Of a stretch of 64,000 bases of DNA, positions 1 to 64,000 are shown piece by piece. Under the pieces are notes generated by a model. That model saw only the letters and a list, made by a program, of their open reading frames with translations. It searched no databases and had not been told where the DNA came from. The position numbers were made by a program, and so were the translations under genes. Numbering within the stretch: position 1 is the first letter of the stretch; every line of letters begins with the position of its first letter. The DNA comes from an uncultured Gammaproteobacteria bacterium. GTDB lineage: Bacteria; Patescibacteriota; Patescibacteriia; Magasanikbacterales; JBBTQS01. Location: positions 21,367 to 85,366 of the forward strand of contig CAZVIA010000003.1 of assembly GCA_964627525.1 (NCBI GenBank), read 5' to 3'.

Positions 1-264
1 GTTTTTAATAAGAAAAAAACAAAGCCATTTGAGTTGATGAAGTTTTGGGCTAAGTTTTTTATGGAAGGAAATTGTGATAAGTGCACGCCATGTCGTGAAG
101 GAGTGTTTCAAATTTTTAAGATGATGGAAAAACGGAAAATAGAAAAAAAGAAATTAGCTGAGTTGTTAGAAGTTTTAGAAAAAACAAGTTTTTGTGCTTT
201 GGGTAAGGGGGTTACTTTGCCTTACAGAAGTTTTATTAAAAAAATTTTAAATGAAAAAATTTAA
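1..264 (+). CDS. C-terminal fragment of a NuoF/HydB/HndC-like NADH-binding flavoprotein subunit, 5'-truncated by the window edge
   Basis: Frame is open from base 1. A CDKCTPCREG motif matches the NuoF-type C-terminal 4Fe-4S site, and the gene sits immediately upstream of hydA. Confidence 0.55.
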   Translation, partial: VFNKKKTKPFELMKFWAKFFMEGNCDKCTPCREGVFQIFKMMEKRKIEKKKLAELLEVLEKTSFCALGKGVTLPYRSFIKKILNEKI

Positions 265-1966
265 AATCACAATTAATGGTAAAAAAGTTCAGTGCGAGCA
301 AGGGCAAACTGTTTTGCAGGTTGCGCGAAAAAATGGAATAAATATTCCAGCTTTATGTTATCATCCTGATTTAAAAATTAAAGAAAATTGTCGTTTGTGC
401 TTAGTTGAAGTCAAAGGACAAAAAGGTTTGCAAACTGCTTGTTCAGTTAAGTGTGAACCAGGAATGATTGTAAAAACTAATTCTTCTGCAGTAAAATTTG
501 CACGAAAAATTAATTTTGAATTAATTTGGTCGCAACACAGTGTTAAGTGTGGTGATTGCACAAATGCATTTGATTGTAGTTTTAAAAAAATAGGAGCAGA
601 CGTTGGTGTTGATTTTAATAAATTTGAAAAGCGTGATAAAAAAAGTAAGATAATTAGATTTGGACCATCGATTGAATTTGATGTTTCAAAATGTATTGAT
701 TGTAGAAATTGTATTGATGCTTGTGAAAAGCAGGGAATTAATTTTTTTGAGCTTGCAGAAAAAGATAGTTTTCAGCAAGTGACTCCTTCTTGCTCAAAAG
801 ATATTGATTGTATTTATTGTGGTCAGTGTATTGTTCATTGTCCTGTTGGTGCTTTGCAAACAGTGAGCGAAGAAAAAGAAGTTGAGAAAGCCTTAAAAGA
901 TAAAAATAAAATTGTTGTGTTTCAGTTTGCGCCGTCAATTCGTGCAAGTATTGGTGAGGAATTTGGGATGAAGCATGGTTCTGTTGTAACAGATAAATTA
1001 TCTAATGCAATTCGTAAGTTGGGGGCGGATTATGTTTTTGATGTAAGTGTTGGTGCAGATTTTACAACTGTTGAAGAAGCAAAAGAATTAATTGAGCGCA
1101 TAAAAGAAAAAAAGCATTTACCAATGTTTACTTCTTGTTGTCCAGCTTGGGTAAAATATGTTGAGTTTTATAAACCAGAATTAATTCCAAATTTAACAAC
1201 AGTTCGTTCGCCACATATTATTTTGGGTGGTATTGTTAAAAATTATTGGGCAGAAAAAGAAAAAATAAATCCGAAAAAAATTGTTGTGGTTTCAATTATG
1301 CCTTGTACTTCAAAAAAATATGAAGTGCGGCGCAAAGAATTAAAAGTAAAAGGTTTGGCGCCAGTTGATTTGGTTTTAACAACAAAAGAATTGGCTTTGA
1401 TGATGAAAAAACATAGAATTGATTTGTCTAAAGTAAAAGCAAAGTCAGCAGATAATCCTTTGGGTGATCCATCAGGAGCTGGTGTAATTTATGGTGCAAG
1501 TGGGGGAGTGATGGAATCAGCTTTAAGAACTGCTTATGAAGAAATTACTGGTTGTAAGTTATGTAAATTAGATTTTAAAAATGTACGCGGGATTAAGGGT
1601 TTGAAAACAGCAGATGTAAAAGTTGGTAAATTAAAAGTTAAAGTTGCTGTTGCAAATGGTATTACAAATGCACAACAAATTTTAGAGGAACTTAAAAAAG
1701 ATCCTAAAAAATATCACTATGTAGAGGTTATGGCTTGTGAAGGTGGTTGTATAGGTGGGGGTGGCCAGCCAACGCCTGTTGATAATGATATTAGAAATAA
1801 AAGAGTTGCAGCTTTGTATAGTATTGACACAAAGAAAAAAGTTAGGCGTGCACATGAAAATCCAAATGTTAAAAAAACATATAAAGAATATTTTGTTTCA
1901 GAAAAAAAGATTAAACCAATTTGTCACACTAAATTTTTTAAAAAGAAAAAAGAATTTAAACCTTAA
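251..1966 (+). CDS. hydA: [FeFe]-hydrogenase catalytic subunit HydA with N-terminal ferredoxin-like Fe-S domains
   Basis: The three H-cluster signature motifs are present: TSCCPAW, MPCTSKK, and EVMACEGGCIGGGGQP. The N-terminal region is Cys-rich with 2Fe-2S/4Fe-4S motifs. Confidence 0.85.
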   Translation: MKKFKITINGKKVQCEQGQTVLQVARKNGINIPALCYHPDLKIKENCRLCLVEVKGQKGLQTACSVKCEPGMIVKTNSSAVKFARKINFELIWSQHSVKCGDCTNAFDCSFKKIGADVGVDFNKFEKRDKKSKIIRFGPSIEFDVSKCIDCRNCIDACEKQGINFFELAEKDSFQQVTPSCSKDIDCIYCGQCIVHCPVGALQTVSEEKEVEKALKDKNKIVVFQFAPSIRASIGEEFGMKHGSVVTDKLSNAIRKLGADYVFDVSVGADFTTVEEAKELIERIKEKKHLPMFTSCCPAWVKYVEFYKPELIPNLTTVRSPHIILGGIVKNYWAEKEKINPKKIVVVSIMPCTSKKYEVRRKELKVKGLAPVDLVLTTKELALMMKKHRIDLSKVKAKSADNPLGDPSGAGVIYGASGGVMESALRTAYEEITGCKLCKLDFKNVRGIKGLKTADVKVGKLKVKVAVANGITNAQQILEELKKDPKKYHYVEVMACEGGCIGGGGQPTPVDNDIRNKRVAALYSIDTKKKVRRAHENPNVKKTYKEYFVSEKKIKPICHTKFFKKKKEFKP

Positions 1967-1986
1967 AATTTTAAATTTATAAATAT

Positions 1987-2499
1987 ATGTCCCAAATAAA
2001 AGCCATTGCACTAAATAAACAAAACACAATTGCTTTGACACAATTTGTTGTATTAATAGGAATTGCAACTGTTGCACCTTTATTTCACAATCAGTGGACA
2101 ACAGGACCAATAGTAAATGCAACTTTGTTTGTGGCAGCAGCTTTGCTAGGAACACATAATGCAATTTTAGTTGGGTTATTTCCAAGTTTGATTGCAATGT
2201 CTGTTGGTTTACTTCCAGCACCTTTGGCGCCAATGATTCCATTTATTATGGTGAGTAATGCAATTTTAATAATCACTTTTTCTTATTTTTGGAAAAAACA
2301 ATTTTGGGGTGGAATGTTATCAGCTAGTATTTTAAAATTCGGATTTTTATTTGCAACAAGTACTTTAGTAACAGGTCTTTTGCTTAAGCCAGAACTTGCT
2401 GGAAAAGTTGCAGTAATAATGAGTTGGCCACAACTAGCAACAGCTTTGCTTGGTGGTGTTATTGCTTTTGGGGTTTTAAAAGTAATGAAGAAAGTTTAA
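1987..2499 (+). CDS. small polytopic membrane protein, possibly an ECF-transporter S-component-like protein
   Basis: About five hydrophobic helices in 170 aa; no catalytic motif. Confidence 0.3.
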   Translation: MSQIKAIALNKQNTIALTQFVVLIGIATVAPLFHNQWTTGPIVNATLFVAAALLGTHNAILVGLFPSLIAMSVGLLPAPLAPMIPFIMVSNAILIITFSYFWKKQFWGGMLSASILKFGFLFATSTLVTGLLLKPELAGKVAVIMSWPQLATALLGGVIAFGVLKVMKKV

Positions 2500-2506
2500 T
2501 TAAAAA

Positions 2507-3952
2507 TTATTTTTTTCTTACAATAATATAAACATGTGTAGCAACTGCCTCACTTCCAGGAATCCACATAAAAATTAAATCTAAAAATTTTAGCGGACCA
2601 ATAACCAACATTAAAATGTGTGTAATAAATGGCGCTGCTTTTCGTGAGCCAAAAGACAGAATAACACCAAGCCAATAAGCTAAAAACATCAGTAAAGCAC
2701 TCAAGGGTCCAGAGCGCACGCCTTTTTTTATAATTTCAAGATCACGAAACATGTGCTGTAATCCATTGATAGTGTAGCGATTAAAATCATCTGGAGAAGC
2801 GTGAAAAGGATGAATAAATGGCACACTAATATAAGCATAGCCACCTGGTTTTAAAACCCGAATCATTTCATTGGTCATTGCTTTGGGATTTGGTACATGC
2901 TCAAGAACAGATTCACTCACAAGAGCTTCAATAGAATTATTTTCAAAAGGCAAGTGTTCAGCATCAGCAACAATATCAACTTCATCAAAAGGAAAAACAT
3001 CTAAATTTATAAAATCTTCACCCCAACGATGTGGCCCAGAACCAATGTCTAAAATTTTTGTTTCAGGTTTTAAATACTTGCGAATTTTTTTCGGCCCATT
3101 AACCAACATCAACACAGGACAAAACAAATGCCAAATAAAATAATATAACGCGGGAAATTGTTTGAGAAAAGTTTTTAGCCAATTAATTCCAGTTTTGTGT
3201 TCTTGTGCATTTCTTTTAAAAACTTCCTTGTTAATAAAAACTTTTTTCGGGCGAGGTTTATTTTTTCTTAAATGTAATAAGCGATCACTTAAAATTACAG
3301 CGATTGCTTTAAAACCATCTGAATATTTTATTTTTTTGCCGTCCTCAATATCACGAGGTGAATGTGAAATTGGCGCTTCAACAATTTTATATCCATGACG
3401 TAAAGCTCCTAAAGTAAAATGAATTTCTGATTCAAATTTCCCTGGGCAAAAAAATCGCGCAGATTTTTTTGGAAAAAGTTTATAGCAAGTCCAAACATCT
3501 GTTAGTTTTACACGATACAGTGTGTTGATTAATTTTGTAATAATCCAAACACCAAGTCTAGGAATTATAAAACCTTTTCGTTTTACATGATGCAAATTGC
3601 GTGAACCATAAACACAAGTTTTTTCATCAATAATTTGCTTTACTAAAGAAGGGATTTCAGCAGGGTTGTATTCAAGGTCAGCGTCTTGAATAATAATATA
3701 ATCACCAGTCGCCAAACTCAAACCATCTGTAACTGCACTTCCTTTTCCGCCGTTTTTTTTGCGGTAATGTACAGTAATTTTGTCTTCAAAAGTTTTTAAA
3801 ATTTCACGCGTGCGATCTGTAGAAAAGTCATCAACAACAATAATTTCTTTTTCCCAATTAGGAATAAAAATATTTAAAACTTGCTGAAGAAGTTCAGCAA
3901 CAGTTTTTTCTTCGTTATAACAAGGAATTACTATGGATAATTTACGCATCAT
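2507..3952 (-). CDS. bifunctional family-2 glycosyltransferase fused to a class I SAM-dependent methyltransferase
   Basis: The N-terminus has LSIVIPCYNEE...DDFSTD...QDAD, the GT2 DxD pattern. The C-terminus has LDIGSGPHRW...LPFENNSIEALVSESVLEHV, a type-11 methyltransferase pattern. Confidence 0.7.
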   Translation of the reverse strand: MMRKLSIVIPCYNEEKTVAELLQQVLNIFIPNWEKEIIVVDDFSTDRTREILKTFEDKITVHYRKKNGGKGSAVTDGLSLATGDYIIIQDADLEYNPAEIPSLVKQIIDEKTCVYGSRNLHHVKRKGFIIPRLGVWIITKLINTLYRVKLTDVWTCYKLFPKKSARFFCPGKFESEIHFTLGALRHGYKIVEAPISHSPRDIEDGKKIKYSDGFKAIAVILSDRLLHLRKNKPRPKKVFINKEVFKRNAQEHKTGINWLKTFLKQFPALYYFIWHLFCPVLMLVNGPKKIRKYLKPETKILDIGSGPHRWGEDFINLDVFPFDEVDIVADAEHLPFENNSIEALVSESVLEHVPNPKAMTNEMIRVLKPGGYAYISVPFIHPFHASPDDFNRYTINGLQHMFRDLEIIKKGVRSGPLSALLMFLAYWLGVILSFGSRKAAPFITHILMLVIGPLKFLDLIFMWIPGSEAVATHVYIIVRKK

Positions 3953-5324
3953 AATTTATTTTTTTGCAACGACAAAGTTTTTTATATAAAACAGAAATAC
4001 CGTAAAAAGCAAACATAAATAAAATTGGATTTATTGGCATACGAAAACGACCGTTTACACCCAAGCCATTTACACAAGTTGTTGCCATAAAATATAAAAC
4101 TAACAATAACAATAGCACGACAGGTAATTTAAATCCAAATCTTTTCAAGTACACGGCAGTTCCAAAAATAAAAAATAAAGTAATCAAAATCCAAAGTATT
4201 CTTCCAAACAAAACCAAAGCCATTGGAGATTTCGCCAATCCCCACATCTCATGTAAAAATTCCATTGGATTATTTAATAATAAAACCAAGGCAGGTTTTT
4301 CTAAATAATTAGATGGACGAATGCCAGTATACTGCAAAACCATTAGCATTCCATCATGCGTGAAAAAAGTTATAGCACTTGTGCCAATACTTTGAACCAA
4401 GCCCATAGGGTGCGCCAAAATAACTGGAATTGCATCGCCAATATATTTACTACTATTTCCAAGATTAATATCAGTGGATTTTAAACCTGAAGCATAAAGC
4501 AAATCTCGTTCGTGTCTGTAGTTAGTGTCATTTTCAAAAGACAAAACAGATGGAACTAAATATGTTGCAACATTAAATGCAGGTTGTGCAGTCATTCCCG
4601 GAACTCCGAATTGTTTGTAATTTCTGTAAAACCACGGCATTGCAAATAGTAAGATAATAAAAACAAAAAGCACTGCTGGTCTTAAAGATTTTTTCCAAGA
4701 AAATTTGCGATGTTTGCGTAAAAAATATATTACAACCAACGGAAGAATAAAAGCAATATATTGAGTTGTTGGTTTTATCATTAAAGCTGCCCCAAAAGAA
4801 ATTGAAAGCCAGAACATTATTTTGAGATCAGGTTTTTCAAGAAATTTTAAGAAAAGTAAAATAGATAATAAAAATAATGCAATGAAAAAAGTTTCAGTCA
4901 CAAAAAGAAATGAGAAAAGCATTGAAAGTGGTTCTAAAGCCATGGCCAGCCCCACCCAAAAGGATATTTTTTCAGAAACAAAATAACGTGCAATTAAATA
5001 TGAAAAAACAGGGATTAAACAAGCCACAAGAATTTGTAAAATTGCTGCCAGCCAATATGAACCAGGTGCAGATAATAATCCAGCTAATAATAGGGGATAC
5101 AACGGCGGACGAAGTGGGTTTGGTGTGTAAGGGGGTTCAGTTTCAAAAGCAAAACCATTTCTATTGATTATATTTAGGGCAATTTCAAGATATCCATCAT
5201 CTCCATAGGTTGTTGCCTCAATAGAAAAATCATTGTGACTGAAATTAATTAAAAATAACCCAGCGCGTAACACCAAGGCAATTAAAAATAAAGCAAGTAT
5301 TGTTTTTGAAAAAAACTTTTTCAT
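3942..5324 (-). CDS. ArnT/PMT-like (GT39/GT83 family) polytopic membrane glycosyltransferase
   Basis: More than ten transmembrane helices and a dolichyl-phosphate-mannose / 4-amino-arabinose transferase-like topology. Overlaps the upstream GT2 gene by 11 bp. Confidence 0.5.
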   Translation of the reverse strand: MKKFFSKTILALFLIALVLRAGLFLINFSHNDFSIEATTYGDDGYLEIALNIINRNGFAFETEPPYTPNPLRPPLYPLLLAGLLSAPGSYWLAAILQILVACLIPVFSYLIARYFVSEKISFWVGLAMALEPLSMLFSFLFVTETFFIALFLLSILLFLKFLEKPDLKIMFWLSISFGAALMIKPTTQYIAFILPLVVIYFLRKHRKFSWKKSLRPAVLFVFIILLFAMPWFYRNYKQFGVPGMTAQPAFNVATYLVPSVLSFENDTNYRHERDLLYASGLKSTDINLGNSSKYIGDAIPVILAHPMGLVQSIGTSAITFFTHDGMLMVLQYTGIRPSNYLEKPALVLLLNNPMEFLHEMWGLAKSPMALVLFGRILWILITLFFIFGTAVYLKRFGFKLPVVLLLLLVLYFMATTCVNGLGVNGRFRMPINPILFMFAFYGISVLYKKLCRCKKINYDA

Positions 5325-5446
5325 GTTATCAGGGCTAAAAAGACTAATGTACTAAACTAAGCTAAATTGTACAGTTTTTATGAAATCTGCGCAAGATTTT
5401 TTTTGAAAAAAATGTGTAAAATAAGCTAAATTTAGGCAAAAATCCC

Positions 5447-5475
5447 TTGACAAAAGTGCCTAAATATGATATAAT
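5447..5475 (+). promoter_or_regulatory. perfect consensus sigma70 promoter, TTGACA-17 bp-TATAAT
   Basis: TTGACA at 5447-5452, a 17-nt spacer, and TATAAT at 5470-5475. The SD AAAGGGAGA lies 5 nt upstream of the ATG at 5536. Confidence 0.7.
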
Positions 5476-5535
5476 ACTATCAATTCGTGTGCTGACTTTG
5501 GCATTGTCAGCCACAACAAAGAAAGGGAGACAGAC

Positions 5536-5946
5536 ATGGAAGGGTTTTTTTACAATCAGTTGGCAGAAGGTTTGTTGCTGGGTATTTTCTCGGGAATCCT
5601 AGTCTTCGTTATCTGCTTCGGCAGAAAGGTGGGGATCGACTGGGCGTATGAGGAGATCAAAGGCAAGCTCGTAGTCGCAGCGTTCACGATGTTCGCGGCG
5701 GGATTCCTCATGATGCAGAGTTACCATGTGGGGCAGATGAACGAGTTCTACTATCTTGCCTACACGCACAACGACGTCTGGACAACTAACGTCCCGATTG
5801 TGGCGCCGTGGGGTTACTTGCTCGGAATGCTGGTGACAACCACTGCAGTGTCGATCGTGGGGGTTAGTTTCTTGAGTCTTGTCGAGTGGTGGTACGCTCG
5901 GCAGGTTCGCATGTCACCGCGCAACGGCAACGGCGGCACGGCGTAG
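5536..5946 (+). CDS. GC-rich (about 55-60%) small integral membrane protein, function unknown
   Basis: Clean ORF with 3-4 TM helices. GC content and codon usage differ sharply from its neighbours. It has its own promoter, SD and terminator. Confidence 0.6.
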   Translation: MEGFFYNQLAEGLLLGIFSGILVFVICFGRKVGIDWAYEEIKGKLVVAAFTMFAAGFLMMQSYHVGQMNEFYYLAYTHNDVWTTNVPIVAPWGYLLGMLVTTTAVSIVGVSFLSLVEWWYARQVRMSPRNGNGGTA

Positions 5947-5987
5947 ACTCCGACAGTCGCGCGCCGTCCTCAATAAGCCACAACACC

Positions 5988-6040
5988 GCGCCCCAGTAAG
6001 ATCGTCACAGGTCTTGCATCTGGGGCGTTCTTTTTTATTT
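5988..6040 (+). terminator. rho-independent terminator
   Basis: An 8-bp GC stem (CGCCCCAG/CTGGGGCG) followed by TTCTTTTTTATTT. Confidence 0.6.
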
Positions 6041-6307
6041 AAAATAAATATCTTTTCTGTGTTTAATTATAAGAATTGTCAACAAAATTAATTGACCATT
6101 TGAATTTTTTTTAAAAATTGCACGATAGTTTCCAATTCTAAATCTGTACAAGCCTTTAAAATAACCAACTAAAGGTTTGGTATGTTTGAGTGGGTTTTTA
6201 TCCTCACAAAAAAATTTAATTTTACTAATTATTTTTTGAGCTTCTTGTTTTTCAATTTTTTGTAAATCTTTTATAGCCTTTTGTGTGTACAAAATTTTAT
6301 ATTTCAT
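6035..6307 (-). CDS. relE: RelE/ParE-family type II toxin
   Basis: 90 aa with a YRFRIGNYRAIF...IIKHRKDIY motif typical of RelE/StbE. Overlaps the upstream antitoxin by 4 bp. Confidence 0.7.
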   Translation of the reverse strand: MKYKILYTQKAIKDLQKIEKQEAQKIISKIKFFCEDKNPLKHTKPLVGYFKGLYRFRIGNYRAIFKKNSNGQLILLTILIIKHRKDIYFK

Positions 6308-6555
6308 ACAACCCCAAGCATATTTTCAACTTCTTTTTGTGTGAGTAAGCGTTTATTTTTTACATCATCAAGAGCTTCATCAACATCCTTAATTAAGTTT
6401 TCAAGAATAGACTCTTTTTTTGAAAGGGGATGTAACTCAAAAATTGGTTGATTTTTTTTCAAAATAATTAGTTTTTGATTTTTGATTTGAGCTTGTGAAG
6501 AAATTTTAGCCATATTTTGACGGAATTCTTTTAAGCCAACAAAGCGGGTAGTCAT
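6304..6555 (-). CDS. Phd/YefM-family antitoxin
   Basis: 83 aa, Phd/YefM-like N-terminus, located immediately upstream of the relE-like gene with an ATGA overlap. Confidence 0.6.
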   Translation of the reverse strand: MTTRFVGLKEFRQNMAKISSQAQIKNQKLIILKKNQPIFELHPLSKKESILENLIKDVDEALDDVKNKRLLTQKEVENMLGVV

Positions 6556-6665
6556 ATGATTTTTTATATAAAAACTATGTGTACTTTAAGTGTACACCTC
6601 ACCAAAAGACGTGTCAAACAAATTTTATGCTACAATAAAACTGAAAAAACCCAAGATAAAATAAA

Positions 6666-7790
6666 ATGAATACAAAAAACAAAATTTATTTAGTAGTAGG
6701 TTTGGTTTTTTGCGTAATAATCGTGGGTTTTTGGGGTTTTGACAAAAAAACCCAGCAAACAATGCCAAAAGTTGAGATGCCAAAAATGTCTGAACAAAAG
6801 ATTCCACCAACAAAAGACGTTAATATAGAAACAGATATCCAGGATATATACAATAAATATTCTACGCACTTAGATAAACAATGGACAGGTGATGGCTGGA
6901 AATACAATGTGCCTTCAAGACATTATAAAGAAATAAATAAAAATTCCTCACAAAATCTGCGAATGCAAATGACTTTTGCGAGTTTTTATAAATACAGAGA
7001 AGATGGATCTTCAAAAGCAAAAATCAAAACAGTTTTTGATCAGGTTTTTAAAGAAGTTTTGCCAAATCAAATATTTTTTGTATCAAGAGATGATAAAATT
7101 ATTTCAACAAGATCATTTCACGACGCGATAGGTTTGTTTTTGGCTTTAGAAATTTTTGGACAAAACCAACATTTATTTACTGAATTAGAAAAAGTTCAAA
7201 TAAAAAGACAGGCAGAAAAAATGTTGCCATGGATTTTAAAAGCACCAGACACTGAAAATCGGGCATTATTGGGTGCTGCATATGGAAAAAAGATTTTGGA
7301 AAATCCTGTGATAAGTTTTTCAGAAAAAGAAAAACAAGAATACAGAGACTTGATAAATCAGAAAATTCAAACAGGTTTAAAAAATATAGACAGCAAAAAT
7401 ATTTATCATGAGGGTGGAAAAAATAATTTTAGTTTGCATTATCATGTTGTTTCAGCTGCGATGTTGTTTGTTTTGGGAGAAAATGAAATTGCCAGGAAAA
7501 TGTCTCAATATGTTCATGATAATTATGAGATAGGGAAGTTGAGTTGGGAGGGTTCGCACAGGCCTACGGGAATTGGACTACAGACAGTTTTACTAAGAAC
7601 ATTTTTGGAAAAAAACTTAAACACAATTTATTGGGCAGATTTTTGGGCTAAAGAGAAAAATGCAAGAGGTTTTATTGACCCAAAAAACGCTGACAGATTG
7701 GTTTGGTATGATGATATCGACAAAACCTATAATGATGACTATTCTTTTGCAAATATGGTGGAAATAATTGGGTTTGGTATGAGCTATTGA
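6666..7790 (+). CDS. hypothetical membrane-anchored exported protein
   Basis: N-terminal TM anchor followed by a 340-aa soluble domain with no recognisable motif. Confidence 0.4.
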   Translation: MNTKNKIYLVVGLVFCVIIVGFWGFDKKTQQTMPKVEMPKMSEQKIPPTKDVNIETDIQDIYNKYSTHLDKQWTGDGWKYNVPSRHYKEINKNSSQNLRMQMTFASFYKYREDGSSKAKIKTVFDQVFKEVLPNQIFFVSRDDKIISTRSFHDAIGLFLALEIFGQNQHLFTELEKVQIKRQAEKMLPWILKAPDTENRALLGAAYGKKILENPVISFSEKEKQEYRDLINQKIQTGLKNIDSKNIYHEGGKNNFSLHYHVVSAAMLFVLGENEIARKMSQYVHDNYEIGKLSWEGSHRPTGIGLQTVLLRTFLEKNLNTIYWADFWAKEKNARGFIDPKNADRLVWYDDIDKTYNDDYSFANMVEIIGFGMSY

Positions 7791-7908
7791 CAGAATTACC
7801 TAAATCTGCTATACTATAACCGGATTTAAGCTAATATTATCACATAGAAATAAGGTCGGATTTCTATTTTTATTAGGAGTCCGTATTAATTAATCATCAA
7901 AAGATACC

Positions 7909-8106
7909 ATGACTGGTTCAATCAAAAAGTTGACTGACAAAAATTTTGGTTTTATTGTTTTGGATGAGGGTGGAGACAATTTGTTTTTCCACGCTAACAA
8001 TCTAGTAGATGTCGATTTTGACTCTCTACAAGAAGGCGATAAAGTTGAATTTGACGTAGTAAGTACGCCAAAAGGTCAAGCAGCTGAAAACGTAAGAAAA
8101 GTTTAA
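7909..8106 (+). CDS. cspA: cold-shock protein (CspA family)
   Basis: 65 aa with FGFI...DNLFFHANNL RNP motifs of the cold-shock domain. Confidence 0.85.
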   Translation: MTGSIKKLTDKNFGFIVLDEGGDNLFFHANNLVDVDFDSLQEGDKVEFDVVSTPKGQAAENVRKV

Positions 8107-8204
8107 ATTAATTTAAATTTTTTATAAAAGCAAAAAACTCGCTTTCGGGCGGGTTTTTTGTTTGTAGGATATTTGTATTTTGGGCGCAAATCTCAAACCA
8201 ACAA

Positions 8205-9998
8205 TCACGAAGCTTTTTTTCTGTTAGATCTGATGCGATCAACTTCAGTAAGTTGTTGTTTTCTTAAACGAATATTTTTTGGAGTAACTTCTAAGTATTC
8301 GTCTTTTGCCATTAACTCTAGGCCACGTTCCAAAGTAACAGGAAGTGGTGGTGTTAAATTTAGCGCATCATCAGCACCTGAAGAACGCATATTGGTTAGG
8401 TGCTTTCCTTTAATAGGATTAACAGTCATGTCCATTCCCTTAGATGTATTTCCAATAACCATTCCTTCATATACCTCAATATTTGGTCCAATATATAAAG
8501 CACCTCGTTCCTGTAAATTTGCCAATGAATAACCCAAAACTTTTCCAGTCTCACCAGAAATCATTGAGCCAACGTCTCGTTTTTCAATTTCACCAGCATA
8601 AGGTTTAAAACCAATCATTTCACTTGCAAGAATTCCTTCGCCATGAGTATCAATTACAAATTCATTTCTATAACCAAGTAATCCTCGAGTTGGAATTATA
8701 AAGTTTAAACGAGTGTGTGATTGTTCTGGCGCCATGTTTAACATTTTACCTTTACGTTTTGCAAGTTTTTCAATAATTGTTCCCACAAAACTTTCTGGAA
8801 CATCAATAGTCAACTCTTCAAAAGGTTCGTGCTTTGTTCCGTCAATTTCTTTAATAATAGCTTGTGGTTGTGATACTTGAACTTCGTATCCTTCGCGTCT
8901 CATGTTTTCAAGCAAAACAGCAACGTGTAATTCTCCACGTCCAAGAACAGCAAACTTATCTGGTTGAGATAAATCAACTTTAATTCCAACGTTTACTTCT
9001 AATTCTTTTTCAAGGCGAGCACGAATTTGTCGGCTAGTTACATATTTTCCATCTTGTCCTGCAAACGGAGAAGTATTAACCAAAAACTGTAATGAAATAG
9101 TTGGCTCATCAATAGTAATAGCTGGAAGAGATTCTTGTGTTTTGTCTTCACAAATTGTGTCTCCAATATAAATATTTGAAATACCTGCGATCATTGCAAT
9201 GTCTCCAGCAAAAATTGTATCAACTTCTTTGCGTTGCACACCTTCAAAAGTAAATAATTTTGTAATATTGCTTTTTGAAATTTCACCATTAATTTTTTTC
9301 ACCTGCACAGTGTCGCCTAAAGAAATTTTTCCTTGATAAACTCTACCAATTCCCATTCGCCCAAGATAATTATCATATGCTAGATTAAACGGTTGAAATG
9401 CAAATTTATCTTCAGTATTATTTGAAGCTGGCTCAACATGTTTGATTATAGTTTCCAAAAGTGGTGTTAAATTTTTGTGTTTATCATTAAGATTAAGAAC
9501 TGCTGTTCCGACTTTTGCATTTGAATATACTGTCACAAAATCAAGTTGTTCATCATTGGCACCAAGATCCATAAATAATTCTAAAACTCGGTCATGTGCC
9601 CAGTCTGGTCTAGCAGCTGGCTTATCAATTTTATTTAAAACCACAATTGGTTTCAACCCAAGTTCTAAAGATTTTTTCAAAACAAATTTTGTTTGAGGCA
9701 TTGGCCCTTCTTGAGCATCAACAATAAGTAAAACAGAATCAATTGATCGCAAAACACGTTCAACTTCAGATCCAAAATCAGCATGCCCAGGTGTGTCTAC
9801 AATGTTGATTTTTGTATCATTAAAAATCACTGAAGTGTTTTTTGAATAAATCGTAATACCACGCTCTTTTTCAAGATCGTTTGAATCCATGCTAATATTC
9901 TCATCAGTAACCATTCCAGTTTGACGCATCAAAGCATCAGTAAGGCGGGTTTTTCCATGATCAACATGTGCAATAATCGCAATGTTTCGAATTTCCAT
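8205..9998 (-). CDS. typA: translational GTPase TypA/BipA
   Basis: [19 protein letters not shown] and NKIDK G-motifs within a BipA-length protein. The likely start is the internal MEIRNIA at 9998; the ORF-track start at 10094 adds a non-conserved 32-aa extension. Confidence 0.85.
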
Positions 9999-10133
9999 AT
10001 TTAATAAATTCAAAACGCCCACTAGTAGGGGACGTGACTGAGTGAGTATATAGGATGTAGAGGTATTTGTCAAGCTCGCGTTCCTGGTTGCCAAGCTTGG
10101 TCTGTGTTAGTATGAAGTATATAATTTACTACT

Positions 10134-10631
10134 ATGCGAATTCCTTCTAGAAAACCAGGTAAATATTCTAATCTTTCTCCAGATCCAAATATTACTCAGC
10201 AGAAAAAACTAGAATTAGAAACCAATCTTGCTCAGCTTAAAAAGAAAAAACCTCATGCAGCAAAAGAGGTTCAGCGTTTGGCGGAATTGGGTGATTTTTC
10301 AGAAAATGCTGAATATCAACTTGCCAAAGGACGTTTGCGAGGAATTAACCGTCGTATTCTTGAGATTGAAGATCATCTTAAGCGCGCCATTGTGATTTCA
10401 GTGCAGAAAAATATTAATGAGGTGCAATTAGGTGATACTGTTACAATTAAAATAGATGATCAGAAAAAAACTTATACTATTTTAGGTCCAACAGAAACCA
10501 ATCCTGCAAAAAGTATTATTTCTCATCTTTCGCCAATTGGCAGTGCGCTTATTGGTAAAAAACCCAATGACACTTTTCCAATTACTGTTGCTGGAAAAAC
10601 AAAACAGTGTACAATTATTTCAAAACATTAG
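10134..10631 (+). CDS. greA: transcription elongation factor GreA
   Basis: GDFSENAEY acidic finger motif and a C-terminal ISHLSPIGSALIGK FKBP-like motif. Confidence 0.8.
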   Translation: MRIPSRKPGKYSNLSPDPNITQQKKLELETNLAQLKKKKPHAAKEVQRLAELGDFSENAEYQLAKGRLRGINRRILEIEDHLKRAIVISVQKNINEVQLGDTVTIKIDDQKKTYTILGPTETNPAKSIISHLSPIGSALIGKKPNDTFPITVAGKTKQCTIISKH

Positions 10632-12016
10632 CTACGACTTCTTCGACTTGTTCCACTTCTGTTTCGACCACCACTTCGGCCACCGCCACTGCGACGACTT
10701 GCACCGCTTCTGCGACCAGCACTTCTTCGTGTTGCACCACTGCGTTTTCGTTTTTCGCCCGAACTATTATCACCACTGCGACCTGAATTTCCACCAGAAC
10801 CACGACGTGATTTGTTTCGCGAATTAAAATGTGATCTATTTGATCTGTGAGATTGTTTTTCTTGTGGAGGTTTTGGTCTTTCTGGAGAAAGTGTTGGAAG
10901 TGCCAAAACAGGAAGTGACTTACGAATAAGTCGCTCAATTTTTTTAACATCAGCTTTTTGAGACGGTGTAACAAAAGAAATTGCTTTTCCGTAGCGCCCT
11001 ACACGCCCAGTTCTTCCGATACGATGAACATAATCTTCTGAATTATCAGGTAAGTCAAAGTTGATCACCAAAGAAATATGTTTAACATCAATACCTCTAG
11101 CAGCAATATCAGTTGCAACAAGTACTCTGTATTTGCGTTTTGCAAAACCATTAAGAGCTAGTTCACGTTGTTTTTGAGAACGGTTTGAATGAATTTCTGT
11201 TGCAGTATGACCTATGTAACGAATGTCACGAGCAATACGTTTTGCGCCATGTTTAGTTCTTGAAAAAATAAGCACAGTGTCTTCTTTGTATTGTTCCAAA
11301 AGAGAATCAAGTAATCGCATTTTGTCATTTTTTCTAATAACAAAAATCTCTTGCACTACATTTTCTGGCAAAGTTCCTTGAGGTGCAATTTCAATACGCA
11401 ATGGAATTTTCATAAATTCACTTGCCAAAGATGAAATTGATTTTGGCATAGTAGCTGAAAACAACATTGTCTGTCGTTCTTTTGGAGCAGATTTTAAGAT
11501 CTGTTTAATTTGAGGTAAAAATCCAACATCAAGCATTCGATCTGCTTCATCAAGAGTAATAACGCTTGTGTTTTTAAGTGAATATAATTTTTGATCCATT
11601 AAATCAGCTAAACGTCCAGGAGTAGCAATAACAATATGAGGGTTTTGTCTTAAAGATTTTACTTGAGGTCTTTGAGAAACTCCTCCAATAATTACCGTGG
11701 TGCGAAGTCCGATTGGGCCACCAATTTGTTTAAGTGATTTTTCAACTTGTAAAGCAAGTTCTCTAGTAGGAACTACAACCAGTCCCTGTCCTTTATCAAG
11801 TGCAATGCGTTGAATCATTGGAATACCAAAAGCCAGTGTTTTTCCAGTACCAGTTTGCGCAACACCAACAACATCCTTACCTTTTATAGCAGCAGGAATG
11901 ATTTGGTTTTGGATTGGCATTGGGGAATTAAACCCGTTTTTTGTAAGAATAGTTAATATTTTTGTAGCTATTCCTAGGTCACTAAATTGACCTGCCTTTT
12001 GATTATTTTTATTCAT
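10628..12016 (-). CDS. DEAD-box ATP-dependent RNA helicase with an RG/RS-rich C-terminal tail
   Basis: Q motif, AQTGTGKT, PTRELA, DEAD, SAT and HRIGRTGR motifs. The C-terminal tail is a low-complexity arginine-glycine repeat. Confidence 0.85.
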   Translation of the reverse strand: MNKNNQKAGQFSDLGIATKILTILTKNGFNSPMPIQNQIIPAAIKGKDVVGVAQTGTGKTLAFGIPMIQRIALDKGQGLVVVPTRELALQVEKSLKQIGGPIGLRTTVIIGGVSQRPQVKSLRQNPHIVIATPGRLADLMDQKLYSLKNTSVITLDEADRMLDVGFLPQIKQILKSAPKERQTMLFSATMPKSISSLASEFMKIPLRIEIAPQGTLPENVVQEIFVIRKNDKMRLLDSLLEQYKEDTVLIFSRTKHGAKRIARDIRYIGHTATEIHSNRSQKQRELALNGFAKRKYRVLVATDIAARGIDVKHISLVINFDLPDNSEDYVHRIGRTGRVGRYGKAISFVTPSQKADVKKIERLIRKSLPVLALPTLSPERPKPPQEKQSHRSNRSHFNSRNKSRRGSGGNSGRSGDNSSGEKRKRSGATRRSAGRRSGASRRSGGGRSGGRNRSGTSRRSRS

Positions 12017-12117
12017 AAGTTGATAATGCAGTCTACCAGAAAAACGATATTATGTCAAGTTTTATAAACTTAAACACAAAAGTAACAAAAAAAGCCTAGA
12101 TTAAATAGGCTATTTTT

Positions 12118-12260
12118 TGTGATTAGATGGGCTATTTACGCTTACTTCTCTTTTTTGCCTTTTCCTCAAGCATTAGCTTTTTAATCTCAAGACGTTTTTT
12201 GGTTTTTCGTGAACGGGTTTTTTTCATTTTCCCGATTCCTGTTGTTCTTTTTGCCATATA
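12118..12260 (-). CDS. possible small, highly basic protein of 31-41 aa
   Basis: The reverse strand encodes M(AKRTTGIGK)MKKTRSRKTKKRLEIKKLMLEEKAKKRSKRK. The internal ATG has an AGGA SD 9 nt upstream. It is below the ORF-track length cutoff. Confidence 0.2.
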
Positions 12261-12397
12261 ACACACATTCTACTATCTATGATGGTTTTTGTAAAGGCCA
12301 GAGGACTATTATAACAAATTGACAAACCCTCTACATCCATTATACTTTATATATATTAAAAAGAGTTGATCAAATTTAGCCCTACCACAAAACTTGT

Positions 12398-14764
12398 ATG
12401 AATAAAGAATTACCCAAAAAATACGATCACAAAACAACTGAAGATAAAATCAAAAAACTTTGGGAAAAGGAAAAAGTTTTTGAATTTAATTTTGATGAGA
12501 GCAAACCAATTTACGCAGTAGATACACCTCCTCCTTATGTTTCTGCAGATCATTTGCATTCAGGTCATATAATGTCCTATGCTCAAGCAGAATTTATTGT
12601 GCGGTACAAACGCATGAAAGGATTTAATGTTTTTTATCCAATGGGTTTTGATGATAATGGTTTGCCTACAGAAAGATTTGTGGAAAAAAAATATAATATA
12701 GATAAGTCAAAAGTTACAAAGCAAGAGTTTATAAAAATTTGTCTGGAAGAAACAAAAAAAGGTGCGCAAACTTATAAAGAATTGTGGACCAATTTAGGGA
12801 TTTCAGTTGATTGGTCAAAAACTTATAGCACAATTAATCCAACAGCGATAAAAGTTTCGCAGTGGTCGCTGATAGATTTGTTTCAAAAAGGTGCTTTGCA
12901 CAGAAGTGAAGCTCCTGTTTTGTGGTGTCCGCATTGTCAGACAGCTTTGGCTCAAGCAGATTTAGAAGACAAAGAAGATGAGTCAAAATTAAATTATATT
13001 ACTTTTAAATCAAGTGAGGGCGATGATCTTACTATTGCAACTTCTAGACCAGAGTTGTTGCCAGCTTGTGTTGCTTTGTATGTAAATCCAGAGGACAAGC
13101 GATTTAAACATTTGATTGGAAAAACTGCGACAGTGCCTTTGTTTGATTATGAGATTCCAATTAAGCCAAGTGAAAAAGTTGATATGGAATTTGGGACTGG
13201 TTTAATGATGGTTTGTACTTGGGGAGATCAGGAGGATTTAGATAAATGGCGCACAGATAAATTAGATACACGACCTTTGATTAAAGAAGATGGAACTTTG
13301 GGTGAAAATGGTGGTAAGTACAAAGGTATGTATTTGTTAAAAGCTAGAAAAGTTATTTTAGAGGATCTTGATGCGGCAAAATTTCTCACAAAACAAGAAG
13401 ACATCACACATTCTTTAAATGTTCATGAAAGATGTTCAACTGCAACAGAATTTGTTCTTAGTAAGCAGTGGTTTATAAAAATTGATGGGATGAAAGATGT
13501 TTGGTTAAAATATGGTGAACAATTAAATTGGTATCCAAAGTTTAAAGCCAAAGATTATGAGATGTGGGTAAATTCAATTAAATGGGATTGGTGTATTTCA
13601 AGACAGCGATATTATGGTGTGCCTTTTCCAATTTGGTATTGTAAAAAATGTGATGAGCCAGTTTTTGCTGAAGAAAAAGATTTGCCAATTCATCCAACTG
13701 AAAAAAATGCACCTGTTGATAAATGTTCAAAATGCGATTCCACAGATTTTGTTCCAGAAAACGATGTAATGGATACTTGGGCAACTTCTTCTTGCACTCC
13801 ATTTTTATTAAAGGAGTTGGTTGAGGAAAAAGCTAAGGATGCTGTTTTTCCAGTGACACTAAGACCAAATGCTTTTGAGATTATTAGGACTTGGGATTTT
13901 TATTCAATGGTAAAAAGTCATTATCATTTTGGAAAATTGCCTTTTAAGGATGTGATGATTTCAGGTCATGGTTTAGATGAAAAGGGTAAAAAAATATCTA
14001 AGCGTTTGGCTAATTATATTCCAGCCGACAAGTTGATTGAGGAGTTTGGTGCAGATGCAATTCGTTATTGGGCAACAGGTGCAACACTTGGTCGGAATTT
14101 GCGTTTTAATAAACAGGAAATTCAAAAAGGGAAAAAAACTGTTACAAAGTTGTGGAATGTTGCGCAGTTTTTGATTGTGAATAATGCTGAATTTAAAGCT
14201 GAAGAACAACCGGTTTTGGAGTATGCGGATTTGTGGATTTTTGAAGAATTAAACAAAACTATAAAAAGAGCCACAGCTTTGTTTGATAAATATGAATACT
14301 CTAAAGCGCGTGATGAAATTGATGTTTTCTTTTGGTCAAAATTTACTGACTATTACATGGAGTTTATTAAACATCGCTTGTCTGGAGATGATGATCAGTC
14401 AAAAGTTGGTGCGCAATATTGTTTTACAAAAGTTTTTGAAAATATTTTGAAAATGTATGCGCCAATTATGCCGTTTGTTACAGAGGAGTTGTTTCAGGTA
14501 TTTTTTAAAGATGTTAAAGGTTCTGAAAAAACTATTCACTTGTGCGCTTGGCCAGAGCAAATTGATGTTGAGGGTGGGGAATTAGACATTTCTGATTTTG
14601 ATAGTGCGATTGAGGCGATTAATGAGGTTAGGGGATTTAAGTCTGTAAATAATATGTCTTTGGGGACTGAATTACCAGAATATAAATTAAAAACCAAAGT
14701 TGATTTAGAAAAATACGGGGATTTTATTAAAAAAGCTATAAAAGTAGGGGGGTTGTTGGCTTAA
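12398..14764 (+). CDS. valS: valyl-tRNA synthetase (short form)
   Basis: Class I HIGH-like motif (HLHSGH) and KMSKS-like motif (KISKR). The editing-domain stretch NPEDKRFKHLIGK...DMEFGTG closely matches the ValS CP1 consensus NPEDPRYKDLIGK...DMEKGTG. Confidence 0.7.
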   Translation: MNKELPKKYDHKTTEDKIKKLWEKEKVFEFNFDESKPIYAVDTPPPYVSADHLHSGHIMSYAQAEFIVRYKRMKGFNVFYPMGFDDNGLPTERFVEKKYNIDKSKVTKQEFIKICLEETKKGAQTYKELWTNLGISVDWSKTYSTINPTAIKVSQWSLIDLFQKGALHRSEAPVLWCPHCQTALAQADLEDKEDESKLNYITFKSSEGDDLTIATSRPELLPACVALYVNPEDKRFKHLIGKTATVPLFDYEIPIKPSEKVDMEFGTGLMMVCTWGDQEDLDKWRTDKLDTRPLIKEDGTLGENGGKYKGMYLLKARKVILEDLDAAKFLTKQEDITHSLNVHERCSTATEFVLSKQWFIKIDGMKDVWLKYGEQLNWYPKFKAKDYEMWVNSIKWDWCISRQRYYGVPFPIWYCKKCDEPVFAEEKDLPIHPTEKNAPVDKCSKCDSTDFVPENDVMDTWATSSCTPFLLKELVEEKAKDAVFPVTLRPNAFEIIRTWDFYSMVKSHYHFGKLPFKDVMISGHGLDEKGKKISKRLANYIPADKLIEEFGADAIRYWATGATLGRNLRFNKQEIQKGKKTVTKLWNVAQFLIVNNAEFKAEEQPVLEYADLWIFEELNKTIKRATALFDKYEYSKARDEIDVFFWSKFTDYYMEFIKHRLSGDDDQSKVGAQYCFTKVFENILKMYAPIMPFVTEELFQVFFKDVKGSEKTIHLCAWPEQIDVEGGELDISDFDSAIEAINEVRGFKSVNNMSLGTELPEYKLKTKVDLEKYGDFIKKAIKVGGLLA

Positions 14765-14802
14765 TTTAGAGATTAATTTAGGGGGAAATTAAAGTGCAAA
14801 GC

Positions 14803-14831
14803 TTGACAAAGTCAGGCTTATGTGCTATATT
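14803..14831 (+). promoter_or_regulatory. near-consensus sigma70 promoter, TTGACA-17-TATATT
   Basis: TTGACA at 14803-14808 and TATATT at 14826-14831, upstream of the GGGGGTAAAG SD and the ATG at 14878. Confidence 0.5.
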
Positions 14832-14877
14832 TTTGTGTCTGGCAATTTTGCCAAGACCAAGGAAACTGGGGGTAAAG

Positions 14878-15381
14878 ATGAGGGAGAGAATGATATTTTT
14901 CTGTGCTATTTTTGTGCTTATGGCCGCTCTAGTCTATGTCTTTGGTTCCAAAAAGGATTCACCAGAAGTTCAAGAAACAACAGGTGAGCCAAGAAGTGAA
15001 TATAGTGTGGTATTTTGCGAAGTGGGTGAGTTTACAAGTGCTAGGCTTGAGATCACTGGGAATTACTTTCATGATTTTGTTGATCTAAAAGAAGGTAAGT
15101 CTTTTCCTTTGGGAATGGTTTGTGGTAAATGGCACCCCATCAAAGAGTGGGAAGGTCATTTCCAGGTCAATCTTATTCCAAGTAGAAAATACAGTCAGGT
15201 TTTGGTGTGCCTAAAGGGTTTCCCAAATAAAAATAACGTAGGAAGTACGTGTTATAAAGTGATTGATCGCGAGGGTGATTTTGGGATTGTCAGGACCATA
15301 GAGCTTAACATTGGGGAAGAAAAAAACCCTGATCTTTGGCCAGTTCAAAGTTTTGATATGGCGCCACCACCGTCTAACTAG
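14878..15381 (+). CDS. hypothetical exported or membrane-anchored protein, first gene of a GC-richer three-gene operon
   Basis: N-terminal signal-anchor MRERMIFFCAIFVLMAALVYVFG and a strong SD. GC is about 43-45% against about 33% in flanking genes. Confidence 0.5.
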   Translation: MRERMIFFCAIFVLMAALVYVFGSKKDSPEVQETTGEPRSEYSVVFCEVGEFTSARLEITGNYFHDFVDLKEGKSFPLGMVCGKWHPIKEWEGHFQVNLIPSRKYSQVLVCLKGFPNKNNVGSTCYKVIDREGDFGIVRTIELNIGEEKNPDLWPVQSFDMAPPPSN

Positions 15382-15410
15382 GCATAAGACACAGAAACAA
15401 GGAGGCCAAA

Positions 15411-15890
15411 ATGACATCCACAGAGAAAAAGCCTCAGGCTAAAGTTCTTGTGGTCAGTGTGTCAGGTTCCGTTCGGCAATTTTTGGGGAGTGTTGTAGAA
15501 CAAAGAGGTCGTGCTGTAACCAAAGTCCGAAATATTGCTTTTGCTGTTGAATTCATGTTGCATCAAGATGTTGATTTGGTGCTAGTTGATTTGCACCTAG
15601 AAGGCTCGCTGGATTTGATGGTTGAAGCCAAACAAAGACAACCAAATGTGTGTTTGTTGGGGATTGCGCGACATGATACTAATCCAGTGATTGTGTTAGG
15701 TGCATTGCAATTAGGTGGTATGCTAAACTGCCTGGTCATACCTGAAGATGGTCTGGGTGTTGTGTCAGAATTTACACGTGGTTTATTTGCAGATATCATA
15801 GATTCTGGTTTGGAATCAATCAAAGTTGCTTGCCCTCAGTGTAAGGGTGAGGGAACTGTACAGCGTTTTCCTGGTAAAGAAACACCCTAA
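15411..15890 (+). CDS. receiver-like (CheY-fold, non-canonical) domain protein with a C-terminal CxxCxGxG zinc-finger motif
   Basis: VLVVS...DLVLVDL receiver-like pattern lacking the acidic pair. The C-terminal CPQCKGEG is a DnaJ-type CxxCxGxG motif. AAGGAGG SD is present. Confidence 0.45.
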   Translation: MTSTEKKPQAKVLVVSVSGSVRQFLGSVVEQRGRAVTKVRNIAFAVEFMLHQDVDLVLVDLHLEGSLDLMVEAKQRQPNVCLLGIARHDTNPVIVLGALQLGGMLNCLVIPEDGLGVVSEFTRGLFADIIDSGLESIKVACPQCKGEGTVQRFPGKETP

Positions 15891-16041
15891 AGTTGAGAGT
15901 TGCCAACAACTACTTGAGAGCCACTAAGCTTAACGCGCTGGTGGTTTTTAAGTTGTCTAAAAAACTTGACACATCAACCCAACAGTGCTATTGTTTTTTG
16001 TTAAACAAATTTGTTTAACACATGCACGGGAGGGGGAGAAA

Positions 16042-17067
16042 ATGAGGATACTTGAGGTTTTTGCTGTCTATGTTATGGATGTAGTGTTAGCTGGAGTTGG
16101 TTGGGTAAAATGGTTTTACTCTAGGTGTAGGTTTTACATTAAAACCAATATTCTGAATCAAGTGATGTACAAGATTAATCCTAAGCAAAGTGTGCGAATG
16201 TACATGCAAGCAAGTCTGTTGTCTTTACAAAAAGAAAAAGATGAGTTTGCTACATTGGATTTGTTGTTTAGTTTGCCACCACATCTGTCTGATGTTTTGA
16301 CGAATTTTATGATGTACATTCAAGGTGCAAAGGAAATCATGCAATCTTGTGGCACATGGCCATTTGAAAATGAGGATGAGGAATTTAGTAGTACCAAGCT
16401 CAAGCTTATTTATTCCAAACTTGCAAAGTTTTTTCTTGAAAACAAGTGTAGGGGTTTTTTGGAATATGATGAAGCTTTGGATTACCAAGATGCTTTATTG
16501 TGCGAACAACTAAGGCAGTTGATCGGTGCAATGTCTGCAATAGGTAATCCTAGTGCTAGATTTGATCCTTGGTTTTATTTTGCAATGTGGTCTGAGGAAT
16601 TGGATCTTGTTGAGATTGCTTTTTGCAGGTCTTTAGGTAATTACTTGATTGCGCGTGCTAATAAGCAAAGAGCTAACATAAAAGATTATGTACCACCTGG
16701 TTTACCACCAGAATTTGTGGTCAAGTTGATTGAAATGGTTGCAGAGATTAATTTGATTGAGTTGAGTTTGTCAGAAGCAGATAGATTTTATGATGACATT
16801 GGAGTGGATCATAAGACAAGTGATTTCAATACAGTGTGTTTGTTCTTGGGTGGTTATCTGTGTCATCTTTGTGTGGGGGAGTCATTTCCAATACTAGATT
16901 GTGAAATTGGTTTGTTATACCGTGGTCAGATTACAAAGTACTTGGCACATGTCATGTATTCTCTTGTAACTACTGTGCCTGGTGATGAACCAGATCTTTT
17001 ATTTTTCTCTCCTATGGATTGGAAGGATCAAACTTTTGAATTTGAAAGTGAATGGGATGGTGAATAA
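16042..17067 (+). CDS. hypothetical acidic cytoplasmic protein of 341 aa, no recognisable domain
   Basis: GGGAGGGGGAG SD followed by an ATG at 16042. The ORF-track start at 15985 is likely an upstream extension. Confidence 0.5.
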   Translation: MRILEVFAVYVMDVVLAGVGWVKWFYSRCRFYIKTNILNQVMYKINPKQSVRMYMQASLLSLQKEKDEFATLDLLFSLPPHLSDVLTNFMMYIQGAKEIMQSCGTWPFENEDEEFSSTKLKLIYSKLAKFFLENKCRGFLEYDEALDYQDALLCEQLRQLIGAMSAIGNPSARFDPWFYFAMWSEELDLVEIAFCRSLGNYLIARANKQRANIKDYVPPGLPPEFVVKLIEMVAEINLIELSLSEADRFYDDIGVDHKTSDFNTVCLFLGGYLCHLCVGESFPILDCEIGLLYRGQITKYLAHVMYSLVTTVPGDEPDLLFFSPMDWKDQTFEFESEWDGE

Positions 17068-17107
17068 GTTGGGGATTTTGAAAAAAACTTTAAAAAACAA
17101 CAAAGAG

Positions 17108-17140
17108 CCGTGCGTTTAACAGTGTACGGTTTTTTGATTG
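17108..17140 (+). terminator. probable rho-independent terminator of the three-gene operon
   Basis: An imperfect hairpin CCGTGCG...TGTACGG followed by TTTTTTG. Confidence 0.35.
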
Positions 17141-17151
17141 TTAGTTTTCTC

Positions 17152-17189
17152 TGTTCACTATTGTGAAGAATGTTAGAGTTGAGTTTTGT
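17152..17189 (+). repeat. 38-bp junction repeat, copy 1 (TGTTCACTATTGTGAAGAATGTTAGAGTTGAGTTTTGT)
   Basis: One of six copies of a conserved repeat containing the palindrome TTCAC-TATT-GTGAA and a GATGTTAG(A/G)A core. Confidence 0.8.
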
Positions 17190-17383
17190 TTAGAATTGCA
17201 CTAATCTTTCTTAAATAATAAGATTTTGGTACAGTATATTTGTACTGAATATTTTATGTCTAAAAAATATCAAAAACAATCTGTTATTTATCAAGGTAAA
17301 ACTGGAGCTATTAAAGGAAAAACCCGAAAGATAAAGATAAGATGATTGGGTTGGTTTTGTTGTTGTTGAAGAAATAGTTTTAG

Positions 17384-17421
17384 TGTTCACTGTTGTGAAG
17401 GATGTTAGAACTGGGTTTTGT
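17384..17421 (+). repeat. 38-bp junction repeat, copy 2
   Basis: TGTTCACTGTTGTGAAGGATGTTAGAACTGGGTTTTGT. Confidence 0.8.
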
Positions 17422-17492
17422 GTCATATAATAAGTTTTAATATCTTTATAAAAACACACTGCCCACGTTAATGAGCAGTGTGTGGTAAGAAT

Positions 17493-18014
17493 TCAATAAC
17501 GTTGTCTTTTTGGTTTAATACCTTTGAGATAATAATCAATCCTTTCTTTTTTCCACATTTTTTCAATATTAGCATCATCAGTTCTTGTGCCTGGATAAAC
17601 TCTATTTTTGCCTTTTTCTAAGGTTCTCTTTAATCCAAAACTTTTTGAATCAATATGTGCAATAGTAAGTTCATCAATCAGTTGATCTACTTTTTGTCTT
17701 GTGCTTTGATCTACCCCTTCTCTTTTGCGATCTATGCTATTAGATGTGTTTGGGTCATTACCATGTCCTTCACCTAATAATACTTTTAATTCATCTATGC
17801 TAATTGTTAAACCATGCTTGCTTTGTATTGTTTTACCAATTGCATACAAACAATCATATTTATTTAAACGCATGAAATAACCTTCTTTGTCCTTGAATAC
17901 GAATTTTACAAGGGTGTGATTTTCATCAACCTCTTGTTCAATATTATATTCTCTTTCTTCTCTGTATCGGGATCCTTGGTCATAATTATATCCATATTTT
18001 TTTGGTTCTGTCAC
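17493..18014 (-). CDS. hypothetical protein of 173 aa
   Basis: Clean ORF lying between repeat copies 2 and 3; no recognisable motif. Confidence 0.45.
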   Translation of the reverse strand: MTEPKKYGYNYDQGSRYREEREYNIEQEVDENHTLVKFVFKDKEGYFMRLNKYDCLYAIGKTIQSKHGLTISIDELKVLLGEGHGNDPNTSNSIDRKREGVDQSTRQKVDQLIDELTIAHIDSKSFGLKRTLEKGKNRVYPGTRTDDANIEKMWKKERIDYYLKGIKPKRQRY

Positions 18015-18204
18015 TACTTGCCACCCCTTTTTGTTGGTTAATGTTTGTTGAAATTTACCACCTAGTCTTTTCTGTGTTATTTTGATATTCGTAATTATAG
18101 TTTTTTTAATTTAAAATTAGCTATTTTTTTTGTATAAAAATATTTTGTTCGTGGTTATTGACAAAAAACTTGTTAAATGTTAAGTTGTTGTTCTATTAAA
18201 AACT

Positions 18205-19038
18205 ATGAAAATATTTGATGAAAACCAAAAATTAATTTTTAAATTACAGAAGTGTGGTTTAACAAAAAAACAGACCACTGTTTATCTTGGTCTTTTAGAA
18301 TTAGGAGGTGCTTTTCCTTCAAAAGTTTCTGATTATGTAAACATGAATAGATCAACTGTTTATAAAATTCTTAGTGATTTATCTATTAAAAATTTAATTG
18401 TTGAAACAAAAAAAAGAGGTAAGTGGTTTTATTGTGTTGAAAAACCAGAAAAACTATTGTCTCACAACAAACGCAGGATTAATATATTAAATAAAGAAAT
18501 TAAAAGTACTGAAAATGTTTTAAAGGATTTAAATAGTTTATTTTCTTTAAATTTACAAAAACCAAAAATTAAATTTTATGAGGGTGTTGAAGGGGTCTTA
18601 GAAGTGTTTCGTAGTCATCTGAATATTGAAAAGCCGTATGAAATGTTGGCTGTTTGTAATGCATCTAAGTTTTTAAAATTTATTCCTAATAAGGAATTAA
18701 AAAAATATTTGAAAGCAAAAGAAAAGTTGGAGATTACAACCAGGGGATTAGTGCCAGATACAAATACAGACATCAAATATAATAATAGTGCTTGTAAAAA
18801 TGCTGGGGTTAGCAAAAAAACATGGCCAAAGTTGAGGTTTGTTTCTTCAGAGGTTTTTAATATGGGAAGTGATATAACTGTTTATGGTGAGGATAAAATA
18901 TCAATTATAAATTTTACTAATGATAAATTGATAGGGATTATCATCGAAGATAAAACTATACACGATATGTTTAAAATGGTCTTTAATCTTGCGTGGAAAG
19001 GTGCTGAGAGGGGTTGTTTAAGATGTTCACTATTGTGA
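18205..19038 (+). CDS. TrmB-family-like HTH transcriptional regulator; paralogue of the gene at 24712
   Basis: The N-terminal LTKKQTTVYLGLLELG...STVYKILSDLSIKNLI winged-HTH pattern resembles TrmB. The last six codons and the stop lie inside repeat copy 3. Confidence 0.5.
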   Translation: MKIFDENQKLIFKLQKCGLTKKQTTVYLGLLELGGAFPSKVSDYVNMNRSTVYKILSDLSIKNLIVETKKRGKWFYCVEKPEKLLSHNKRRINILNKEIKSTENVLKDLNSLFSLNLQKPKIKFYEGVEGVLEVFRSHLNIEKPYEMLAVCNASKFLKFIPNKELKKYLKAKEKLEITTRGLVPDTNTDIKYNNSACKNAGVSKKTWPKLRFVSSEVFNMGSDITVYGEDKISIINFTNDKLIGIIIEDKTIHDMFKMVFNLAWKGAERGCLRCSLL

Positions 19039-19061
19039 AGGATGTTAGGATTGGGTTTTTT
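19024..19061 (+). repeat. 38-bp junction repeat, copy 3
   Basis: TGTTCACTATTGTGAAGGATGTTAGGATTGGGTTTTTT. Confidence 0.8.
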
Positions 19062-19125
19062 TAGATATTTTATAATTTCAGTCGGTATGGTAGTATAGAT
19101 TATATAAGTTTAATCAAATAAATAT

Positions 19126-19557
19126 ATGAATTTTCAAATAGAAAATTGTGGTTTTTGCCAATATAATAAAACCAAAAATACATTCAAAAAAATGAATTTT
19201 CAGCCAAGTGGAATTGAAGGTGGAGGTCAAAATAGCGCAGAAAGAGCTGGTTTTTGTAAAGATGGGAATAATCCAGAGACGTGCGAGACATGTAAAACAG
19301 AAAATGAAATTAAATTAATGGAAGCTCAAGCTGAAATTGATAATAGAGCAAAAATAGTGGACGCAGAAGCAGGTGAGTTAAGAGCACAAAGTATTAGGGC
19401 TACTGGTGAGCAAATGCATAGACAGATGGCAGATGATGCAGAAATGACTGCAAGGCAAATGGAGAGGTTTGGTTATGGAAAAGGTAAAGAAAGGTTAAAT
19501 ACATTTCATGACAAAAACGAAGAATTTTACGATCAAAGAGGTAGAAAAAAAGAATAA
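19126..19557 (+). CDS. hypothetical zinc-ribbon protein (CGFC...CETC) with a coiled-coil C-terminus, copy 1
   Basis: 143 aa with two CxxC pairs and an A/E/R-rich helical tail. Confidence 0.5.
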   Translation: MNFQIENCGFCQYNKTKNTFKKMNFQPSGIEGGGQNSAERAGFCKDGNNPETCETCKTENEIKLMEAQAEIDNRAKIVDAEAGELRAQSIRATGEQMHRQMADDAEMTARQMERFGYGKGKERLNTFHDKNEEFYDQRGRKKE

Positions 19558-19627
19558 TAGTTATATAAGGTTATTAAACAGAAGTTTTTTTGTTTGTGTT
19601 AATATAGTAAATATTTAATCAAAAACC

Positions 19628-20200
19628 ATGAGAGGAGAAAGAAGACCTGGAGAAGGTTCTAATGCGCGTGAGTTTAAAGCGCCCTCATCACTTTCTGAAG
19701 AAGATCATTATTCTACTTTGGGAGTTTCTAGAAATTCTAGCCCTGCTGAACTTAAAGCAGCTTATCGTGCGTTGGCACAAATCCATCATCCAGATAAAGG
19801 TGGTAATGAGGAAGATTTTAAACTTGTTGGTCAAGCTTTTGAAGTTCTTAGTGATCCAGGTCAGCGTGAGACATATGATCTTACTAAGTTTGCGCCTAGC
19901 AGTCCTGAACAACAAACATACGAAACAGGTGTTAGGCAGCCTACTGAAGAAGAAAAGAGAAGAATGGATGAGGAACTTGCCAAAGATAGAGCCAGAAGAG
20001 AAAAAGAGAGAAAAGAGAGAAAAGAAAAATGGAGAAAAGAACATCCAGAACTTGCAAGACAGCAAGATGAAATTGGGGCAGCTAAAAAAGAAGCAGTAAG
20101 CCAAGTAAAGGAAGATTTAGCCAAAGCAAAGGAAGATTTAGCAAAAATGAAAACTGATTTAAGAGCTAGGGCAGCTGAAATGAAAAGTAAACGGTTCTAA
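19628..20200 (+). CDS. J-domain (DnaJ-like) protein with a K/E-rich coiled-coil tail, copy 1
   Basis: DHYSTLGVSRNSSPAELKAAYRALAQIHHPDKGG...FKLVGQAFEVLSDPGQRETYD is a canonical J-domain with the HPD motif. Confidence 0.75.
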   Translation: MRGERRPGEGSNAREFKAPSSLSEEDHYSTLGVSRNSSPAELKAAYRALAQIHHPDKGGNEEDFKLVGQAFEVLSDPGQRETYDLTKFAPSSPEQQTYETGVRQPTEEEKRRMDEELAKDRARREKERKERKEKWRKEHPELARQQDEIGAAKKEAVSQVKEDLAKAKEDLAKMKTDLRARAAEMKSKRF

Positions 20201-20241
20201 TATTAACATTACCTATCTCAATTTTTACTTGAACTTAGTAG

Positions 20242-20279
20242 TGTTCACTATTGTGAAGGATGTTAGGATTGGGTTTTTT
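20242..20279 (+). repeat. 38-bp junction repeat, copy 4
   Basis: Identical to copy 3. Confidence 0.8.
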
Positions 20280-20343
20280 TAGATATTTTATAATTTCAGT
20301 CGGTATGGTAGTATAGATTATATAAGTTTAATCAAATAAATAT

Positions 20344-20775
20344 ATGAATTTTCAAATAGAAAATTGTGGTTTTTGCCAATATAATAAAACCAAAAATACA
20401 TTCAAAAAAATGAATTTTCAGCCAAGTGGAATTGAAGGTGGAGGTCAAAATAGCGCAGAAAGAGCTGGTTTTTGTAAAGATGGGAATAATCCAGAGACGT
20501 GCGAGACATGTAAAACAGAAAATGAAATTAAATTAATGGAAGCTCAAGCTGAAATTGATAATAGAGCAAAAATAGTGGACGCAGAAGCAGGTGAGTTAAG
20601 AGCACAAAGTATTAGGGCTACTGGTGAGCAAATGCATAGACAGATGGCAGATGATGCAGAAATGACTGCAAGGCAAATGGAGAGGTTTGGTTATGGAAAA
20701 GGTAAAGAAAGGTTAAATACATTTCATGACAAAAACGAAGAATTTTACGATCAAAGAGGTAGAAAAAAAGAATAA
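20344..20775 (+). CDS. hypothetical zinc-ribbon protein, copy 2 (identical)
   Basis: 100% identical duplicate. Confidence 0.5.
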   Translation: MNFQIENCGFCQYNKTKNTFKKMNFQPSGIEGGGQNSAERAGFCKDGNNPETCETCKTENEIKLMEAQAEIDNRAKIVDAEAGELRAQSIRATGEQMHRQMADDAEMTARQMERFGYGKGKERLNTFHDKNEEFYDQRGRKKE

Positions 20776-20845
20776 TAGTTATATAAGGTTATTAAACAGA
20801 AGTTTTTTTGTTTGTGTTAATATAGTAAATATTTAATCAAAAACC

Positions 20846-21418
20846 ATGAGAGGAGAAAGAAGACCTGGAGAAGGTTCTAATGCGCGTGAGTTTAAAGCGC
20901 CCTCATCACTTTCTGAAGAAGATCATTATTCTACTTTGGGAGTTTCTAGAAATTCTAGCCCTGCTGAACTTAAAGCAGCTTATCGTGCGTTGGCACAAAT
21001 CCATCATCCAGATAAAGGTGGTAATGAGGAAGATTTTAAACTTGTTGGTCAAGCTTTTGAAGTTCTTAGTGATCCAGGTCAGCGTGAGACATATGATCTT
21101 ACTAAGTTTGCGCCTAGCAGTCCTGAACAACAAACATACGAAACAGGTGTTAGGCAGCCTACTGAAGAAGAAAAGAGAAGAATGGATGAGGAACTTGCCA
21201 AAGATAGAGCCAGAAGAGAAAAAGAGAGAAAAGAGAGAAAAGAAAAATGGAGAAAAGAACATCCAGAACTTGCAAGACAGCAAGATGAAATTGGGGCAGC
21301 TAAAAAAGAAGCAGTAAGCCAAGTAAAGGAAGATTTAGCCAAAGCAAAGGAAGATTTAGCAAAAATGAAAACTGATTTAAGAGCTAGGGCAGCTGAAATG
21401 AAAAGTAAACGGTTCTAA
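20846..21418 (+). CDS. J-domain protein, copy 2 (identical)
   Basis: 100% identical duplicate. Confidence 0.75.
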   Translation: MRGERRPGEGSNAREFKAPSSLSEEDHYSTLGVSRNSSPAELKAAYRALAQIHHPDKGGNEEDFKLVGQAFEVLSDPGQRETYDLTKFAPSSPEQQTYETGVRQPTEEEKRRMDEELAKDRARREKERKERKEKWRKEHPELARQQDEIGAAKKEAVSQVKEDLAKAKEDLAKMKTDLRARAAEMKSKRF

Positions 21419-21459
21419 TATTAACATTACCTATCTCAATTTTTACTTGAACTTAGTAG

Positions 21460-21497
21460 TGTTCACTATTGTAGAGGATGTTAGAACTGGGTTTTAT
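21460..21497 (+). repeat. 38-bp junction repeat, copy 5 (variant TGTTCACTATTGTAGAGGATGTTAGAACTGGGTTTTAT)
   Basis: The palindrome is disrupted (GTAGA instead of GTGAA); this copy ends the duplicated block. Confidence 0.75.
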
Positions 21498-21539
21498 TTG
21501 ACTTGATTTAGTAAATATGCTAATTTCAATATAGATTAC

Positions 21540-21700
21540 AATTTAATATAAACGTATCCAGAGAGTAGAGATGTTAAGGGAATTGACCCAAAGCTCTACC
21601 CGCAACCTATTTGTTTAGGTGCGAAATTCAACCCTATTGGGATAGATACTAGGAATCACTGGATGACGTCGCCCTTAAGGTGACTTTTTATTTTAGTTAT
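21540..21700 (+). promoter_or_regulatory. structured GC-richer leader ending in an intrinsic terminator (riboswitch- or attenuator-like)
   Basis: Several local hairpins (GTAGAG...CTCTAC; CGCAACCT...AGGTGCG). A terminator GUCGCC-cuuaa-GGUGAC followed by TTTTTATTTT lies at about 21665-21700, immediately upstream of the ORF at 21711. Confidence 0.35.
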
Positions 21701-21710
21701 CAAGGTCATC

Positions 21711-21962
21711 TTGTGGGCGACATCATCAAAAAACAGCCTTGCATCAATTCCGATGCAAGGTGTTGTTTTTTGTAAAAAGCCCAAAAAGAGAGTGACTATG
21801 GCCTGGGAAGGAATGAGAAAGTGTGTTTTCTGTCGCAGTGCTTGGTGTAAGTGTGGAAATCTGAGAAGAGAAAGAGAAAGGGTAAAGGCTGGTGGGAAGA
21901 GAAATAAATCAAGAACCTACACCAACAAGACTCCTCGGCTAGGGATTGTGAGGGTAAACTAA
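21711..21962 (+). CDS. small Cys- and K/R-rich hypothetical protein of 83 aa
   Basis: ORF with FCKKPKK...CVFCRSAWCKCGN. Weak evidence; could be non-coding. Confidence 0.25.
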   Translation: MWATSSKNSLASIPMQGVVFCKKPKKRVTMAWEGMRKCVFCRSAWCKCGNLRRERERVKAGGKRNKSRTYTNKTPRLGIVRVN

Positions 21963-21977
21963 ATAAACAACACAAAC

Positions 21978-22018
21978 AAGAAAACCGTTGTGTATAACAC
22001 ATAGCGGTTTTTCTTTTA
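21978..22018 (+). terminator. rho-independent terminator
   Basis: ACCGUUGUGU-auaa-CACAUAGCGGU stem with G-U pairs, followed by TTTTTCTTTT. Confidence 0.5.
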
Positions 22019-22022
22019 AAAA

Positions 22023-22060
22023 ATGTTCACTATTGTGAAGGATGTTAGAACTGGGTTTTG
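22023..22060 (+). repeat. 38-bp junction repeat, copy 6
   Basis: TGTTCACTATTGTGAAGGATGTTAGAACTGGGTTTTGT; the last copy, abutting the ABC-transporter operon. Confidence 0.8.
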
Positions 22061-22118
22061 TGTACCCCATGGTGTGTAACACTATATTATTTAGATTGGG
22101 TATGTCATTTCTATTTTC

Positions 22119-22910
22119 TTAACAGAGGATGTCAAGATCAGTTTTAGTGGCATTGCCAGTCCAATGTATAATTTTTCTTTCCAAAATACTGAATAATTTG
22201 TTCAGAGTAAAACCTAATAATCCGACAATAATTATATAAGCATAAAGTTCAGCGATTTTATAAGTAATGTAACTGTCGTAAATTTTTTGTCCTAAACCAA
22301 ATTTTGTTCCTATAAACATTTCTGTAACCACTACCACAATTAATGCTAAAGAGATTGCTACTCGTAAACCGATTGCAATTTGAGGCAGTGCAGCAGGAAT
22401 AATTATTCTTTTGATCAGCTGATATTTCGATGCATTATATATTTTTCCAACTTTAATCATTAGATGGTGGATATTCCAAACACCGAGTATTGTGTTTATT
22501 TGTATAATCCAAAAGCAAATAAAGACAGTAATAACTATTTTTGATAAGTCTCCAATTCCAAAGAATAGCAAAAATAAAGGGAAAAGAGCTGTGGCAGGAA
22601 GTGCGCGAAAGAATTCAATAGTTCCTTCTAAAAGAGAAAAGAGTTTTTTGTTTAGTCCAATTATAATTCCACACGATATGCCAAAGAAAGCGGCAATGAG
22701 AAATCCTGTAAAAGTTCTATAAAATGTTTCTTGTAAATCAATTAAGTAGTCATGACTCACAATGATGAGAAAGACTTCTTTTATGTTTGGAAGATAGAAT
22801 TGATTTATCTTGAATAGATAATTTGAAGCTGCCCAAATTAATAAGAACGAGATAGGTATCAAAAGAGGGGTGATGAATTTTTTACATTTTAATAGTTTAG
22901 TTTTCATCAT
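22119..22910 (-). CDS. ABC transporter permease (nitrate/sulfonate/bicarbonate, SsuC/TauC-like family)
   Basis: Six TM helices with an EAA-like loop; overlaps the upstream substrate-binding protein gene by 14 bp. Confidence 0.7.
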   Translation of the reverse strand: MMKTKLLKCKKFITPLLIPISFLLIWAASNYLFKINQFYLPNIKEVFLIIVSHDYLIDLQETFYRTFTGFLIAAFFGISCGIIIGLNKKLFSLLEGTIEFFRALPATALFPLFLLFFGIGDLSKIVITVFICFWIIQINTILGVWNIHHLMIKVGKIYNASKYQLIKRIIIPAALPQIAIGLRVAISLALIVVVVTEMFIGTKFGLGQKIYDSYITYKIAELYAYIIIVGLLGFTLNKLFSILERKIIHWTGNATKTDLDILC

Positions 22911-23886
22911 TGGCTTTTTTTAAGTACCGTGGCTCTATTAAGTTTATGTAGTCAATTTTTTGTTTAGGATCAAACCATTCTTTTTCTAGTGTCAATTCAT
23001 CAAGTAAATCATCTTCGAGACTAATTTTAAAAGTATATTTATCCCAACTATCTTTAAGCTGGTCTTTATCCATTCCAGTTATATCAGAGACTATTTCTAT
23101 TGATTTGTTTCGATCTTGTTGGATAAAGTCAGTCGCATCAATTAAAGCTTTTTGAAATGCAATTATTGTTGTCTGGTTAGCCTCATTTTCAAGAAAAGAA
23201 TCAGTTGCCATTGTTAGATATGGTAAGGCATGCAATCCTTTTTCTTTGCCAAAAATTATTATTTTGTCAGCTCCGATTAAATTAGTTGTGTTTGTTATAA
23301 ATGGTTCCCATGCACAGAAAGCATCGAGCTCCTTATTTTGTAGTGCACTTGGTAATGCTAGTGGCTGATTAAGTTTAATCAATTCATAAGTATCTTTTTC
23401 AATTCCAACTTCCTTTAGAGTATTGATAATAGCTAATTGTGTTATTGTTCCTTTTACATAACCAATCTTTTTGTTTTGTAAGTCAGATAATGTATTAATG
23501 TTTGAATCAATTCGTGCAATTATTTGAAAATCATCAGCCAATGTGACTTGATTAATTATTTTTACATCTCCTCTCTGAAATGAAAAATGCACAAAAGGAG
23601 TAACTCCAGTTGATGCAAATTGAGCTTTATTAGATGTTAGTGCATGCAGTGTTTCAAGACCTGTTGTAAAATAAACCATCTCAACATCTAGACCGTTTTT
23701 TTTAAAGAATTCTTTTTCCTTGGCGATGATATATGGTGCTGCCAAAGGAATTTTATGTGTAGCAAAAACAATAGAGCGTGTTTCTTGTTGAGATTCTTGA
23801 ATCGAATTGTTGGGTAAGAGATAGAATAGTCCAAAAATGGCTATTAAAGATAATATTACAAGTATTGGGTAGAGAATTTTTTTCAT
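22897..23886 (-). CDS. ABC transporter substrate-binding protein (NMT1/SsuA-like)
   Basis: N-terminal signal anchor plus a periplasmic binding-protein fold pattern. Located between the ATPase and permease genes. Confidence 0.6.
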   Translation of the reverse strand: MKKILYPILVILSLIAIFGLFYLLPNNSIQESQQETRSIVFATHKIPLAAPYIIAKEKEFFKKNGLDVEMVYFTTGLETLHALTSNKAQFASTGVTPFVHFSFQRGDVKIINQVTLADDFQIIARIDSNINTLSDLQNKKIGYVKGTITQLAIINTLKEVGIEKDTYELIKLNQPLALPSALQNKELDAFCAWEPFITNTTNLIGADKIIIFGKEKGLHALPYLTMATDSFLENEANQTTIIAFQKALIDATDFIQQDRNKSIEIVSDITGMDKDQLKDSWDKYTFKISLEDDLLDELTLEKEWFDPKQKIDYINLIEPRYLKKANDEN

Positions 23887-23905
23887 ATGTTTATTTAATT
23901 ATTGG

Positions 23906-24661
23906 TTATAATTGATTAAGATATGACAATAAAATTTTATTTTTAAATGTTGCAAAGTTTGAACTACCAATGATTTTTGTGTTTCTTGGATAAGGTAGTG
24001 GATTTTTAAATATATTTGATATGGTTGTTGGTTTATTGCTTAATAGAACAATTTTTTGTGCCAGAAAAATCGCTTCATCTATATCATGAGAAACATATAT
24101 TGTAGTGATCTTTTTTTTCATCCATATATCATGTAGTTTTGTTAATAAAAATAATTTTGTTTGATAATCAAGTGACGAAAGAGGTTCATCAAGTAGATAT
24201 AAGTCTGGTTCAATAATTAATCCTCGTAAAATAGATATCATTTGTTGTTGCCCACCACTTAGTTGATAAGGGTATTGATTGAGATCTGTGTTTATGTTTA
24301 AGTTTTTACATATTTGGGAAAAAAGTTTTTTTTGCTCCAACTTGTTAATGTGTCTTAGTTTGAGAGGGAATAGTATATTGTCTTTTACTTTAAGCCAAGG
24401 GAAAAGTGATTTTCTGTAATCTTGGAATACCATTGCAATATTAGGTTTTTTCTTATTTTGGTTATTAATAGAAAACACTCCATTTGTTGCTTTGGTCAAA
24501 TTACTTATTATTTCAAGTAAGGTAGTCTTTCCACATCCGTTTGGACCTAAGAGAGCAACAAATTCACCTTGTTGAATGTTTAGATTTATCTGTTTGAGAA
24601 CCTCGACAGGGTGGTCTTTGTTTGAAGTGTAATTTTTACTAATATTAGTTAGTTTAAGCAT
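23906..24661 (-). CDS. ABC transporter ATP-binding protein
   Basis: Walker A GPNGCGKTT, signature LSGGQQQ, Walker B LLDEP. Confidence 0.85.
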   Translation of the reverse strand: MLKLTNISKNYTSNKDHPVEVLKQINLNIQQGEFVALLGPNGCGKTTLLEIISNLTKATNGVFSINNQNKKKPNIAMVFQDYRKSLFPWLKVKDNILFPLKLRHINKLEQKKLFSQICKNLNINTDLNQYPYQLSGGQQQMISILRGLIIEPDLYLLDEPLSSLDYQTKLFLLTKLHDIWMKKKITTIYVSHDIDEAIFLAQKIVLLSNKPTTISNIFKNPLPYPRNTKIIGSSNFATFKNKILLSYLNQL

Positions 24662-24711
24662 ATTTGTCTTTATATACTTTACAATACTATACTAATCTAG
24701 TATGTTAAATA

Positions 24712-25560
24712 GTGTCGTCGACATGCGACAACAAATATAAATTTATGCTTGAAAAGGTATTTATTAAATTAAATTTGGATGAAAAACATACTAGGGTTTA
24801 CTTAACACTTTTTGAAGAGAGTGTTTCGACTGCTGGTAAATTATCAAAGAAGTTAAGTATTCCTCGTTCTACTTTGTATGGTTTGCTATATGATTTAAAT
24901 AAAAAAGGCTTGGTAATTCAAAGTGAAAAACAAGGAATAAAAGTATGGCAGGCTGAATCACCTGATAAGTTAAAACATTTAATCAATAATGAAATTAATA
25001 ATTTGGAAGATTTAAATTTGAACTTATCTACATTAATTACTGAATTGAAAAACAAGGAAAAACAAGATTTTGTTAGTCCTAAATTTAGCTATTTTGAAGG
25101 TCCTGATGCTTTAAGGCAAATGCTTAAAGATGTGTTATGTTATAGAAATATCGATACTATTGCTTTTTGGCCAATTAGTGAAATGATAAAAATATTAGGA
25201 AAAGATTTTTTTATATATTCTAATAAGGAAAGAATTAAGCGTAACATTTCTGCAAAAGTACTTTGGCCAAATGATAGGCAGGTGGATTTAAAAGATAATG
25301 TATTTTTAGGAGTGGGGAATGATTTTAAAAGAGAAATTAGAATTGCTCCCAAAAACATAGATTGTTCTATGGGATATTGGGCATATGAAAACAAAGCAGC
25401 TTTTTTGTCTTCAAAAAAAGAAAGCTTTGGTTTTATTGTTGAAAGTGTTGAATTAAAGCAGTTGTTAGAAACTCAATTTAATGTTTTGTGGGAATTATCA
25501 AAGTCTATAAAACCACAAAAAGCTCACACACAAAAATTTATTAATGAGCTGAACTTGTAA
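24712..25560 (+). CDS. TrmB-family-like HTH regulator, paralogue of 18205-19038; divergent from the ABC operon
   Basis: Same architecture and alignable residues (RVYLTLFE...STLYGLLYDLNKKGLV...PDKLKHLIN). The true start may be the internal Met at about 24745. Confidence 0.5.
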   Translation: MSSTCDNKYKFMLEKVFIKLNLDEKHTRVYLTLFEESVSTAGKLSKKLSIPRSTLYGLLYDLNKKGLVIQSEKQGIKVWQAESPDKLKHLINNEINNLEDLNLNLSTLITELKNKEKQDFVSPKFSYFEGPDALRQMLKDVLCYRNIDTIAFWPISEMIKILGKDFFIYSNKERIKRNISAKVLWPNDRQVDLKDNVFLGVGNDFKREIRIAPKNIDCSMGYWAYENKAAFLSSKKESFGFIVESVELKQLLETQFNVLWELSKSIKPQKAHTQKFINELNL

Positions 25561-25830
25561 ATAGTTCTAATTTCCACATAAGTTATTTCGATTATCCTTT
25601 AAGTTTACAAAAATGGTTTCCACTTTTGGATGCGCTCAGAACTATGAATTGAGGTAATTATAAAGATTTTTTCAAGGTGACTAACCTTTCAATTGAAGAA
25701 GTTTTTGTTTGATTATTTCTTTTAGACCTGCTTTTTCTAATTTTATTTTTTTGTTTGTAAGAGATTATACCTAAAATTTCTACTATGAATCCTATTAATG
25801 TTCCTGTGATCGATAATTTTTATATTAAAA

Positions 25831-26901
25831 TTAACTATTACCTTTTTTAATATTACAAGGTCTACACAAGAGTTGTGCATTTGAAAGCACTGTTCTACCC
25901 CCTTTACTCCACGGATCTACGTGATCCATAGAAAGCTCTTCAGTGTAAAAGTATTTATTACAAATTTTGCATTTATATTTGCCTTCATTGTTAGGCTTTT
26001 GTTTTTTTAAGAATTCTTTTTTATCATCAATAGAAAATAGTCGTTTATCATCAACACTAATATTTTTCACTATAGCTTGGATAATGTCTTCGATCTCCTG
26101 TGCCTTATTAGTCAACTTTGCATCATCGCTTTTTAAATATTTTTTGACTCTTAAATTAATTTCATCTTTATTCTTTTTCCATATTACTGAATCTTTGATA
26201 TATTTTCTGGCCAAGTTGAAATAAATATCCAACTGGCCATAACTGTTAAATATATTACTTATAAATTTAATGTATTTAGTAATATCTTTTTGATCAGTAA
26301 CAAACGATTCATTTTGGTTTTGACTTACATAATCATTTATATTAGCTGTGTCTTTTGGTAAATTTCTTAAGATCATTAGTAGTTTTAATATTTTATATTG
26401 ATTTTTTCCACGACTATTAGAGCCCAACACTTTTATGGCATCTCTGTCTTGTTTTGCGTATGTAGATAACCCTCTTAAATATTCACCATAAAAAAGACCA
26501 TTTAACACTTCGTAGTTAGATAAAGGTACGCCTAAGGTGTTTATTCTTCTAAAGATTTCTCTTTTCAACTCCTCCTTTCCTTCACAAATTATTATTGAGA
26601 GTTCGGTTTTATTTATTATTTCTTGAGTTTTTTTGTCTGTCTGTTTCCAAAGTTTTTCCTCGAATAGTATGTCATTTTCAATGAATTTTTTTATTGCTTC
26701 AATTCTTTGTTTTCCATCTAAAACTTCTAGTATGCCCTTTTTATTTTTCCAAAAGTAAAAAGCTGGCAATGGAATTCCTTTAACAATACTGTCTACAACC
26801 AATATTTGCTTATTAGTGTCGTAGACAATTTCCCTTTGAAGTTCAATATCACTAATAATTTTGCCATCCCTTACTTCCTCGTATAAGTGTTTTATGTTCA
26901 T
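25831..26901 (-). CDS. DUF262 (ParB/GmrS-like) N-terminal domain fused to a C-terminal HNH nuclease; GmrSD-like putative restriction endonuclease
   Basis: LEVLDGKQRIEAI, the DGQQR motif of DUF262, at the N-terminus. The C-terminal CKICNKY...DHVDPWSKGG...CRPCNIKKG is an HNH motif. Confidence 0.65.
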   Translation of the reverse strand: MNIKHLYEEVRDGKIISDIELQREIVYDTNKQILVVDSIVKGIPLPAFYFWKNKKGILEVLDGKQRIEAIKKFIENDILFEEKLWKQTDKKTQEIINKTELSIIICEGKEELKREIFRRINTLGVPLSNYEVLNGLFYGEYLRGLSTYAKQDRDAIKVLGSNSRGKNQYKILKLLMILRNLPKDTANINDYVSQNQNESFVTDQKDITKYIKFISNIFNSYGQLDIYFNLARKYIKDSVIWKKNKDEINLRVKKYLKSDDAKLTNKAQEIEDIIQAIVKNISVDDKRLFSIDDKKEFLKKQKPNNEGKYKCKICNKYFYTEELSMDHVDPWSKGGRTVLSNAQLLCRPCNIKKGNS

Positions 26902-27905
26902 ATTTTTGGATTTTTAAACAAGTCCTTGTTTTTTATTATTATTCTTTCAAAAGGTGCTTTAAATGGCTTTCCGTCTTTTTCAATCCATAGTGTCGCTTTG
27001 TCTCCTTTAAATCTAATGGTTTTTTCAACCTGCACACCTTTACCTATAATTTCAAATTGGTCAGGGTTATATTTTGTTAAAAATGTTATTGGAACTCCCA
27101 TCTCGCCTTTATAATCATATGGTATGTTTTTTGTTTTGTTGACATCAATTCCATTGTAATTATAGTAATTTGGATATTTCTCGGAGTCGTAAGATTCGGT
27201 CAATATCATTCTGTCGTGACGATACGATACATCTAGGTTTGTATACCATTTACATGCTCTAGGCACAGAACCTTCTGGGTTTTTTGAAAGTAGTAGAGTA
27301 TTATCAATTAAACGAAAGCCAGTTAACTGCTTGGCGTAACCAAGCCACATTTTGTCGTCTTTTATGTGACTAAAGATTTCTTTATATGTTATGGCTGTTA
27401 AGGGGCCAATGACTAAAAAATTCATTTTATTTTTAAACATTGTGTCAATGAATTCTCTAAATTGACTAAATGGCGGGTTTGTTATTACTAAGTCATATTT
27501 TGAATAATCAACATCCTGAAATTTAACACCTTTACCTGTTGCAGGATTATATCCGCTGGCAGAAATAGATGATATGTCATAAGTGTCAGCGTGAGCCACT
27601 AGAAATTTAACAAAATTACATTTAATCAAAGACAACTCTTTTTCTATTTTCTTTTTTGATGCTTTAATATTTATTTTTTTTATTGTTCCTCCGCTGTCTA
27701 GTAGATTTGATGGGGTGATGTAACCTTCTTCTTTGAAAACAATTTCTTCTTCATAACTTTCATCCCAATCACAAGGGCATAATATTCTTTTACTTTTTAG
27801 TTGCTCCTTATATAAAGAAACTTCTTTTGATATGTCTTCGTATAAAGTGTAGAATTCATCGTCCTTGGCCTTATTTGCTTTGTATAGTGATTTTTTAGTG
27901 CCCAT
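26898..27905 (-). CDS. EcoRI-methylase-family N6-adenine DNA methyltransferase
   Basis: Collinear with M.EcoRI as recalled: DEFYT, CPCDWDE, DLVITNPPFSQFREF, KMWLG, CKWYTNLDV, GVPITFLTKYNPDQFEII. Overlaps the downstream nuclease gene by 4 bp. Confidence 0.8.
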   Translation of the reverse strand: MGTKKSLYKANKAKDDEFYTLYEDISKEVSLYKEQLKSKRILCPCDWDESYEEEIVFKEEGYITPSNLLDSGGTIKKINIKASKKKIEKELSLIKCNFVKFLVAHADTYDISSISASGYNPATGKGVKFQDVDYSKYDLVITNPPFSQFREFIDTMFKNKMNFLVIGPLTAITYKEIFSHIKDDKMWLGYAKQLTGFRLIDNTLLLSKNPEGSVPRACKWYTNLDVSYRHDRMILTESYDSEKYPNYYNYNGIDVNKTKNIPYDYKGEMGVPITFLTKYNPDQFEIIGKGVQVEKTIRFKGDKATLWIEKDGKPFKAPFERIIIKNKDLFKNPKI

Positions 27906-27919
27906 ATAAATTTATTTTG

Positions 27920-28030
27920 GGCAAACAAAAAAGGGTGCCCGAGTTGCGAACACACCTTTCAGAATCCTTGCGGATCCCTACAAGCGGTTTTCGGGACACC
28001 CATCTCTACGCTCGTAGAGCGGGTGCCAAA
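27920..28030. other. GC-rich structured intergenic element of about 110 bp between divergent genes
   Basis: Nested complementary segments GGGUG-CCCGA...UCGGG-A-CACCC, and a CTCTAC-gctc-GTAGAG hairpin; composition is unlike the flanks. Confidence 0.3.
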
Positions 28031-28159
28031 AAAGACCCAAAATCCGCATTAAATTTTTAATTCTGAAAAATGTGTTCGCACTAATATGATAACAGAAATG
28101 TACATATAAAGTAAATGTGCATATTGATTTTTCTACCATTTTTGTTATGGTTTAGGTAA

Positions 28160-29296
28160 ATGAAAATTAAAATTATTATGGATATAACAGATATCGAAAA
28201 TGAATTGAATTCCTTGTATAAGAGTGCAAAGCGTTCTATTGAAAAAGGCTTGTCTTTTGATGTGTGCGTAGATATATACAAATATATAGATTTCATTGAT
28301 AAAAATGAAATATTGCATAAAATAGCAATTGATATTATATCTGTGCGTGAACCATTGTCGGATGAAAATAGGAATCTTGTGGAGAAAACAAAGTATTCGA
28401 TAGTAAAAAAATATGATTTTGCTAAAAAATTTATAGATAGAAGTAATGATTTAGAATTATTAAAACTTTCAAAACAGTTTGTTGAATATTCCGACGAGAG
28501 ACAAACAGGTCTTCCTAGGGAGTTTGATAGGTGTAGGGTAATGCAAAGTAGTCTACACTCAATCATGCGTAGACTTGAACAACTCAATTTAACAAATGAG
28601 ATTTTTCAAAATGAGAATTGGTTGTTTTTAAATAAAAAAATGGATGAGTGTTTTAAGTTGCTTTTTGAATCAGAGAGAAAATTATCCCTAGAAGCAATAC
28701 TAGAACCTTGGGGCGCGTTTATAAAATTAAATGATATGCACACAGGTATTGAAGAGTATAGAGTGGGCAAAAGAGAATACGATGATGGTTTTTATGCATC
28801 AAGTGTTTCTATAATCAGAGATGAGTTTGATGAATTAAGAAATAATATTAAAAGTAACTATAGGTGGGTATTTGTGGATGAGGATTGGGGCAGGATTTTA
28901 GACCTGGTTCAAAAAGAATTTGTAAAGAGATTAGAAAATCAAAAACTCTATTTTATTACTAAAAAAGGAAAAAAGTTTTTTTATTTAAACAAACTGATTA
29001 ATTTTGATTACAAAAACCCGCCTAGATATTTAAGGTCATTTATTGTTTTGTTTAAACTTCAACCATTTGGCGGTTCTGTGTCTTATGATGAGTGCCTATT
29101 AAAGGCAAAAGAATTAGGTTTTTCAGATATTTTAGAAAAAAAAGACTTGCAGAATGACTTAACAGTTTATTCATCCAGTCTCTACAGGAACACTGGTCTC
29201 CCAGCTAAAAATGAAAATAGTGTTTACTTGATTAAGACCGATAGGAAACAAAAAGGTTTTTTATTTAACAATTCCATCATCATAAATAACAACTAG
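28160..29296 (+). CDS. hypothetical protein of 378 aa on the mobile element
   Basis: Clean ORF; the antisense ORF 28081-28587 is rejected as non-coding. Confidence 0.5.
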   Translation: MKIKIIMDITDIENELNSLYKSAKRSIEKGLSFDVCVDIYKYIDFIDKNEILHKIAIDIISVREPLSDENRNLVEKTKYSIVKKYDFAKKFIDRSNDLELLKLSKQFVEYSDERQTGLPREFDRCRVMQSSLHSIMRRLEQLNLTNEIFQNENWLFLNKKMDECFKLLFESERKLSLEAILEPWGAFIKLNDMHTGIEEYRVGKREYDDGFYASSVSIIRDEFDELRNNIKSNYRWVFVDEDWGRILDLVQKEFVKRLENQKLYFITKKGKKFFYLNKLINFDYKNPPRYLRSFIVLFKLQPFGGSVSYDECLLKAKELGFSDILEKKDLQNDLTVYSSSLYRNTGLPAKNENSVYLIKTDRKQKGFLFNNSIIINNN

Positions 29297-29441
29297 TAAA
29301 GTCTTATTTACGCTAGTGGATGGCTATCAAAGTAGCTGTTTTTTTGTTTAATTTAAGCCTGTGTATGGGTGGTGTTAGTGTTTTGATAGCATAAGAAATA
29401 GGTTGGATACTAGAGATATTAATTATTAATATAATATTAAT

Positions 29442-29690
29442 ATGGAATATCTCAAAGAATCAGACCATTTCAAAACCACAGACATGTCTTTGGTTTCGAC
29501 ATTAATTTACTTAGGTTATCAAATAACTGCAATTGATGATCACAATCCATCAAAAGTGCATTTTGTAATAAAGCGAGATGGTAAAACAGATGAGGTGATT
29601 CAGTCTTACTGGAATAAAGAATTATCTGTTGAGCCACTTGCTTTTTTTAATTGTATTAAAGAAGTAAAAACAAGAATACGTAATACATAA
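29442..29690 (+). CDS. small hypothetical protein of 82 aa (DUF5659-like, phage-associated small protein)
   Basis: FKTTDMSLVSTLIYLGYQITAID...VHFVI pattern. Confidence 0.3.
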   Translation: MEYLKESDHFKTTDMSLVSTLIYLGYQITAIDDHNPSKVHFVIKRDGKTDEVIQSYWNKELSVEPLAFFNCIKEVKTRIRNT

Positions 29691-29856
29691 AGCATGTTAT
29701 CAGAAAAGTCAATTCAGAAATTTCAAGAACTGTACAAAAAACAGTTTGGGATTGGTTTGTCTGAAAAAGAATCTCAAGAAAAAGCAATACAATTACTTGA
29801 GTTATTTAAAAAAGTTTACAAGCCAATAACAATTAGAAAAATTAGATTAAAATTAT

Positions 29857-31146
29857 ATGACAATAAATAAATTTGAACCTTTGGGTTCAGAAGAGCTTGT
29901 AAAAATACTAGGCACCACAATAAAGCAAGATGAGACAAACAAAGTTGTAACTTTCTTATGCCAGCTTTCTGCCTATGGAGCTGACAATCAATTTAATATT
30001 TCATTCAATGCACCTAGTAGTACTGGTAAGAGTTTTATCCCAACTGAGGTTGCAAGGCTTTTTCCAAAAGAAGATGTAGTTAAAATAGCTTATTGTTCTC
30101 CAACAGCTTTTTTCCACGACGTTGGTAGAGCAGATGAGAAATCAAAAGGTAAAATAATTGTTGATTTATCAAGAAAAATAATGATCTTTTTAGATCAGCC
30201 ACACATGCAACTATTAGAAAGGTTGAGACCATTACTTTCACATGATGAAAAGGAAATAAATATAAAAATTACAGATAAATCTCAGAAGCAGGGTCTGAGA
30301 ACCAAAAACGTAATTATCAGAGGTTATCCGTCCGTGATTTTTTGTACCGCAGGGCTACGAATCGACGAGCAAGAAGCCACACGTTTTCTTTTGCTCAGTC
30401 CAGAAATTAATGAAGAAAAAATACGCCAATCTATTGAAGAAACAATAAAGAAGGAAGAGGACGATGATTATTACAGAAAAGTCCTTGAAGGTGATCCAGA
30501 CAGGGTGTTGCTAATGGAGCGAATAGTTGCAATAAAAGAAATGGGGATTGAGAATATAAAACTACACAATGCGAGTTCTCTAAAAGAACAATACTTGTCA
30601 AAAAATAAAAAATTACTCCCAAGACATCAAAGAGACATAAAGCGTTTTATTTCAATTGTTAAGTGTTTTGCTTTGCTTAATTGTTGGTGGAGAAGTGTTG
30701 AGGGTAAGACAATATTAACAAGCGAGGATGATGTTAAGGAGGCTTTCAAAATTTGGGATGTGCTTTCAATTAGTCAGAGTCATAATTTACCACCATATAT
30801 ATTCCGTTTCTATAACGACGTGCTGATTACTGCGTGGGATGAGTTAGGTCTTAAAAACAAAGATGAGATGTTGGTTGATATAGACTCGAAGGGATTAACA
30901 ATGAAGCAAATATTAGATAAACATTATAAAGTTTATGGAAGAATGTTGGATGCATATCAATTAAGAACACAAATACTTCCGATGCTGGAAACTTCTGGCT
31001 TGATAATTCGTGAAAAAGATGAAAGTGATAAGCGTAAAAATCTGATTTGCCCGAGTTCTATTTATTTTCAACAAAACAGTGTTGTACTGGCTGATAATGA
31101 GGAAGAGATTGAAGAATGTAATTCATTAGATAATATAGTGTTTTAA
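29857..31146 (+). CDS. P-loop NTPase, phage/plasmid replication-associated (primase-helicase or VirE-like), putative
   Basis: Walker A NAPSSTGKSF and Walker B IMIFLDQ; mobile-element context. Confidence 0.4.
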   Translation: MTINKFEPLGSEELVKILGTTIKQDETNKVVTFLCQLSAYGADNQFNISFNAPSSTGKSFIPTEVARLFPKEDVVKIAYCSPTAFFHDVGRADEKSKGKIIVDLSRKIMIFLDQPHMQLLERLRPLLSHDEKEINIKITDKSQKQGLRTKNVIIRGYPSVIFCTAGLRIDEQEATRFLLLSPEINEEKIRQSIEETIKKEEDDDYYRKVLEGDPDRVLLMERIVAIKEMGIENIKLHNASSLKEQYLSKNKKLLPRHQRDIKRFISIVKCFALLNCWWRSVEGKTILTSEDDVKEAFKIWDVLSISQSHNLPPYIFRFYNDVLITAWDELGLKNKDEMLVDIDSKGLTMKQILDKHYKVYGRMLDAYQLRTQILPMLETSGLIIREKDESDKRKNLICPSSIYFQQNSVVLADNEEEIEECNSLDNIVF

Positions 31147-31149
31147 AGG

Positions 31150-31758
31150 GTGGGGTGTATGAAAAAACAATCAAAAGAATTAACAAAGTATTTAGATAAA
31201 AACGAGTTGAAAAAGGTGAAAAAGAAATTAATACACGCTGACATAGAATTCACCCCTAGACACGTTCTTAGTGATTTTGATATCAAACTAGAGAAGTACG
31301 AGAAAAGCACGGGAAAACAAAAAATAAAGGCTAAAAAAGCACTTCTGGAGTCGTTAGAGAGGGCTGTTTTTGTTGTGGGTTTGGATAATCATTTTCCATT
31401 AACAGAAATAATAAGTTCTGATAGAAACAGGGGGTTGATGGTTGATTTTGCTGACAGTCTTGTTGAAGAATATAAATGTAAAACATCTTATGAAAAAGCA
31501 TTGGTTCACTTAGTGGTTGGGTCGTATGCTAAATATTTAGAGTATTCAAAGTTTTTTAATACATGTAGAAAAATTGAGTATTTAACAAAAGAAAAAGTTG
31601 ACTATTACTCCATGATAGCCAAAGAAGCAGATAGGGCTCATCGTAGTTTTATTTCAGCACTTACTACATTACAACAAATTAAATCTCCACCAATAAAAGT
31701 AAGTGTTAAAGCCAATACAGCTTTTGTTGCTGAGAATCAGCAATTGAATAAGAACTAA
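31150..31758 (+). CDS. hypothetical protein of 202 aa
   Basis: ORF with a GGGTGGGG SD. Confidence 0.4.
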   Translation: MGCMKKQSKELTKYLDKNELKKVKKKLIHADIEFTPRHVLSDFDIKLEKYEKSTGKQKIKAKKALLESLERAVFVVGLDNHFPLTEIISSDRNRGLMVDFADSLVEEYKCKTSYEKALVHLVVGSYAKYLEYSKFFNTCRKIEYLTKEKVDYYSMIAKEADRAHRSFISALTTLQQIKSPPIKVSVKANTAFVAENQQLNKN

Positions 31759-31759
31759 T

Positions 31760-32095
31760 ATGAAATCATTGTCTAACAATAATTCAGGAAAAAAATTATT
31801 AACTGATCAGTGTGAACAGATTAAGATTTCTGACGTTTTTAAACGTGTTAAAACAGGTTATATCAGGTGTTTGAAAGAAAAAATGGTGGTAAATGGTGGA
31901 AATATTAGTTTGAAAAAAAGTAGTGTAAACAATGGTGGGGTGCGTTATTGGTTCGCATGCCCCTTATGCGGTGTTAGATGTGGGATTTTGTACAAAAGTC
32001 CTTTAGGTGAAAATATTGGTTGTAGAAAGTGTTTAAATCTTGATTATAGATCTAGGAGATATAAAGGAATGATTGAAAATATAAAAATTAAGTAA
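31760..32095 (+). CDS. hypothetical zinc-ribbon protein of 111 aa
   Basis: CPLCGVRCG...CRKC. Confidence 0.4.
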   Translation: MKSLSNNNSGKKLLTDQCEQIKISDVFKRVKTGYIRCLKEKMVVNGGNISLKKSSVNNGGVRYWFACPLCGVRCGILYKSPLGENIGCRKCLNLDYRSRRYKGMIENIKIK

Positions 32096-32224
32096 TATAA
32101 TAAAAGTGCTTACCCAACTTATTAAATACACATGCCAGCTTGCTAATTGTAAAGGGTGGTTCTACCAGCAAGCGCTTTGTGTGTGAGTTGGGTAAGCTAG
32201 AACCATCCTTTTTAGATTTGTTTT

Positions 32225-33832
32225 ATGAAAAAAGATAATAGTAAAACTTATTTCCTTTATGCACGAAAAAGCTCAGAGTCAGAAGATAGACAAATGCAAA
32301 GTATTGAAGATCAAACAGAGAAATTGGAAGAGCTAGCCAAGTTAAAAGGATTAAAAATCAAAGACATATTTACAGAAGCAAGATCAGCCAAAAAACCAGA
32401 CAATAGACCTGCTTTTACTGAAATGCTTGATAGGTTGAGTAAAGGCGAAGCTGATGGTATTTTGTGTTGGAAAATAAATCGTCTTACAAGGAATCCTATT
32501 GATAGCGGTAAGTTAAGTTGGATGCTGCAACAAGGAATTATTAAATCAATTCAAACTTATGATAGGGAATATTTACCAACTGATAATGTGATTCTTTTTA
32601 ATGTTGAGAGTGGAATGGCTAATCAATATATTTTAGATTTGAGCAAAGATGTAAAAAGAGGAATGGAAAAAAGAATAAGAAGTGGTTGGAAAAATGGACA
32701 AGCTAATATTGGTTATTTGAACCATAGAGATCCAATAGAAGGTTTAAAAACAATTATTAAAGACCCCGATCGTTTTGGTTTGGTGAGAAAAATGTGGGAC
32801 ATGATGCTAACAGGAAATCATTCTGTTTCAGATATTTTAGATATAGCAAACAATAAGTGGGGTTTTCGCACGAAAAGAACAAGAAAAAAAGGTGGGACAC
32901 CATTATCAAAAAGTACTCTTTATAAAATATTCAATAGTCAGTTTTATGCTGGGATTATTGAGCATAAAGAAGAAGTGATCATTGGTAAACATGATTCAAT
33001 GGTTACATTGGATGAATTTGACCGTGTTCAAGAATTACTAGGCAAAAAAGGGAAGCCAAGACCTAAAACACATAAGTTTCCATATACAGGCACAATAAGA
33101 TGTGGTGGTTGTGGTGCAATGATTACAGCAACAAAGAAAAGGAAGTATATAAAAGTTGATAATTGTTATAGGGAATATGTTTATTATCACTGCACAAAAC
33201 AAAGAAAGTATGTTAAATGCAATCAACCAAGTTTGAAAGTTGAAGAGTTGGAAGAACAAATAGATAAACAACTACAAAGTATTACTATTTTGCCAGAATT
33301 TAGAGATTGGGCTTTAGAAGCTCTTAATGAAATGAATGATCAAGAGATTCTTGATAGAGGTAAGATATATGAATCACAACATAAAACATTAGTACAAACA
33401 CAAAGAGAATTGGATAATCTAACTAAGATGAGATATAGAGATCTTATAGATGATGAAATGTATGTAAAAGAAAAAATAGATTTACAAAATAAAATTACAA
33501 AACTAGAAGTTTCGTTAAGAGATACAGAATCAAGAGCGAAAGAGTGGTTAGAATTAACTGAGAAGACTTTTGATTTTGCAACTTATGCAAGAGTTCATTT
33601 TAAAAACGGAGATTTAGAGACAAAAAAACAAATCCTTAGAACTATTGGAACTGAATACACACTAAGGGACAAAGTATTGGAAATTAAGCCAAAAGAATGG
33701 TTAGTGCCTATTAAAGAGGGTTATCCAGCACTTGAAGAAAAATATTACGCATTAGAACTGGATAAAACCCCTATAAATAAAGAACAAAACAAGGCTTTTG
33801 CCTTGCTTCGTTCACAATGGTTCGGGGACTAG
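32225..33832 (+). CDS. large serine recombinase (phage-integrase type)
   Basis: N-terminal resolvase catalytic domain YARKSSESEDRQMQSIEDQ...RLTRN, a recombinase domain, a Cys4 zinc ribbon (CGGCGAM...HCTKQ) and a coiled-coil tail. Confidence 0.85.
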   Translation: MKKDNSKTYFLYARKSSESEDRQMQSIEDQTEKLEELAKLKGLKIKDIFTEARSAKKPDNRPAFTEMLDRLSKGEADGILCWKINRLTRNPIDSGKLSWMLQQGIIKSIQTYDREYLPTDNVILFNVESGMANQYILDLSKDVKRGMEKRIRSGWKNGQANIGYLNHRDPIEGLKTIIKDPDRFGLVRKMWDMMLTGNHSVSDILDIANNKWGFRTKRTRKKGGTPLSKSTLYKIFNSQFYAGIIEHKEEVIIGKHDSMVTLDEFDRVQELLGKKGKPRPKTHKFPYTGTIRCGGCGAMITATKKRKYIKVDNCYREYVYYHCTKQRKYVKCNQPSLKVEELEEQIDKQLQSITILPEFRDWALEALNEMNDQEILDRGKIYESQHKTLVQTQRELDNLTKMRYRDLIDDEMYVKEKIDLQNKITKLEVSLRDTESRAKEWLELTEKTFDFATYARVHFKNGDLETKKQILRTIGTEYTLRDKVLEIKPKEWLVPIKEGYPALEEKYYALELDKTPINKEQNKAFALLRSQWFGD

Positions 33833-33891
33833 GATTTGAACCTAGATTGGCGGTACCAGAAACCGCAGTCCTACCATTAGACGATCCCCGA
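33818..33891 (-). tRNA. tRNA-Gln (anticodon CUG)
   Basis: Cloverleaf with acceptor TCGGGGA/TCCCCGA, a 3-bp D stem, anticodon loop TTCTGGT, T-arm CTAGG-TTCAAAT-CCTAG, and an encoded CCA. Overlaps the recombinase 3' end by 15 nt. Confidence 0.85.
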
Positions 33892-33938
33892 GGTTGGGCG
33901 AAATTTGTTGAACAAATTTCGCCCATAAAACAAAATTT

Positions 33939-35642
33939 TTACATAACTTCACCACCAAAAGCTTCTGCTAGATCACTTAAGTCCTTCGGTGCTTCAGAAG
34001 GCTTTAAACCATCAGAAGGTCTCACAACAGCAGGTGAGGACGATCCAAAAGCTGTGGCAGTATCTTGTACCATACCATCTTTCACAACACAGTCAAGTTC
34101 AATTCTTTCGCCAAATAATTCTTTTAAAGCATCTTCAACACAGGCTTTGTTTTTTATTTCCTTAATTTTGTCAGCATGAAAAGAAAAAGGCAAATTCACA
34201 ATCAACTTACACCCTTCAATTTTTGCTGGTTCAGCCATTTTTAAAACAAAACTCAAAGAATTATTTTCTTTTTGTACTAAGCTTACACACTCACTCCAAC
34301 GCGATTTAATATCTTCAACAGATGATTTTATATCTCCATGAAAACTATGCACAATTTTTTCCTTAACTTCTTCAACAACTTCACCAACTTTTTCTTTAAT
34401 AGATGTTTTTTGTGCGAGAGGTTGGGGCTCGTTAGGTTTAGGTTCAGCTTTTACCTCTTGGGCATTGGTTTGAACGTCAGTAGTAGTCCTAGTATTAGCT
34501 TCAGTCCTAGTTTCAGCCCCAGCTACAACTTGGCCATCGTCACACAATTCAACAATCGCCATTTCCAACGGCAAATTTGGCAAAGGAGCGCTTGGTGTCT
34601 TAGTTCGCGCTTCTAAAAATTTACTTAAAATTTGTACAAAATTATTATTAGAAAATCCTACAGCCAACTTACGCATTTTATCCATAGTTTCTACATCATA
34701 AACACTCAACTCCTCATCATTTGCAGCATCAAATTTTATCAACATTGTTGTGCGCACTAAATCAATTAAGTGTGTACAAAAAACATAAAAATTTATAGCA
34801 ACATTATCTAATTCAAAAATAATTTTTAAACCTGTGCTTGCATTTTTTTCACTAACAGCTTCCAGAATTTTTACAGCTTCATCAGTAAAAAGTTTTGGCA
34901 AAATGTTTTCACAATCACTAACACTAATTTTTCCATCCTTAATACTTAAAACTTGCCCCAACAAACTTTCTGCATCACGCAAACATCCTTCAGACAAACC
35001 AGCTATGCGATTCAAAACTTTTTCATCAACTTCACGCGATTCATCTTTTAAAATCCTCAACATTTTTTCTTTAATCAAACCATGTCCAACTCGTCTAAAA
35101 GAATATTCTTCACAACGTGACCGAATAGTAGCTAATAATTTATGAGCTTCGGTTGTTGCTAAAATAAAAATCACATGTTCAGGTGGCTCTTCCAAAGTTT
35201 TTAACAAAGCATTAAAAGCACTTGTTGAAAGCATGTGCACTTCATCAATAATAAAAACTTTATACTTAGATGAAGTTGGCGCAAACTGAACATTATCAAT
35301 TACATATTCCCGCACTTTATCAACACCAGTATGACTTGCTGCGTCAATTTCAATAACATCAATAATTTGTCCGTTTTTATAAGCAATACATTGCGGACAT
35401 TTTTCACAAGGTTCAGCAGTGTCTGTTCCATCATCACCACTTTTACGATCAGTACAATTTACAGCTTTAGCTAACAACCGAGCGATTGTAGTTTTACCAA
35501 CACCTCTTGGTCCAGCAAACAAAAAACTGTGCGCCATGCTATTTTTTTTCAGCGCATTAGTTAAAGTTTGTACAATATGATCCTGCCCAATAATATCCCC
35601 CCAACGTTGTGGGCGGTATTTGCGGTATAAAACCGAACTCAT
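33939..35642 (-). CDS. dnaX: DNA polymerase III subunit gamma/tau
   Basis: FLFAGPRGVGKTT Walker A, an AAA+ clamp-loader signature and a Cys4 zinc module. Confidence 0.85.
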   Translation of the reverse strand: MSSVLYRKYRPQRWGDIIGQDHIVQTLTNALKKNSMAHSFLFAGPRGVGKTTIARLLAKAVNCTDRKSGDDGTDTAEPCEKCPQCIAYKNGQIIDVIEIDAASHTGVDKVREYVIDNVQFAPTSSKYKVFIIDEVHMLSTSAFNALLKTLEEPPEHVIFILATTEAHKLLATIRSRCEEYSFRRVGHGLIKEKMLRILKDESREVDEKVLNRIAGLSEGCLRDAESLLGQVLSIKDGKISVSDCENILPKLFTDEAVKILEAVSEKNASTGLKIIFELDNVAINFYVFCTHLIDLVRTTMLIKFDAANDEELSVYDVETMDKMRKLAVGFSNNNFVQILSKFLEARTKTPSAPLPNLPLEMAIVELCDDGQVVAGAETRTEANTRTTTDVQTNAQEVKAEPKPNEPQPLAQKTSIKEKVGEVVEEVKEKIVHSFHGDIKSSVEDIKSRWSECVSLVQKENNSLSFVLKMAEPAKIEGCKLIVNLPFSFHADKIKEIKNKACVEDALKELFGERIELDCVVKDGMVQDTATAFGSSSPAVVRPSDGLKPSEAPKDLSDLAEAFGGEVM

Positions 35643-35644
35643 AA

Positions 35645-36445
35645 TTATTCTTCGTTAATAAAATATTCAACCGCAGCCCATTTGCTTGGTGCGTCTTTTG
35701 GTGTTAAAACCACAACCTGCTGACCAGCTCTTCCTTTATGATAAGTAATAGCTGCAGTTAAAACTCGATACGGACTGTTCTCACATATTACACGATAAGT
35801 ACCATCTTCCTCAAGTACTAATTCTCCAACCCTGCGATCTCGTTCAATTGGCCCAATTTGTTTGAAAATCAACGTGCCGTTTATGGTTACTGTAACTTTT
35901 AATAAATCTCCCTCAACCAACTTGGATTTTGAAGCATAATTAGGTGGGATTGGATATGATTTTCCATCATGACCAACCATTCCTTCGCCATTAAAAACAC
36001 CTTCATGAATATCTGCAGAACTTTCTGTTGTTGTAAAAACAGGGGAGTGTGTTTTTGGAATTAAATTGTCTGGAGTGTCTGGCAATGGTGGGTTTGAAGA
36101 ATTTGAAAAATCCGAAATATTTGAAACTACTTGTTCGTTTTTTTCTCCTAAAACGGTTTTAAGTTTAAAAAGTAAATTTTCAATTTGTGAAATATAGTTG
36201 CCAACTGTTTGGGCTTGTGTTTGAGTTTGGTTGAGAGTTTCAGTCTTGATTGAAATAGACTCATCTAAAATCGCAGTTGGAGTTTCAGTCTCGGCTGAAA
36301 TAGGCACTGAAGTAACAAATTCATTTTCTTCTTGAGCTATTGTACTTGGAAGCCCAGTATCTTTTTCGGTTTGCCCAGATGCGTTTTCTTCTTCAGGCAT
36401 GATGTCATTAATATGCGATTGTAAAATATCGTTTATACCATTCAT
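35645..36445 (-). CDS. hypothetical protein of 266 aa, co-transcribed with the VirB4-like ATPase and dnaX
   Basis: Its stop abuts the dnaX start. Confidence 0.45.
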   Translation of the reverse strand: MNGINDILQSHINDIMPEEENASGQTEKDTGLPSTIAQEENEFVTSVPISAETETPTAILDESISIKTETLNQTQTQAQTVGNYISQIENLLFKLKTVLGEKNEQVVSNISDFSNSSNPPLPDTPDNLIPKTHSPVFTTTESSADIHEGVFNGEGMVGHDGKSYPIPPNYASKSKLVEGDLLKVTVTINGTLIFKQIGPIERDRRVGELVLEEDGTYRVICENSPYRVLTAAITYHKGRAGQQVVVLTPKDAPSKWAAVEYFINEE

Positions 36446-36480
36446 ATTTTTTTTGGTTTTATTAAAATTTGTTTTAAGTT

Positions 36481-39057
36481 TTAAGTAGTAGGTTCAGTAG
36501 GTTGAGCCTCACCCAATGTATCTGAAACACCAAGAGCAGAACGATCCATTACTTCTTCTGCAACAATTTTTCTGTCACGACCATATTTTATTCGTGACAA
36601 TTTAATTATACTTTTTGCATACTCTTCATTTTCTGGAAGAGGTGGTTCTGTTGCCATATTAAATGGTTTGGCAGCAGTGTTATCTATCAACAATTTAACG
36701 TATGCAGTAAATTTTTCTACATTAATTAAATCATAAGCATTAAACACAGGTGCAAATTCTTTTGCTAAAATTTCTGAATCATCAGGTCCAATTCTAAATG
36801 CACACATAGTACCAGCATTACCTAGCACAGCGTCACGAACAGAAGAATCTCCTTTGGTAGAATCTGAAAGCTGTCCCATATATTGGTGAGCCATTATTAA
36901 ATTCAAACGATATTTACGAGCTTCAGACAAAATTGTTGAAATTGAATCTGTAATAAAGTTTTGAAATTCATCAATATATAAATAAAAATCATGGCGTTTG
37001 TCTTCAGAAATATCAGCACGACCAAGCGCAGCCATTTGTAATTTGGCAACAATAATCAAACCTAACAGCTTTGCATTAACTTCACCAGTTGTACCTTTGG
37101 CCAAATTAATTAACAAAATCTTTTTCTTATCCATTATTTCGCGAAAATCAAAACCAGATTTATTTTGTCCAATAATATTTCTCATCATTTCATTTCCAAC
37201 AAAACGCCCAACTTTTGAAATCAAATAACCAAGTGTTTCTGATTTGTGGAAGTCAGAAGTTTTTGCCATTTCTTTTTCCCAAAAAGCACGCACAACAGGA
37301 TCTTTAACTTTTTTAACCCAACCTTGTGCAAAAGCATCATCTGAAAACATTCTTGGAATTTCAGCAATTGTTCCAGGTTCTTTGATATCCGCCATTAATG
37401 TAAGCATCACATTTCTCATTTGATGTTCAAAAATAGGGCCAATCATTTCAGCTCCAAAAAGTTTGTAAAAAATTGAAATCATTTCCTGCACAACAAAATC
37501 TTTTTGGTCTTCTGTTTTTGCTTCAAGCATATTCAAACCAACAGGACGATCCATGTCTGAAGGATTGAAAATAATTACATCATCTTTTCTTTCTTCTGGA
37601 ATATTAGCTAAAACATGCATTACCAAATCTCCATGAGGATCTAACACACAAACACCTTCGCCATTTTTAACATCTTGAATTATCATGTTTTCCATGTACA
37701 CAGATTTTCCAGAACCAGACTTACCAATAATGTACATGTGACGACGACGATCTCCACGTTTAATTCGTACAGGAGTTTTTTCATTTCTATATAAAGCTTT
37801 ACCCAAAAGCAAGCCTTCTTCTGGCATGTTTGAAGGTGGGGGAGCTTTACGCGCAGACAACCAATTAATATTTGGAGTTTCAGTTGAAGGCAAAGGCAAA
37901 TGCCACATGCTTGTAATTTCTTCTGTATTTAAAATTATGGTTTTATTATCATGAAAAGCTCGATAAATAAAATCTTCTATTAAATGTCCTTGACCTCGCG
38001 GAGCTAAAGCTGAAAAAGAATTTCCGTATTGATAATTATTAAATTGTGAAAATGCATTTAATAAAGAATCTAAGTGTTGGCGCGCAGTTGTGTCATTATC
38101 TGTAGCAACAACAATTCTAATGTTTACATCTAAGCCAGCTTTTGAAGACTTAGCTTCAATTCTTTTTACAATCTCTTCTTCAGTTGCATTCATTCTAAAT
38201 GAATCTGGTGTTGATTGCATTTGCTGCTGCTGATCTTTTTGCCCAGTACCCAAAGCTTGTCCAAGAGCATTTCCAGCACTACTGCTTCCAGCTCCACCTC
38301 CCATTAATCCCGCATGCTTTTGTCCTTTGTATCTTCCTTTTTGCATTTTCTTTGAAATCATGGAAGTTTGTGACCGCCATTTTTTCTTAGAACTTCTTAT
38401 CACAAACTGAATTGCTGCACCTTCTTCTTTTGCTAATTTGCTCAAGGGATTTGTTAGGCCAGACAAAGGATCGCTTTCAAGTTCTTTGTATGTTTTTAAT
38501 GTGTGTGAAAAATGTTTTTTAAAAACCAAATACGCACCAATAATTGAACTGTCTTTTTTGAAAAAATTATAATCCTCGGTTTCATCAATTTGTGCATTAG
38601 GATATTGTGCAAGAATTTGTTGTGTTAAAAATTGTTGCAGTTTATTTGGCACAACAATATAAAAAGAAATCAAACCTTTGTTCATCACCATTTCAAAACT
38701 AATGTGATCTGTTCTTCCACGCAACCATGTCATAAACCCTCTTTGTGCGCGCAAACCACCAATTGTTGCAAACAAAGTTTCAGCAACAGCAATATCTTGA
38801 CGTATTCCATCAATTGAAACCTCTTCTTGTTTGTCTTTTTCAGCTTTTTCTTTTGGAATGCGAACAAGCAAAGTTTTCATGTTCAAACTTACGTGTTTGC
38901 GAAATTTTTGTTTAAGAACAGAACGTAAAATAAACAAAGATCCAACACCTGCCAAAATGCTAGCAATTCCAATAATTAATGAGAATATTAAAACTTCAGT
39001 ACTTGTTCCACTGCTCGCATAATTAGCTTGAGTGGTTAGTGTTAATTGTAAAAACAT
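36481..39057 (-). CDS. VirB4/TrbE-like (DUF87 P-loop) type IV secretion / DNA-translocation ATPase
   Basis: Two N-terminal TM helices; Walker A IIGKSGSGKS at about aa 440; Walker B LYIDEFQNF; RKYRLNLIMAHQ resembles the RKxN...ATQ motif. Confidence 0.5.
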   Translation of the reverse strand: MFLQLTLTTQANYASSGTSTEVLIFSLIIGIASILAGVGSLFILRSVLKQKFRKHVSLNMKTLLVRIPKEKAEKDKQEEVSIDGIRQDIAVAETLFATIGGLRAQRGFMTWLRGRTDHISFEMVMNKGLISFYIVVPNKLQQFLTQQILAQYPNAQIDETEDYNFFKKDSSIIGAYLVFKKHFSHTLKTYKELESDPLSGLTNPLSKLAKEEGAAIQFVIRSSKKKWRSQTSMISKKMQKGRYKGQKHAGLMGGGAGSSSAGNALGQALGTGQKDQQQQMQSTPDSFRMNATEEEIVKRIEAKSSKAGLDVNIRIVVATDNDTTARQHLDSLLNAFSQFNNYQYGNSFSALAPRGQGHLIEDFIYRAFHDNKTIILNTEEITSMWHLPLPSTETPNINWLSARKAPPPSNMPEEGLLLGKALYRNEKTPVRIKRGDRRRHMYIIGKSGSGKSVYMENMIIQDVKNGEGVCVLDPHGDLVMHVLANIPEERKDDVIIFNPSDMDRPVGLNMLEAKTEDQKDFVVQEMISIFYKLFGAEMIGPIFEHQMRNVMLTLMADIKEPGTIAEIPRMFSDDAFAQGWVKKVKDPVVRAFWEKEMAKTSDFHKSETLGYLISKVGRFVGNEMMRNIIGQNKSGFDFREIMDKKKILLINLAKGTTGEVNAKLLGLIIVAKLQMAALGRADISEDKRHDFYLYIDEFQNFITDSISTILSEARKYRLNLIMAHQYMGQLSDSTKGDSSVRDAVLGNAGTMCAFRIGPDDSEILAKEFAPVFNAYDLINVEKFTAYVKLLIDNTAAKPFNMATEPPLPENEEYAKSIIKLSRIKYGRDRKIVAEEVMDRSALGVSDTLGEAQPTEPTT

Positions 39058-39058
39058 T

Positions 39059-39592
39059 TTATTTTCGTAAATTCAGAATTTTTTCAGCTTTGATTTTTGC
39101 TTTTTTTTCTAAGAAAAACTTATTGACTCCAGGTATCATCTTTAGCCAATTAGAAATAATAGATAATACTTTTTTAATTTTAACAACACCAGATTTTAAA
39201 ATTTGTCTTATTGTTGACGTAGCTTTTTCACCCTCAAGTTTAAATTCAGTTTGTTGTTCAGGACTCATTGTAAAATAAACTTCTTCTAAATCATCTTCTA
39301 ATATTTTTTCAATTTCTTTTGTGAGCTCGTCTTTTGGAATTTGAATTTGTTGAGTGGAAGTTTCTTGGGTTTGTGTTGTAGTTGTTGTCGGAGCTGGAGC
39401 TGGATCTAAAGTCGTAGTTTCAGTCGCAACTTCTTGTGTTAAATTTTCAACAATAGCTTCTGTTGTTTCTGTTTCAACTTTTTTGTCAGGTGTTTTAGGT
39501 AAAGCAAAACCACCCTTTTGTTCAGGATTTTTTTTCGTAACCTTTTCAGGTTTTGTTTTTGTATTTACCATATTTGCATTATACCAGTTCAA
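39059..39592 (-). CDS. hypothetical T/E-rich protein of 177 aa
   Basis: Low-complexity acidic, threonine-rich middle section; upstream of the VirB4-like gene with a 1-bp gap. Confidence 0.35.
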   Translation of the reverse strand: MNWYNANMVNTKTKPEKVTKKNPEQKGGFALPKTPDKKVETETTEAIVENLTQEVATETTTLDPAPAPTTTTTQTQETSTQQIQIPKDELTKEIEKILEDDLEEVYFTMSPEQQTEFKLEGEKATSTIRQILKSGVVKIKKVLSIISNWLKMIPGVNKFFLEKKAKIKAEKILNLRK

Positions 39593-39631
39593 GAAAAATT
39601 ATGGTATACTTATTTTATTAAAAAGCTGTGC

Positions 39632-40564
39632 ATGGCATCTAAATACATTCACACTTTAAAATTAAATAAAATTGATTGGGTGCATGTCACTAAATCTGAT
39701 CCAGAGATTTTGGAGGAGCTAACAGAGAAATTTGATTTAGATCCACAAGATGTACAAGAGGTGTTACCACCTAATCGTCGTTCAAAAATGGTCAAAAGGG
39801 AGGGCTATGTATTTTTGATTTTACATTTTCCTGTTTATAATCGTACAACTGGCAGAATGGTGAGCCATGAGTTGTACTTTTTTGTTACAAAAAACACATT
39901 GATCAGCATAAGTCCACAAGGCACTCCGGCTTTAACAAAAATTTATAAAGAAGTTCATGATGGTGATTGGCTTGATGAAGCTGGAAAGGCAAGTGAGTTT
40001 TTGTTGTGGATAATTCATGAATTATTAAATGAGGTGTTTCCAATGTTAAGGCATGTTGGAAATGATTTAGAGGAAATTCAGGATCAGATTTTTGAAGTAA
40101 AGCATAAGCACAAGAAAAATGTGCTGGAAATTTTGAGAATTAAAACAAACATTGTACTTGTAAAGCGTGCAATGCAACCACACAAAAATTTAGTGGAAAA
40201 ATTTGCTGATAATTTAAAGGGAACTGTTTTGGGTGGGGGAGTGAATTTGGAATATGAAACACAACACATTAGGGAGATTGCAGTTGAGTTGTGGCAGTTG
40301 TTGGCTTCTCAAGAAAGCACGATTAATGATTTGCACGAAACAAATGAGTCGCTGATTAATAGCCGAACAAATGATATTATGCGGACTTTGACGATTTTTT
40401 CTGTGATTGTTTTTCCTTTGACGCTGTTGGCTTCAATGTTTGGAATGAATACTGTGAATACTCCGATTGTTGGGCATGCAATTGATTTTTGGATGATTGT
40501 GATTGTGATGATTGTTGGAACTATTGGAATGATTGCGTTTTTCAGGGCGAAAAAGTGGATTTAG
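39632..40564 (+). CDS. corA: CorA-family magnesium/cobalt transporter
   Basis: Two C-terminal TM helices and the MFGMN signature. The internal Met at 39632 is taken as the start. Confidence 0.8.
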   Translation: MASKYIHTLKLNKIDWVHVTKSDPEILEELTEKFDLDPQDVQEVLPPNRRSKMVKREGYVFLILHFPVYNRTTGRMVSHELYFFVTKNTLISISPQGTPALTKIYKEVHDGDWLDEAGKASEFLLWIIHELLNEVFPMLRHVGNDLEEIQDQIFEVKHKHKKNVLEILRIKTNIVLVKRAMQPHKNLVEKFADNLKGTVLGGGVNLEYETQHIREIAVELWQLLASQESTINDLHETNESLINSRTNDIMRTLTIFSVIVFPLTLLASMFGMNTVNTPIVGHAIDFWMIVIVMIVGTIGMIAFFRAKKWI

Positions 40565-40674
40565 GTGGGGAAAATTTAATAATTATGCAAAAACATAAGC
40601 AGTTTAGCGACTGTTTGTTTTTATATTACCAACCATACGCTTTTATCGACACGTTTGTCTGTTTTGGAGTGGCT

Positions 40675-40703
40675 CTTGACAAAATCTTTAATTTGTGCTA
40701 TAC
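40675..40703 (+). promoter_or_regulatory. near-consensus sigma70 promoter, TTGACA-17-TATACT
   Basis: TTGACA at 40675-40680 and TATACT at 40698-40703. No ORF follows. Confidence 0.5.
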
Positions 40704-40709
40704 TAGTTT

Positions 40710-40902
40710 AGTCAATCAGGTGAAAGCCTTTATTGCTTGACCATGTTGGGTCAGGTGGGCAGAGATACGAAACCAGTCAAATGGGAGTAGGGTTTGGCCA
40801 CGGCATCAAAGGTGGAAAGCTGATTGTACTTTCCCGCTAGTTACAGGTCTGAAAACCTGGGCGGAAGAGGCGGTCTGAACATCGGATCGCCTATTTTTTT
40901 TT
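40710..40902 (+). ncRNA. candidate small RNA of about 190 nt, class unknown, with its own promoter and intrinsic terminator
   Basis: GC-richer than the flanks. Ends in an 8-bp stem (AGGCGGTC/GATCGCCT) plus T9 at 40868-40902. No ORF with an SD. Confidence 0.4.
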
Positions 40903-40914
40903 ATAAATTTTTAA

Positions 40915-41265
40915 TTTAAATAAAAAAGAAGGGGTTCCGTGGGAAAACCCCTTCTTTAATGCCTACTAGCTTTTCGTAGTGATAGTGATGGCATGCAGAG
41001 CTTCGTGTTACAGAAGGTCCTCACATCTACAAAAAGACTAGCTCAGCTAGGTTAGTAAGGGCTTGCTGCAGTATGACCAATGTATTTACTACACTTTCTC
41101 ACCCAAAGATAGGGTGCTCGCGGGATTCGAACCCGGGCTGCAGGGCTGATCAGGCCAACACCCAATCTCTTCCTCCGTTAATCGTCGCGCGGTTTCCAGT
41201 GGCAGACTGATGATAAGATAGCATGTTGGGTTTGGGTGTGCAAGAGGTGTGGGTTTTCAAGAAAT
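40915..41265 (-). ncRNA. candidate structured RNA on the minus strand containing a tRNA-like T-arm (GGTTCGAATCC); possible tmRNA-like or other RNA
   Basis: GC-rich in an AT-rich genome. The minus strand reads ...CCCGGGTTCGAATCCCGCGAGCACC... A perfect 11-bp hairpin (AAGAAGGGGTT/AACCCCTTCTT at 40926-40956) followed by a T-run on the minus strand acts as its terminator. Confidence 0.35.
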
Positions 41266-41317
41266 AGTTTTTTATAGTAAGATGCAGAAGGAGTTAAACT
41301 TGGGGAGGGTGTTTCAG

Positions 41318-41545
41318 ATGACGAGGTATTTTTTGGTTTCTTTGGCAATGGTGCTGATTGGTCTTGGGTCTGTTGTTGTAGATCGATTCTATGGTGTTTC
41401 ACCTTTTCCAAGTGGAGCACTGGCTGGTGGCGGTGTTGCTTTGGTTTTGGTTGGGTTTTGCAGTGCGGCGGCAATACTAAAGATGGTGGTAGCTCGTGAT
41501 CGTGACGCCCGTACAAATCGTGTAAATGAGGAAACACGGACTTGA
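41318..41545 (+). CDS. GC-rich small two-TM membrane protein of about 75 aa
   Basis: GGAGGGTG SD followed by the ATG at 41318. It encodes MTRYFLVSLAMVLIGLG... GC is about 50%. Confidence 0.4.
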   Translation: MTRYFLVSLAMVLIGLGSVVVDRFYGVSPFPSGALAGGGVALVLVGFCSAAAILKMVVARDRDARTNRVNEETRT

Positions 41546-41659
41546 ACCTATGCATAACAGCATAAACAAACTCCATGTTGGCGTCCTTGAGAGGGGAGGG
41601 TCAGTATGGAGTTTTGTGATTATTTGGGGCGGTGGTGTTTTGGTCAATTAATTAAAAAA

Positions 41660-41980
41660 TTAGTCCCACAATGTCCCGTCCAGCCCTAAAACAATACCTA
41701 ACCAAAGTGCGACGATAAAAGCTAATGCGCTAAATAAAAAAACCAAAAAAATTGTTAATTTCTTTTTGGGGCGAATAAAGTTTTTAAGATAAAAAGATAA
41801 AATACCCAATGCTCCAGCTAGGGGTGTAATAATTAAAGGTCTGATTTTCCAGAGTTTTCCCCAATTTGGATCTGGTTCATCAACTGAAAATACAAGAAGA
41901 GAAATAATAATCAAACCTATTACTGCGCCTAGGAGCATTCTTTTAAGTAGTGATTTTGGGCTTGGGGGTTGTGGGGTCAT
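41660..41980 (-). CDS. small membrane protein of 106 aa
   Basis: Three predicted TM helices. Confidence 0.45.
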   Translation of the reverse strand: MTPQPPSPKSLLKRMLLGAVIGLIIISLLVFSVDEPDPNWGKLWKIRPLIITPLAGALGILSFYLKNFIRPKKKLTIFLVFLFSALAFIVALWLGIVLGLDGTLWD

Positions 41981-42129
41981 AAATCATTCTCACAAATCTA
42001 TTAACAAATTTTCCCTAAATTTAACCAAAAAATTTAATCATTCTAAAAACTTGACATTGTTATTTTGTTGTGTTAATGTTTTATGTCACGAAAGGTTTGT
42101 GGCAACTCTTTAAAAGAAGGAGGATAAAG

Positions 42130-42582
42130 ATGTCATTTGATCGGGCAAATATTGACCGTGCCATTGTGATGACTCAGTATGATTTGCGTGGTTTTCTTAG
42201 TCCTCTGGGTTTTAGGTATAAGGAGCACACACCTAAGACGTTGGATGCAACAACATGCAATCTTGTTGCTTTTGCTATTGGGTTGGGTAAAGATGATAAA
42301 ACACAATTGACTGAAAATGATTATGTAGATTATTTTACTAGTACTTATGATGAGTACCTTGCTATGTGTAAGCGGTTGGTTGAGGTTTGCGACTGTTCGC
42401 AGAAGGAGGCAATCCAACTGATCATCCAAGATATTGTTAGGCGTAGCAACCAAATGAAGGTTGAAGTTGCTGATGGCGATATGGAACCCTCTCCGTACCT
42501 TTTGCCTCTTTCCAAGGACAATCGTTGGGGAAGGGCAATTTGTGTCTTGGCTGAAGTATTTGAGGTTGACATCAGTAAATAA
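42130..42582 (+). CDS. hypothetical protein of 150 aa, GC-richer than its surroundings
   Basis: Strong SD GAAGGAGGATAAAG followed by the ATG at 42130. Confidence 0.5.
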   Translation: MSFDRANIDRAIVMTQYDLRGFLSPLGFRYKEHTPKTLDATTCNLVAFAIGLGKDDKTQLTENDYVDYFTSTYDEYLAMCKRLVEVCDCSQKEAIQLIIQDIVRRSNQMKVEVADGDMEPSPYLLPLSKDNRWGRAICVLAEVFEVDISK

Positions 42583-42656
42583 ACAATTTTAACTCTCTGT
42601 CTTAACACCCTAACAAGAAGCTTTGTGCTGTCTGAGTGCAGTCAAGGTTTCTTTTT

Positions 42657-44165
42657 TTAAACTCTCCCCAAAACCTGCCCATTCTCACCATCCTTAACAT
42701 CCCAACCTTTTTTCTTTAACAAATCCCGCAACTTATCAGAACTTTCCCAATCTTTGTTTGCACGAGCTTTGGCACGCTCATCCAAAATCTTTTGCACATA
42801 TTTTGGAATTTCGCCAGCACTAATAGCCCCACCACTGCCACTACCAGATCCAATCCCAGCCCCACTGCTGGGGTTTTTTATTTTATTTAATAAATTCAAT
42901 CCCAACACATCGTCCAAAATCAAAACCGTAGCAACAACTTCAGGATTTACATCACCAGATTTTCCAAGAGCTTTCCAAATAAATCCCAAAGCCTTAGAAG
43001 TGTTTAAATCATCATTAAAAGATTTTATAACTTGTTTGTACAGTGTTTCATCACGTTTAGACGCTGGCTTAACCAAACTTAATCGAGCAACTAATTTTTC
43101 TAAACCAGCTTTTGCACCATCTAAAGCATCCCAAGAAAAACTAATCTGCTTGCGGTAATGAGTTTGTAACAAAAAATAACGATAAGTCAAAGCATCATAA
43201 CCTCGCTCAATCACATCATTTAAAGTAATAAAATTCCCAGCAGATTTTGCCATTTTGGTTTCAGCCTCAGTTTTAGAATCATCCTTAGCCCCCGCTCCAG
43301 CACCACCACTAATAACAACAAACTCATTATGCATCCAAAACCGCGCAAACTCTTTACCAGTCGCACTCTCACTTTGTGCAATTTCATTTGTGTGATGAAT
43401 TGGAATATGATCAACACCACCGCAATGAATATCAATTGTCTGACCCAACTCTTTCATTGCCATTGCAGAACATTCAATATGCCATCCAGGAAAACCTTTA
43501 CCCCAAGGAGAATCCCATTCCATTTGTCGTTTTTTCGCTCCAGCCTTAGCCCCACCAGCCCCAATAACATCAGAAAATTTCCACAAAGCAAAATCAGTCG
43601 CACCACGCTTTTCCTTAATATCAACACGCGCGCCTTCTTGAATTCCTTTTATATAATCAGCCCCAGCCAATTTTCCATAATCAGCCAACTTAGAAGTATC
43701 AAAATAAATTCCATCAGAAGTTTTATATGTAAAACCTTTTTCCTCCAAAACTCCAACCAATTTAATTTGTTCCTTAATATAATCAGTGGCACGAGTAAAT
43801 TTTGTTGGCTCCAAAATATTTAAATCCACCAAATTTTGTTGAAAAGCCTTAAAATAAAATCTAGACAATTCCCAAACATCCTTTTTCTCTTTCAAAGCCG
43901 CGCGCTCCAACTTATCTTCACCATCATCTGCATCATCTGTTAAATGCCCAACATCTGTGATATTCATCACATGTTTTACTTTAAATTTATTCATCAGCAA
44001 AACTCGTTTTAAAATATCTTCAAAAATATAACTGCGCAAATTTCCAATGTGCGCATAATTATAAACAGTTGGTCCGCAAGTGTATAAATTTATAGTCTTA
44101 CCTTTCAAAGGTTTGAAAGTTTGCTTTTTGCGTTTGAGTGTGTTGAAAAGTTTTAATTCCATATG
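42657..44165 (-). CDS. cysS: cysteinyl-tRNA synthetase
   Basis: CGPTVYNYAHIGNLRSY (HIGH) and KMAKSAGN (KMSKS). The start is probably the internal MELKLFN; the annotated upstream extension is not conserved. Confidence 0.85.
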   Translation of the reverse strand, partial: HMELKLFNTLKRKKQTFKPLKGKTINLYTCGPTVYNYAHIGNLRSYIFEDILKRVLLMNKFKVKHVMNITDVGHLTDDADDGEDKLERAALKEKKDVWELSRFYFKAFQQNLVDLNILEPTKFTRATDYIKEQIKLVGVLEEKGFTYKTSDGIYFDTSKLADYGKLAGADYIKGIQEGARVDIKEKRGATDFALWKFSDVIGAGGAKAGAKKRQMEWDSPWGKGFPGWHIECSAMAMKELGQTIDIHCGGVDHIPIHHTNEIAQSESATGKEFARFWMHNEFVVISGGAGAGAKDDSKTEAETKMAKSAGNFITLNDVIERGYDALTYRYFLLQTHYRKQISFSWDALDGAKAGLEKLVARLSLVKPASKRDETLYKQVIKSFNDDLNTSKALGFIWKALGKSGDVNPEVVATVLILDDVLGLNLLNKIKNPSSGAGIGSGSGSGGAISAGEIPKYVQKILDERAKARANKDWESSDKLRDLLKKKGWDVKDGENGQVLGRV

Positions 44166-44226
44166 CATATTGCTATGTGTATATACTAACACAACAAATA
44201 TATTTTGTGGTATACTATTTTCATCT

Positions 44227-45315
44227 ATGGGATTATTTTCAAAATCAAATGAACATGTTTTAGGTGTAGATATTGGTGCTGGTGGAGTAAAAATGGTTGA
44301 GCTTGTAAAAAGTGGCAAGCGACCAAAACTTTTTACTTATGGAATTGCAAATGCAAGTGCGCCAATTATCCACATGCAATCTGAAACTCCTGAAGAAGAG
44401 GAAAAAGCTATTGGTTTACAAGCTACGCGTTTGCGTAAGGTTTTTGATGCGTCAAAATGTCAGGCAACAAAAGCTGCAGCTAGTATTCCTGTGTCGCATG
44501 TTTCTAGTCTAATGGTAAGAGTTCCAGAAGGTGAGCCAAAAACAATGCAAGAGCAAGCAGAAGCTCAAGCAATAAAATTATTACCATACCCTGTGGAAGA
44601 AATGGTTTTGGACACAAGAATTATGAAAGAGCGAATGGCGGATCTTGGTGAGAAAAAATCTAAAAAAACACGTGAGGTAATGGTTGTGGCAACTTTAAGT
44701 AAAATTGTTGAGCGTTACAGTAAAATTTTTGCAAAAGCAAATATTCCTTTGGACAGTTTAGAAACAGAGGCTTTTGCTTTGGTGCGTGCTTTGGTTGGAA
44801 ATGATCCATCAGCTGTTATGATTGTGGATATTGGAACTGAACGTACAAATTTTTTCATGGTAGAGCGCGGAATTCCAAGAACACAAAGAAGTATAAGTTT
44901 GGGTGGGGCTACTTTTACAAAAACTATTCAGGAAATTGTGCAAGTGGAAAAAGATGAGGCAGAGCAAATTAAAAAAGACTTAAGTAGATCTGAAAATCCT
45001 GATGCGCAAAAAATTGTTCGCGAGTTGTTGGATAGAAGTTTGAAACCAATAATCAAGGAAATTGATTATGGTTTTATGTTATTTTCAGAACAAATCCATC
45101 GCAAAAATACCAAACCAGAGAAAATTATCTTAACTGGTGGTAGTTCTGGAATTCCACAACTTGGTCATATGCTTGAACAAAATTTTCAGATCAAGTCATA
45201 TATTGGAGATCCATGGGCACGTGTTTTGCATGCAAGTGATTTAAAACCAGTTTTGCATAGTATAGGTCCGAGAATGAGTGTAACACTTGGGTTGGCAATG
45301 CGTTTGGCGATGTAA
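44227..45315 (+). CDS. pilM: type IV pilus assembly ATPase-fold protein PilM
   Basis: VLGVDIGAGGVKMVEL actin-like N-terminus. The internal Met start is at 44227. Confidence 0.7.
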   Translation: MGLFSKSNEHVLGVDIGAGGVKMVELVKSGKRPKLFTYGIANASAPIIHMQSETPEEEEKAIGLQATRLRKVFDASKCQATKAAASIPVSHVSSLMVRVPEGEPKTMQEQAEAQAIKLLPYPVEEMVLDTRIMKERMADLGEKKSKKTREVMVVATLSKIVERYSKIFAKANIPLDSLETEAFALVRALVGNDPSAVMIVDIGTERTNFFMVERGIPRTQRSISLGGATFTKTIQEIVQVEKDEAEQIKKDLSRSENPDAQKIVRELLDRSLKPIIKEIDYGFMLFSEQIHRKNTKPEKIILTGGSSGIPQLGHMLEQNFQIKSYIGDPWARVLHASDLKPVLHSIGPRMSVTLGLAMRLAM

Positions 45316-45332
45316 AAATAAAAACAAAGGCT

Positions 45333-45686
45333 ATGTCAAAAATATTATTTGTTGAGCCAGATAAATTTTTAGCAGAAATTTTACAAAAAAAATTGGAATT
45401 AGAAAACCATCAGGTGCATATTGAGCCAAGTGCCAAGCGCATGGTGGATTATTTAAAAAAGAAAGTTCCAGATATAATAGTTGTGGATAATAGTGTTGGC
45501 GCAGTAGAGGTTTTGGAAAATTTGTCTGAAAATACAAAATTTAGTAAGATTCCAGTTGTGGTGCAAGCTCCACATATGAGTAGGGAAGAGATAAAACAAA
45601 TTTATGATGCTGGTGCTGTTTCAATAATAATTTCAACGCAAGCAACACCAACAGAAATTGTTAAACAAATTACAAAACATATTTAA
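45333..45686 (+). CDS. single-domain receiver-like (CheY-fold) protein
   Basis: ILFVEPD...IIVVDNS pattern; possibly a pseudo-receiver. Confidence 0.5.
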   Translation: MSKILFVEPDKFLAEILQKKLELENHQVHIEPSAKRMVDYLKKKVPDIIVVDNSVGAVEVLENLSENTKFSKIPVVVQAPHMSREEIKQIYDAGAVSIIISTQATPTEIVKQITKHI

Positions 45687-45692
45687 AAAAAT

Positions 45693-46163
45693 ATGATGAA
45701 TAAGCGCAAAAGCAAACGAAAAGGTTTTACATTGATTGAATTATTAGTAGTAATAGCTATTATCGGGATTTTGGCGACTCTCGCTGTGGTGGCTTTGGGC
45801 CAAGCAAGAGAGCAAACTCGGGATAAAGTTAGGATTGCAGATTTAACAATTGTTCATGCAAATCTTGAGTTGTTTTTTGCAAATAAAAAAGAATATCCAC
45901 GAGCAGATCAAGTTGTATCAATTGGAGTTGGGGAGTATAGATTGATTTGTGATGATGAAGCCGATGGTTTTGCAATAAATAATGAGGATTGTGTGGATAC
46001 AGATTTGGCAAGTATAATTCCAGTGGCTCCTAATGGTACTGGGTCGTATCAATACGAATCAAAAGAACCGTACACAAGTTATAGTGTTAGTGCGACTTTG
46101 GAAGGTGAAATTGATGGTTTGACTGGAACAGTGCGAATTGGTCCTGGAGGAGTTATACAATAA
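45693..46163 (+). CDS. type IV pilin / pseudopilin
   Basis: Class III signal KGFTLIELLVVIAIIGILA. Confidence 0.85.
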   Translation: MMNKRKSKRKGFTLIELLVVIAIIGILATLAVVALGQAREQTRDKVRIADLTIVHANLELFFANKKEYPRADQVVSIGVGEYRLICDDEADGFAINNEDCVDTDLASIIPVAPNGTGSYQYESKEPYTSYSVSATLEGEIDGLTGTVRIGPGGVIQ

Positions 46164-46189
46164 TTTTGGTTTAATTTTGGGCGAAATTT

Positions 46190-46978
46190 ATGAATGAGTA
46201 CGAATGGGGGAAAATCGTATTAATTTTTGTTTTAGGTGCGAGTATTGGAAGTTTTTTGCATGCAATGGTTTGGAGAATTCAAAACAATTTTCCAATTATT
46301 TTGTCGCGTTCGCGTTGTGAAAAATGTGGTGTAGAATTAAAATGGTATGAATTAATTCCTTTGATAAGTTATTGGATTTGCCGTGCAAAATGTGCAAAGT
46401 GTAAACAAAAATTAAGTATCTCGTTGTTTTTGGTTGAGGTAGTAACTGGTTTAGTTTTTGTTGGTTTGTATTATCATCATTTTTATAATTTAGGATGTGT
46501 AGATTTTAGAGAAATGTGTGGAACAGCTTTTTGGTTACAGCTGTTTTTCTTTTGCGGATTATTTGCTTTATTTTTGTCTGACTTGTGGTATCAAACTTTG
46601 CCAGATTCGCTAACAATAACTTTGATTGCAATTTTATTATTATTAAATTTGTTTGCACATATAAATCCTTTGGGAGAAGTATTGATTGGCGCAGCAATTG
46701 GAGGTGGTGTGTTTTTGTTTCAATGGTTGATTAGTAAAGGAAAGTGGATTGGTTCAGGAGATATAATTTTGGGAGTAATTTTAGGTTTGTTATTAGGTAT
46801 AAAAGTTATTGGAGCAATTGCAGCTGCTTATATTTTTGGCGCGATCGTAGCAATTTTCTTGTTAGTTTTCGGGAAAAAGAAAAAAGGGGACACAATGCCA
46901 TTGGGAGTGTTTTTAACTTTTTTTGGTCTTGTGTTTTTTATGTTTGGTGATAGGATTGTTGAGTGGTTTATTAAGTAG
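46190..46978 (+). CDS. pilD: prepilin peptidase PilD
   Basis: N-terminal CxxC...CxxC zinc motif and the polytopic A24 peptidase pattern. Confidence 0.75.
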   Translation: MNEYEWGKIVLIFVLGASIGSFLHAMVWRIQNNFPIILSRSRCEKCGVELKWYELIPLISYWICRAKCAKCKQKLSISLFLVEVVTGLVFVGLYYHHFYNLGCVDFREMCGTAFWLQLFFFCGLFALFLSDLWYQTLPDSLTITLIAILLLLNLFAHINPLGEVLIGAAIGGGVFLFQWLISKGKWIGSGDIILGVILGLLLGIKVIGAIAAAYIFGAIVAIFLLVFGKKKKGDTMPLGVFLTFFGLVFFMFGDRIVEWFIK

Positions 46979-48976
46979 TTGGTTTTATACAATATGAATA
47001 AACATCAAGCTAAAAAAAGAGCTGAAAAGTTGAAACAAACAATAGATGATTTGCGATACCGTTATCATGTTCTTGATGATCCAACAGTTACAGATGAAGT
47101 TTATGATTCTTTAACGCGCGAGTTGCGTGAAATTGAAAAAGATTTTCCAGAGTTAGTAACAAATGATTCTCCAACACAAAGAATTGGTGGTTTGCCTTTG
47201 GAAAAGTTTCAAAAAATAAAACACACTGTTACGCAGTGGTCTTTTAATGATGCTTTTTCAGAAAAAGAAGTTGAGGATTGGGAAGTGCGCATTAAAAAAA
47301 TGTTAGCAAAAAAACTTGGGCATGAAGTTCACGACATGACTTATGTTTGTGAATTAAAAATTGATGGTTTGCATGTTGTTTTGACTTATGAAAAAGGTTT
47401 GTTAAAAACCGCTGCAACTCGTGGTGATGGAAAAGTTGGTGAAAATGTTACTAGCAATATAAAAACAATTCAAAGTATTCCTTTGCGCTTGCGTGAACCA
47501 TTAAATTTAGTTGTTGAAGGTGAAATTTGGTTAAGTGAAAAAGAATTAAAACGTATAAACAAGCAACGTGAAAAAGATGGGATTGCGGTTTTTGCAAATC
47601 CTCGCAATGCAGCAGCTGGGACAATTCGTCAGCTAGATCCAAAAATTGCAGCTTCCCGCAAATTAGATGCATTTTTATATGATATTTCTGGTGGCGATCA
47701 AAGGGTTTTACCAAAAACTCAAGTTCAAGAATTAGAATTATTAGATAAATTGGGTTGTAAGGTTAATAAGTTATGGAAAGAGTGTGGAAAAATTAGTCAG
47801 GTTTTAGATTTTTGGAAAAAATGGGAGCCACAACGAAATTCTAAGGATTTTTGGATTGATGGAGTTGTGGTTAAGGTTAATCAAAGAAAATATCAAGAAG
47901 CACTTGGTTACACTGGAAAAGCTCCGCGCTGGGCTTTGGCAATTAAGTTTGCAGCAGAAAAAGCAACAACTGTTTTGCGTGAAGTGCATTGGCAAGTTGG
48001 GCGCACGGGTGCAATTACTCCTGTTGCTACTTTTGAGCCGGTTTTGGTTGCTGGTTCAACTGTTACTCATGCAAGTTTGCATAATGAAGATCAAGTTGAG
48101 CGTCTTGGTGTTAAAGTCGGAGACACTGTTGTAATTGAAAAAGCTGGGGATATTATTCCAAAAGTAATTCAGGTTTTGCCAAAAATGCGCACAGGAAAAG
48201 AAAAGAAAATTATTTCACCAACTAAATGTCCGATTTGTGATTCAGATGTTATGCGTCGTAAAGGTGAAGTTGCAATAGTTTGTACAAATAAAAAATGTTT
48301 TGCACAACAAAAACGTCAGTTAATTCATTTTGCTGGGAAAAAAGGTTTTGATATTGAAGGTCTTGGTAAAAAAATTGTTGAGCAATTAATTATTCAAGGT
48401 TTAGTTTCTGAACCAGCAGATTTTTTTAAATTAACAAAAGGGGATTTAGAGCCTTTGGAAAGATTTGCAGAAAAATCAGCTGAAAATTTGGTTGATGCTA
48501 CTAAAGCAAAAAAACAAATTCCAATGTGGAAGTTTATAAATGCTTTGGGAATTCGTTTTGTTGGTGAAGGTGTTGCGCAGTTGTTGGCAGATAATTTTTC
48601 AGGTATAGAAAAAATGAAAAAAGCCGAAGCAGGGGATTTTGAGAAAATTGATGGCATTGGAGAGAAAGCGGCACAGGCTTTAGAAAGTTTTTTTCAAGAA
48701 AATAAAATTTTAGATAATTTGTTAGATGTTGGTGTAATGCCAATTTCAGAACACACTAGCGGGAAGTTTAAGGGAAAGGTTTTTGTTTTTACAGGAAGTT
48801 TGCAAAATATGAGTCGTGATGATGCAAAAGAACTAGTTCATGATCAGGGTGGAACAGTTTCAAATACTTTAAGTAAAAAAACTCATTATTTGGTTGTTGG
48901 TGAAAATCCTGGATCTAAATTAAAAAAAGCCAAAGCTCTCGGCATAAAAATTATAAACGAAAAGGACCTTAGGTAG
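46979..48976 (+). CDS. ligA: NAD-dependent DNA ligase
   Basis: KxDG adenylation motif (CELKIDGLHV), a Cys4 zinc finger, HhH motifs and a C-terminal BRCT domain. An alternative start at 46994 is possible. Confidence 0.9.
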   Translation: MVLYNMNKHQAKKRAEKLKQTIDDLRYRYHVLDDPTVTDEVYDSLTRELREIEKDFPELVTNDSPTQRIGGLPLEKFQKIKHTVTQWSFNDAFSEKEVEDWEVRIKKMLAKKLGHEVHDMTYVCELKIDGLHVVLTYEKGLLKTAATRGDGKVGENVTSNIKTIQSIPLRLREPLNLVVEGEIWLSEKELKRINKQREKDGIAVFANPRNAAAGTIRQLDPKIAASRKLDAFLYDISGGDQRVLPKTQVQELELLDKLGCKVNKLWKECGKISQVLDFWKKWEPQRNSKDFWIDGVVVKVNQRKYQEALGYTGKAPRWALAIKFAAEKATTVLREVHWQVGRTGAITPVATFEPVLVAGSTVTHASLHNEDQVERLGVKVGDTVVIEKAGDIIPKVIQVLPKMRTGKEKKIISPTKCPICDSDVMRRKGEVAIVCTNKKCFAQQKRQLIHFAGKKGFDIEGLGKKIVEQLIIQGLVSEPADFFKLTKGDLEPLERFAEKSAENLVDATKAKKQIPMWKFINALGIRFVGEGVAQLLADNFSGIEKMKKAEAGDFEKIDGIGEKAAQALESFFQENKILDNLLDVGVMPISEHTSGKFKGKVFVFTGSLQNMSRDDAKELVHDQGGTVSNTLSKKTHYLVVGENPGSKLKKAKALGIKIINEKDLR

Positions 48977-48993
48977 TTAAACTTAAGATCCTC

Positions 48994-49281
48994 TTAGTCA
49001 TCATTGCCCCAATCTGCGTCAGAAATCTCGGCTTCATTAAAGGCAAGAGTAGCAGCGACTAGGAATGTCGTGTCTTCAGAAAGGTCACGATCAACCACAT
49101 TATCAGGACTATCCTGACACAAAGTCCATTTTTTCGTGAATCGACCGTCTGGTGGGTAAATTTGAAGACTGGGCATGTCAACGCAAGTCCAATAACCGCG
49201 TTGTCCTTTTTCTCCAAATTCGGGTTTTACCCAGTAAAACTCAAAACCATTGACGTGTTTCTTTTTTATGTTGTCCCCCAA
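48994..49281 (-). CDS. hypothetical protein of 95 aa, GC-richer
   Basis: Clean ORF; composition is unlike its neighbours. Confidence 0.35.
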   Translation of the reverse strand: MGDNIKKKHVNGFEFYWVKPEFGEKGQRGYWTCVDMPSLQIYPPDGRFTKKWTLCQDSPDNVVDRDLSEDTTFLVAATLAFNEAEISDADWGNDD

Positions 49282-49349
49282 AAGTCACCCCCACTTATGG
49301 TTGAGTTAACACCTTAACATATATGCTAAAAAAATGCTATAGTGGGTCT

Positions 49350-49640
49350 ATGAAATTGGAAAAAACAGAAATTGAGCGTATTGCAGGGTTAGCTTGCTTG
49401 AAATTAAGTTCAGAAGAGGTGGAAAAGTTTCAACAACAGCTTTCTGCGGTTTTAGAGTACATGGAAGTGCTAAATGAGGTGGATACTTCGCAAATTGAGA
49501 TTACTGCACAGGTGACTGGTCTGGAAGATGTGCTGCGCACTGATGTTATTCAGGATTGTCCAGAATCACAAAAACGAAAAATCATTGAACAATTTCCTTT
49601 TGAGCAAAAAGATGCATTAGAGGTGCCAAAGATTTTGTGA
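49350..49640 (+). CDS. gatC: Asp/Glu-tRNA amidotransferase subunit C
   Basis: IERIAGLACLKLSSEEVEKFQQQL...DTSQIE pattern; located immediately upstream of gatA. Confidence 0.8.
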   Translation: MKLEKTEIERIAGLACLKLSSEEVEKFQQQLSAVLEYMEVLNEVDTSQIEITAQVTGLEDVLRTDVIQDCPESQKRKIIEQFPFEQKDALEVPKIL

Positions 49641-49655
49641 TGGTTTAGAAATTTT

Positions 49656-51101
49656 ATGACGATTCCAGATTTTAGAAAAAAATTAGATAGCAAAGAAATT
49701 AGCTCTGTTGAATTAACAAAGCAATATCTTGAGACCACAAAAAAATTAAATCCAGATATTAATGCTTTTATTACAATTTCTGAAGAAACTGCTTTGTCTC
49801 ATGCAAAAAAAGCAGATGACATGATTGCTAAAGGTGAGGCAAAAGAGCTCACGGGAATTCCTTATGCAATTAAAGATGTAATTTGCACACAAGAAATTCG
49901 TACAACTGGTGCTGCAAAAATTTTAGATAATTATATACCACCTTATGATGCAACTGTAATTGCACGAATTCAAGATCAGGGTGGGGTTATTATTGGAAAA
50001 CAAAACTGTGATGCGTTTGGTCATGGAGGTTCAAATGAAAATACACATTATGGTTCAGTAAAAAATCCTTGGGACAAAACAAAAATTCCCGGAGGAAGTA
50101 GTGGTGGTTCAGCTGCTGCAATTGCAGCAGACATGTGTGTTTATTCAATTGGTGGAGATACAGGTGGTTCAGTTCGTCAACCAGCTGGGATGTGTGGTGT
50201 AACTGGTTTGCGTGCAAGTTATGGACGAAACTCTCGCTATGGTTTAATGCCAATGGCGTCTTCTTTAGATACAATTGGTCCTTTGGCACAAACAGCTGAA
50301 GAAGTTGCAATGATAATGGATGTGATTGCTGGGCAAGATTTATTAGATGCAACAACAGTTCCTGAACCAGTGCCAAATTATTCTTGGGAAATTAAAAAAC
50401 CTTTGGAGCAGTGTACAATTGGAATTCCTAAAGAATATTTTGAGGAAGATGGAATTGAATCAGATGTTTTAGAAGCAGTGGATAAGGGGATTGAGCAATT
50501 AAAACTAATGGGATGTAAAGTGCGAAATGTTTCTTTGCCACACACAAAATATGCGATCGCAACTTATTATATTATTATTTCATCAGAAGATAGTAGTAAC
50601 TTGGCGCGCTTAGAAGGAATTCGTTATGGTGTTCGCGGGGAAGGTGAGTCTTTGTTTGATGTTTATAAAGATGCGCGCGCAAAAGGTTTTCCAGATGAAG
50701 TAAAGCGAAGAATTATGATTGGAACTTATGCTTTATCTTCTGGATATTATGATGCTTTTTATAAAAAAGCTCAAAAAGTGCGCACTTTGATTAAGCAGGA
50801 TTTTAATGATGTTTTTGAGGATGATGTGGATTTGTTGATTATGCCAACTGCACCAACAACTGCTTTTGGGTTGGGTGAAAAAATTGATGATCCTTTGCAA
50901 ATGTATTTAGCAGATACTTATTGTGTGTCTGCTGGGTTAGCTGGAGTTCCAGGAATTTCTGTGCCATGTGGTTTTGATTCAAAAAAATTGCCAATTGGTA
51001 TGCAGATTATTGGTCAGCGAATGCAAGAATCAAAAGTTATGCAGTTAGCTCATAATTATCAACAACATACAGACTGGCACAAGCAAAAGCCAAAATTATA
51101 A
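49656..51101 (+). CDS. gatA: Asp/Glu-tRNA amidotransferase subunit A
   Basis: Amidase signature GGSSGGSAAAIAA; typical length. Confidence 0.9.
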   Translation: MTIPDFRKKLDSKEISSVELTKQYLETTKKLNPDINAFITISEETALSHAKKADDMIAKGEAKELTGIPYAIKDVICTQEIRTTGAAKILDNYIPPYDATVIARIQDQGGVIIGKQNCDAFGHGGSNENTHYGSVKNPWDKTKIPGGSSGGSAAAIAADMCVYSIGGDTGGSVRQPAGMCGVTGLRASYGRNSRYGLMPMASSLDTIGPLAQTAEEVAMIMDVIAGQDLLDATTVPEPVPNYSWEIKKPLEQCTIGIPKEYFEEDGIESDVLEAVDKGIEQLKLMGCKVRNVSLPHTKYAIATYYIIISSEDSSNLARLEGIRYGVRGEGESLFDVYKDARAKGFPDEVKRRIMIGTYALSSGYYDAFYKKAQKVRTLIKQDFNDVFEDDVDLLIMPTAPTTAFGLGEKIDDPLQMYLADTYCVSAGLAGVPGISVPCGFDSKKLPIGMQIIGQRMQESKVMQLAHNYQQHTDWHKQKPKL

Positions 51102-51124
51102 TTTTTTAAAGTTCAGAATTTTTT

Positions 51125-52501
51125 ATGTCAAAATCCCAACCTCGGTCAAAACCCCAACCTCAGCCAAAATCCCAGCCTAAGAAAAAACTAGATCCATCAA
51201 ATCCATATTCATTTACATATGAACACGCGCAACCAAACTTTCGTGATACTTGGCGAATTTTTAGAATCATGGCAGAGTTTGTGGATGGTTATCAGTTTTT
51301 GGGGTCATTTAATAAAGCTGTAACGGTTTTAGGTTCTTCGCGTTTACCAAAAAACTCTAAATGGTGTAAAGAGGCAGAGAAGTTGGGTCAGCTTTTGGCA
51401 AAAAATAAATTTGCAACAATTACTGGTGGTGGGCCTTCTATAATGGAAAGTGCAAATAAAGGTGCTTTTGAAGCAGGTGGGGAGTCAGCGGGTTTAAATA
51501 TTCAACTGCCTTTTGAGCAACGAATAAATCCTTATGTAAAAAAATCAATTGCGTTTTATTATTTTTTCACGCGTAAGGTAATGATGACTGCGCCGTCGCA
51601 GGCTTTTGTTTTTTTTCCGGGAGGGTATGGAACTTTAGATGAGTTTTTTGAGGTTTTTGATAATATTGAGTTGGGTAAAACAACTAAGACTCCGATTGTT
51701 TTGGTTAGTAAGGAATTTTGGAATCCTGTTTTGGATTTTATGAAAAAACAGTGTGCTGTTGTTGGGGCTGTTAAAGAAAAATCTATAAATGAAATTATTG
51801 TTGTTGATTCTGCAGAAGAAGCAATTAAGTACGTTCGTAAAAGTAAAAGTAAAAAACAGATGTGTGACTTGGATCCATCGGCTTTTTATTGTGGAAAAAA
51901 TGTTAACTGGCGGATTTTTAGAATTATGGCGGAGTTGGTGGATGGTTTTGAGTTTTTGACTAGTATTAAGGATGATGTAACTGTGCTTGGAAGTAGAAGC
52001 ATAGCGCGAGATTCAGATTATTATGAAGTTGCGTATCAATTGGGTAAGAAGTTGGCTAAGAAAAAATTGACTGTGGTTAGTGGTGGGGCAGATGGTGTGA
52101 TGGAGGCAGTTAGTAAAGGTGCGCATGAGTCAGGTGGAAAACCTATTGGAATTACAATGAAGTTTGATGGTCGTCAAAGAATGAATGAGTTTGTGGACAA
52201 AAGCGTTGGTTTTGATTTTCCATTTGTGCGTAAGGTGGTTTTAACTGCGCCGTCAAAATTGTTTGTTGTTTTTCCTGGAGGGTTGGGGACTTTGCATGAG
52301 TTATTTGAGATTTTGACTTTAGAGCAAACTGGAAAAATGGGCAAGGTGCCGATTTTGCTTTATGATTCAAAATATTGGAATCCTTTGGTTGATATTATTA
52401 AAAGTGGTTTAGCTAAGGAGTATAAGACAATTTCTCCAGAAGATGTACAGTTGTTTAAGGTTGTGGATTCTTTGGATGAGGTAATGAAGTTTAAAGCATA
52501 G
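51125..52501 (+). CDS. tandem double LOG-family (TIGR00730 Rossmann-fold) protein
   Basis: Two internal repeats, each carrying WRIFRIMAE(F/L)VDG and PGG(Y/L)GTL(D/H)E(F/L)FE motifs, plus a low-complexity N-terminal tail. Confidence 0.75.
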   Translation: MSKSQPRSKPQPQPKSQPKKKLDPSNPYSFTYEHAQPNFRDTWRIFRIMAEFVDGYQFLGSFNKAVTVLGSSRLPKNSKWCKEAEKLGQLLAKNKFATITGGGPSIMESANKGAFEAGGESAGLNIQLPFEQRINPYVKKSIAFYYFFTRKVMMTAPSQAFVFFPGGYGTLDEFFEVFDNIELGKTTKTPIVLVSKEFWNPVLDFMKKQCAVVGAVKEKSINEIIVVDSAEEAIKYVRKSKSKKQMCDLDPSAFYCGKNVNWRIFRIMAELVDGFEFLTSIKDDVTVLGSRSIARDSDYYEVAYQLGKKLAKKKLTVVSGGADGVMEAVSKGAHESGGKPIGITMKFDGRQRMNEFVDKSVGFDFPFVRKVVLTAPSKLFVVFPGGLGTLHELFEILTLEQTGKMGKVPILLYDSKYWNPLVDIIKSGLAKEYKTISPEDVQLFKVVDSLDEVMKFKA

Positions 52502-52533
52502 TTTTTATTTTGTGAGGCATAATTTGTAAAGCC

Positions 52534-53397
52534 ATGATTCCTTATTTTGAGTTAACAAGTTTTAATTTAGGTCCTATTTTTGGACTAGGTCCAATCCCCA
52601 TACAAGTGTGGGGATTGTGTGTTGCTATTGGGGTTTTGGTTGGGTTGTGGATTGGTGGTCGCAAATTTCAGTTTATTTTTGGGGTTGATAAAGGATTTTC
52701 AAAAGAGGTTTTTTGGAATATCGGATTTTGGTTAGTGATTGCTGGGTTTGTTGGTGCAAGGTTGGGTCATGTTTTTTTATATGAGCCTGGGTTTTATTTG
52801 GGGGATTGGGTGGAAATTTTTAAAGTTTGGAAAGGTGGTTGGTCTTCAGTTGGCGGTTTTGTTGGGGCTGTGGTTTTTGTGGTTTGGTATTTGCGTTTTT
52901 TAAATATTAAAGCTGTTAAGAGTAAAGGCAAAAAAATTAATTTGTGGAAATTTGCTGATGCAGTTGCTTTTGGTTTGCCAATTGGTTGGGGGATTGGAAG
53001 GCTTGGGTGTTTTTTTATTCATGATCATTTGGGCAAGGTGACGGATTTTTTCTTGGGCATTACTGGAGCTGATGGGGTTGTAAGGCATGATTTGGGTTTA
53101 TATGATGCTTTGCTAGGATTTGGAATTGGAGTTGTGGTTTTTGTTTTGAGTTGGATTTTTTCGCAGAGACAAAACTTTTTGTGGGGTAAGCACAAGGTTT
53201 TTGATGGATTTTTTATTTTATTAGTGGGATTTTTATATGCAGTGCCAAGATTTTTTTTGGATTTTTTAAGAGTGGAAGATTTGGCAGGAGCAGATGCTCG
53301 ATATTTGGGACTGACTCCAGCGCAATATGTGATGATTGGAATAGTTGTGTTGGTTGGCTGGGTTTGGTATAAAAAAGTAAAGGTAAAATCAGCTTGA
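52534..53397 (+). CDS. lgt: prolipoprotein diacylglyceryl transferase
   Basis: GARLGHVFLYEP and WKGGWSSVGG motifs with a polytopic topology. Confidence 0.8.
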   Translation: MIPYFELTSFNLGPIFGLGPIPIQVWGLCVAIGVLVGLWIGGRKFQFIFGVDKGFSKEVFWNIGFWLVIAGFVGARLGHVFLYEPGFYLGDWVEIFKVWKGGWSSVGGFVGAVVFVVWYLRFLNIKAVKSKGKKINLWKFADAVAFGLPIGWGIGRLGCFFIHDHLGKVTDFFLGITGADGVVRHDLGLYDALLGFGIGVVVFVLSWIFSQRQNFLWGKHKVFDGFFILLVGFLYAVPRFFLDFLRVEDLAGADARYLGLTPAQYVMIGIVVLVGWVWYKKVKVKSA

Positions 53398-53416
53398 TAG
53401 TTGGAGGGTTTAAATA

Positions 53417-53501
53417 GGAGAGATGGCTGAGTGGTTTAAAGCGCACGCTTGGAAAGTGTGTTGGGCGCAAGTCCACGCAGGTTCGAATCCTGTTCTCTCC
53501 G
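53417..53501 (+). tRNA. tRNA-Ser (anticodon GGA)
   Basis: Class II tRNA with a long variable arm; anticodon loop TTGGAAA; T-arm GGTTCGAATCC; acceptor GGAGAGA/TCTCTCC. Confidence 0.85.
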
Positions 53502-53577
53502 CAAGTTTTATTTTTATCTTAAGTAGTGGAATTTGAAGCAAAAATAGTTTAAATAATCATTAATTAAACAAAAAATT

Positions 53578-53976
53578 ATGAAGGGATTTAATGCAAATAT
53601 AGAAAAAGACACTTTGGAAAATAATAATTTTCGTAAAGTGCTCTACACTGGTAAGGGAAGTCAACTTGTCCTTATGAGTCTGAAGCCTGGCGAAGAGATT
53701 GGTCTTGAGGTGCATGATGAAAACGATCAGTTTTTTCGCATAGAGGCAGGGCGAGGTGTGTGCGCTATCGATGGAAATGAATATGAGATCAAAGATGGTT
53801 CGGCTATTGTTGTGCCTATGGGTGCAGAACATAATGTTACTAACACCAGTGAAACAGAAGATCTTAAGCTTTATACTATTTACTCACCACCCCATCATAA
53901 GGATGGTATAGTTCGTGCTACCAAAGAAGAAGCTGAAGCTAATGAAGCAGATTTTGATGGTGTGGCGAGCGAGTAG
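53578..53976 (+). CDS. cupin-domain protein
   Basis: Conserved barrel motifs G.E...H.H...F and GAEHNV. Confidence 0.6.
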   Translation: MKGFNANIEKDTLENNNFRKVLYTGKGSQLVLMSLKPGEEIGLEVHDENDQFFRIEAGRGVCAIDGNEYEIKDGSAIVVPMGAEHNVTNTSETEDLKLYTIYSPPHHKDGIVRATKEEAEANEADFDGVASE

Positions 53977-54117
53977 TTTCTATTATTAAAAATTTAGAAA
54001 TTCTCCTAAATAAAATTGATCAGGCTCCCGAAGAAGAAATAGTAGAATAACATCAGAAAATATGTTATTTTAAAAATAGTATTTTGTAAAAAATATACGC
54101 AAAATTAAAACACTTTT

Positions 54118-54573
54118 ATGAAAGATAAAATTTTGGATTTTTTAAAGAGTCAGCAAATAATGACTCTATCCACAGTAAACACAAAGCACCATCCTCAAAG
54201 TAGGCCTATTTTTTATGTGATGGGTGAGGGATTTGATATATATTTTGTCACTCATAGTAATTCAAGAAAAGTTGAAGATATAAAAACTAATAGTGCAGTT
54301 AGTGTCTCTGTGTGGAAGCATGATAAAATGTCGCTTCAAATAGAGGGAAAAGCCGAGTTGATTTCTGATAAAAAAATTATTTCAGATATGTTAGACAAAC
54401 TTGCACAAGTACCAATAGAAGAATCTTCAAGTTTGCATCCTCCTATTTTAAGAGTAAGTCAGGATTCAGATTATGGTGTGTTTAAAATAAAAACTAACGA
54501 GGTTAGGCATTTGGATTTATCAAATGCAAATGTTCAAGAGTCTAAATCAGCAATAGAAATAATTAAACTTTAA
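54118..54573 (+). CDS. pyridoxamine-5'-phosphate-oxidase-like FMN-binding split-barrel protein
   Basis: Length and MTLSTVN...PQSRPIFYV pattern. Confidence 0.45.
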   Translation: MKDKILDFLKSQQIMTLSTVNTKHHPQSRPIFYVMGEGFDIYFVTHSNSRKVEDIKTNSAVSVSVWKHDKMSLQIEGKAELISDKKIISDMLDKLAQVPIEESSSLHPPILRVSQDSDYGVFKIKTNEVRHLDLSNANVQESKSAIEIIKL

Positions 54574-54577
54574 ATAT

Positions 54578-54958
54578 ATGTTAAAAAAAGTTTTATTAGT
54601 AGAAGATGACGCTTTTCTCATTAGATTTTATAAAGCAAAATTAGAGCAAAAGAAATTTCAAACAGTTTCTGTTGAAGATGGTGGTCTTGCAAATCAAACA
54701 GCAAAAGAAGAACAACCAGATGTAATTGTTTTGGATGTGATGTTGCCAAATAAAAATGGTTTTGAAATTTTGAAAGATCTTAAAAAAGATTCTGCAACTG
54801 AGAAAATTCCTGTTATTGTTTTTACAAAATTATCACAAGAGTCAGACAAAAAAGAGTTAACAAGATTGGGTTGCCAAGCTTACATGGTTAAAACCGAACA
54901 CAAATTAGATGATTTGATTCTTGAAATTGAAAAAATAACAATGGGTGGCAAAGCCTAA
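54578..54958 (+). CDS. single-domain response regulator (CheY-like receiver)
   Basis: LLVEDD, VIVLDVMLP and a conserved K; a full receiver. Confidence 0.8.
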   Translation: MLKKVLLVEDDAFLIRFYKAKLEQKKFQTVSVEDGGLANQTAKEEQPDVIVLDVMLPNKNGFEILKDLKKDSATEKIPVIVFTKLSQESDKKELTRLGCQAYMVKTEHKLDDLILEIEKITMGGKA

Positions 54959-54959
54959 A

Positions 54960-55420
54960 AAAATAAAAAAAGAGCCAGACATTACGGAGTGTTATGCTTC
55001 TACGTTTTGTCTGGCCCCTCTCCAGGGGAGTTGTGTGTTTTGCCTAGATCAAGAGCTTGTCATTGCCCTAACTGTTCACAGTGTCTCTTTCTTTTGCTTT
55101 TCAGACAATTCTACCGAGGTAGAAGGGGAGGGAAAAACCAAGGTAGTTTGCCTCAGGCTGGGAGGAGAAACTTGTTGGTAAACAGCAGCTCTTGCAGGCA
55201 CTCTAGACTAACACATTGTCCTGCGAGGAGCACGCGCCGTCGGCGTACTAGAATATTTCAGTGTCGTTGCAGGGGAGCTAGACACCTTGACACTCTTCAA
55301 TCCCTTTATCCGTTCTTACAGGACTAGATACGCGCGCACACTTCCCCAGCACACACGCATCCACACTTTGGAGCAACATAGTGTGCAGGGACAATTTGCA
55401 AGAAAATTATAAATCTTTTT
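54960..55420. other. GC-rich (above 50%) non-coding island of about 460 bp; candidate large structured RNA or a decayed foreign gene
   Basis: No credible ORF (no SD, junk-like composition) and several strong local hairpins (GCCAGACA...TGTCTGGC; CCCCT-ctcc-AGGGG; ACGCC-gtc-GGCGT). Confidence 0.3.
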
Positions 55421-55483
55421 GAAAGTGTTGTCAAGTCCTAGTTGTGTATAGTATTATATATATAGTAATTAAGAAAAAAATTC

Positions 55484-56134
55484 ATGCGTCACAAAAATAA
55501 ACTAGCCTTACAATGGCTTGGTTTTATCATTATTTTAGTCGTTATTTTTGGCGGCTTAATTTGGTTGGGCCAACCCAAAGATCAAGGAGAAGCAAATTTT
55601 AAGGTAGCCGAAGTAACCGAAGATGAGCATATTAAAGGAGATCCAGATGCTGAAATTACAATTATTGAATATAGTTGTTTTGAGTGTCCTGCTTGTTCAC
55701 GTTTTTATTCAGTTTCAAAAACTATTCTCCAAGAAAATCCAAATGTTAGATTGGTGTACAGAAGTTTTCCGTTAAAAAATACACACATGAATGCATTGCT
55801 TTCTGCTCAAGCAGCTGAAGCAGCATCATTGCAAGGAAAGTTTTGGGAAATGTATGATAAGCTTTTTGAAAACCAAGTTGTTTGGTCAAAAAATTCTAAT
55901 GCTCAAAATGTTTTTATAAAATTTGCTGAAGAATTAGAGCTTGATGTGGAAAAGTTTTCACAAGATTTAAATTCAAAAGAAATAGTAAAAAAGGTTGATC
56001 AAAGTTATCGCGATGCAGTGCGATCAAATATTGAATCAACACCTTCTATTTTCTTAAACAATAAAAAAATTAACACACCAGGTAGTTATGCAGCTTTTAA
56101 TGAAATGCTGGAACAATCTTTGGAACAGAAATAA
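55484..56134 (+). CDS. DsbA-family thiol:disulfide oxidoreductase, membrane-anchored
   Basis: N-terminal TM helix and a CFECPAC thioredoxin-fold active site. Confidence 0.75.
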   Translation: MRHKNKLALQWLGFIIILVVIFGGLIWLGQPKDQGEANFKVAEVTEDEHIKGDPDAEITIIEYSCFECPACSRFYSVSKTILQENPNVRLVYRSFPLKNTHMNALLSAQAAEAASLQGKFWEMYDKLFENQVVWSKNSNAQNVFIKFAEELELDVEKFSQDLNSKEIVKKVDQSYRDAVRSNIESTPSIFLNNKKINTPGSYAAFNEMLEQSLEQK

Positions 56135-56564
56135 AATACTTCCAAAGTGGTTGATCCTGACAATTTTGGGATTAGGATTGGTAGGATTTTTGGATACAGG
56201 ATATTTAACTGTGGCACACTTTTATGGTTTAGAAGTTGGGTGTGGTTTGATTCAAGGTTGTGACATTGTTTTGACTAGTAAGTATTCTGTGATTTTAGGA
56301 AAAATTCCAATGGCTTTGTTAGGGATGTTATTTTATTTAGGAGTTTTGATTTTTGCGTATAGTGCTCTTATAAATAAAAATAGTAAATGGCTATTGAGGT
56401 ATTGTTGGGTTTTGGTTTGTGGATGGATTTTTACATTATACTTGATTTATTTGCAAGTATTTGTGTTGCATCAGATCTGTCAGTACTGTATGCTTTCAGC
56501 AGTGACAAGTACATTATTATTTGCTTTTGCACTTGTTGCTTTAAATTTAAAAACATTTAAATAA
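56088..56564 (+). CDS. VKOR-family (DsbB-analogue) disulfide oxidoreductase
   Basis: Polytopic protein with a loop Cys pair (CGLIQGC) and a CQYC active site. Overlaps the DsbA-like gene by 47 bp. Confidence 0.65.
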   Translation: MQLLMKCWNNLWNRNKILPKWLILTILGLGLVGFLDTGYLTVAHFYGLEVGCGLIQGCDIVLTSKYSVILGKIPMALLGMLFYLGVLIFAYSALINKNSKWLLRYCWVLVCGWIFTLYLIYLQVFVLHQICQYCMLSAVTSTLLFAFALVALNLKTFK

Positions 56565-56578
56565 AACTCTAAATAAAT

Positions 56579-56995
56579 ATGGATTATCCATTATCAGATG
56601 ATATACAACAGAATCCTAAAATTTTGATGCAGCGTGCAGGTTATCATGAGTTTATTGACCCAAATACAGGTGAGACAAGTTATATTCGTCGTTTGACTAC
56701 TGAATTCTATCCGCGGTTTCATGTTTATGTTGATGAAACTCGTAAGGGTCGTGTGGTTTCTTTGCATATTGATCAAAAACATGCGTCTTATGCTGGTTCA
56801 AAAAAACATGCTGGGGAATATAGTGGTCCTATTGTTGAGGAAGAATTAGAACGAATTAAAGCTGTGATTAATGGAGAGATTTCCGGAAAAGCTGTTTTAA
56901 CAGGTGTTGAAGAAGTCAAAGATGAAGATGAAGTGGGTGGAGGGGTTTTGCCAAAAGATGGACCAGTTGATTTAAAGAAAAAGTTAGGATTATAA
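56579..56995 (+). CDS. hypothetical protein of 138 aa
   Basis: Clean ORF; no motif recognised. Confidence 0.4.
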   Translation: MDYPLSDDIQQNPKILMQRAGYHEFIDPNTGETSYIRRLTTEFYPRFHVYVDETRKGRVVSLHIDQKHASYAGSKKHAGEYSGPIVEEELERIKAVINGEISGKAVLTGVEEVKDEDEVGGGVLPKDGPVDLKKKLGL

Positions 56996-57033
56996 TTTAG
57001 GGATTAAGTAAGGGTTAAATTAAAACAAACCGC

Positions 57034-57756
57034 ATGGAATATTTCCTTGCCCCATTTCAAGCATTGGAGTATTTAAAAGAGCATAAAAAACTGTGGCGAT
57101 TTGTTGCATGGCCACTTGGAATTACAACAGTGGTTATGTTGTTGTCTTTGCGTTTTATTTATACTTGGGGCAAAGATACTATTTTTGGGTTTTTGGGGAT
57201 TGAAAGTGTTTGGGCTGCAGTGATTTTATTTATAGGAACAGTTGGTTTGTTGTTTATATCTTTTTATGTTTTTGTTTTTTTCTTAAACATGGTTTCTGGG
57301 CCTTTTAATGAAATTTTGTCTGAAAAAATTGAGGACTATGAAGATGGTGAGTTAGATTCTGGTTCTGGGTTTGGGAAAAAATTTAATTTAAAAAATCTTG
57401 GGCGCGAATATCTTCATACAATTACAACTGAAGTTACCCGCTTGGTTATTTTTGCAGTTGTGTCCTTTGTTGTGTTTATGGTTTCTCTAGCTTCAGCAGG
57501 TGTATTTTTTGCTTTGCTAAATGGGGGAGTGGCTTTGTTTTTTATGGTTTTTGAATTTGTTGATTATACTTTGGGACGCAAAAATTATAGTTTTGGGACA
57601 AAGGTAAAATTTATTTTTAAAAATGCCGGGCCGTTTGCTTTGTATGGGTTGGGGTTGTGGGTGTTTTTAATGATTCCTATTTTAAATTTTTTGTTTATTC
57701 CGGTTGCAGTTGTTTCAGCAACTCGCTTGAGTTTGAAGTTTTTGCCGAAAAAATAA
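57034..57756 (+). CDS. polytopic membrane protein (EI24/CysZ-like, putative)
   Basis: Four or five TM helices. Confidence 0.35.
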   Translation: MEYFLAPFQALEYLKEHKKLWRFVAWPLGITTVVMLLSLRFIYTWGKDTIFGFLGIESVWAAVILFIGTVGLLFISFYVFVFFLNMVSGPFNEILSEKIEDYEDGELDSGSGFGKKFNLKNLGREYLHTITTEVTRLVIFAVVSFVVFMVSLASAGVFFALLNGGVALFFMVFEFVDYTLGRKNYSFGTKVKFIFKNAGPFALYGLGLWVFLMIPILNFLFIPVAVVSATRLSLKFLPKK

Positions 57757-57795
57757 AGACTTGTCAAGTTAACAAAAAAAACGTAGTGTTAACAC

Positions 57796-59571
57796 ATGAC
57801 AGACACATCACAAATTAAAGAAAGAATAGATGTTGTAGATTTTTTGTCTGAATATCTTCAGCTAAAACAGGCAGGTGCAAATTGGAAAGGCAACTGTCCT
57901 TTTCATAATGAAAAAACCCCATCATTTATGGTGAGTCGCGAAAAGCAGATGTGGCATTGTTTTGGTTGTGGTAAGGGTGGTGATATTTTTGAGTTTTTAA
58001 TGGAAATGGAAGGAATGGAATTTGTTGAAGCTCTTAAGGTTTTGGCAGAGCGCGCTGGTATTGAGATTAGTTTTTCTGGTGGTGGTTCAGGAGTTTCAGC
58101 AGATAAAAAAACTCGGTTGCGTGAAATTAATTCTTTGGCTACGAAGTTTTTTCAAAAAGTTTTAAAAGAATCTTCAGCTTCAGTTGAGGCGCGGACATAT
58201 TTGGAAAATCGCGGAGTGTCACAAGAAATGATTGAACAATTTCAAGTTGGTTTTATTCCAGAATTAAGTTGGACAGTTTTGACGGATTTTTTGGTGAAGA
58301 AAAAAGGTTTTGGGATTGAAGAGTGTTATGAAGCTGGCACAACAAAACGTTCACAGCAGGGGAGGTATTTTGATTCATTTCGTGGGCGTGTGATGTTTCC
58401 GATTTTTGATGTGCATAATTCTGTTGTTGGTTTTACTGGTCGTTTGTTAAAAGAAAAAGAAGGTGTTGGAAAATATATTAACACTCCGGAAACTCCTTTG
58501 TTTGATAAAAGTCGTTTAGTGTATGGTTTGAATTTTGCAAAACAAGAAGCAAAGCAAAAAGGTTATTTGGTTGTGGCTGAAGGTCAGTTGGATGTAATTT
58601 CTGCACATCAAATTGGTATGACAAATGTTGTGGCTGCATCTGGAACTGCTTTAACTCAACATCATATTCAAATTTTAAAAAGATATGTCCCGCAAATTCG
58701 TGTGGCATTTGATTCTGATTCAGCAGGGGAGCGTGCGGCAAAAAGAGGAATTGATTTGGCTTTAGAAGCTGGGTTGGATGTAAAAGTAATTACAATTCCT
58801 CCAGATGCTGGTGATGATCCAGATGATTGTATTCAAAAAAATCCACAAGTGTGGCGCGATGCAGTTGAAAATGCTGAACCTGTTTTTGATTATTATATAA
58901 ATAGGTATGTTACTTCAGAAGTTCGTGGCAATTCACAAAAATTAAAACAAGTAAGTGATTTGTTAGCAGATGAATTGTCTCGTGTTGGTGATCCAGTTGT
59001 TGCAGATTTTTGGGCGCAAAAAATTAGTGGAGCTTTGGGTACAAGTGTTGAAAGTGTAAAAAATAAAGCTGTGCAAATGTCTGCACAAAAAAATAAATAT
59101 TCTCGTCAAGATAGTGGTGCGCCAAATGGTGCGCCGTCAGAAGTTTTTCAGGAGAAAAAAGTTTTATCAAGAGCTGAAAAATTATCACAATATATAATGT
59201 GTATTTTTGTGAAAATGCCTGAATTAACAAAAGAATGTGCTGTGGATCCATTGCAATTGGCGAGTGAACAAGATCGTTTGCTTTACAGTTTTTTAACAAA
59301 TGATTATAATGAACAACATGGAGATAGTTCTATCTCGTCTTATAAAGAGGTAATTGAACTTCTCGCTTCAGAGAAGTTATTTGGTTTTTCTGAAAAGGAA
59401 ATCAAGCAAGAGTTACAAACCGCGATCGCCGAACTTGCCAAGTTATGGCAAAAGCAACAGCAACAAGTTTTGCTGTTTGAAATTAAACAGGCGGAGGAAC
59501 GTGGAGACAATACTCTTGCAGCAGAATTAACTCAAAAATATCACGAGCTGACCAAAGGTAATTATGCCTAA
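57796..59571 (+). CDS. dnaG: DNA primase
   Basis: [11 protein letters not shown] zinc ribbon and TOPRIM ([17 protein letters not shown]). Confidence 0.9.
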
Positions 59572-60949
59572 GAAAAAACCTACTACAAAAGTGCGCAAAA
59601 AAGTTGCGCCAAAAAAATCTGTTGCACAAGTTAAAGTTAAGTCAAAACCTAAAACTAAATTAAAGTCCGCAAAATCTGTTTCTAAAAAAACTACTTCTAA
59701 AAAAGTAGTTGTTAAGCGCGGAAAGGTTTTGAAAAAAAGTGCAAAAGTTGATAAAAAAGTTTTGAAAAAGTCCGGGAAAAAATCTGGGAAAAAAGTTTTG
59801 AAAAAATCCACAAAACATGCGCCAAAAAAACGTGGGCGTAGACCTTTTATTCCACCTCCAATAGTTTATGAAGTGGAAATGATTTTGCGTAAAGCTAAGA
59901 CGCGTGGATTTTTAACTGAAACAGAAGTTTTGCATATTTTTCCTGAAGTGGAAGAGCATGTACATTATTATGAAGGGTTTTTAAATGAATTGGAAAAGCG
60001 TGGTTTGTCTATTGTTGAAATGAAAGAGGGGTTGTTGGGTCAGATAGATCATAAACAAGATGTGCGTGATGAGTTTCATATTGAGAAAATTACAGACATG
60101 GCGAAGGCATTTAATTTTACGGATATTTCTGCGGATTCAATTCAAATGTATTTGCGTGAGATTGGAAAGATTCCTTTGTTAAATGCTGAACAAGAAGTTG
60201 CTTTGGCAAAGCGTAAAGAGAAAATGGATCGTTTGGCAGAAATGGCTTTGATTGTGGCAAACTTGCGTTTGGTTGTTTCAATTGCCAAAAAATTTGTGGG
60301 AAAAAATTTGACTTTACTTGATTTAATTCAAGAAGGAAATATTGGTTTGTTCCGTGCAGTGAAAAAATTTGAATATCGTAAAGGGTATAAGTTTTCAACA
60401 TATGCAACTTGGTGGATTCGGCAGGCGATTACACGTGCTTTGGCAGATCAGTCGCGAACAATTAGAATTCCAGTGCATATGGTTGAGACTATTAATAAGT
60501 TTATGCAGATTCAGCGAAGGTTGTTGCAGGATTTGGGACGTGATCCAACTCCAGAGGAAATTGCGGCTGAAATGGGACAGGATGTGAAAAAAGTTCGGCA
60601 CATTATTAAGATTTCGCAGGATACTGTTTCGCTTGAGGTTTCTGTTGGGGAAGATGACGATGATTCAAGTTTACAAGACTTTATTGAGGATGTAAAAAAT
60701 GTTACGCCAGATCGTGCGGCAGCGTTGGAGTTGTTGGGAGATTATGTGCGTGATGCAATTGTGGATTTGGCTCCGCGTGAGCAAAAGATTTTGGAGATGC
60801 GTTTTGGTTTGAAAGATGGAATTGCGCATACTTTGGAAGAAGTTGGTCGTGAGTTTGATGTGACTCGTGAACGTATTAGGCAGATTGAGGCAAAAGCTTT
60901 GGAGAAAATTCAAGCAATGCCGATTATTGAGAAGTTGCGGGATTACTAA
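59564..60949 (+). CDS. rpoD: RNA polymerase primary sigma factor with a lysine-rich N-terminal extension
   Basis: Region 2 ([39 protein letters not shown]), region 3 and region 4. Overlaps dnaG by 8 bp. Confidence 0.9.
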
Positions 60950-61000
60950 TTTGTTTGTTTTTTTTGTTTCGGATTTTTTAGGTGTTTTTTAGGATTTTGT

Positions 61001-61028
61001 TTGACAAATTTCAAAAAGAGCGTACAAT
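61001..61028 (+). promoter_or_regulatory. sigma70 promoter, TTGACA-16-TACAAT, for tRNA-Asn
   Basis: TTGACA at 61001-61006 and TACAAT at 61023-61028. A hairpin plus T-run that may terminate rpoD overlaps it. Confidence 0.45.
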
Positions 61029-61058
61029 ATGAGTGCGTTCTTTTTAATAATAAAAAAT

Positions 61059-61133
61059 TCCGGGGTAGCTCAGCGGTAGAGCAGTTGGCTGTTAACCAAT
61101 TGGCCGCCGGTTCGAATCCGGCCCCCGGAGCCA
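61059..61133 (+). tRNA. tRNA-Asn (anticodon GUU)
   Basis: Acceptor TCCGGGG/CCCCGGA, anticodon loop CTGTTAA, T-arm GGTTCGAATCC, encoded CCA. Confidence 0.9.
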
Positions 61134-61201
61134 ATATAAAAAATCACCAAAAGTGTTTTTTTATTGATATATGGTATAGTAAGACAATTTAAAAAGTTTA
61201 T

Positions 61202-61639
61202 TTGTTAAATATGACTAGGCGAAATAAATTTTATATACTTTTGATTATAATTGTTTTTGTGGTTGGGATTATTTTAGCTACACCGTTTTTATTGTTTGGT
61301 TATGTGCGTTTTATGAATAAACTTGTTGTTCATCCTGTTCCTGTTGAGTTGCTTAATCCTGCAGAGCGTGGATTTTTCTCCTCATTGGATGTTATAGAAG
61401 GATTTGATTACCGTCAGTTTGCAACATGCAGGTTTGCATATTGTGAGTATAATACCAGTGCTTCACCTCGTAACGCAGAAGCTGTAGTGATTTATAGAGA
61501 TAATAATAAATTGCATGATCGTAGTTTTGGGAGAGTTCTTGAGGTTTTGGATGGTGGATACAGAATTTCTTATGTGAATGAGCGGGGTGAAATAGAAGAA
61601 CGTGTGATTAAGCGTGAATGGGTTTTGGGTAAGGACTAG
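61202..61639 (+). CDS. hypothetical membrane-anchored protein of 145 aa
   Basis: N-terminal TM helix. Confidence 0.4.
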   Translation: MLNMTRRNKFYILLIIIVFVVGIILATPFLLFGYVRFMNKLVVHPVPVELLNPAERGFFSSLDVIEGFDYRQFATCRFAYCEYNTSASPRNAEAVVIYRDNNKLHDRSFGRVLEVLDGGYRISYVNERGEIEERVIKREWVLGKD

Positions 61640-61647
61640 CAAAATCT

Positions 61648-62451
61648 ATGAAAAAATCTAAAAAATTCAAAAGATCAAAAATTGGTCTGGCTCTGGGAAG
61701 TGGTGGTTCAAAAGGTTTGGCGCATATTGGTGTGATAAAAGTTTTGGAAAAAAATAATATTCCAATTGATTATATTGCCGGCTCAAGTATTGGGGCTATG
61801 GTTGGTGGTTATTATGCAGCTACAAAAAATCTTAAGGAAATGGAAAAAATTGCCATGGGTACTGATTGGAAATTGTTGTTGTCTTTGATTGATCCTTCTG
61901 TGCGTCAAGGTTTGGTTGGTGGTAAAAAAATGGAAAAATTTATGCTGAGCCACATCGGCAAAATAAATTTTAAGGATTTACAAATACCTTTTTCAGTGGC
62001 AGCAACTGATTTAAAAAGTGGTGATGCTGTTGTTTTAAATAAAGGCGATGTTGTTTCTGCGGTTAGGGCAAGTATTTCATATCCTTTGTTTTTAAAACCT
62101 GTGGAATGGAAAAATAAATTATTAACAGACGGTGGTCTGTCTTTACCAGTGCCAGTTGATGTTGTGAGAGAGATGGGGGCAGACATAATAATTGCGGTGA
62201 ATTTAGATGCAAATTATTTTAATGATACTGGTACAAAAAACTCAAAATTTGGTTTTTATAAAATCGCAAACAACTCAATCAATGTTTTGCGTCATCATCT
62301 TGCTTCTTGGAATATTTTAAGTGCTGATGTTGTAGTTGAGCCACAAACAGGTGATATTCATTTAAAAAAACTTGTTGATGGTGAAGATGTAATTTTGGCA
62401 GGTGAAAAAGCAATGAAAGTTCAGATGGTCCGATTAAAAAAATTATTATAA
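61648..62451 (+). CDS. patatin-like phospholipase
   Basis: GSGGSKG oxyanion motif, the GSSIGA GxSxG nucleophile, and a catalytic DGG. Confidence 0.8.
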   Translation: MKKSKKFKRSKIGLALGSGGSKGLAHIGVIKVLEKNNIPIDYIAGSSIGAMVGGYYAATKNLKEMEKIAMGTDWKLLLSLIDPSVRQGLVGGKKMEKFMLSHIGKINFKDLQIPFSVAATDLKSGDAVVLNKGDVVSAVRASISYPLFLKPVEWKNKLLTDGGLSLPVPVDVVREMGADIIIAVNLDANYFNDTGTKNSKFGFYKIANNSINVLRHHLASWNILSADVVVEPQTGDIHLKKLVDGEDVILAGEKAMKVQMVRLKKLL

Positions 62452-62549
62452 AGTTTTAAAGTAAAAATTTCTGCGCGCAAAGCCCCAGACTTGACAATTT
62501 TGTTTAAATTTGATTAGCTTGTCATAACCTTTGGGCTAAGGGGGGTAGA

Positions 62550-63113
62550 ATGGACATTCTAAGATGGTGGGGCGGTTTGTTCTACTTGTTTAACAAGGTT
62601 TTCTTGTGGAGAATGATCCGTGTACTGGATTCGAACAAGAAAAAGTGGCAGATATCTGCTTGGTTAATTTACCTTTTGGGTTTGCCTCCCTGGTTGGTGC
62701 TTTTTGCGTTCAAAAGTGAGTGGATAGTTTTCTGTGTTGAGCTAGGTGGTGCACCATCAATGGCACTTGGTTTGATCATTGGAATTCGTGGAAAAGGCAA
62801 AGAACCAAAATGGATGAATCTAATTGCATACATTGGTGTTGTAATTGGGATTGTCTTGAGTGTTTATCATGTTGGATTTTTTACTAAATTCACCCAAGGA
62901 CTTGAGCTAATGGTTTCTATTGGATTTCTTGTGGGTACAATATTGCTCGCAAAAAAGAATTTTAATGGATTCATTTGCTACATGTTCATGAATGCTGCAA
63001 TGGGCACATTGTTGGTTGTAGACGGAGAATGGTTGCTTGCAGTTCAGCAAGCAATATCAATTTGTTTTGTTTTCGACAGCTACAGGGTTTACAAAAAAAT
63101 CCAATCGGGCTAA
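62550..63113 (+). CDS. hypothetical polytopic membrane protein
   Basis: Five or six TM helices. Confidence 0.4.
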   Translation: MDILRWWGGLFYLFNKVFLWRMIRVLDSNKKKWQISAWLIYLLGLPPWLVLFAFKSEWIVFCVELGGAPSMALGLIIGIRGKGKEPKWMNLIAYIGVVIGIVLSVYHVGFFTKFTQGLELMVSIGFLVGTILLAKKNFNGFICYMFMNAAMGTLLVVDGEWLLAVQQAISICFVFDSYRVYKKIQSG

Positions 63114-63123
63114 GGGAGGGGAA

Positions 63124-63402
63124 ATGAACTCAGAGCAGCAAGACAATTACACTCGATTCTTGGGTGCTGTTAGAGAAAAATGGAGGGAGGACAAGTTCCT
63201 TGATCGTATGGCAAGGTTGTTAAAACAACCTAGGGACAAGATAAATCTTCAAACAAGGGTTTCTCTTGAGCTGGTTGAGGCGGTAATCAATGATTTGACT
63301 TGGCATGGTTGCTCAATTGATCGAGGGTTATTGCCAAAGGGTCGATCTCCTACACTTGGGGAAATTCGAGATATCTTTAGCTATCATTCTGGAGGCGATT
63401 GA
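63124..63402 (+). CDS. hypothetical protein of about 92 aa, GC-rich (about 47%)
   Basis: Strong SD AGGGAGGGG 5 nt upstream of the ATG at 63124. The track ORF starts upstream at a TTG codon. Confidence 0.4.
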   Translation: MNSEQQDNYTRFLGAVREKWREDKFLDRMARLLKQPRDKINLQTRVSLELVEAVINDLTWHGCSIDRGLLPKGRSPTLGEIRDIFSYHSGGD

Positions 63403-63515
63403 TATTTTGTGTGGATTGACACAACATATTTCAGTGTGTGGACAAAATTGTCCATGCGCTGTTTTTTTATGTTATAATTTTTTTAGAATAAAATATTTGG
63501 CCACAATTAAAAAGT

Positions 63516-63905
63516 ATGCAAAAAATTAAGGAGGCTCCAAAACCAATGCGTTTGTTTTATTTTTGGATTGGTCTTATAGCAACATTTGCATACCGCGTTA
63601 TTATTGTTTTAAATTTTTTTGAACCAATTTGGGTTAAGGTTGCGTGGTATGTTGGTACAATAGGTTTTATTTTTTATTTTTGGAGCCGATATTCTGTTGT
63701 AAAACAATTTGATTTTTTGATTGAAAAATATAAGTTGGTGAGTGCAGTTAAAAAAGCATCTGGTATTTCAAAAGATCAAAAAACAGCACTCTCACACATT
63801 GTTAAAACTCTTGATAAAACCAAAGCTCAAATAAATTATGTGGCGATTTTTATTTTGTCAGCAATAGCTTTGATTGCAGGAATAATTTTGGATTTTTTAG
63901 TTTAA
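63516..63905 (+). CDS. hypothetical membrane protein of 129 aa
   Basis: Three TM helices. Confidence 0.4.
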   Translation: MQKIKEAPKPMRLFYFWIGLIATFAYRVIIVLNFFEPIWVKVAWYVGTIGFIFYFWSRYSVVKQFDFLIEKYKLVSAVKKASGISKDQKTALSHIVKTLDKTKAQINYVAIFILSAIALIAGIILDFLV

Positions 63906-64000
63906 ATTTTAGGTAGTCGTAAAAATTTTTACAAACCAAAAACCGAGCAAATGCACGGTCCTTGTTTGGTTTTTGTTGTGGTGGGGGAACTTACTTTTTT

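Follow-up and report, generated by a model that had tools for sequence, protein, structure and literature searches.

A putative structured small RNA gene and a probable tRNA-derived fragment in the corA-cysS interval of a Patescibacteria genome

Introduction

What does a Patescibacteria (CPR) genome keep in a gap of about 600 bp behind corA, in which the longest open reading frame reaches 45 aa? In CPR/Patescibacteria, whose genomes are tiny, post-transcriptional regulation has hardly been explored; to our knowledge, few sRNAs have been characterised in CPR bacteria, 6S and comparable regulatory RNAs have gone unrecognised in them, and our search of the literature on CPR tmRNA and non-coding RNA found nothing specific. 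An earlier note had proposed that this gap carries a cluster of GC-rich non-coding RNAs, one driven by its own promoter on the plus strand and another, with a tRNA-like T-arm, on the minus strand. All of the sequence features that it listed are present in the window (the whole 64-kb stretch of DNA analysed), at coordinates no more than one base off. On balance we lean, by a modest degree, towards the view that the gap holds two different things, namely a plus-strand sRNA gene and a decayed tRNA-derived fragment on the minus strand, to which function can be assigned only by inference. The content of the gap is real but fairly ordinary, and it is neither tmRNA, 6S nor SRP RNA.

Content and surroundings of the gap

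The genes within 4 kb are a VirD4-like gene, ORF177, CorA, ORF75, ORF106, ORF150 and CysRS. Codon periodicity is absent from the gap, the period-3 signal-to-noise being 0.3-1.2 compared with 3.7-10.6 in the neighbouring genes, GC-rich genes included, which agrees with the earlier description of the gap as non-coding. GC-richness, by contrast, failed as a mark of RNA and is rejected as proof of a structured RNA, since two nearby GC-rich segments code for protein. ORF75 (41318-41545, plus strand), which flanks the gap, encodes an orphan two-helix membrane protein that is GC-rich through its Gly/Ala/Val content and is written in native codons (period-3 signal-to-noise 4.1, GC3 0.33); the sole match in its homology search was ORF75 itself. 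ORF150 belongs to a conserved CPR family whose homologues sit in differing contexts, and no RNA similar to those of the gap was found near these homologues. Among four near-identical contigs a single position differs, 40910, which falls in the spacer between the two terminators described below and is uninformative. Samples that contain the contig of the window are JGI 3300009374 and 3300009405, ENA ERZ23499079 (SAMN11854493) and SRR8062331.

Could the gap instead be a decayed protein-coding gene, or hold genes for small proteins such as the 37-codon ORF at 41165-41055? We regard this as scarcely credible. The TTG start of this ORF does follow a GGAGG box at a distance of 6 nt, and small hydrophobic genes are common in the corA-cysS interval, but the period-3 signal-to-noise (0.27-1.15 in the gap) stays far from the 3.7-10.6 of real genes, GC-rich ones included. 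Furthermore, an exhaustive phmmer search of the 37-aa peptide against 1.84 billion proteins returned one spurious summed match to a tandem-repeat protein, and neither Pfam and PHROGs searches nor tblastx of the gap against the intervals of relatives gave anything. Given the periodicity test and the absent homologues, the decayed gene that the earlier note had named as a way to overturn its proposal is unlikely.

A predicted stand-alone sRNA gene on the plus strand

The plus-strand unit begins with a sigma-70-type promoter at 40676-40704 (TTGACA-17-(TGc)TATACT, 11/12 matches, TG before the -10), with a predicted transcription start at about 40710-40711. Sites of at least 11/12 occur 12 times in the window compared with 2.9 ± 1.6 in shuffles, and the TG-extended class occurs 4 times compared with 0.18, a more than 20-fold enrichment; the promoter at 40676-40704 is one of the three sites, among these 12, that have neither an ORF of at least 50 aa nor a tRNA gene within 400 nt downstream. 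At the other end lies an intrinsic terminator (40868-40902, plus strand) made of an 11-bp stem at 40868-40892 with a 3-nt loop, followed by A and T9. What is enclosed is a candidate orphan structured sRNA of about 190 nt (40710-40902, plus strand), and its predicted fold comprises a Y-shaped domain built on a three-way junction (40710-40830, about 120 nt, closing helix AGUCAAUCAG/CUGAUUG.UAC), a hairpin at 40834-40864 and the terminator. The fold has a z-score of -4.4 with the terminator and -3.5 without it; in the latter form 0 of 200 shuffles was as stable, and the minimum free energy (MFE) structure makes up 25% of the ensemble. Its period-3 signal-to-noise is 0.38, and it holds no ORF of more than 35 aa. 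Promoter class, terminator and fold z-score thus bear out the proposal of an RNA of about 190 nt, here structured, with a promoter and a terminator of its own. The unit shows every attribute expected of a stand-alone sRNA gene (own promoter, non-coding structured body, intrinsic terminator, intergenic position), and we find this prediction from sequence and fold convincing.

In the scenario that we propose, the extended -10 promoter would fire at about 40710, the transcript would fold into a stable Y-shaped domain of 120 nt with its first nucleotides locked in the closing helix and then into the hairpin, and synthesis would stop at the strong intrinsic terminator after about 190 nt in total. 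Beyond this gene structure, the RNA would most likely act as an accessory regulatory RNA, either trans-acting or protein-binding. RNAduplex comparison of the RNA with the translation-initiation regions of seven neighbouring genes gave pairings no better than those of shuffles.

No described RNA family seems to accommodate this RNA, which appears to be unique to the species within everything searchable. The RNA body alone matched nothing in Rfam even at E ≤ 10, and a gathering scan of the whole window together with permissive scans of the region and of the tRNA-like core alone returned noise only. The Rfam scan of both strands advised by the earlier note therefore assigned no family to either RNA; that note had counted the lack of an Rfam hit as the first half of what would tell against it, and this half is indeed what both strands gave. 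For the plus strand, neither 6S or SRP RNA, which it had suggested, nor RNase P RNA or a riboswitch gained an Rfam match at E ≤ 10. 6S RNA folds as a rod with a closing stem, a large central bubble and a terminal stem formed from the paired 5' and 3' ends; it was rejected here, the MFE structure being a Y-shaped three-way junction with two 3' hairpins and not such a rod with a central bubble. Also rejected were SRP RNA (4.5S), of which the domain IV GNRA tetraloop and AGCA motifs are absent and which had no Rfam match; RNase P RNA, of which the GGAAAGUCC motif is absent, likewise with no Rfam match; and the M-box, T-box, yybP-ykoY and ZTP riboswitches, for which a short by-eye resemblance of motifs went without model support. 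No homologue or paralogue was found in the sequences searched, the covariance model of the RNA matching itself only; its k-mers had nothing but chance matches inside phage ORFs in viral contigs, and blastn against phages and plasmids returned nothing.

A promoter, an aptamer-like three-way junction and an intrinsic terminator in succession are typical of transcriptional riboswitches, which raises the thought that the element is a cis-regulatory leader (riboswitch or attenuator) and that its terminator at 40868-40902 controls whether transcription continues into ORF75 at 41318. The next gene on the plus strand is ORF75, which lacks a promoter of its own at 9/12 or better, and in one relative (L009) the same type of promoter is followed by a leader of about 230 nt ahead of an ORF. 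Nevertheless, we hold this arrangement to be improbable: between the terminator and ORF75 lie 416 nt, in which another strong hairpin and the antisense strand of the tRNA-like fragment occur, no alternative antiterminator pairing was found in the element, the Rfam riboswitch models did not match it, and a -10-like TATAGT at 41274-41279 could serve ORF75 directly.

A possible minus-strand transcript

The minus strand carries a strong intrinsic terminator at 40925-40957, with perfect 12-nt arms (40925-40936 and 40946-40957; 14 pairs with G-U) and then T6, whereas in the plus-strand direction the stem is followed by no more than TTT. The minus-strand hairpin terminator of the earlier note is confirmed, its stem counting 12 perfect pairs where 11 bp had been given. 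About 60 nt past the tRNA-like core, downstream on this strand, a weak terminator-like hairpin with a T-run (41038-41050, minus strand; 5 bp) would possibly mark an earlier 3' end. The best local promoter candidate on this strand, at 41215-41243 (TTGCAC-17-(TGc)TATCTT, 7/12), is not statistically supported, its class occurring 264 times in the window compared with 300 ± 18 in shuffles. The independent minus-strand RNA of about 330 nt that had been proposed finds no promoter better than chance, and of the attributes of a stand-alone sRNA gene the unit shows the terminator only, with no supported promoter. It may be the untranslated tail of the transcript of ORF106 (41660-41980, minus strand; a membrane protein, period-3 signal-to-noise 3.7), the nearest minus-strand gene upstream of the gap; no terminator was found in 41500-42700, which leaves ORF106 without one of its own before 41050 or 40957.

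Anatomy of the tRNA-like core

The T-arm string CCCGGGTTCGAATCCCGCGAGCACC lies at 41136-41112 on the minus strand, and the T-loop box has the exact 11-mer GGTTCGAATCC, which elsewhere in the window occurs in real tRNA genes only; the T-arm with an acceptor 3' strand, upstream of the strong terminator, had therefore been read correctly. The core (41112-41163, minus strand) runs in tRNA register from a 5' acceptor remnant, GGGUG (41163-41159), through an anticodon arm, UUGGC-CUGAUCA-GCCCU (41158-41142), a 5-nt variable loop, GCAGC, and a T-arm, CCGGG-UUCGAAU-CCCGC (41136-41120), to a 7-nt acceptor 3' strand, GAGCACC (41119-41113), and a discriminator C (41112). In the anticodon arm 3 of 5 stem pairs form, the 7-nt loop CUGAUCA has U33, the triplet is GAU (41151-41149) and position 37 is C; in the T-arm C49 and C65 are mismatched. 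Both stems that remain thus carry mismatches, and the D-arm, CCA and the greater part of the 5' acceptor strand are missing. In a covariance-model alignment, 37 nt (model positions 20-56) fit tRNA-Asn without gaps, from its anticodon arm across the variable loop to the T-arm. The matching 5' acceptor strand, which the earlier note could not find, does exist, as GGGUGUU (41163-41157) pairs 7/7 with AGCACCC (41118-41112). Since a shuffled 64-kb window contains, on average, about 0.4 arrangements of acceptor and T-arm under relaxed criteria, the resemblance to tRNA rests on the exact T-loop box and the canonical spacing.

Around the core an extended helix (41105-41170, minus strand) forms, in which AGAGAU (41170-41165) pairs with AUCUUU (41110-41105), so that the acceptor-like stem has no free ends. 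The z-score of this fold reaches only -2.1, and in the MFE structure the T-arm segment is paired otherwise than in a tRNA. The 7-mer TTGGGTG occurs as a direct repeat, at 41165-41159 and 41106-41100. The 6-bp extension of the helix and the intact 7-bp acceptor-like stem show somewhat more order than a random relic should keep, which leaves room for an exapted function.

tRNA, tmRNA or relic

A tRNA gene is rejected for the core: it has no D-arm and 3 of 5 anticodon-stem pairs, and both ARAGORN and Infernal were negative. ARAGORN reported neither tRNA nor tmRNA at the core in the standard, relaxed (80% threshold, -ps80) or mitochondrial/armless (-mt) modes; the tRNA model RF00005 did not match, that of tRNA-Sec reached 15.4 bits (E = 6), and no 5' half, as a split or intron-containing tRNA would need, was found within 3.4 kb upstream. 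tmRNA, for its part, has a G3-U70 alanine identity pair, a 3' ACCA, a resume codon and a hydrophobic C-terminal tag, e.g., ...LAA. The Rfam tmRNA model RF00023 matched the T-arm only, over 15 nt, at 8.5 bits compared with a gathering score of 47. In both possible pairings of the acceptor strand (upstream GGGUGUU, downstream GGGUG) the third pair is G3-C70 and not G3-U70, the strand is followed by UAUCUUU and not by CCA, and the candidate tag frames downstream end in AASPY-stop, ...AELVFL-stop and ...TTKS-stop-stop, none of which resembles known tags. The permuted or atypical tmRNA considered earlier therefore drops out, and the ARAGORN run suggested at that time found no tmRNA in the window.

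Might one strand nonetheless encode a housekeeping RNA too divergent for the models, the plus strand a 6S or SRP RNA or the minus strand a tmRNA of permuted or atypical form? The seeds of RNA families cover CPR genomes poorly, the plus-strand RNA has the length (about 190 nt) and promoter strength expected of 6S, and on the minus strand the T-arm and a downstream GGGUG that could pair with CACCC might make up a permuted arrangement. Against this stand the absence of any Rfam match at E ≤ 10, the ARAGORN result of no tmRNA, permuted forms included, the missing G3-U70 and CCA, in-frame tag candidates that are AASPY-stop or longer with atypical ends, a plus-strand fold unlike that of 6S, the absent SRP domain IV GNRA and AGCA motifs, and a locus that is missing at the syntenic position in 4 of 4 relatives. 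Such an identity is hardly to be believed for either RNA.

Of the options that the earlier note listed, a tRNA remnant fits best, and the piece spans the anticodon arm to the discriminator, which is more than the 3' half proposed. We read the core as a probable decayed tRNA-derived fragment and not as a distinct RNA family; with its canonical T-loop box and tRNA-register spacing it has what identifies such fragments, and the reading as a relic follows from the signs of decay (no D-arm, the C49/C65 mismatch, 3/5 anticodon-stem pairs, C37 and no CCA). The source of the fragment would probably be a tRNA gene, or else a displaced piece of tRNA as left by integrating elements; the D-arm and most of the 5' acceptor strand would then have been deleted, while both remaining stems gained mismatches. 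It would sit in untranslated minus-strand sequence that ends at the strong terminator, and may by now be inert or merely a stable hairpin in the tail of the ORF106 transcript.

Displaced tRNA fragments are a footprint of genomic-island integration and have been catalogued by Islander (PMC4383910). Origin as such a footprint is a conjecture here, as no partner tRNA, tyrosine integrase or att repeat was found: the sequences searched held no regenerated tRNA, integrase or flanking repeat with the core, no tyrosine integrase lies nearby, and no att-like direct repeats flanking the interval were convincing. A full-length partner tRNA with the same 3' sequence was found neither in the window nor in the species-representative genomes or the metagenome set, the latter collection returning not even the contig of the window itself, which makes the negative searches weak. 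The 21-mer of the core matched no tRNA gene in 185,579 species genomes, so that no donor isotype can be named; it had 0 viral matches, and its one genome and one metagenome match are the same archaeal coding sequence, which was set aside as a chance match.

A functional tRNA-like module?

A different thought is that the core is a functional miniature tRNA mimic within a longer RNA, recognised by RNase P, RNase Z, the CCA-adding enzyme or TruB and serving as a processing signal or decoy, by analogy with mascRNA in MALAT1 and the tRNA-like domain of bacterial YrlA Y RNAs. Its 7-bp acceptor-like stem stacked on a canonical T-arm corresponds to the minimal RNase P-type substrate, and in M. smegmatis YrlA a 7-bp stem determined RNase P cleavage (PMC4201824). 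A maintained structure is suggested by the helix extension of 6 bp and by the flank, which is GC-rich (59.5%) and non-periodic, and further downstream the core has a strong dedicated terminator. Over the whole element, the Rfam family that fits the core best is mascRNA-menRNA, but at 13.3 bits (E = 2.5) the match is not significant. Moreover, the core has no D-arm or G18-G19 equivalent for docking of the T-loop, a C-C mismatch disrupts the T-stem, a continuous helix encloses the acceptor ends, which have neither a single-stranded 3' tail nor CCA, and the thermodynamic fold favours another pairing, with a z-score of only -2.1. No TROVE/Ro, RtcB or other partner gene lies near the core, and no homologues of it were found in species genomes, the metagenome set or the loci of relatives. 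A working mimic of this kind is possible but unlikely in our judgement.

The corA-cysS slot in related lineages

corA and cysS are convergent, and the slot between them is hypervariable. A CorA scan of GTDB species genomes gave no close relative, and homologues at 52-58% identity were compared: in one relative (L007) cysS directly follows corA and the slot is empty, while in three others (L005, L006 and L009) it is filled with unrelated genes. Each related lineage thus appears, as far as sequence comparison goes, to carry different, unrelated small genes there. Neither blastn nor tblastx found similarity between the interval of the window and those of the relatives, no tRNA or Rfam match was found in the latter, and the locus is absent at the syntenic position in 4 of 4 relatives. 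Covariance models of the two elements (R1 and R2), searched against the window and the loci of eight relatives, returned self-matches and the T-arms of real tRNAs only. A resemblance of the corA terminator of L005 to the plus-strand terminator was rejected, a shared 8-mer being all that they have in common. The hypervariability of the interval argues against a housekeeping RNA at this position, and the tRNA-derived fragment would mark the corA-cysS junction as a recombination-prone slot that gathers lineage-specific small genes.

As separate observations, the relatives are at most 58% identical in CorA, and a conserved RNA could have relocated elsewhere in their genomes; homologues of either element were not found, which leaves the structures without covariation support.

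Wider meaning

Expression of the plus-strand RNA as predicted would add one more to the few candidate regulatory RNAs known in CPR/Patescibacteria. A second strong promoter, at 55434 on the minus strand, precedes a similarly built, ORF-less structured transcript predicted to span about 430 nt (55.4-54.95 kb), and the window devotes two strong promoters (40676 plus, 55434 minus) to ORF-less structured transcripts that lie outside all RNA families. A bolder picture, in which the plus-strand RNA and the RNA of about 430 nt would be the first representatives of Patescibacteria-specific classes of abundant structured RNAs (e.g., 6S stand-ins) and the minus-strand core would be a maintained miniature tRNA mimic that tRNA enzymes process, a bacterial analogue of mascRNA, strikes us as very unlikely. 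For annotation, the tRNA-derived fragment should be labelled neither tmRNA nor tRNA.

Comparison with known systems

The plus-strand unit resembles stand-alone bacterial intergenic sRNA genes in its strong promoter, its length of about 190 nt, the 5' end held in a helix, the terminator hairpin with U-tract and the lack of coding potential; it differs from them in having no family, homologue or identified target or partner, and in its CPR host.

With tmRNA (ssrA), permuted forms included, the minus-strand core shares a T-arm, CGGGUUCGAAUCCCG, that fits the T-arm of the model, and a GGGUG downstream of the CACCC strand, but it lacks G3-U70, CCA, a tag frame and pseudoknots, ARAGORN is negative and 15 nt are matched. 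The mascRNA/menRNA family (RF01684) is vertebrate. Like its members, the core is an element of about 52-56 nt that combines a 7-bp acceptor-like stem and a canonical T-arm with a reduced body, inside a longer transcript; it scores, however, 13.3 bits against a gathering threshold of 42.5, and its ends are paired into a longer helix with no sign of processing.

As in the core, the T-arm of YrlA-type Y RNAs (PMC4201824) has a canonical T-loop, belongs to a transcript that is not a tRNA and continues into a longer helix. YrlA lies within 4 kb of the Ro60 (TROVE) gene on the same strand and has a GNCGAAN0-1G motif with D-like and T-like arms (PMC4201824), whereas the core has neither this motif nor a D-arm, and the order of its arms differs. 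No Ro60/TROVE gene was found within 4 kb of the core or in the 26 kb examined, and the core had no Rfam Y-RNA match, which places it outside YrlA and the bacterial Y RNAs.

The displaced tRNA fragments of the Islander type (PMC4383910) come with a similar set of characters, in that both are partial tRNAs with a T-arm and an acceptor 3' strand, sit in a hypervariable slot, carry mismatches and are non-functional as tRNA. The core differs in having no full-length tRNA partner, tyrosine integrase or flanking direct repeat within the window. Moreover, 5 nt of its 5' acceptor strand survive, which a complete tRNA gene with an internal deletion would explain better than a simple displaced 3' fragment.

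The corA-cysS interval

The window comes from a Patescibacteria (CPR) contig. Its CorA homologues carry the names Uhrbacteria, Magasanikbacteria and Patescibacteria, and the contig itself is also present, at ~100% identity, in several groundwater-type metagenomes. Downstream of corA (39632-40564, +) lie three small genes, ORF75 (41318-41545, +), ORF106 (41660-41980, -) and ORF150 (~42130-42582, +), followed by cysS (42657-44318, -), which is convergent to corA. In the relatives with the nearest CorA proteins (52-58% identity), dnaX, the VirD4-like gene and corA are retained upstream and the cysS-pilM cluster downstream. The interval between corA and cysS changes from one relative to the next, ranging from 75 nt to 2.7 kb with unrelated content per lineage. 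In the window it occupies 40565-42657; in one relative's locus (L007, 4925-4998) it is 75 nt, in another (L009, 1715-2605) it holds one unrelated ORF, and in two more (L005, 4922-7640; L006) unrelated small genes, GC-rich, fill 2.7 kb. The slot is hypervariable, as would suit accessory material gained recently, and this speaks against the presence of a housekeeping RNA here.

Several of these inserts open with one promoter type, TTGACAAAAT...TGnTAnnnT. ORF150 belongs to a well conserved Patescibacteria-wide family of ~150-aa proteins (40-65% identity, no Pfam domain), whose 115 homologues adjoin different genes by lineage (GluRS, RpoC and others). The CysRS of the window, called at 501 aa with a maximal ORF of 553 codons versus 461-473 aa in relatives, carries several Gly/Ala/Ser-rich low-complexity inserts, e.g., GAGGAKAGAKK, GGAGAGAKDD and SGAGIGSGSGSGGAISAG.

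Coding potential and GC content

The region after corA is a predicted non-coding RNA cluster, as an earlier note had proposed, and all the sequence features named there are present. It had seen no credible ORF, and indeed none exceeds 45 aa; the plus-strand RNA has a period-3 signal-to-noise of 0.38 and the minus-strand segments one of 0.27-1.15, versus 3.7-10.6 for adjoining genes, including the GC-rich ORF75 and the 61%-GC membrane-protein gene at 5536-5946. The minus-strand tRNA-like core is overlapped by an ORF of 37 codons that has a GGAGG box. This ORF shows no periodicity and has no real homologue among 1.84 billion proteins; its sole match, to a tandem-repeat protein, owes its score to eight weak copies of one motif added together.

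We rejected GC-richness as a specific RNA signal (window GC, 34.4%), since ORF75 and the gene at 5536 are GC-rich yet coding. ORF75 owes its GC content to amino-acid composition, with a GC3 of 0.33 and native codon usage. The gene at 5536-5946 (+) encodes a 136-aa membrane protein; against a genomic GC of 34% it peaks at 61%, and its GC3 is 0.73. It comes with a perfect TG-extended promoter (5447-5475) and a terminator of its own (whole unit, 5447-6030), and its foreign-looking composition suggests recent horizontal acquisition.

The plus-strand RNA

The TTGACA-17-TATACT promoter that the earlier note had reported lies at 40676-40704 (+), matching 11/12 consensus positions with a TG extension, and it is above chance: the window holds 12 sites of at least 11/12 versus 2.9±1.6 in dinucleotide shuffles, 9 of which precede ORFs or a tRNA gene, and four of the TG-extended class versus 0.18. 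From the predicted transcription start at ~40710, the first ten nucleotides, AGUCAAUCAG, would pair in the helix that closes a Y-shaped domain of 120 nt (40710-40830), followed by a predicted hairpin (40834-40864) and by the terminator, where the GC stem and T9 described earlier are found as an 11-bp stem (40868-40892) and A+T9. As modelled, the fold of this ~190-nt RNA is more stable than chance would give (z = -4.4 with the terminator, -3.5 without; 0 of 200 shuffles equally stable).

Of the identities offered earlier, 6S and SRP did not hold. No Rfam match was obtained, either at gathering thresholds or for the body alone at E<=10, the signature motifs of SRP domain IV and RNase P are absent, and the predicted fold is not a 6S-type rod. 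The covariance model of this RNA, run over the window and eight loci fetched from relatives, recovered no further copy, a negative weakened by the search being confined to these loci. Furthermore, k-mer scans of viral contigs returned chance matches inside phage genes only, blastn against phage and plasmid collections nothing, and complementarity to the start regions of adjoining genes nothing unusual. We conclude that this is, by prediction, a genuine stand-alone sRNA gene, probably regulatory and, on the data available, specific to this species.

A third, similarly built unit occurs at 55434-54950 (-), flanked by genes for a response regulator and a DsbA-like protein. It comprises a perfect TTGACA-17-TATAAT promoter (55434-55406), a GC-rich (48%), ORF-less unit of ~430-440 nt (fold z = -3.3, period-3 signal-to-noise 1.95) and a strong terminator (~54990-54950, 13-bp stem and U-run); Rfam returned only noise. 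It is arguably a better novel structured RNA candidate than the finding after corA. The most useful by-product of this analysis is that two of the contig's strongest promoters, those of the plus-strand RNA and of this unit, serve predicted ORF-less structured RNAs outside all families.

The minus-strand transcript

The hairpin downstream of the plus-strand RNA (40925-40957; 12 perfect pairs, 14 with G-U) is a minus-strand terminator, as had been claimed, because six T's follow the stem on the minus strand and only three on the plus. The independent minus-strand RNA once proposed to end there keeps its terminator and lacks a supported promoter: the candidates at 41243-41215 (7/12, TG) and 41647-41619 (10/12) belong to classes no commoner in the window than in shuffles. 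Since, in addition, ORF106, the nearest upstream minus-strand gene, lacks its own terminator ahead of 41050 or 40957, the transcript may be the ORF106 tail, antisense to ORF75 and ending at 40925. ORF75 and ORF106 are convergent with no intrinsic terminator between them (41545-41660), and as none was found on either strand of 41500-42700, their transcripts probably overlap in antisense.

The tRNA-like core

The T-arm and acceptor 3' strand reported earlier, CCCGGGTTCGAATCCCGCGAGCACC, sit at 41136-41112 (-). Their 11-mer GGTTCGAATCC is exact; outside the region its exact copies are real tRNA genes only, and the copy at 62627, with one mismatch, matches by chance, antisense within an ORF. The matching 5' acceptor strand, which the earlier note had not found, exists: GGGUGUU (41163-41157) pairs 7/7 with AGCACCC (41118-41112), with one G-U, and AGAGAU/AUCUUU lengthens this helix by 6 bp. 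The covariance model of the core aligns, ungapped, with the tRNA-Asn of the window from the anticodon arm through the variable loop to the T-arm. In the register set by counting back from the T-loop, the core comprises a 5' acceptor remnant GGGUG (41163-41159), an anticodon stem UUGGC/GCCCU (3/5 pairs), a loop CUGAUCA with U33 and the triplet GAU (41151-41149), C at position 37 where a purine is expected, a 5-nt variable loop GCAGC, a T-arm CCGGG-UUCGAAU-CCCGC with C49 and C65 mismatched, an acceptor 3' strand GAGCACC (41119-41113) and a discriminator C (41112). The core thus measures exactly what the 3' two-thirds of a tRNA would, with five further nucleotides from the 5' strand. It has no D-arm, and both stems that remain are defective.

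That this resemblance exceeds chance is a more qualified statement than for the promoter or the plus-strand fold. When the criteria are relaxed to any GTTCRANNC loop with at least 4/5 T-stem and 7/7 acceptor pairs, a shuffled window yields 0.42 matches on average, so the case rests on the exact T-loop box, expected by extrapolation only ~0.01 times per window, and on canonical spacing. ARAGORN rejected the core in standard, 80%-threshold and armless modes, Rfam gave only tRNA-Sec (15 bits, E=6) and mascRNA-menRNA (13 bits, E=2.5), no split 5' tRNA half was found upstream, and the thermodynamic fold omits the T-arm pairing (z = -2.1). The tmRNA once considered is rejected: the Rfam match is a 15-nt T-arm only, the third acceptor pair is G-C, and CCA, a credible tag frame and a pseudoknot are lacking. 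A functional tRNA mimic would account for the intact 7-bp stem and 6-bp extension, tidier than a relic should be; we regard it as rather unlikely and read the core as a decayed tRNA-derived fragment, the best fit among the choices first offered.

The fragment could be what an internal deletion left of a resident tRNA gene, or an integration footprint of the displaced-tRNA-fragment type (PMC4383910). Both origins are inferred, because neither flanking att-like repeats nor a tyrosine integrase or a partner tRNA turned up, and among 185,579 species genomes its 21-mer (T-arm and acceptor) matches no tRNA. The one match in a genome and the one in a metagenome are to the same archaeal coding sequence, and metagenome negatives are weakened because the contig of the window itself was not recovered from that collection. 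The direct repeat TTGGGTG, 7 nt long (41165-41159 and 41106-41100, -), flanks the fragment. It may be a chance occurrence or the footprint of a duplication, or it may explain why CACCC can pair with up- or downstream GGGUG.

Elsewhere, the core model matches weakly (14.2 bits, E ~0.2) at 27922-28013 (-), a long hairpin sharing UGGGUGU...GCACCCU, then a U-run, just upstream of a methylase gene, and probably only terminator-like. That EcoRI-type adenine methylase gene (26901-27905) and hypothetical genes precede a large serine recombinase gene (32225-33829; Resolvase, Recombinase and Zn-ribbon domains) ending in or against tRNA-Gln (33818-33891, -). Relatives have dnaX directly beside the conserved block and lack segment 26900-33900, which is a probable integrated element.

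Relation to known systems

The finding adds a new orphan to element types that are already known. The core fails the defining tests of tRNA and tmRNA, scores insignificantly with mascRNA-type models, and fails as a YrlA Y RNA on the criteria used (PMC4201824), having no Ro60/TROVE gene, GNCGAA motif or D-arm; it resembles displaced tRNA fragments and pseudogenes. The plus-strand RNA falls in none of the described RNA families, and it is built, and predicted to work, like a classical stand-alone bacterial sRNA gene.

Follow-up and report, generated by a model that had tools for sequence, protein, structure and literature searches.

A candidate orphan structured RNA gene in a GC-rich intergenic island of a Patescibacteria genome

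The intergenic island and its surroundings

The island lies between a response-regulator gene (54578–54958, plus strand), whose single-domain product matches the Pfam family Response_reg, and a DsbA-like gene (55484–56134, plus strand) that has a VKOR gene next downstream. It is GC-rich and poor in open reading frames. The GC content is 0.466 over positions 54960–55420, 0.495 over 54975–55400 and 0.485–0.53 in 200-nt windows, against a mean of 0.344 (sd 0.041) for the window, by which we mean the whole 64-kb stretch of DNA that was analysed. An equal GC content is reached by just 1% of the 461-nt windows, so that the island falls into the top 1%. Gene coordinates and the GC scan thus confirm the GC-rich island between a response regulator and a dsbA-like gene that was described in an earlier note on this DNA, whereas the figure of above 50% GC given there is correct for the core only and not for 54960–55420 as a whole. 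Two of the stems listed in that note, GCCAGACA (54974) with TGTCTGGC (55008) and CCCCT (55015) with AGGGG (55024), are found in the sequence as given; the third, described as ACGCC/GGCGT, exists in the form ACGCGCCG/TCGGCGT at approximately 55233–55247, the literal ACGCC being absent. Elsewhere in the window, a GC content of up to 0.495 is reached at 10630–10830, just past a plus-strand open reading frame ending at approximately 10630, and here the minus strand may encode an Arg/Ser/Gly-rich low-complexity tail.

The 551-nt island region is 100% identical across five aligned contigs, and nhmmer recovered the full 440 nt at each of the six loci fetched, which come from five independent assemblies (JGI 3300009405 and 3300009375, ENA ERZ23499057, and Logan SRR8062331 and SRR9166041). 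Identity in six loci of five independent assemblies confirms that the island is a real genomic feature and neither an assembly artefact nor a chimera. The flanking proteins assign the DNA to the Patescibacteria (CPR), and the best RpoD relatives, at 67–68% identity, belong to 'Candidatus Falkowbacteria' and similar MAGs. None of the 13 gene starts between 49350 and 59564 is preceded by a recognisable Shine-Dalgarno sequence, the upstream regions being merely A/T-rich, and the host appears to initiate translation without Shine-Dalgarno pairing. The observation, also made in the earlier note, that no open reading frame of the island has a Shine-Dalgarno sequence is therefore true and at the same time uninformative.

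Transcription signals, predicted fold and other GC-rich units

A sigma-70 promoter is found on the minus strand at 55406–55434, where TTGACA (55434–55429) and TATAAT (55411–55406) are separated by a 17-nt spacer and match the consensus at 12 of 12 positions. Perfect sites of the type TTGACA-N16-18-TATAAT occur twice in the 64 kb, compared with 0.08 expected from shuffled sequences. On the same strand an intrinsic terminator spans 54958–55016 and consists of the hairpin GGCCAGACA...UGUCUGGCU (55016–54973) followed by UCUUUUUUUAUUUUUU. The hairpin has a folding energy of −16.6 kcal/mol (z −3.83), with none of 200 shuffles equally stable, and the U7AU6 tract that follows it adjoins the stop codon of the response-regulator gene. 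When read on the plus strand, the hairpin is trailed by CCCCTCTCC; the U-tract is thus present on the minus strand only and, since no T-tract follows the hairpin on the plus strand, termination is expected for minus-strand transcription only. Directly before the terminator is a small hairpin, CCCCU-GGAG-AGGGG (55015–55028, minus strand; −8.4 kcal/mol), which is formed in 95% of the ensemble.

The promoter and terminator positions delimit a predicted primary transcript of approximately 435 nt (54962–55399, minus strand), with the start placed about 7 nt past the −10 hexamer and the 3′ end within the U-tract. The island therefore has the general layout of an ncRNA gene, with a predicted promoter and an intrinsic terminator on one strand, approximately 435 nt apart, and noncoding sequence between them. 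A consensus scan also returned a weak internal terminator-like hairpin with three G-C pairs followed by U5 (55138–55156, minus strand), at which a predicted shorter isoform of approximately 265 nt could end. On the plus strand, the likely promoter of dsbA-vkor, TTGTCA-18-TATTAT, is located at 55428–55457 and matches the consensus at 10 of 12 positions. Its −35 hexamer TTGTCA and the −35 hexamer TTGACA of the minus-strand promoter occupy the same 7 bp (55428–55434), which from the coordinates form the palindromic-like site TTGTCAA, so that competition for RNA polymerase between these promoters is possible.

Including the terminator, the minus strand folds with a minimum free energy (MFE) of −144.6 kcal/mol and a z-score of −2.98, compared with −1.50 for the plus strand. 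With the terminator left out, the z-score of the minus strand is −2.21 and the centroid (−118.9) remains close to the MFE (−119.7), whereas the plus strand gives a z-score of −0.40 and a diffuse ensemble, with a centroid of −53 against an MFE of −111. For a GC-rich protein-coding stretch of the window, taken as a control, the z-score was −0.04. GC-rich sequence folds well regardless, and the z-scores of the whole RNA are moderate, 2–4 of 100 shuffles folding equally well; those of its individual hairpins range from −2.9 to −5.0.

The predicted fold features two domains. In the 5′ domain (RNA nt 6–186; 55215–55395, minus strand), on which the MFE and centroid structures agree, a closing helix surrounds five hairpins, among them a 15-bp G-U/G-C-rich hairpin at 55325–55365 (−20.4 kcal/mol, z −5.0) and another at 55250–55300 (z −2.9). 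The 3′ domain (nt 187–367; 55034–55214, minus strand), seen in both the MFE and the centroid, is built from long-range helices enclosing approximately 100 nt, namely GUGUU.AGUCUAGA/UCUAGGC..AACAC and CAAGAGCUGCUGUUUAC/GUGAACAG...AGCUCUUG. Four segments of the minus-strand RNA are predicted to be exposed. The C-rich hairpin loop UCCCCU (nt 125–130; 55271–55276) is unpaired with a probability of approximately 1.0, the C/U-rich 16-nt loop UUUUCCCUCCCCUUCU (nt 265–280; 55121–55136) with a probability of 0.8–1.0 and the 13-nt G-rich bulge UAGGGCAAUGACA (nt 331–343; 55058–55070) with a probability of 0.9–1.0, and the G-rich loop UGGGGAAGU (nt 53–61; 55340–55348) is accessible in the ensemble according to the partition function. 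Read from the sequence, the latter loop is complementary to the C-rich loops (GGGGA/UCCCC), and the bulge UAGGGCAAUGACA can, as judged by complementarity, form an alternative long-range helix with the 5′ end AUUG[U]CCCU (nt 6–14; 55387–55395). The motif CUCCCCU occurs three times in the RNA (nt 124, 271 and 371), the loop UCCCCU being part of the first copy, and UCUAG occurs five times; over all k-mers these repeats are insignificant, with P(max count) of 0.10 for CUCCCCU and 0.22 for UCUAG.

Further GC-rich units are present in the window. The unit at 40676–40901 (plus strand) has the promoter TTGACA-17-TATACT with an upstream TG (11 of 12 positions) and ends in an 11-bp terminator followed by T9. 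The 190-nt RNA that it would encode (40711–40900) folds with −74.6 kcal/mol and a z-score of −5.05, with none of 200 shuffles equally stable; no Rfam match was found at E≤1 and no gene lies downstream on that strand, and the unit looks like a strongly structured orphan sRNA. Next to it, a GC-rich stretch on the minus strand covers approximately 40925–41250, possibly extending up to 41611, with a 14-bp terminator at its end (40957–40925) and a promoter matching 10 of 12 positions at 41647–41619. It contains a tRNA-like piece with the T-arm GGGUUCGAAUCCC at 41134–41112 and a 7-bp acceptor-like pairing GGGUGUU/AGCACCC; no D-arm or tag ORF was found, nor was there an ARAGORN or Rfam call, and a tRNA-like minihelix, a degenerate tmRNA or tRNA, and an att remnant are candidates for its identity. 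Antisense to the possible long minus-strand transcript is a GC-rich, membrane-like open reading frame of 98 codons (41249–41545, plus strand) with a moderate period-3 power of 3.3. The only other perfect TTGACA-N17-TATAAT promoter of the window belongs to the unit at 5447–6035 (plus strand), where it drives a foreign-looking gene (5536–5946) for a 136-residue membrane-like protein with GC of up to 0.615 and GC3 of 0.73. This gene has a GGGAG Shine-Dalgarno sequence, unlike the native genes, and a terminator downstream; it has no Pfam, phage or plasmid match and adjoins what by eye is a RelE/ParE-like toxin-antitoxin pair (6035–6555, minus strand).

Homologue searches and alternative readings

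The lineage is a near-singleton in the databases, where DsbA and the response regulator each form a cluster with a single member, and exact-protein look-ups returned only contigs that are 100% identical. In the closest DsbA relative (66% identity, on the 2.3-kb contig L007) the upstream region is different and the island is missing, as it is from three other DsbA-VKOR loci of Patescibacteria (L165, L191 and L192), which have short upstream spacers. Homologues of the response regulator show at most 48% identity and are found in other gene contexts. The closest GTDB relatives, identified by an RpoD scan (67–68% identity), keep the order hyp138-DnaG-RpoD; they gave no nhmmer match and no GC peak, and contain no DsbA, response regulator or island. 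A blastn search against phages, plasmids and E. coli returned nothing relevant. In IMG/VR a pattern of three motifs gave 74 chance matches only and three 17–18-mers gave none, and one 17-mer gave 25 chance matches in JGI metagenomes, in a collection that does not include the source contig itself. The collection scans demanded exact matches of 17–21 bases, so that diverged homologues could be missed. A single-sequence covariance model of the 5′ domain (R1) matched only itself in 421 kb of Patescibacteria DNA. In L007, the GC content switches from approximately 0.30 in DsbA-VKOR to 0.55–0.60 upstream (1–830), where a gene fragment resembles by eye a uroporphyrinogen decarboxylase or related methyltransferase; the switch suggests a chimeric assembly or a horizontal transfer at the same junction as the island.

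Lineage specificity and absence from the syntenic site in relatives are also what would be seen if the island were a remnant of horizontally acquired GC-richer DNA, either a dead gene or a noncoding fragment, with a strong promoter and no function. We consider this rather unlikely. Consistent with such an origin, plus-strand frame +1 is the most gene-like frame of the island, with just three stops, all TAA, and a faintly gene-like GC1>GC2 pattern, and a clearly foreign-looking gene is what the second perfect promoter of the window drives. On the other hand, the period-3 power of the island is only 1.93, compared with 7.0–8.1 for three real genes; Pfam gave nothing below the cut-off for the island ORFs; and frame +1 had no match at E≤10 among 5.8 billion protein clusters. 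Searching 1.84 billion representatives by HMMER with the longest open piece of this frame (66 residues) returned four weak matches, to a phage repeat, a zinc-finger, an LRR and one unchecked protein, which were judged to be spurious, repeat-protein noise. The large protein databases were searched with frame +1 only, the other five frames being covered through Pfam on their ORFs. The lack of a match in phages, plasmids, E. coli or IMG/VR likewise argues against acquired DNA, as do the absence of flanking direct or inverted (terminal) repeats and of a tRNA-derived att copy, the 3′ end of the nearby tRNA-Ser having no second copy. Moreover, a random remnant is not expected to have promoter, terminator and better fold all on the minus strand. 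The island also shows no similarity to the other GC-rich islands of the window. The suggestion of the earlier note that this might be a dead foreign gene is left without support by the low period-3 power and by the lack of a Pfam match and of any meaningful protein-database match.

Quite improbable, in our judgement, is a role as an antisense or insulator element in cis, whereby the convergent minus-strand transcript and the shared −35 site would limit read-through and tune dsbA expression. The overlap of the two −35 hexamers fits this reading. The plus-strand hairpin is followed by no T-tract, which leaves the response-regulator gene with no terminator on its own strand, and read-through into dsbA-vkor may occur, to which the RNA would be fully complementary. 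However, approximately 435 nt of GC-rich, well-folding sequence far exceed what such a role needs, and in relatives the region upstream of dsbA-vkor is short and AT-rich and contains no element of this kind.

The island is unlikely to be protein-coding. According to a six-frame stop map, no frame of the promoter strand is open beyond approximately 40 codons, and there is no UGA-only stop pattern suggesting recoding. We give only a slim chance to the reading that the RNA encodes a small protein, as an mRNA or with a dual function, through a 33-codon ORF that begins at the AUG at 55379 (MLLQSVDACVLGKCARVSSPVRTDKGIEECQGV). This ORF starts approximately 20 nt past the predicted transcription start and, since the native genes have no Shine-Dalgarno sequences, the absence of one before it is uninformative. 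It nevertheless spans less than a quarter of the transcript, has no Pfam match and no period-3 signal, and was not called as a gene in any of the source assemblies; whereas native start regions are A/T-rich and unstructured, the sequence upstream of it is neither.

The RNase P RNA, tmRNA, large ornate RNA and intron proposed in the earlier note were not borne out, as Rfam 15 gave no credible match to the island even at E≤10. At the gathering threshold, the 4227 families matched only three tRNAs in the whole window, and at E≤10 queries of 801 nt and 413 nt (the core) returned only eukaryotic lncRNA and miRNA noise. Its more general proposal of a structured RNA instead of a protein gene is supported by signals that it does not mention, namely the minus-strand sigma-70 promoter, the intrinsic terminator and the strand-specific folding, and the novel large ncRNA that it suggests is a possibility. 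The families rejected because no Rfam match was obtained at the gathering threshold or at E≤10 include OLE, GOLLD, ROOL, HEARO, raiA, 6S and SRP. For tmRNA, ARAGORN made no call at the default or 80% threshold and only implausible permuted calls at 60%, there was no Rfam match and a T-arm motif of the GGUUCGAAUCC type is absent from the RNA; no credible tRNA was found in the island by ARAGORN at lowered thresholds either. Group I and II introns, self-cleaving ribozymes and riboswitches gave no Rfam match. A riboswitch requires a regulated gene downstream on the same strand, and an intron an interrupted host gene; on the minus strand, nothing but the convergent response-regulator gene is found past the terminator. 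In RNase P RNA, the near-universal core consists of CR-I GGAAAGUCC and CR-V ACAGAA..GGCUUA, which form P4 and are preceded by P1–P3. By eye, CR-I GGAAAGUCC and the GGCUUA of CR-V are absent from the RNA, and RF00010, RF00011, RF00373 and their relatives gave no match at the gathering threshold or at E≤10. CPR genomes are known to have atypical RNase P RNA and rRNA operons (PMC8172020), the RNase P RNA being diverged and in some genomes missed by the standard models; among 35 circular CPR genomes, 10 yielded RNase P RNA only after the RF00010 thresholds had been lowered (Lui et al. 2021, PMC8172020). That the island encodes a housekeeping RNA which has diverged strongly, with RNase P RNA as the most plausible candidate, is very unlikely, a slimmer chance still than that of the small protein: length and strong promoter fit, and the possible long-range helix AUUG[U]CCCU/AGGGCAAU, with its bulged U and a preceding ACAG, is by eye superficially P4-like, but with just 5 nt between the predicted start and its 5′ strand there is no room for P1–P3, and absence from this locus in relatives, with no detectable conservation, is unlike an essential RNA.

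Proposed mode of action and comparison with known systems

Because promoter, terminator, composition and the better of the two folds converge on the minus strand, an ncRNA is the best reading of the island, which we consider to be probably a self-contained gene for a structured RNA of approximately 435 nt, predicted to be transcribed antiparallel to both neighbours. Lineage-restricted orphan ncRNA candidates are common, and it is credible that this is one such gene, belonging to no Rfam 15 family. RNA polymerase would start at the perfect sigma-70 promoter (55434–55406), and transcription would end at the hairpin and U-tract abutting the response-regulator stop codon. The RNA would then fold into the two multi-helix domains, leaving exposed the C-rich loops UCCCCU and UUUUCCCUCCCCUUCU and the G-rich segments UGGGGAAGU and UAGGGCAAUGACA, and may act through these loops as an abundant, stable, lineage-specific structured RNA. 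Two modes of action can be envisaged. Kissing between the G-rich and C-rich loops could lock the RNA into a compact tertiary structure to which a partner binds; alternatively, as in RNAIII or RsaE, the C-rich loops could base-pair with other RNAs at G-rich sites.

Within the 64-kb window, no trans target with complementarity of more than 12 nt was found. Sites of the sequence AGGGGAG outside the island are few in the 64 kb and lie mostly inside coding sequence; they are not at start codons, with the exception of one dubious 27-codon ORF. At 41592 (within 41585–41690), AGGGGAGGG precedes a 27-codon ORF and is among the few sites of the window complementary to CUCCCCU. The lack of Shine-Dalgarno use in this genome removes the usual target of C-rich sRNA loops. 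An exact 15-nt match to nt 97–111 of the RNA is located inside dnaG (58312–58326, plus strand; E = 0.02); since it has the polarity of the dnaG mRNA, it does not qualify as an antisense target, and it is probably due to chance.

In our view the RNA is more likely to have arisen recently, as a regulator or scaffold, than to be an old housekeeping RNA. A recent, lineage-specific origin is indicated by the absence of the island from the same locus in all relatives examined, although a young, possibly neutral insertion would give the same absence. Patescibacteria have tiny genomes with little spare DNA, and a noncoding gene of 435 nt behind a perfect promoter is for this reason unlikely to be idle. 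More tentatively, and as a possibility to which we give less weight than to the gene itself, the island might be the founding member of an undescribed class of large (approximately 435 nt), two-domain RNAs in a sparsely sampled Patescibacteria lineage, which would act by loop kissing as an abundant RNP scaffold or regulator. If so, the island would form, together with the units at 40711–40900 and approximately 40925–41250, an ncRNA set of this lineage that current family libraries fail to detect. The literature searched yielded no account of such an RNA for CPR and, if expressed and conserved, it would be a new large RNA for a phylum whose RNA biology is almost uncharted. The island is at present a well-delimited candidate rather than a discovery, and its value lies in the precise coordinates, strand and predicted ends that can be given for it.

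Several known systems resemble the island RNA in part. RNase P RNA, including the diverged CPR forms, has in common with it the size, GC enrichment, strong promoter and a possible long-range helix with a bulged U, whereas the conserved core, P1–P3 and a covariance-model match at a permissive threshold are all lacking in the island. What defines the large ornate RNA classes is their wide conservation and covariation, together with typical contexts such as prophages, OAP genes and IscB. The island RNA is similar to OLE, GOLLD, ROOL, HEARO and raiA in its several hundred nucleotides, multi-domain organisation, many helices and possible loop-loop contacts, and differs from them in having no Rfam match, no wide conservation and none of their typical contexts. 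Staphylococcal RNAIII, with 514 nt, is similar in size to the island RNA. Like RNAIII and RsaE/RoxS, the latter would be transcribed independently in an AT-rich genome and would present C-rich motifs of the UCCC type in accessible loops. There is, however, no sequence similarity to these RNAs and no target with extended complementarity in the window, and whereas the loops of RNAIII and RsaE target G-rich Shine-Dalgarno regions, the genome of the island is one without them. A further parallel is the search for ncRNA candidates in GC-rich intergenic regions (Stav et al. 2019, PMC6429828; Brewer et al. 2021, PMC8632094; Narunsky et al. 2024, PMC11109978). In these studies motifs were accepted only after covariation among homologues, whereas the island is an unnamed candidate with no homologue in the data searched; what it shares with their candidates is the enrichment signature on which the pipelines are based, a long intergenic region with a GC content far above that of its AT-rich genome.
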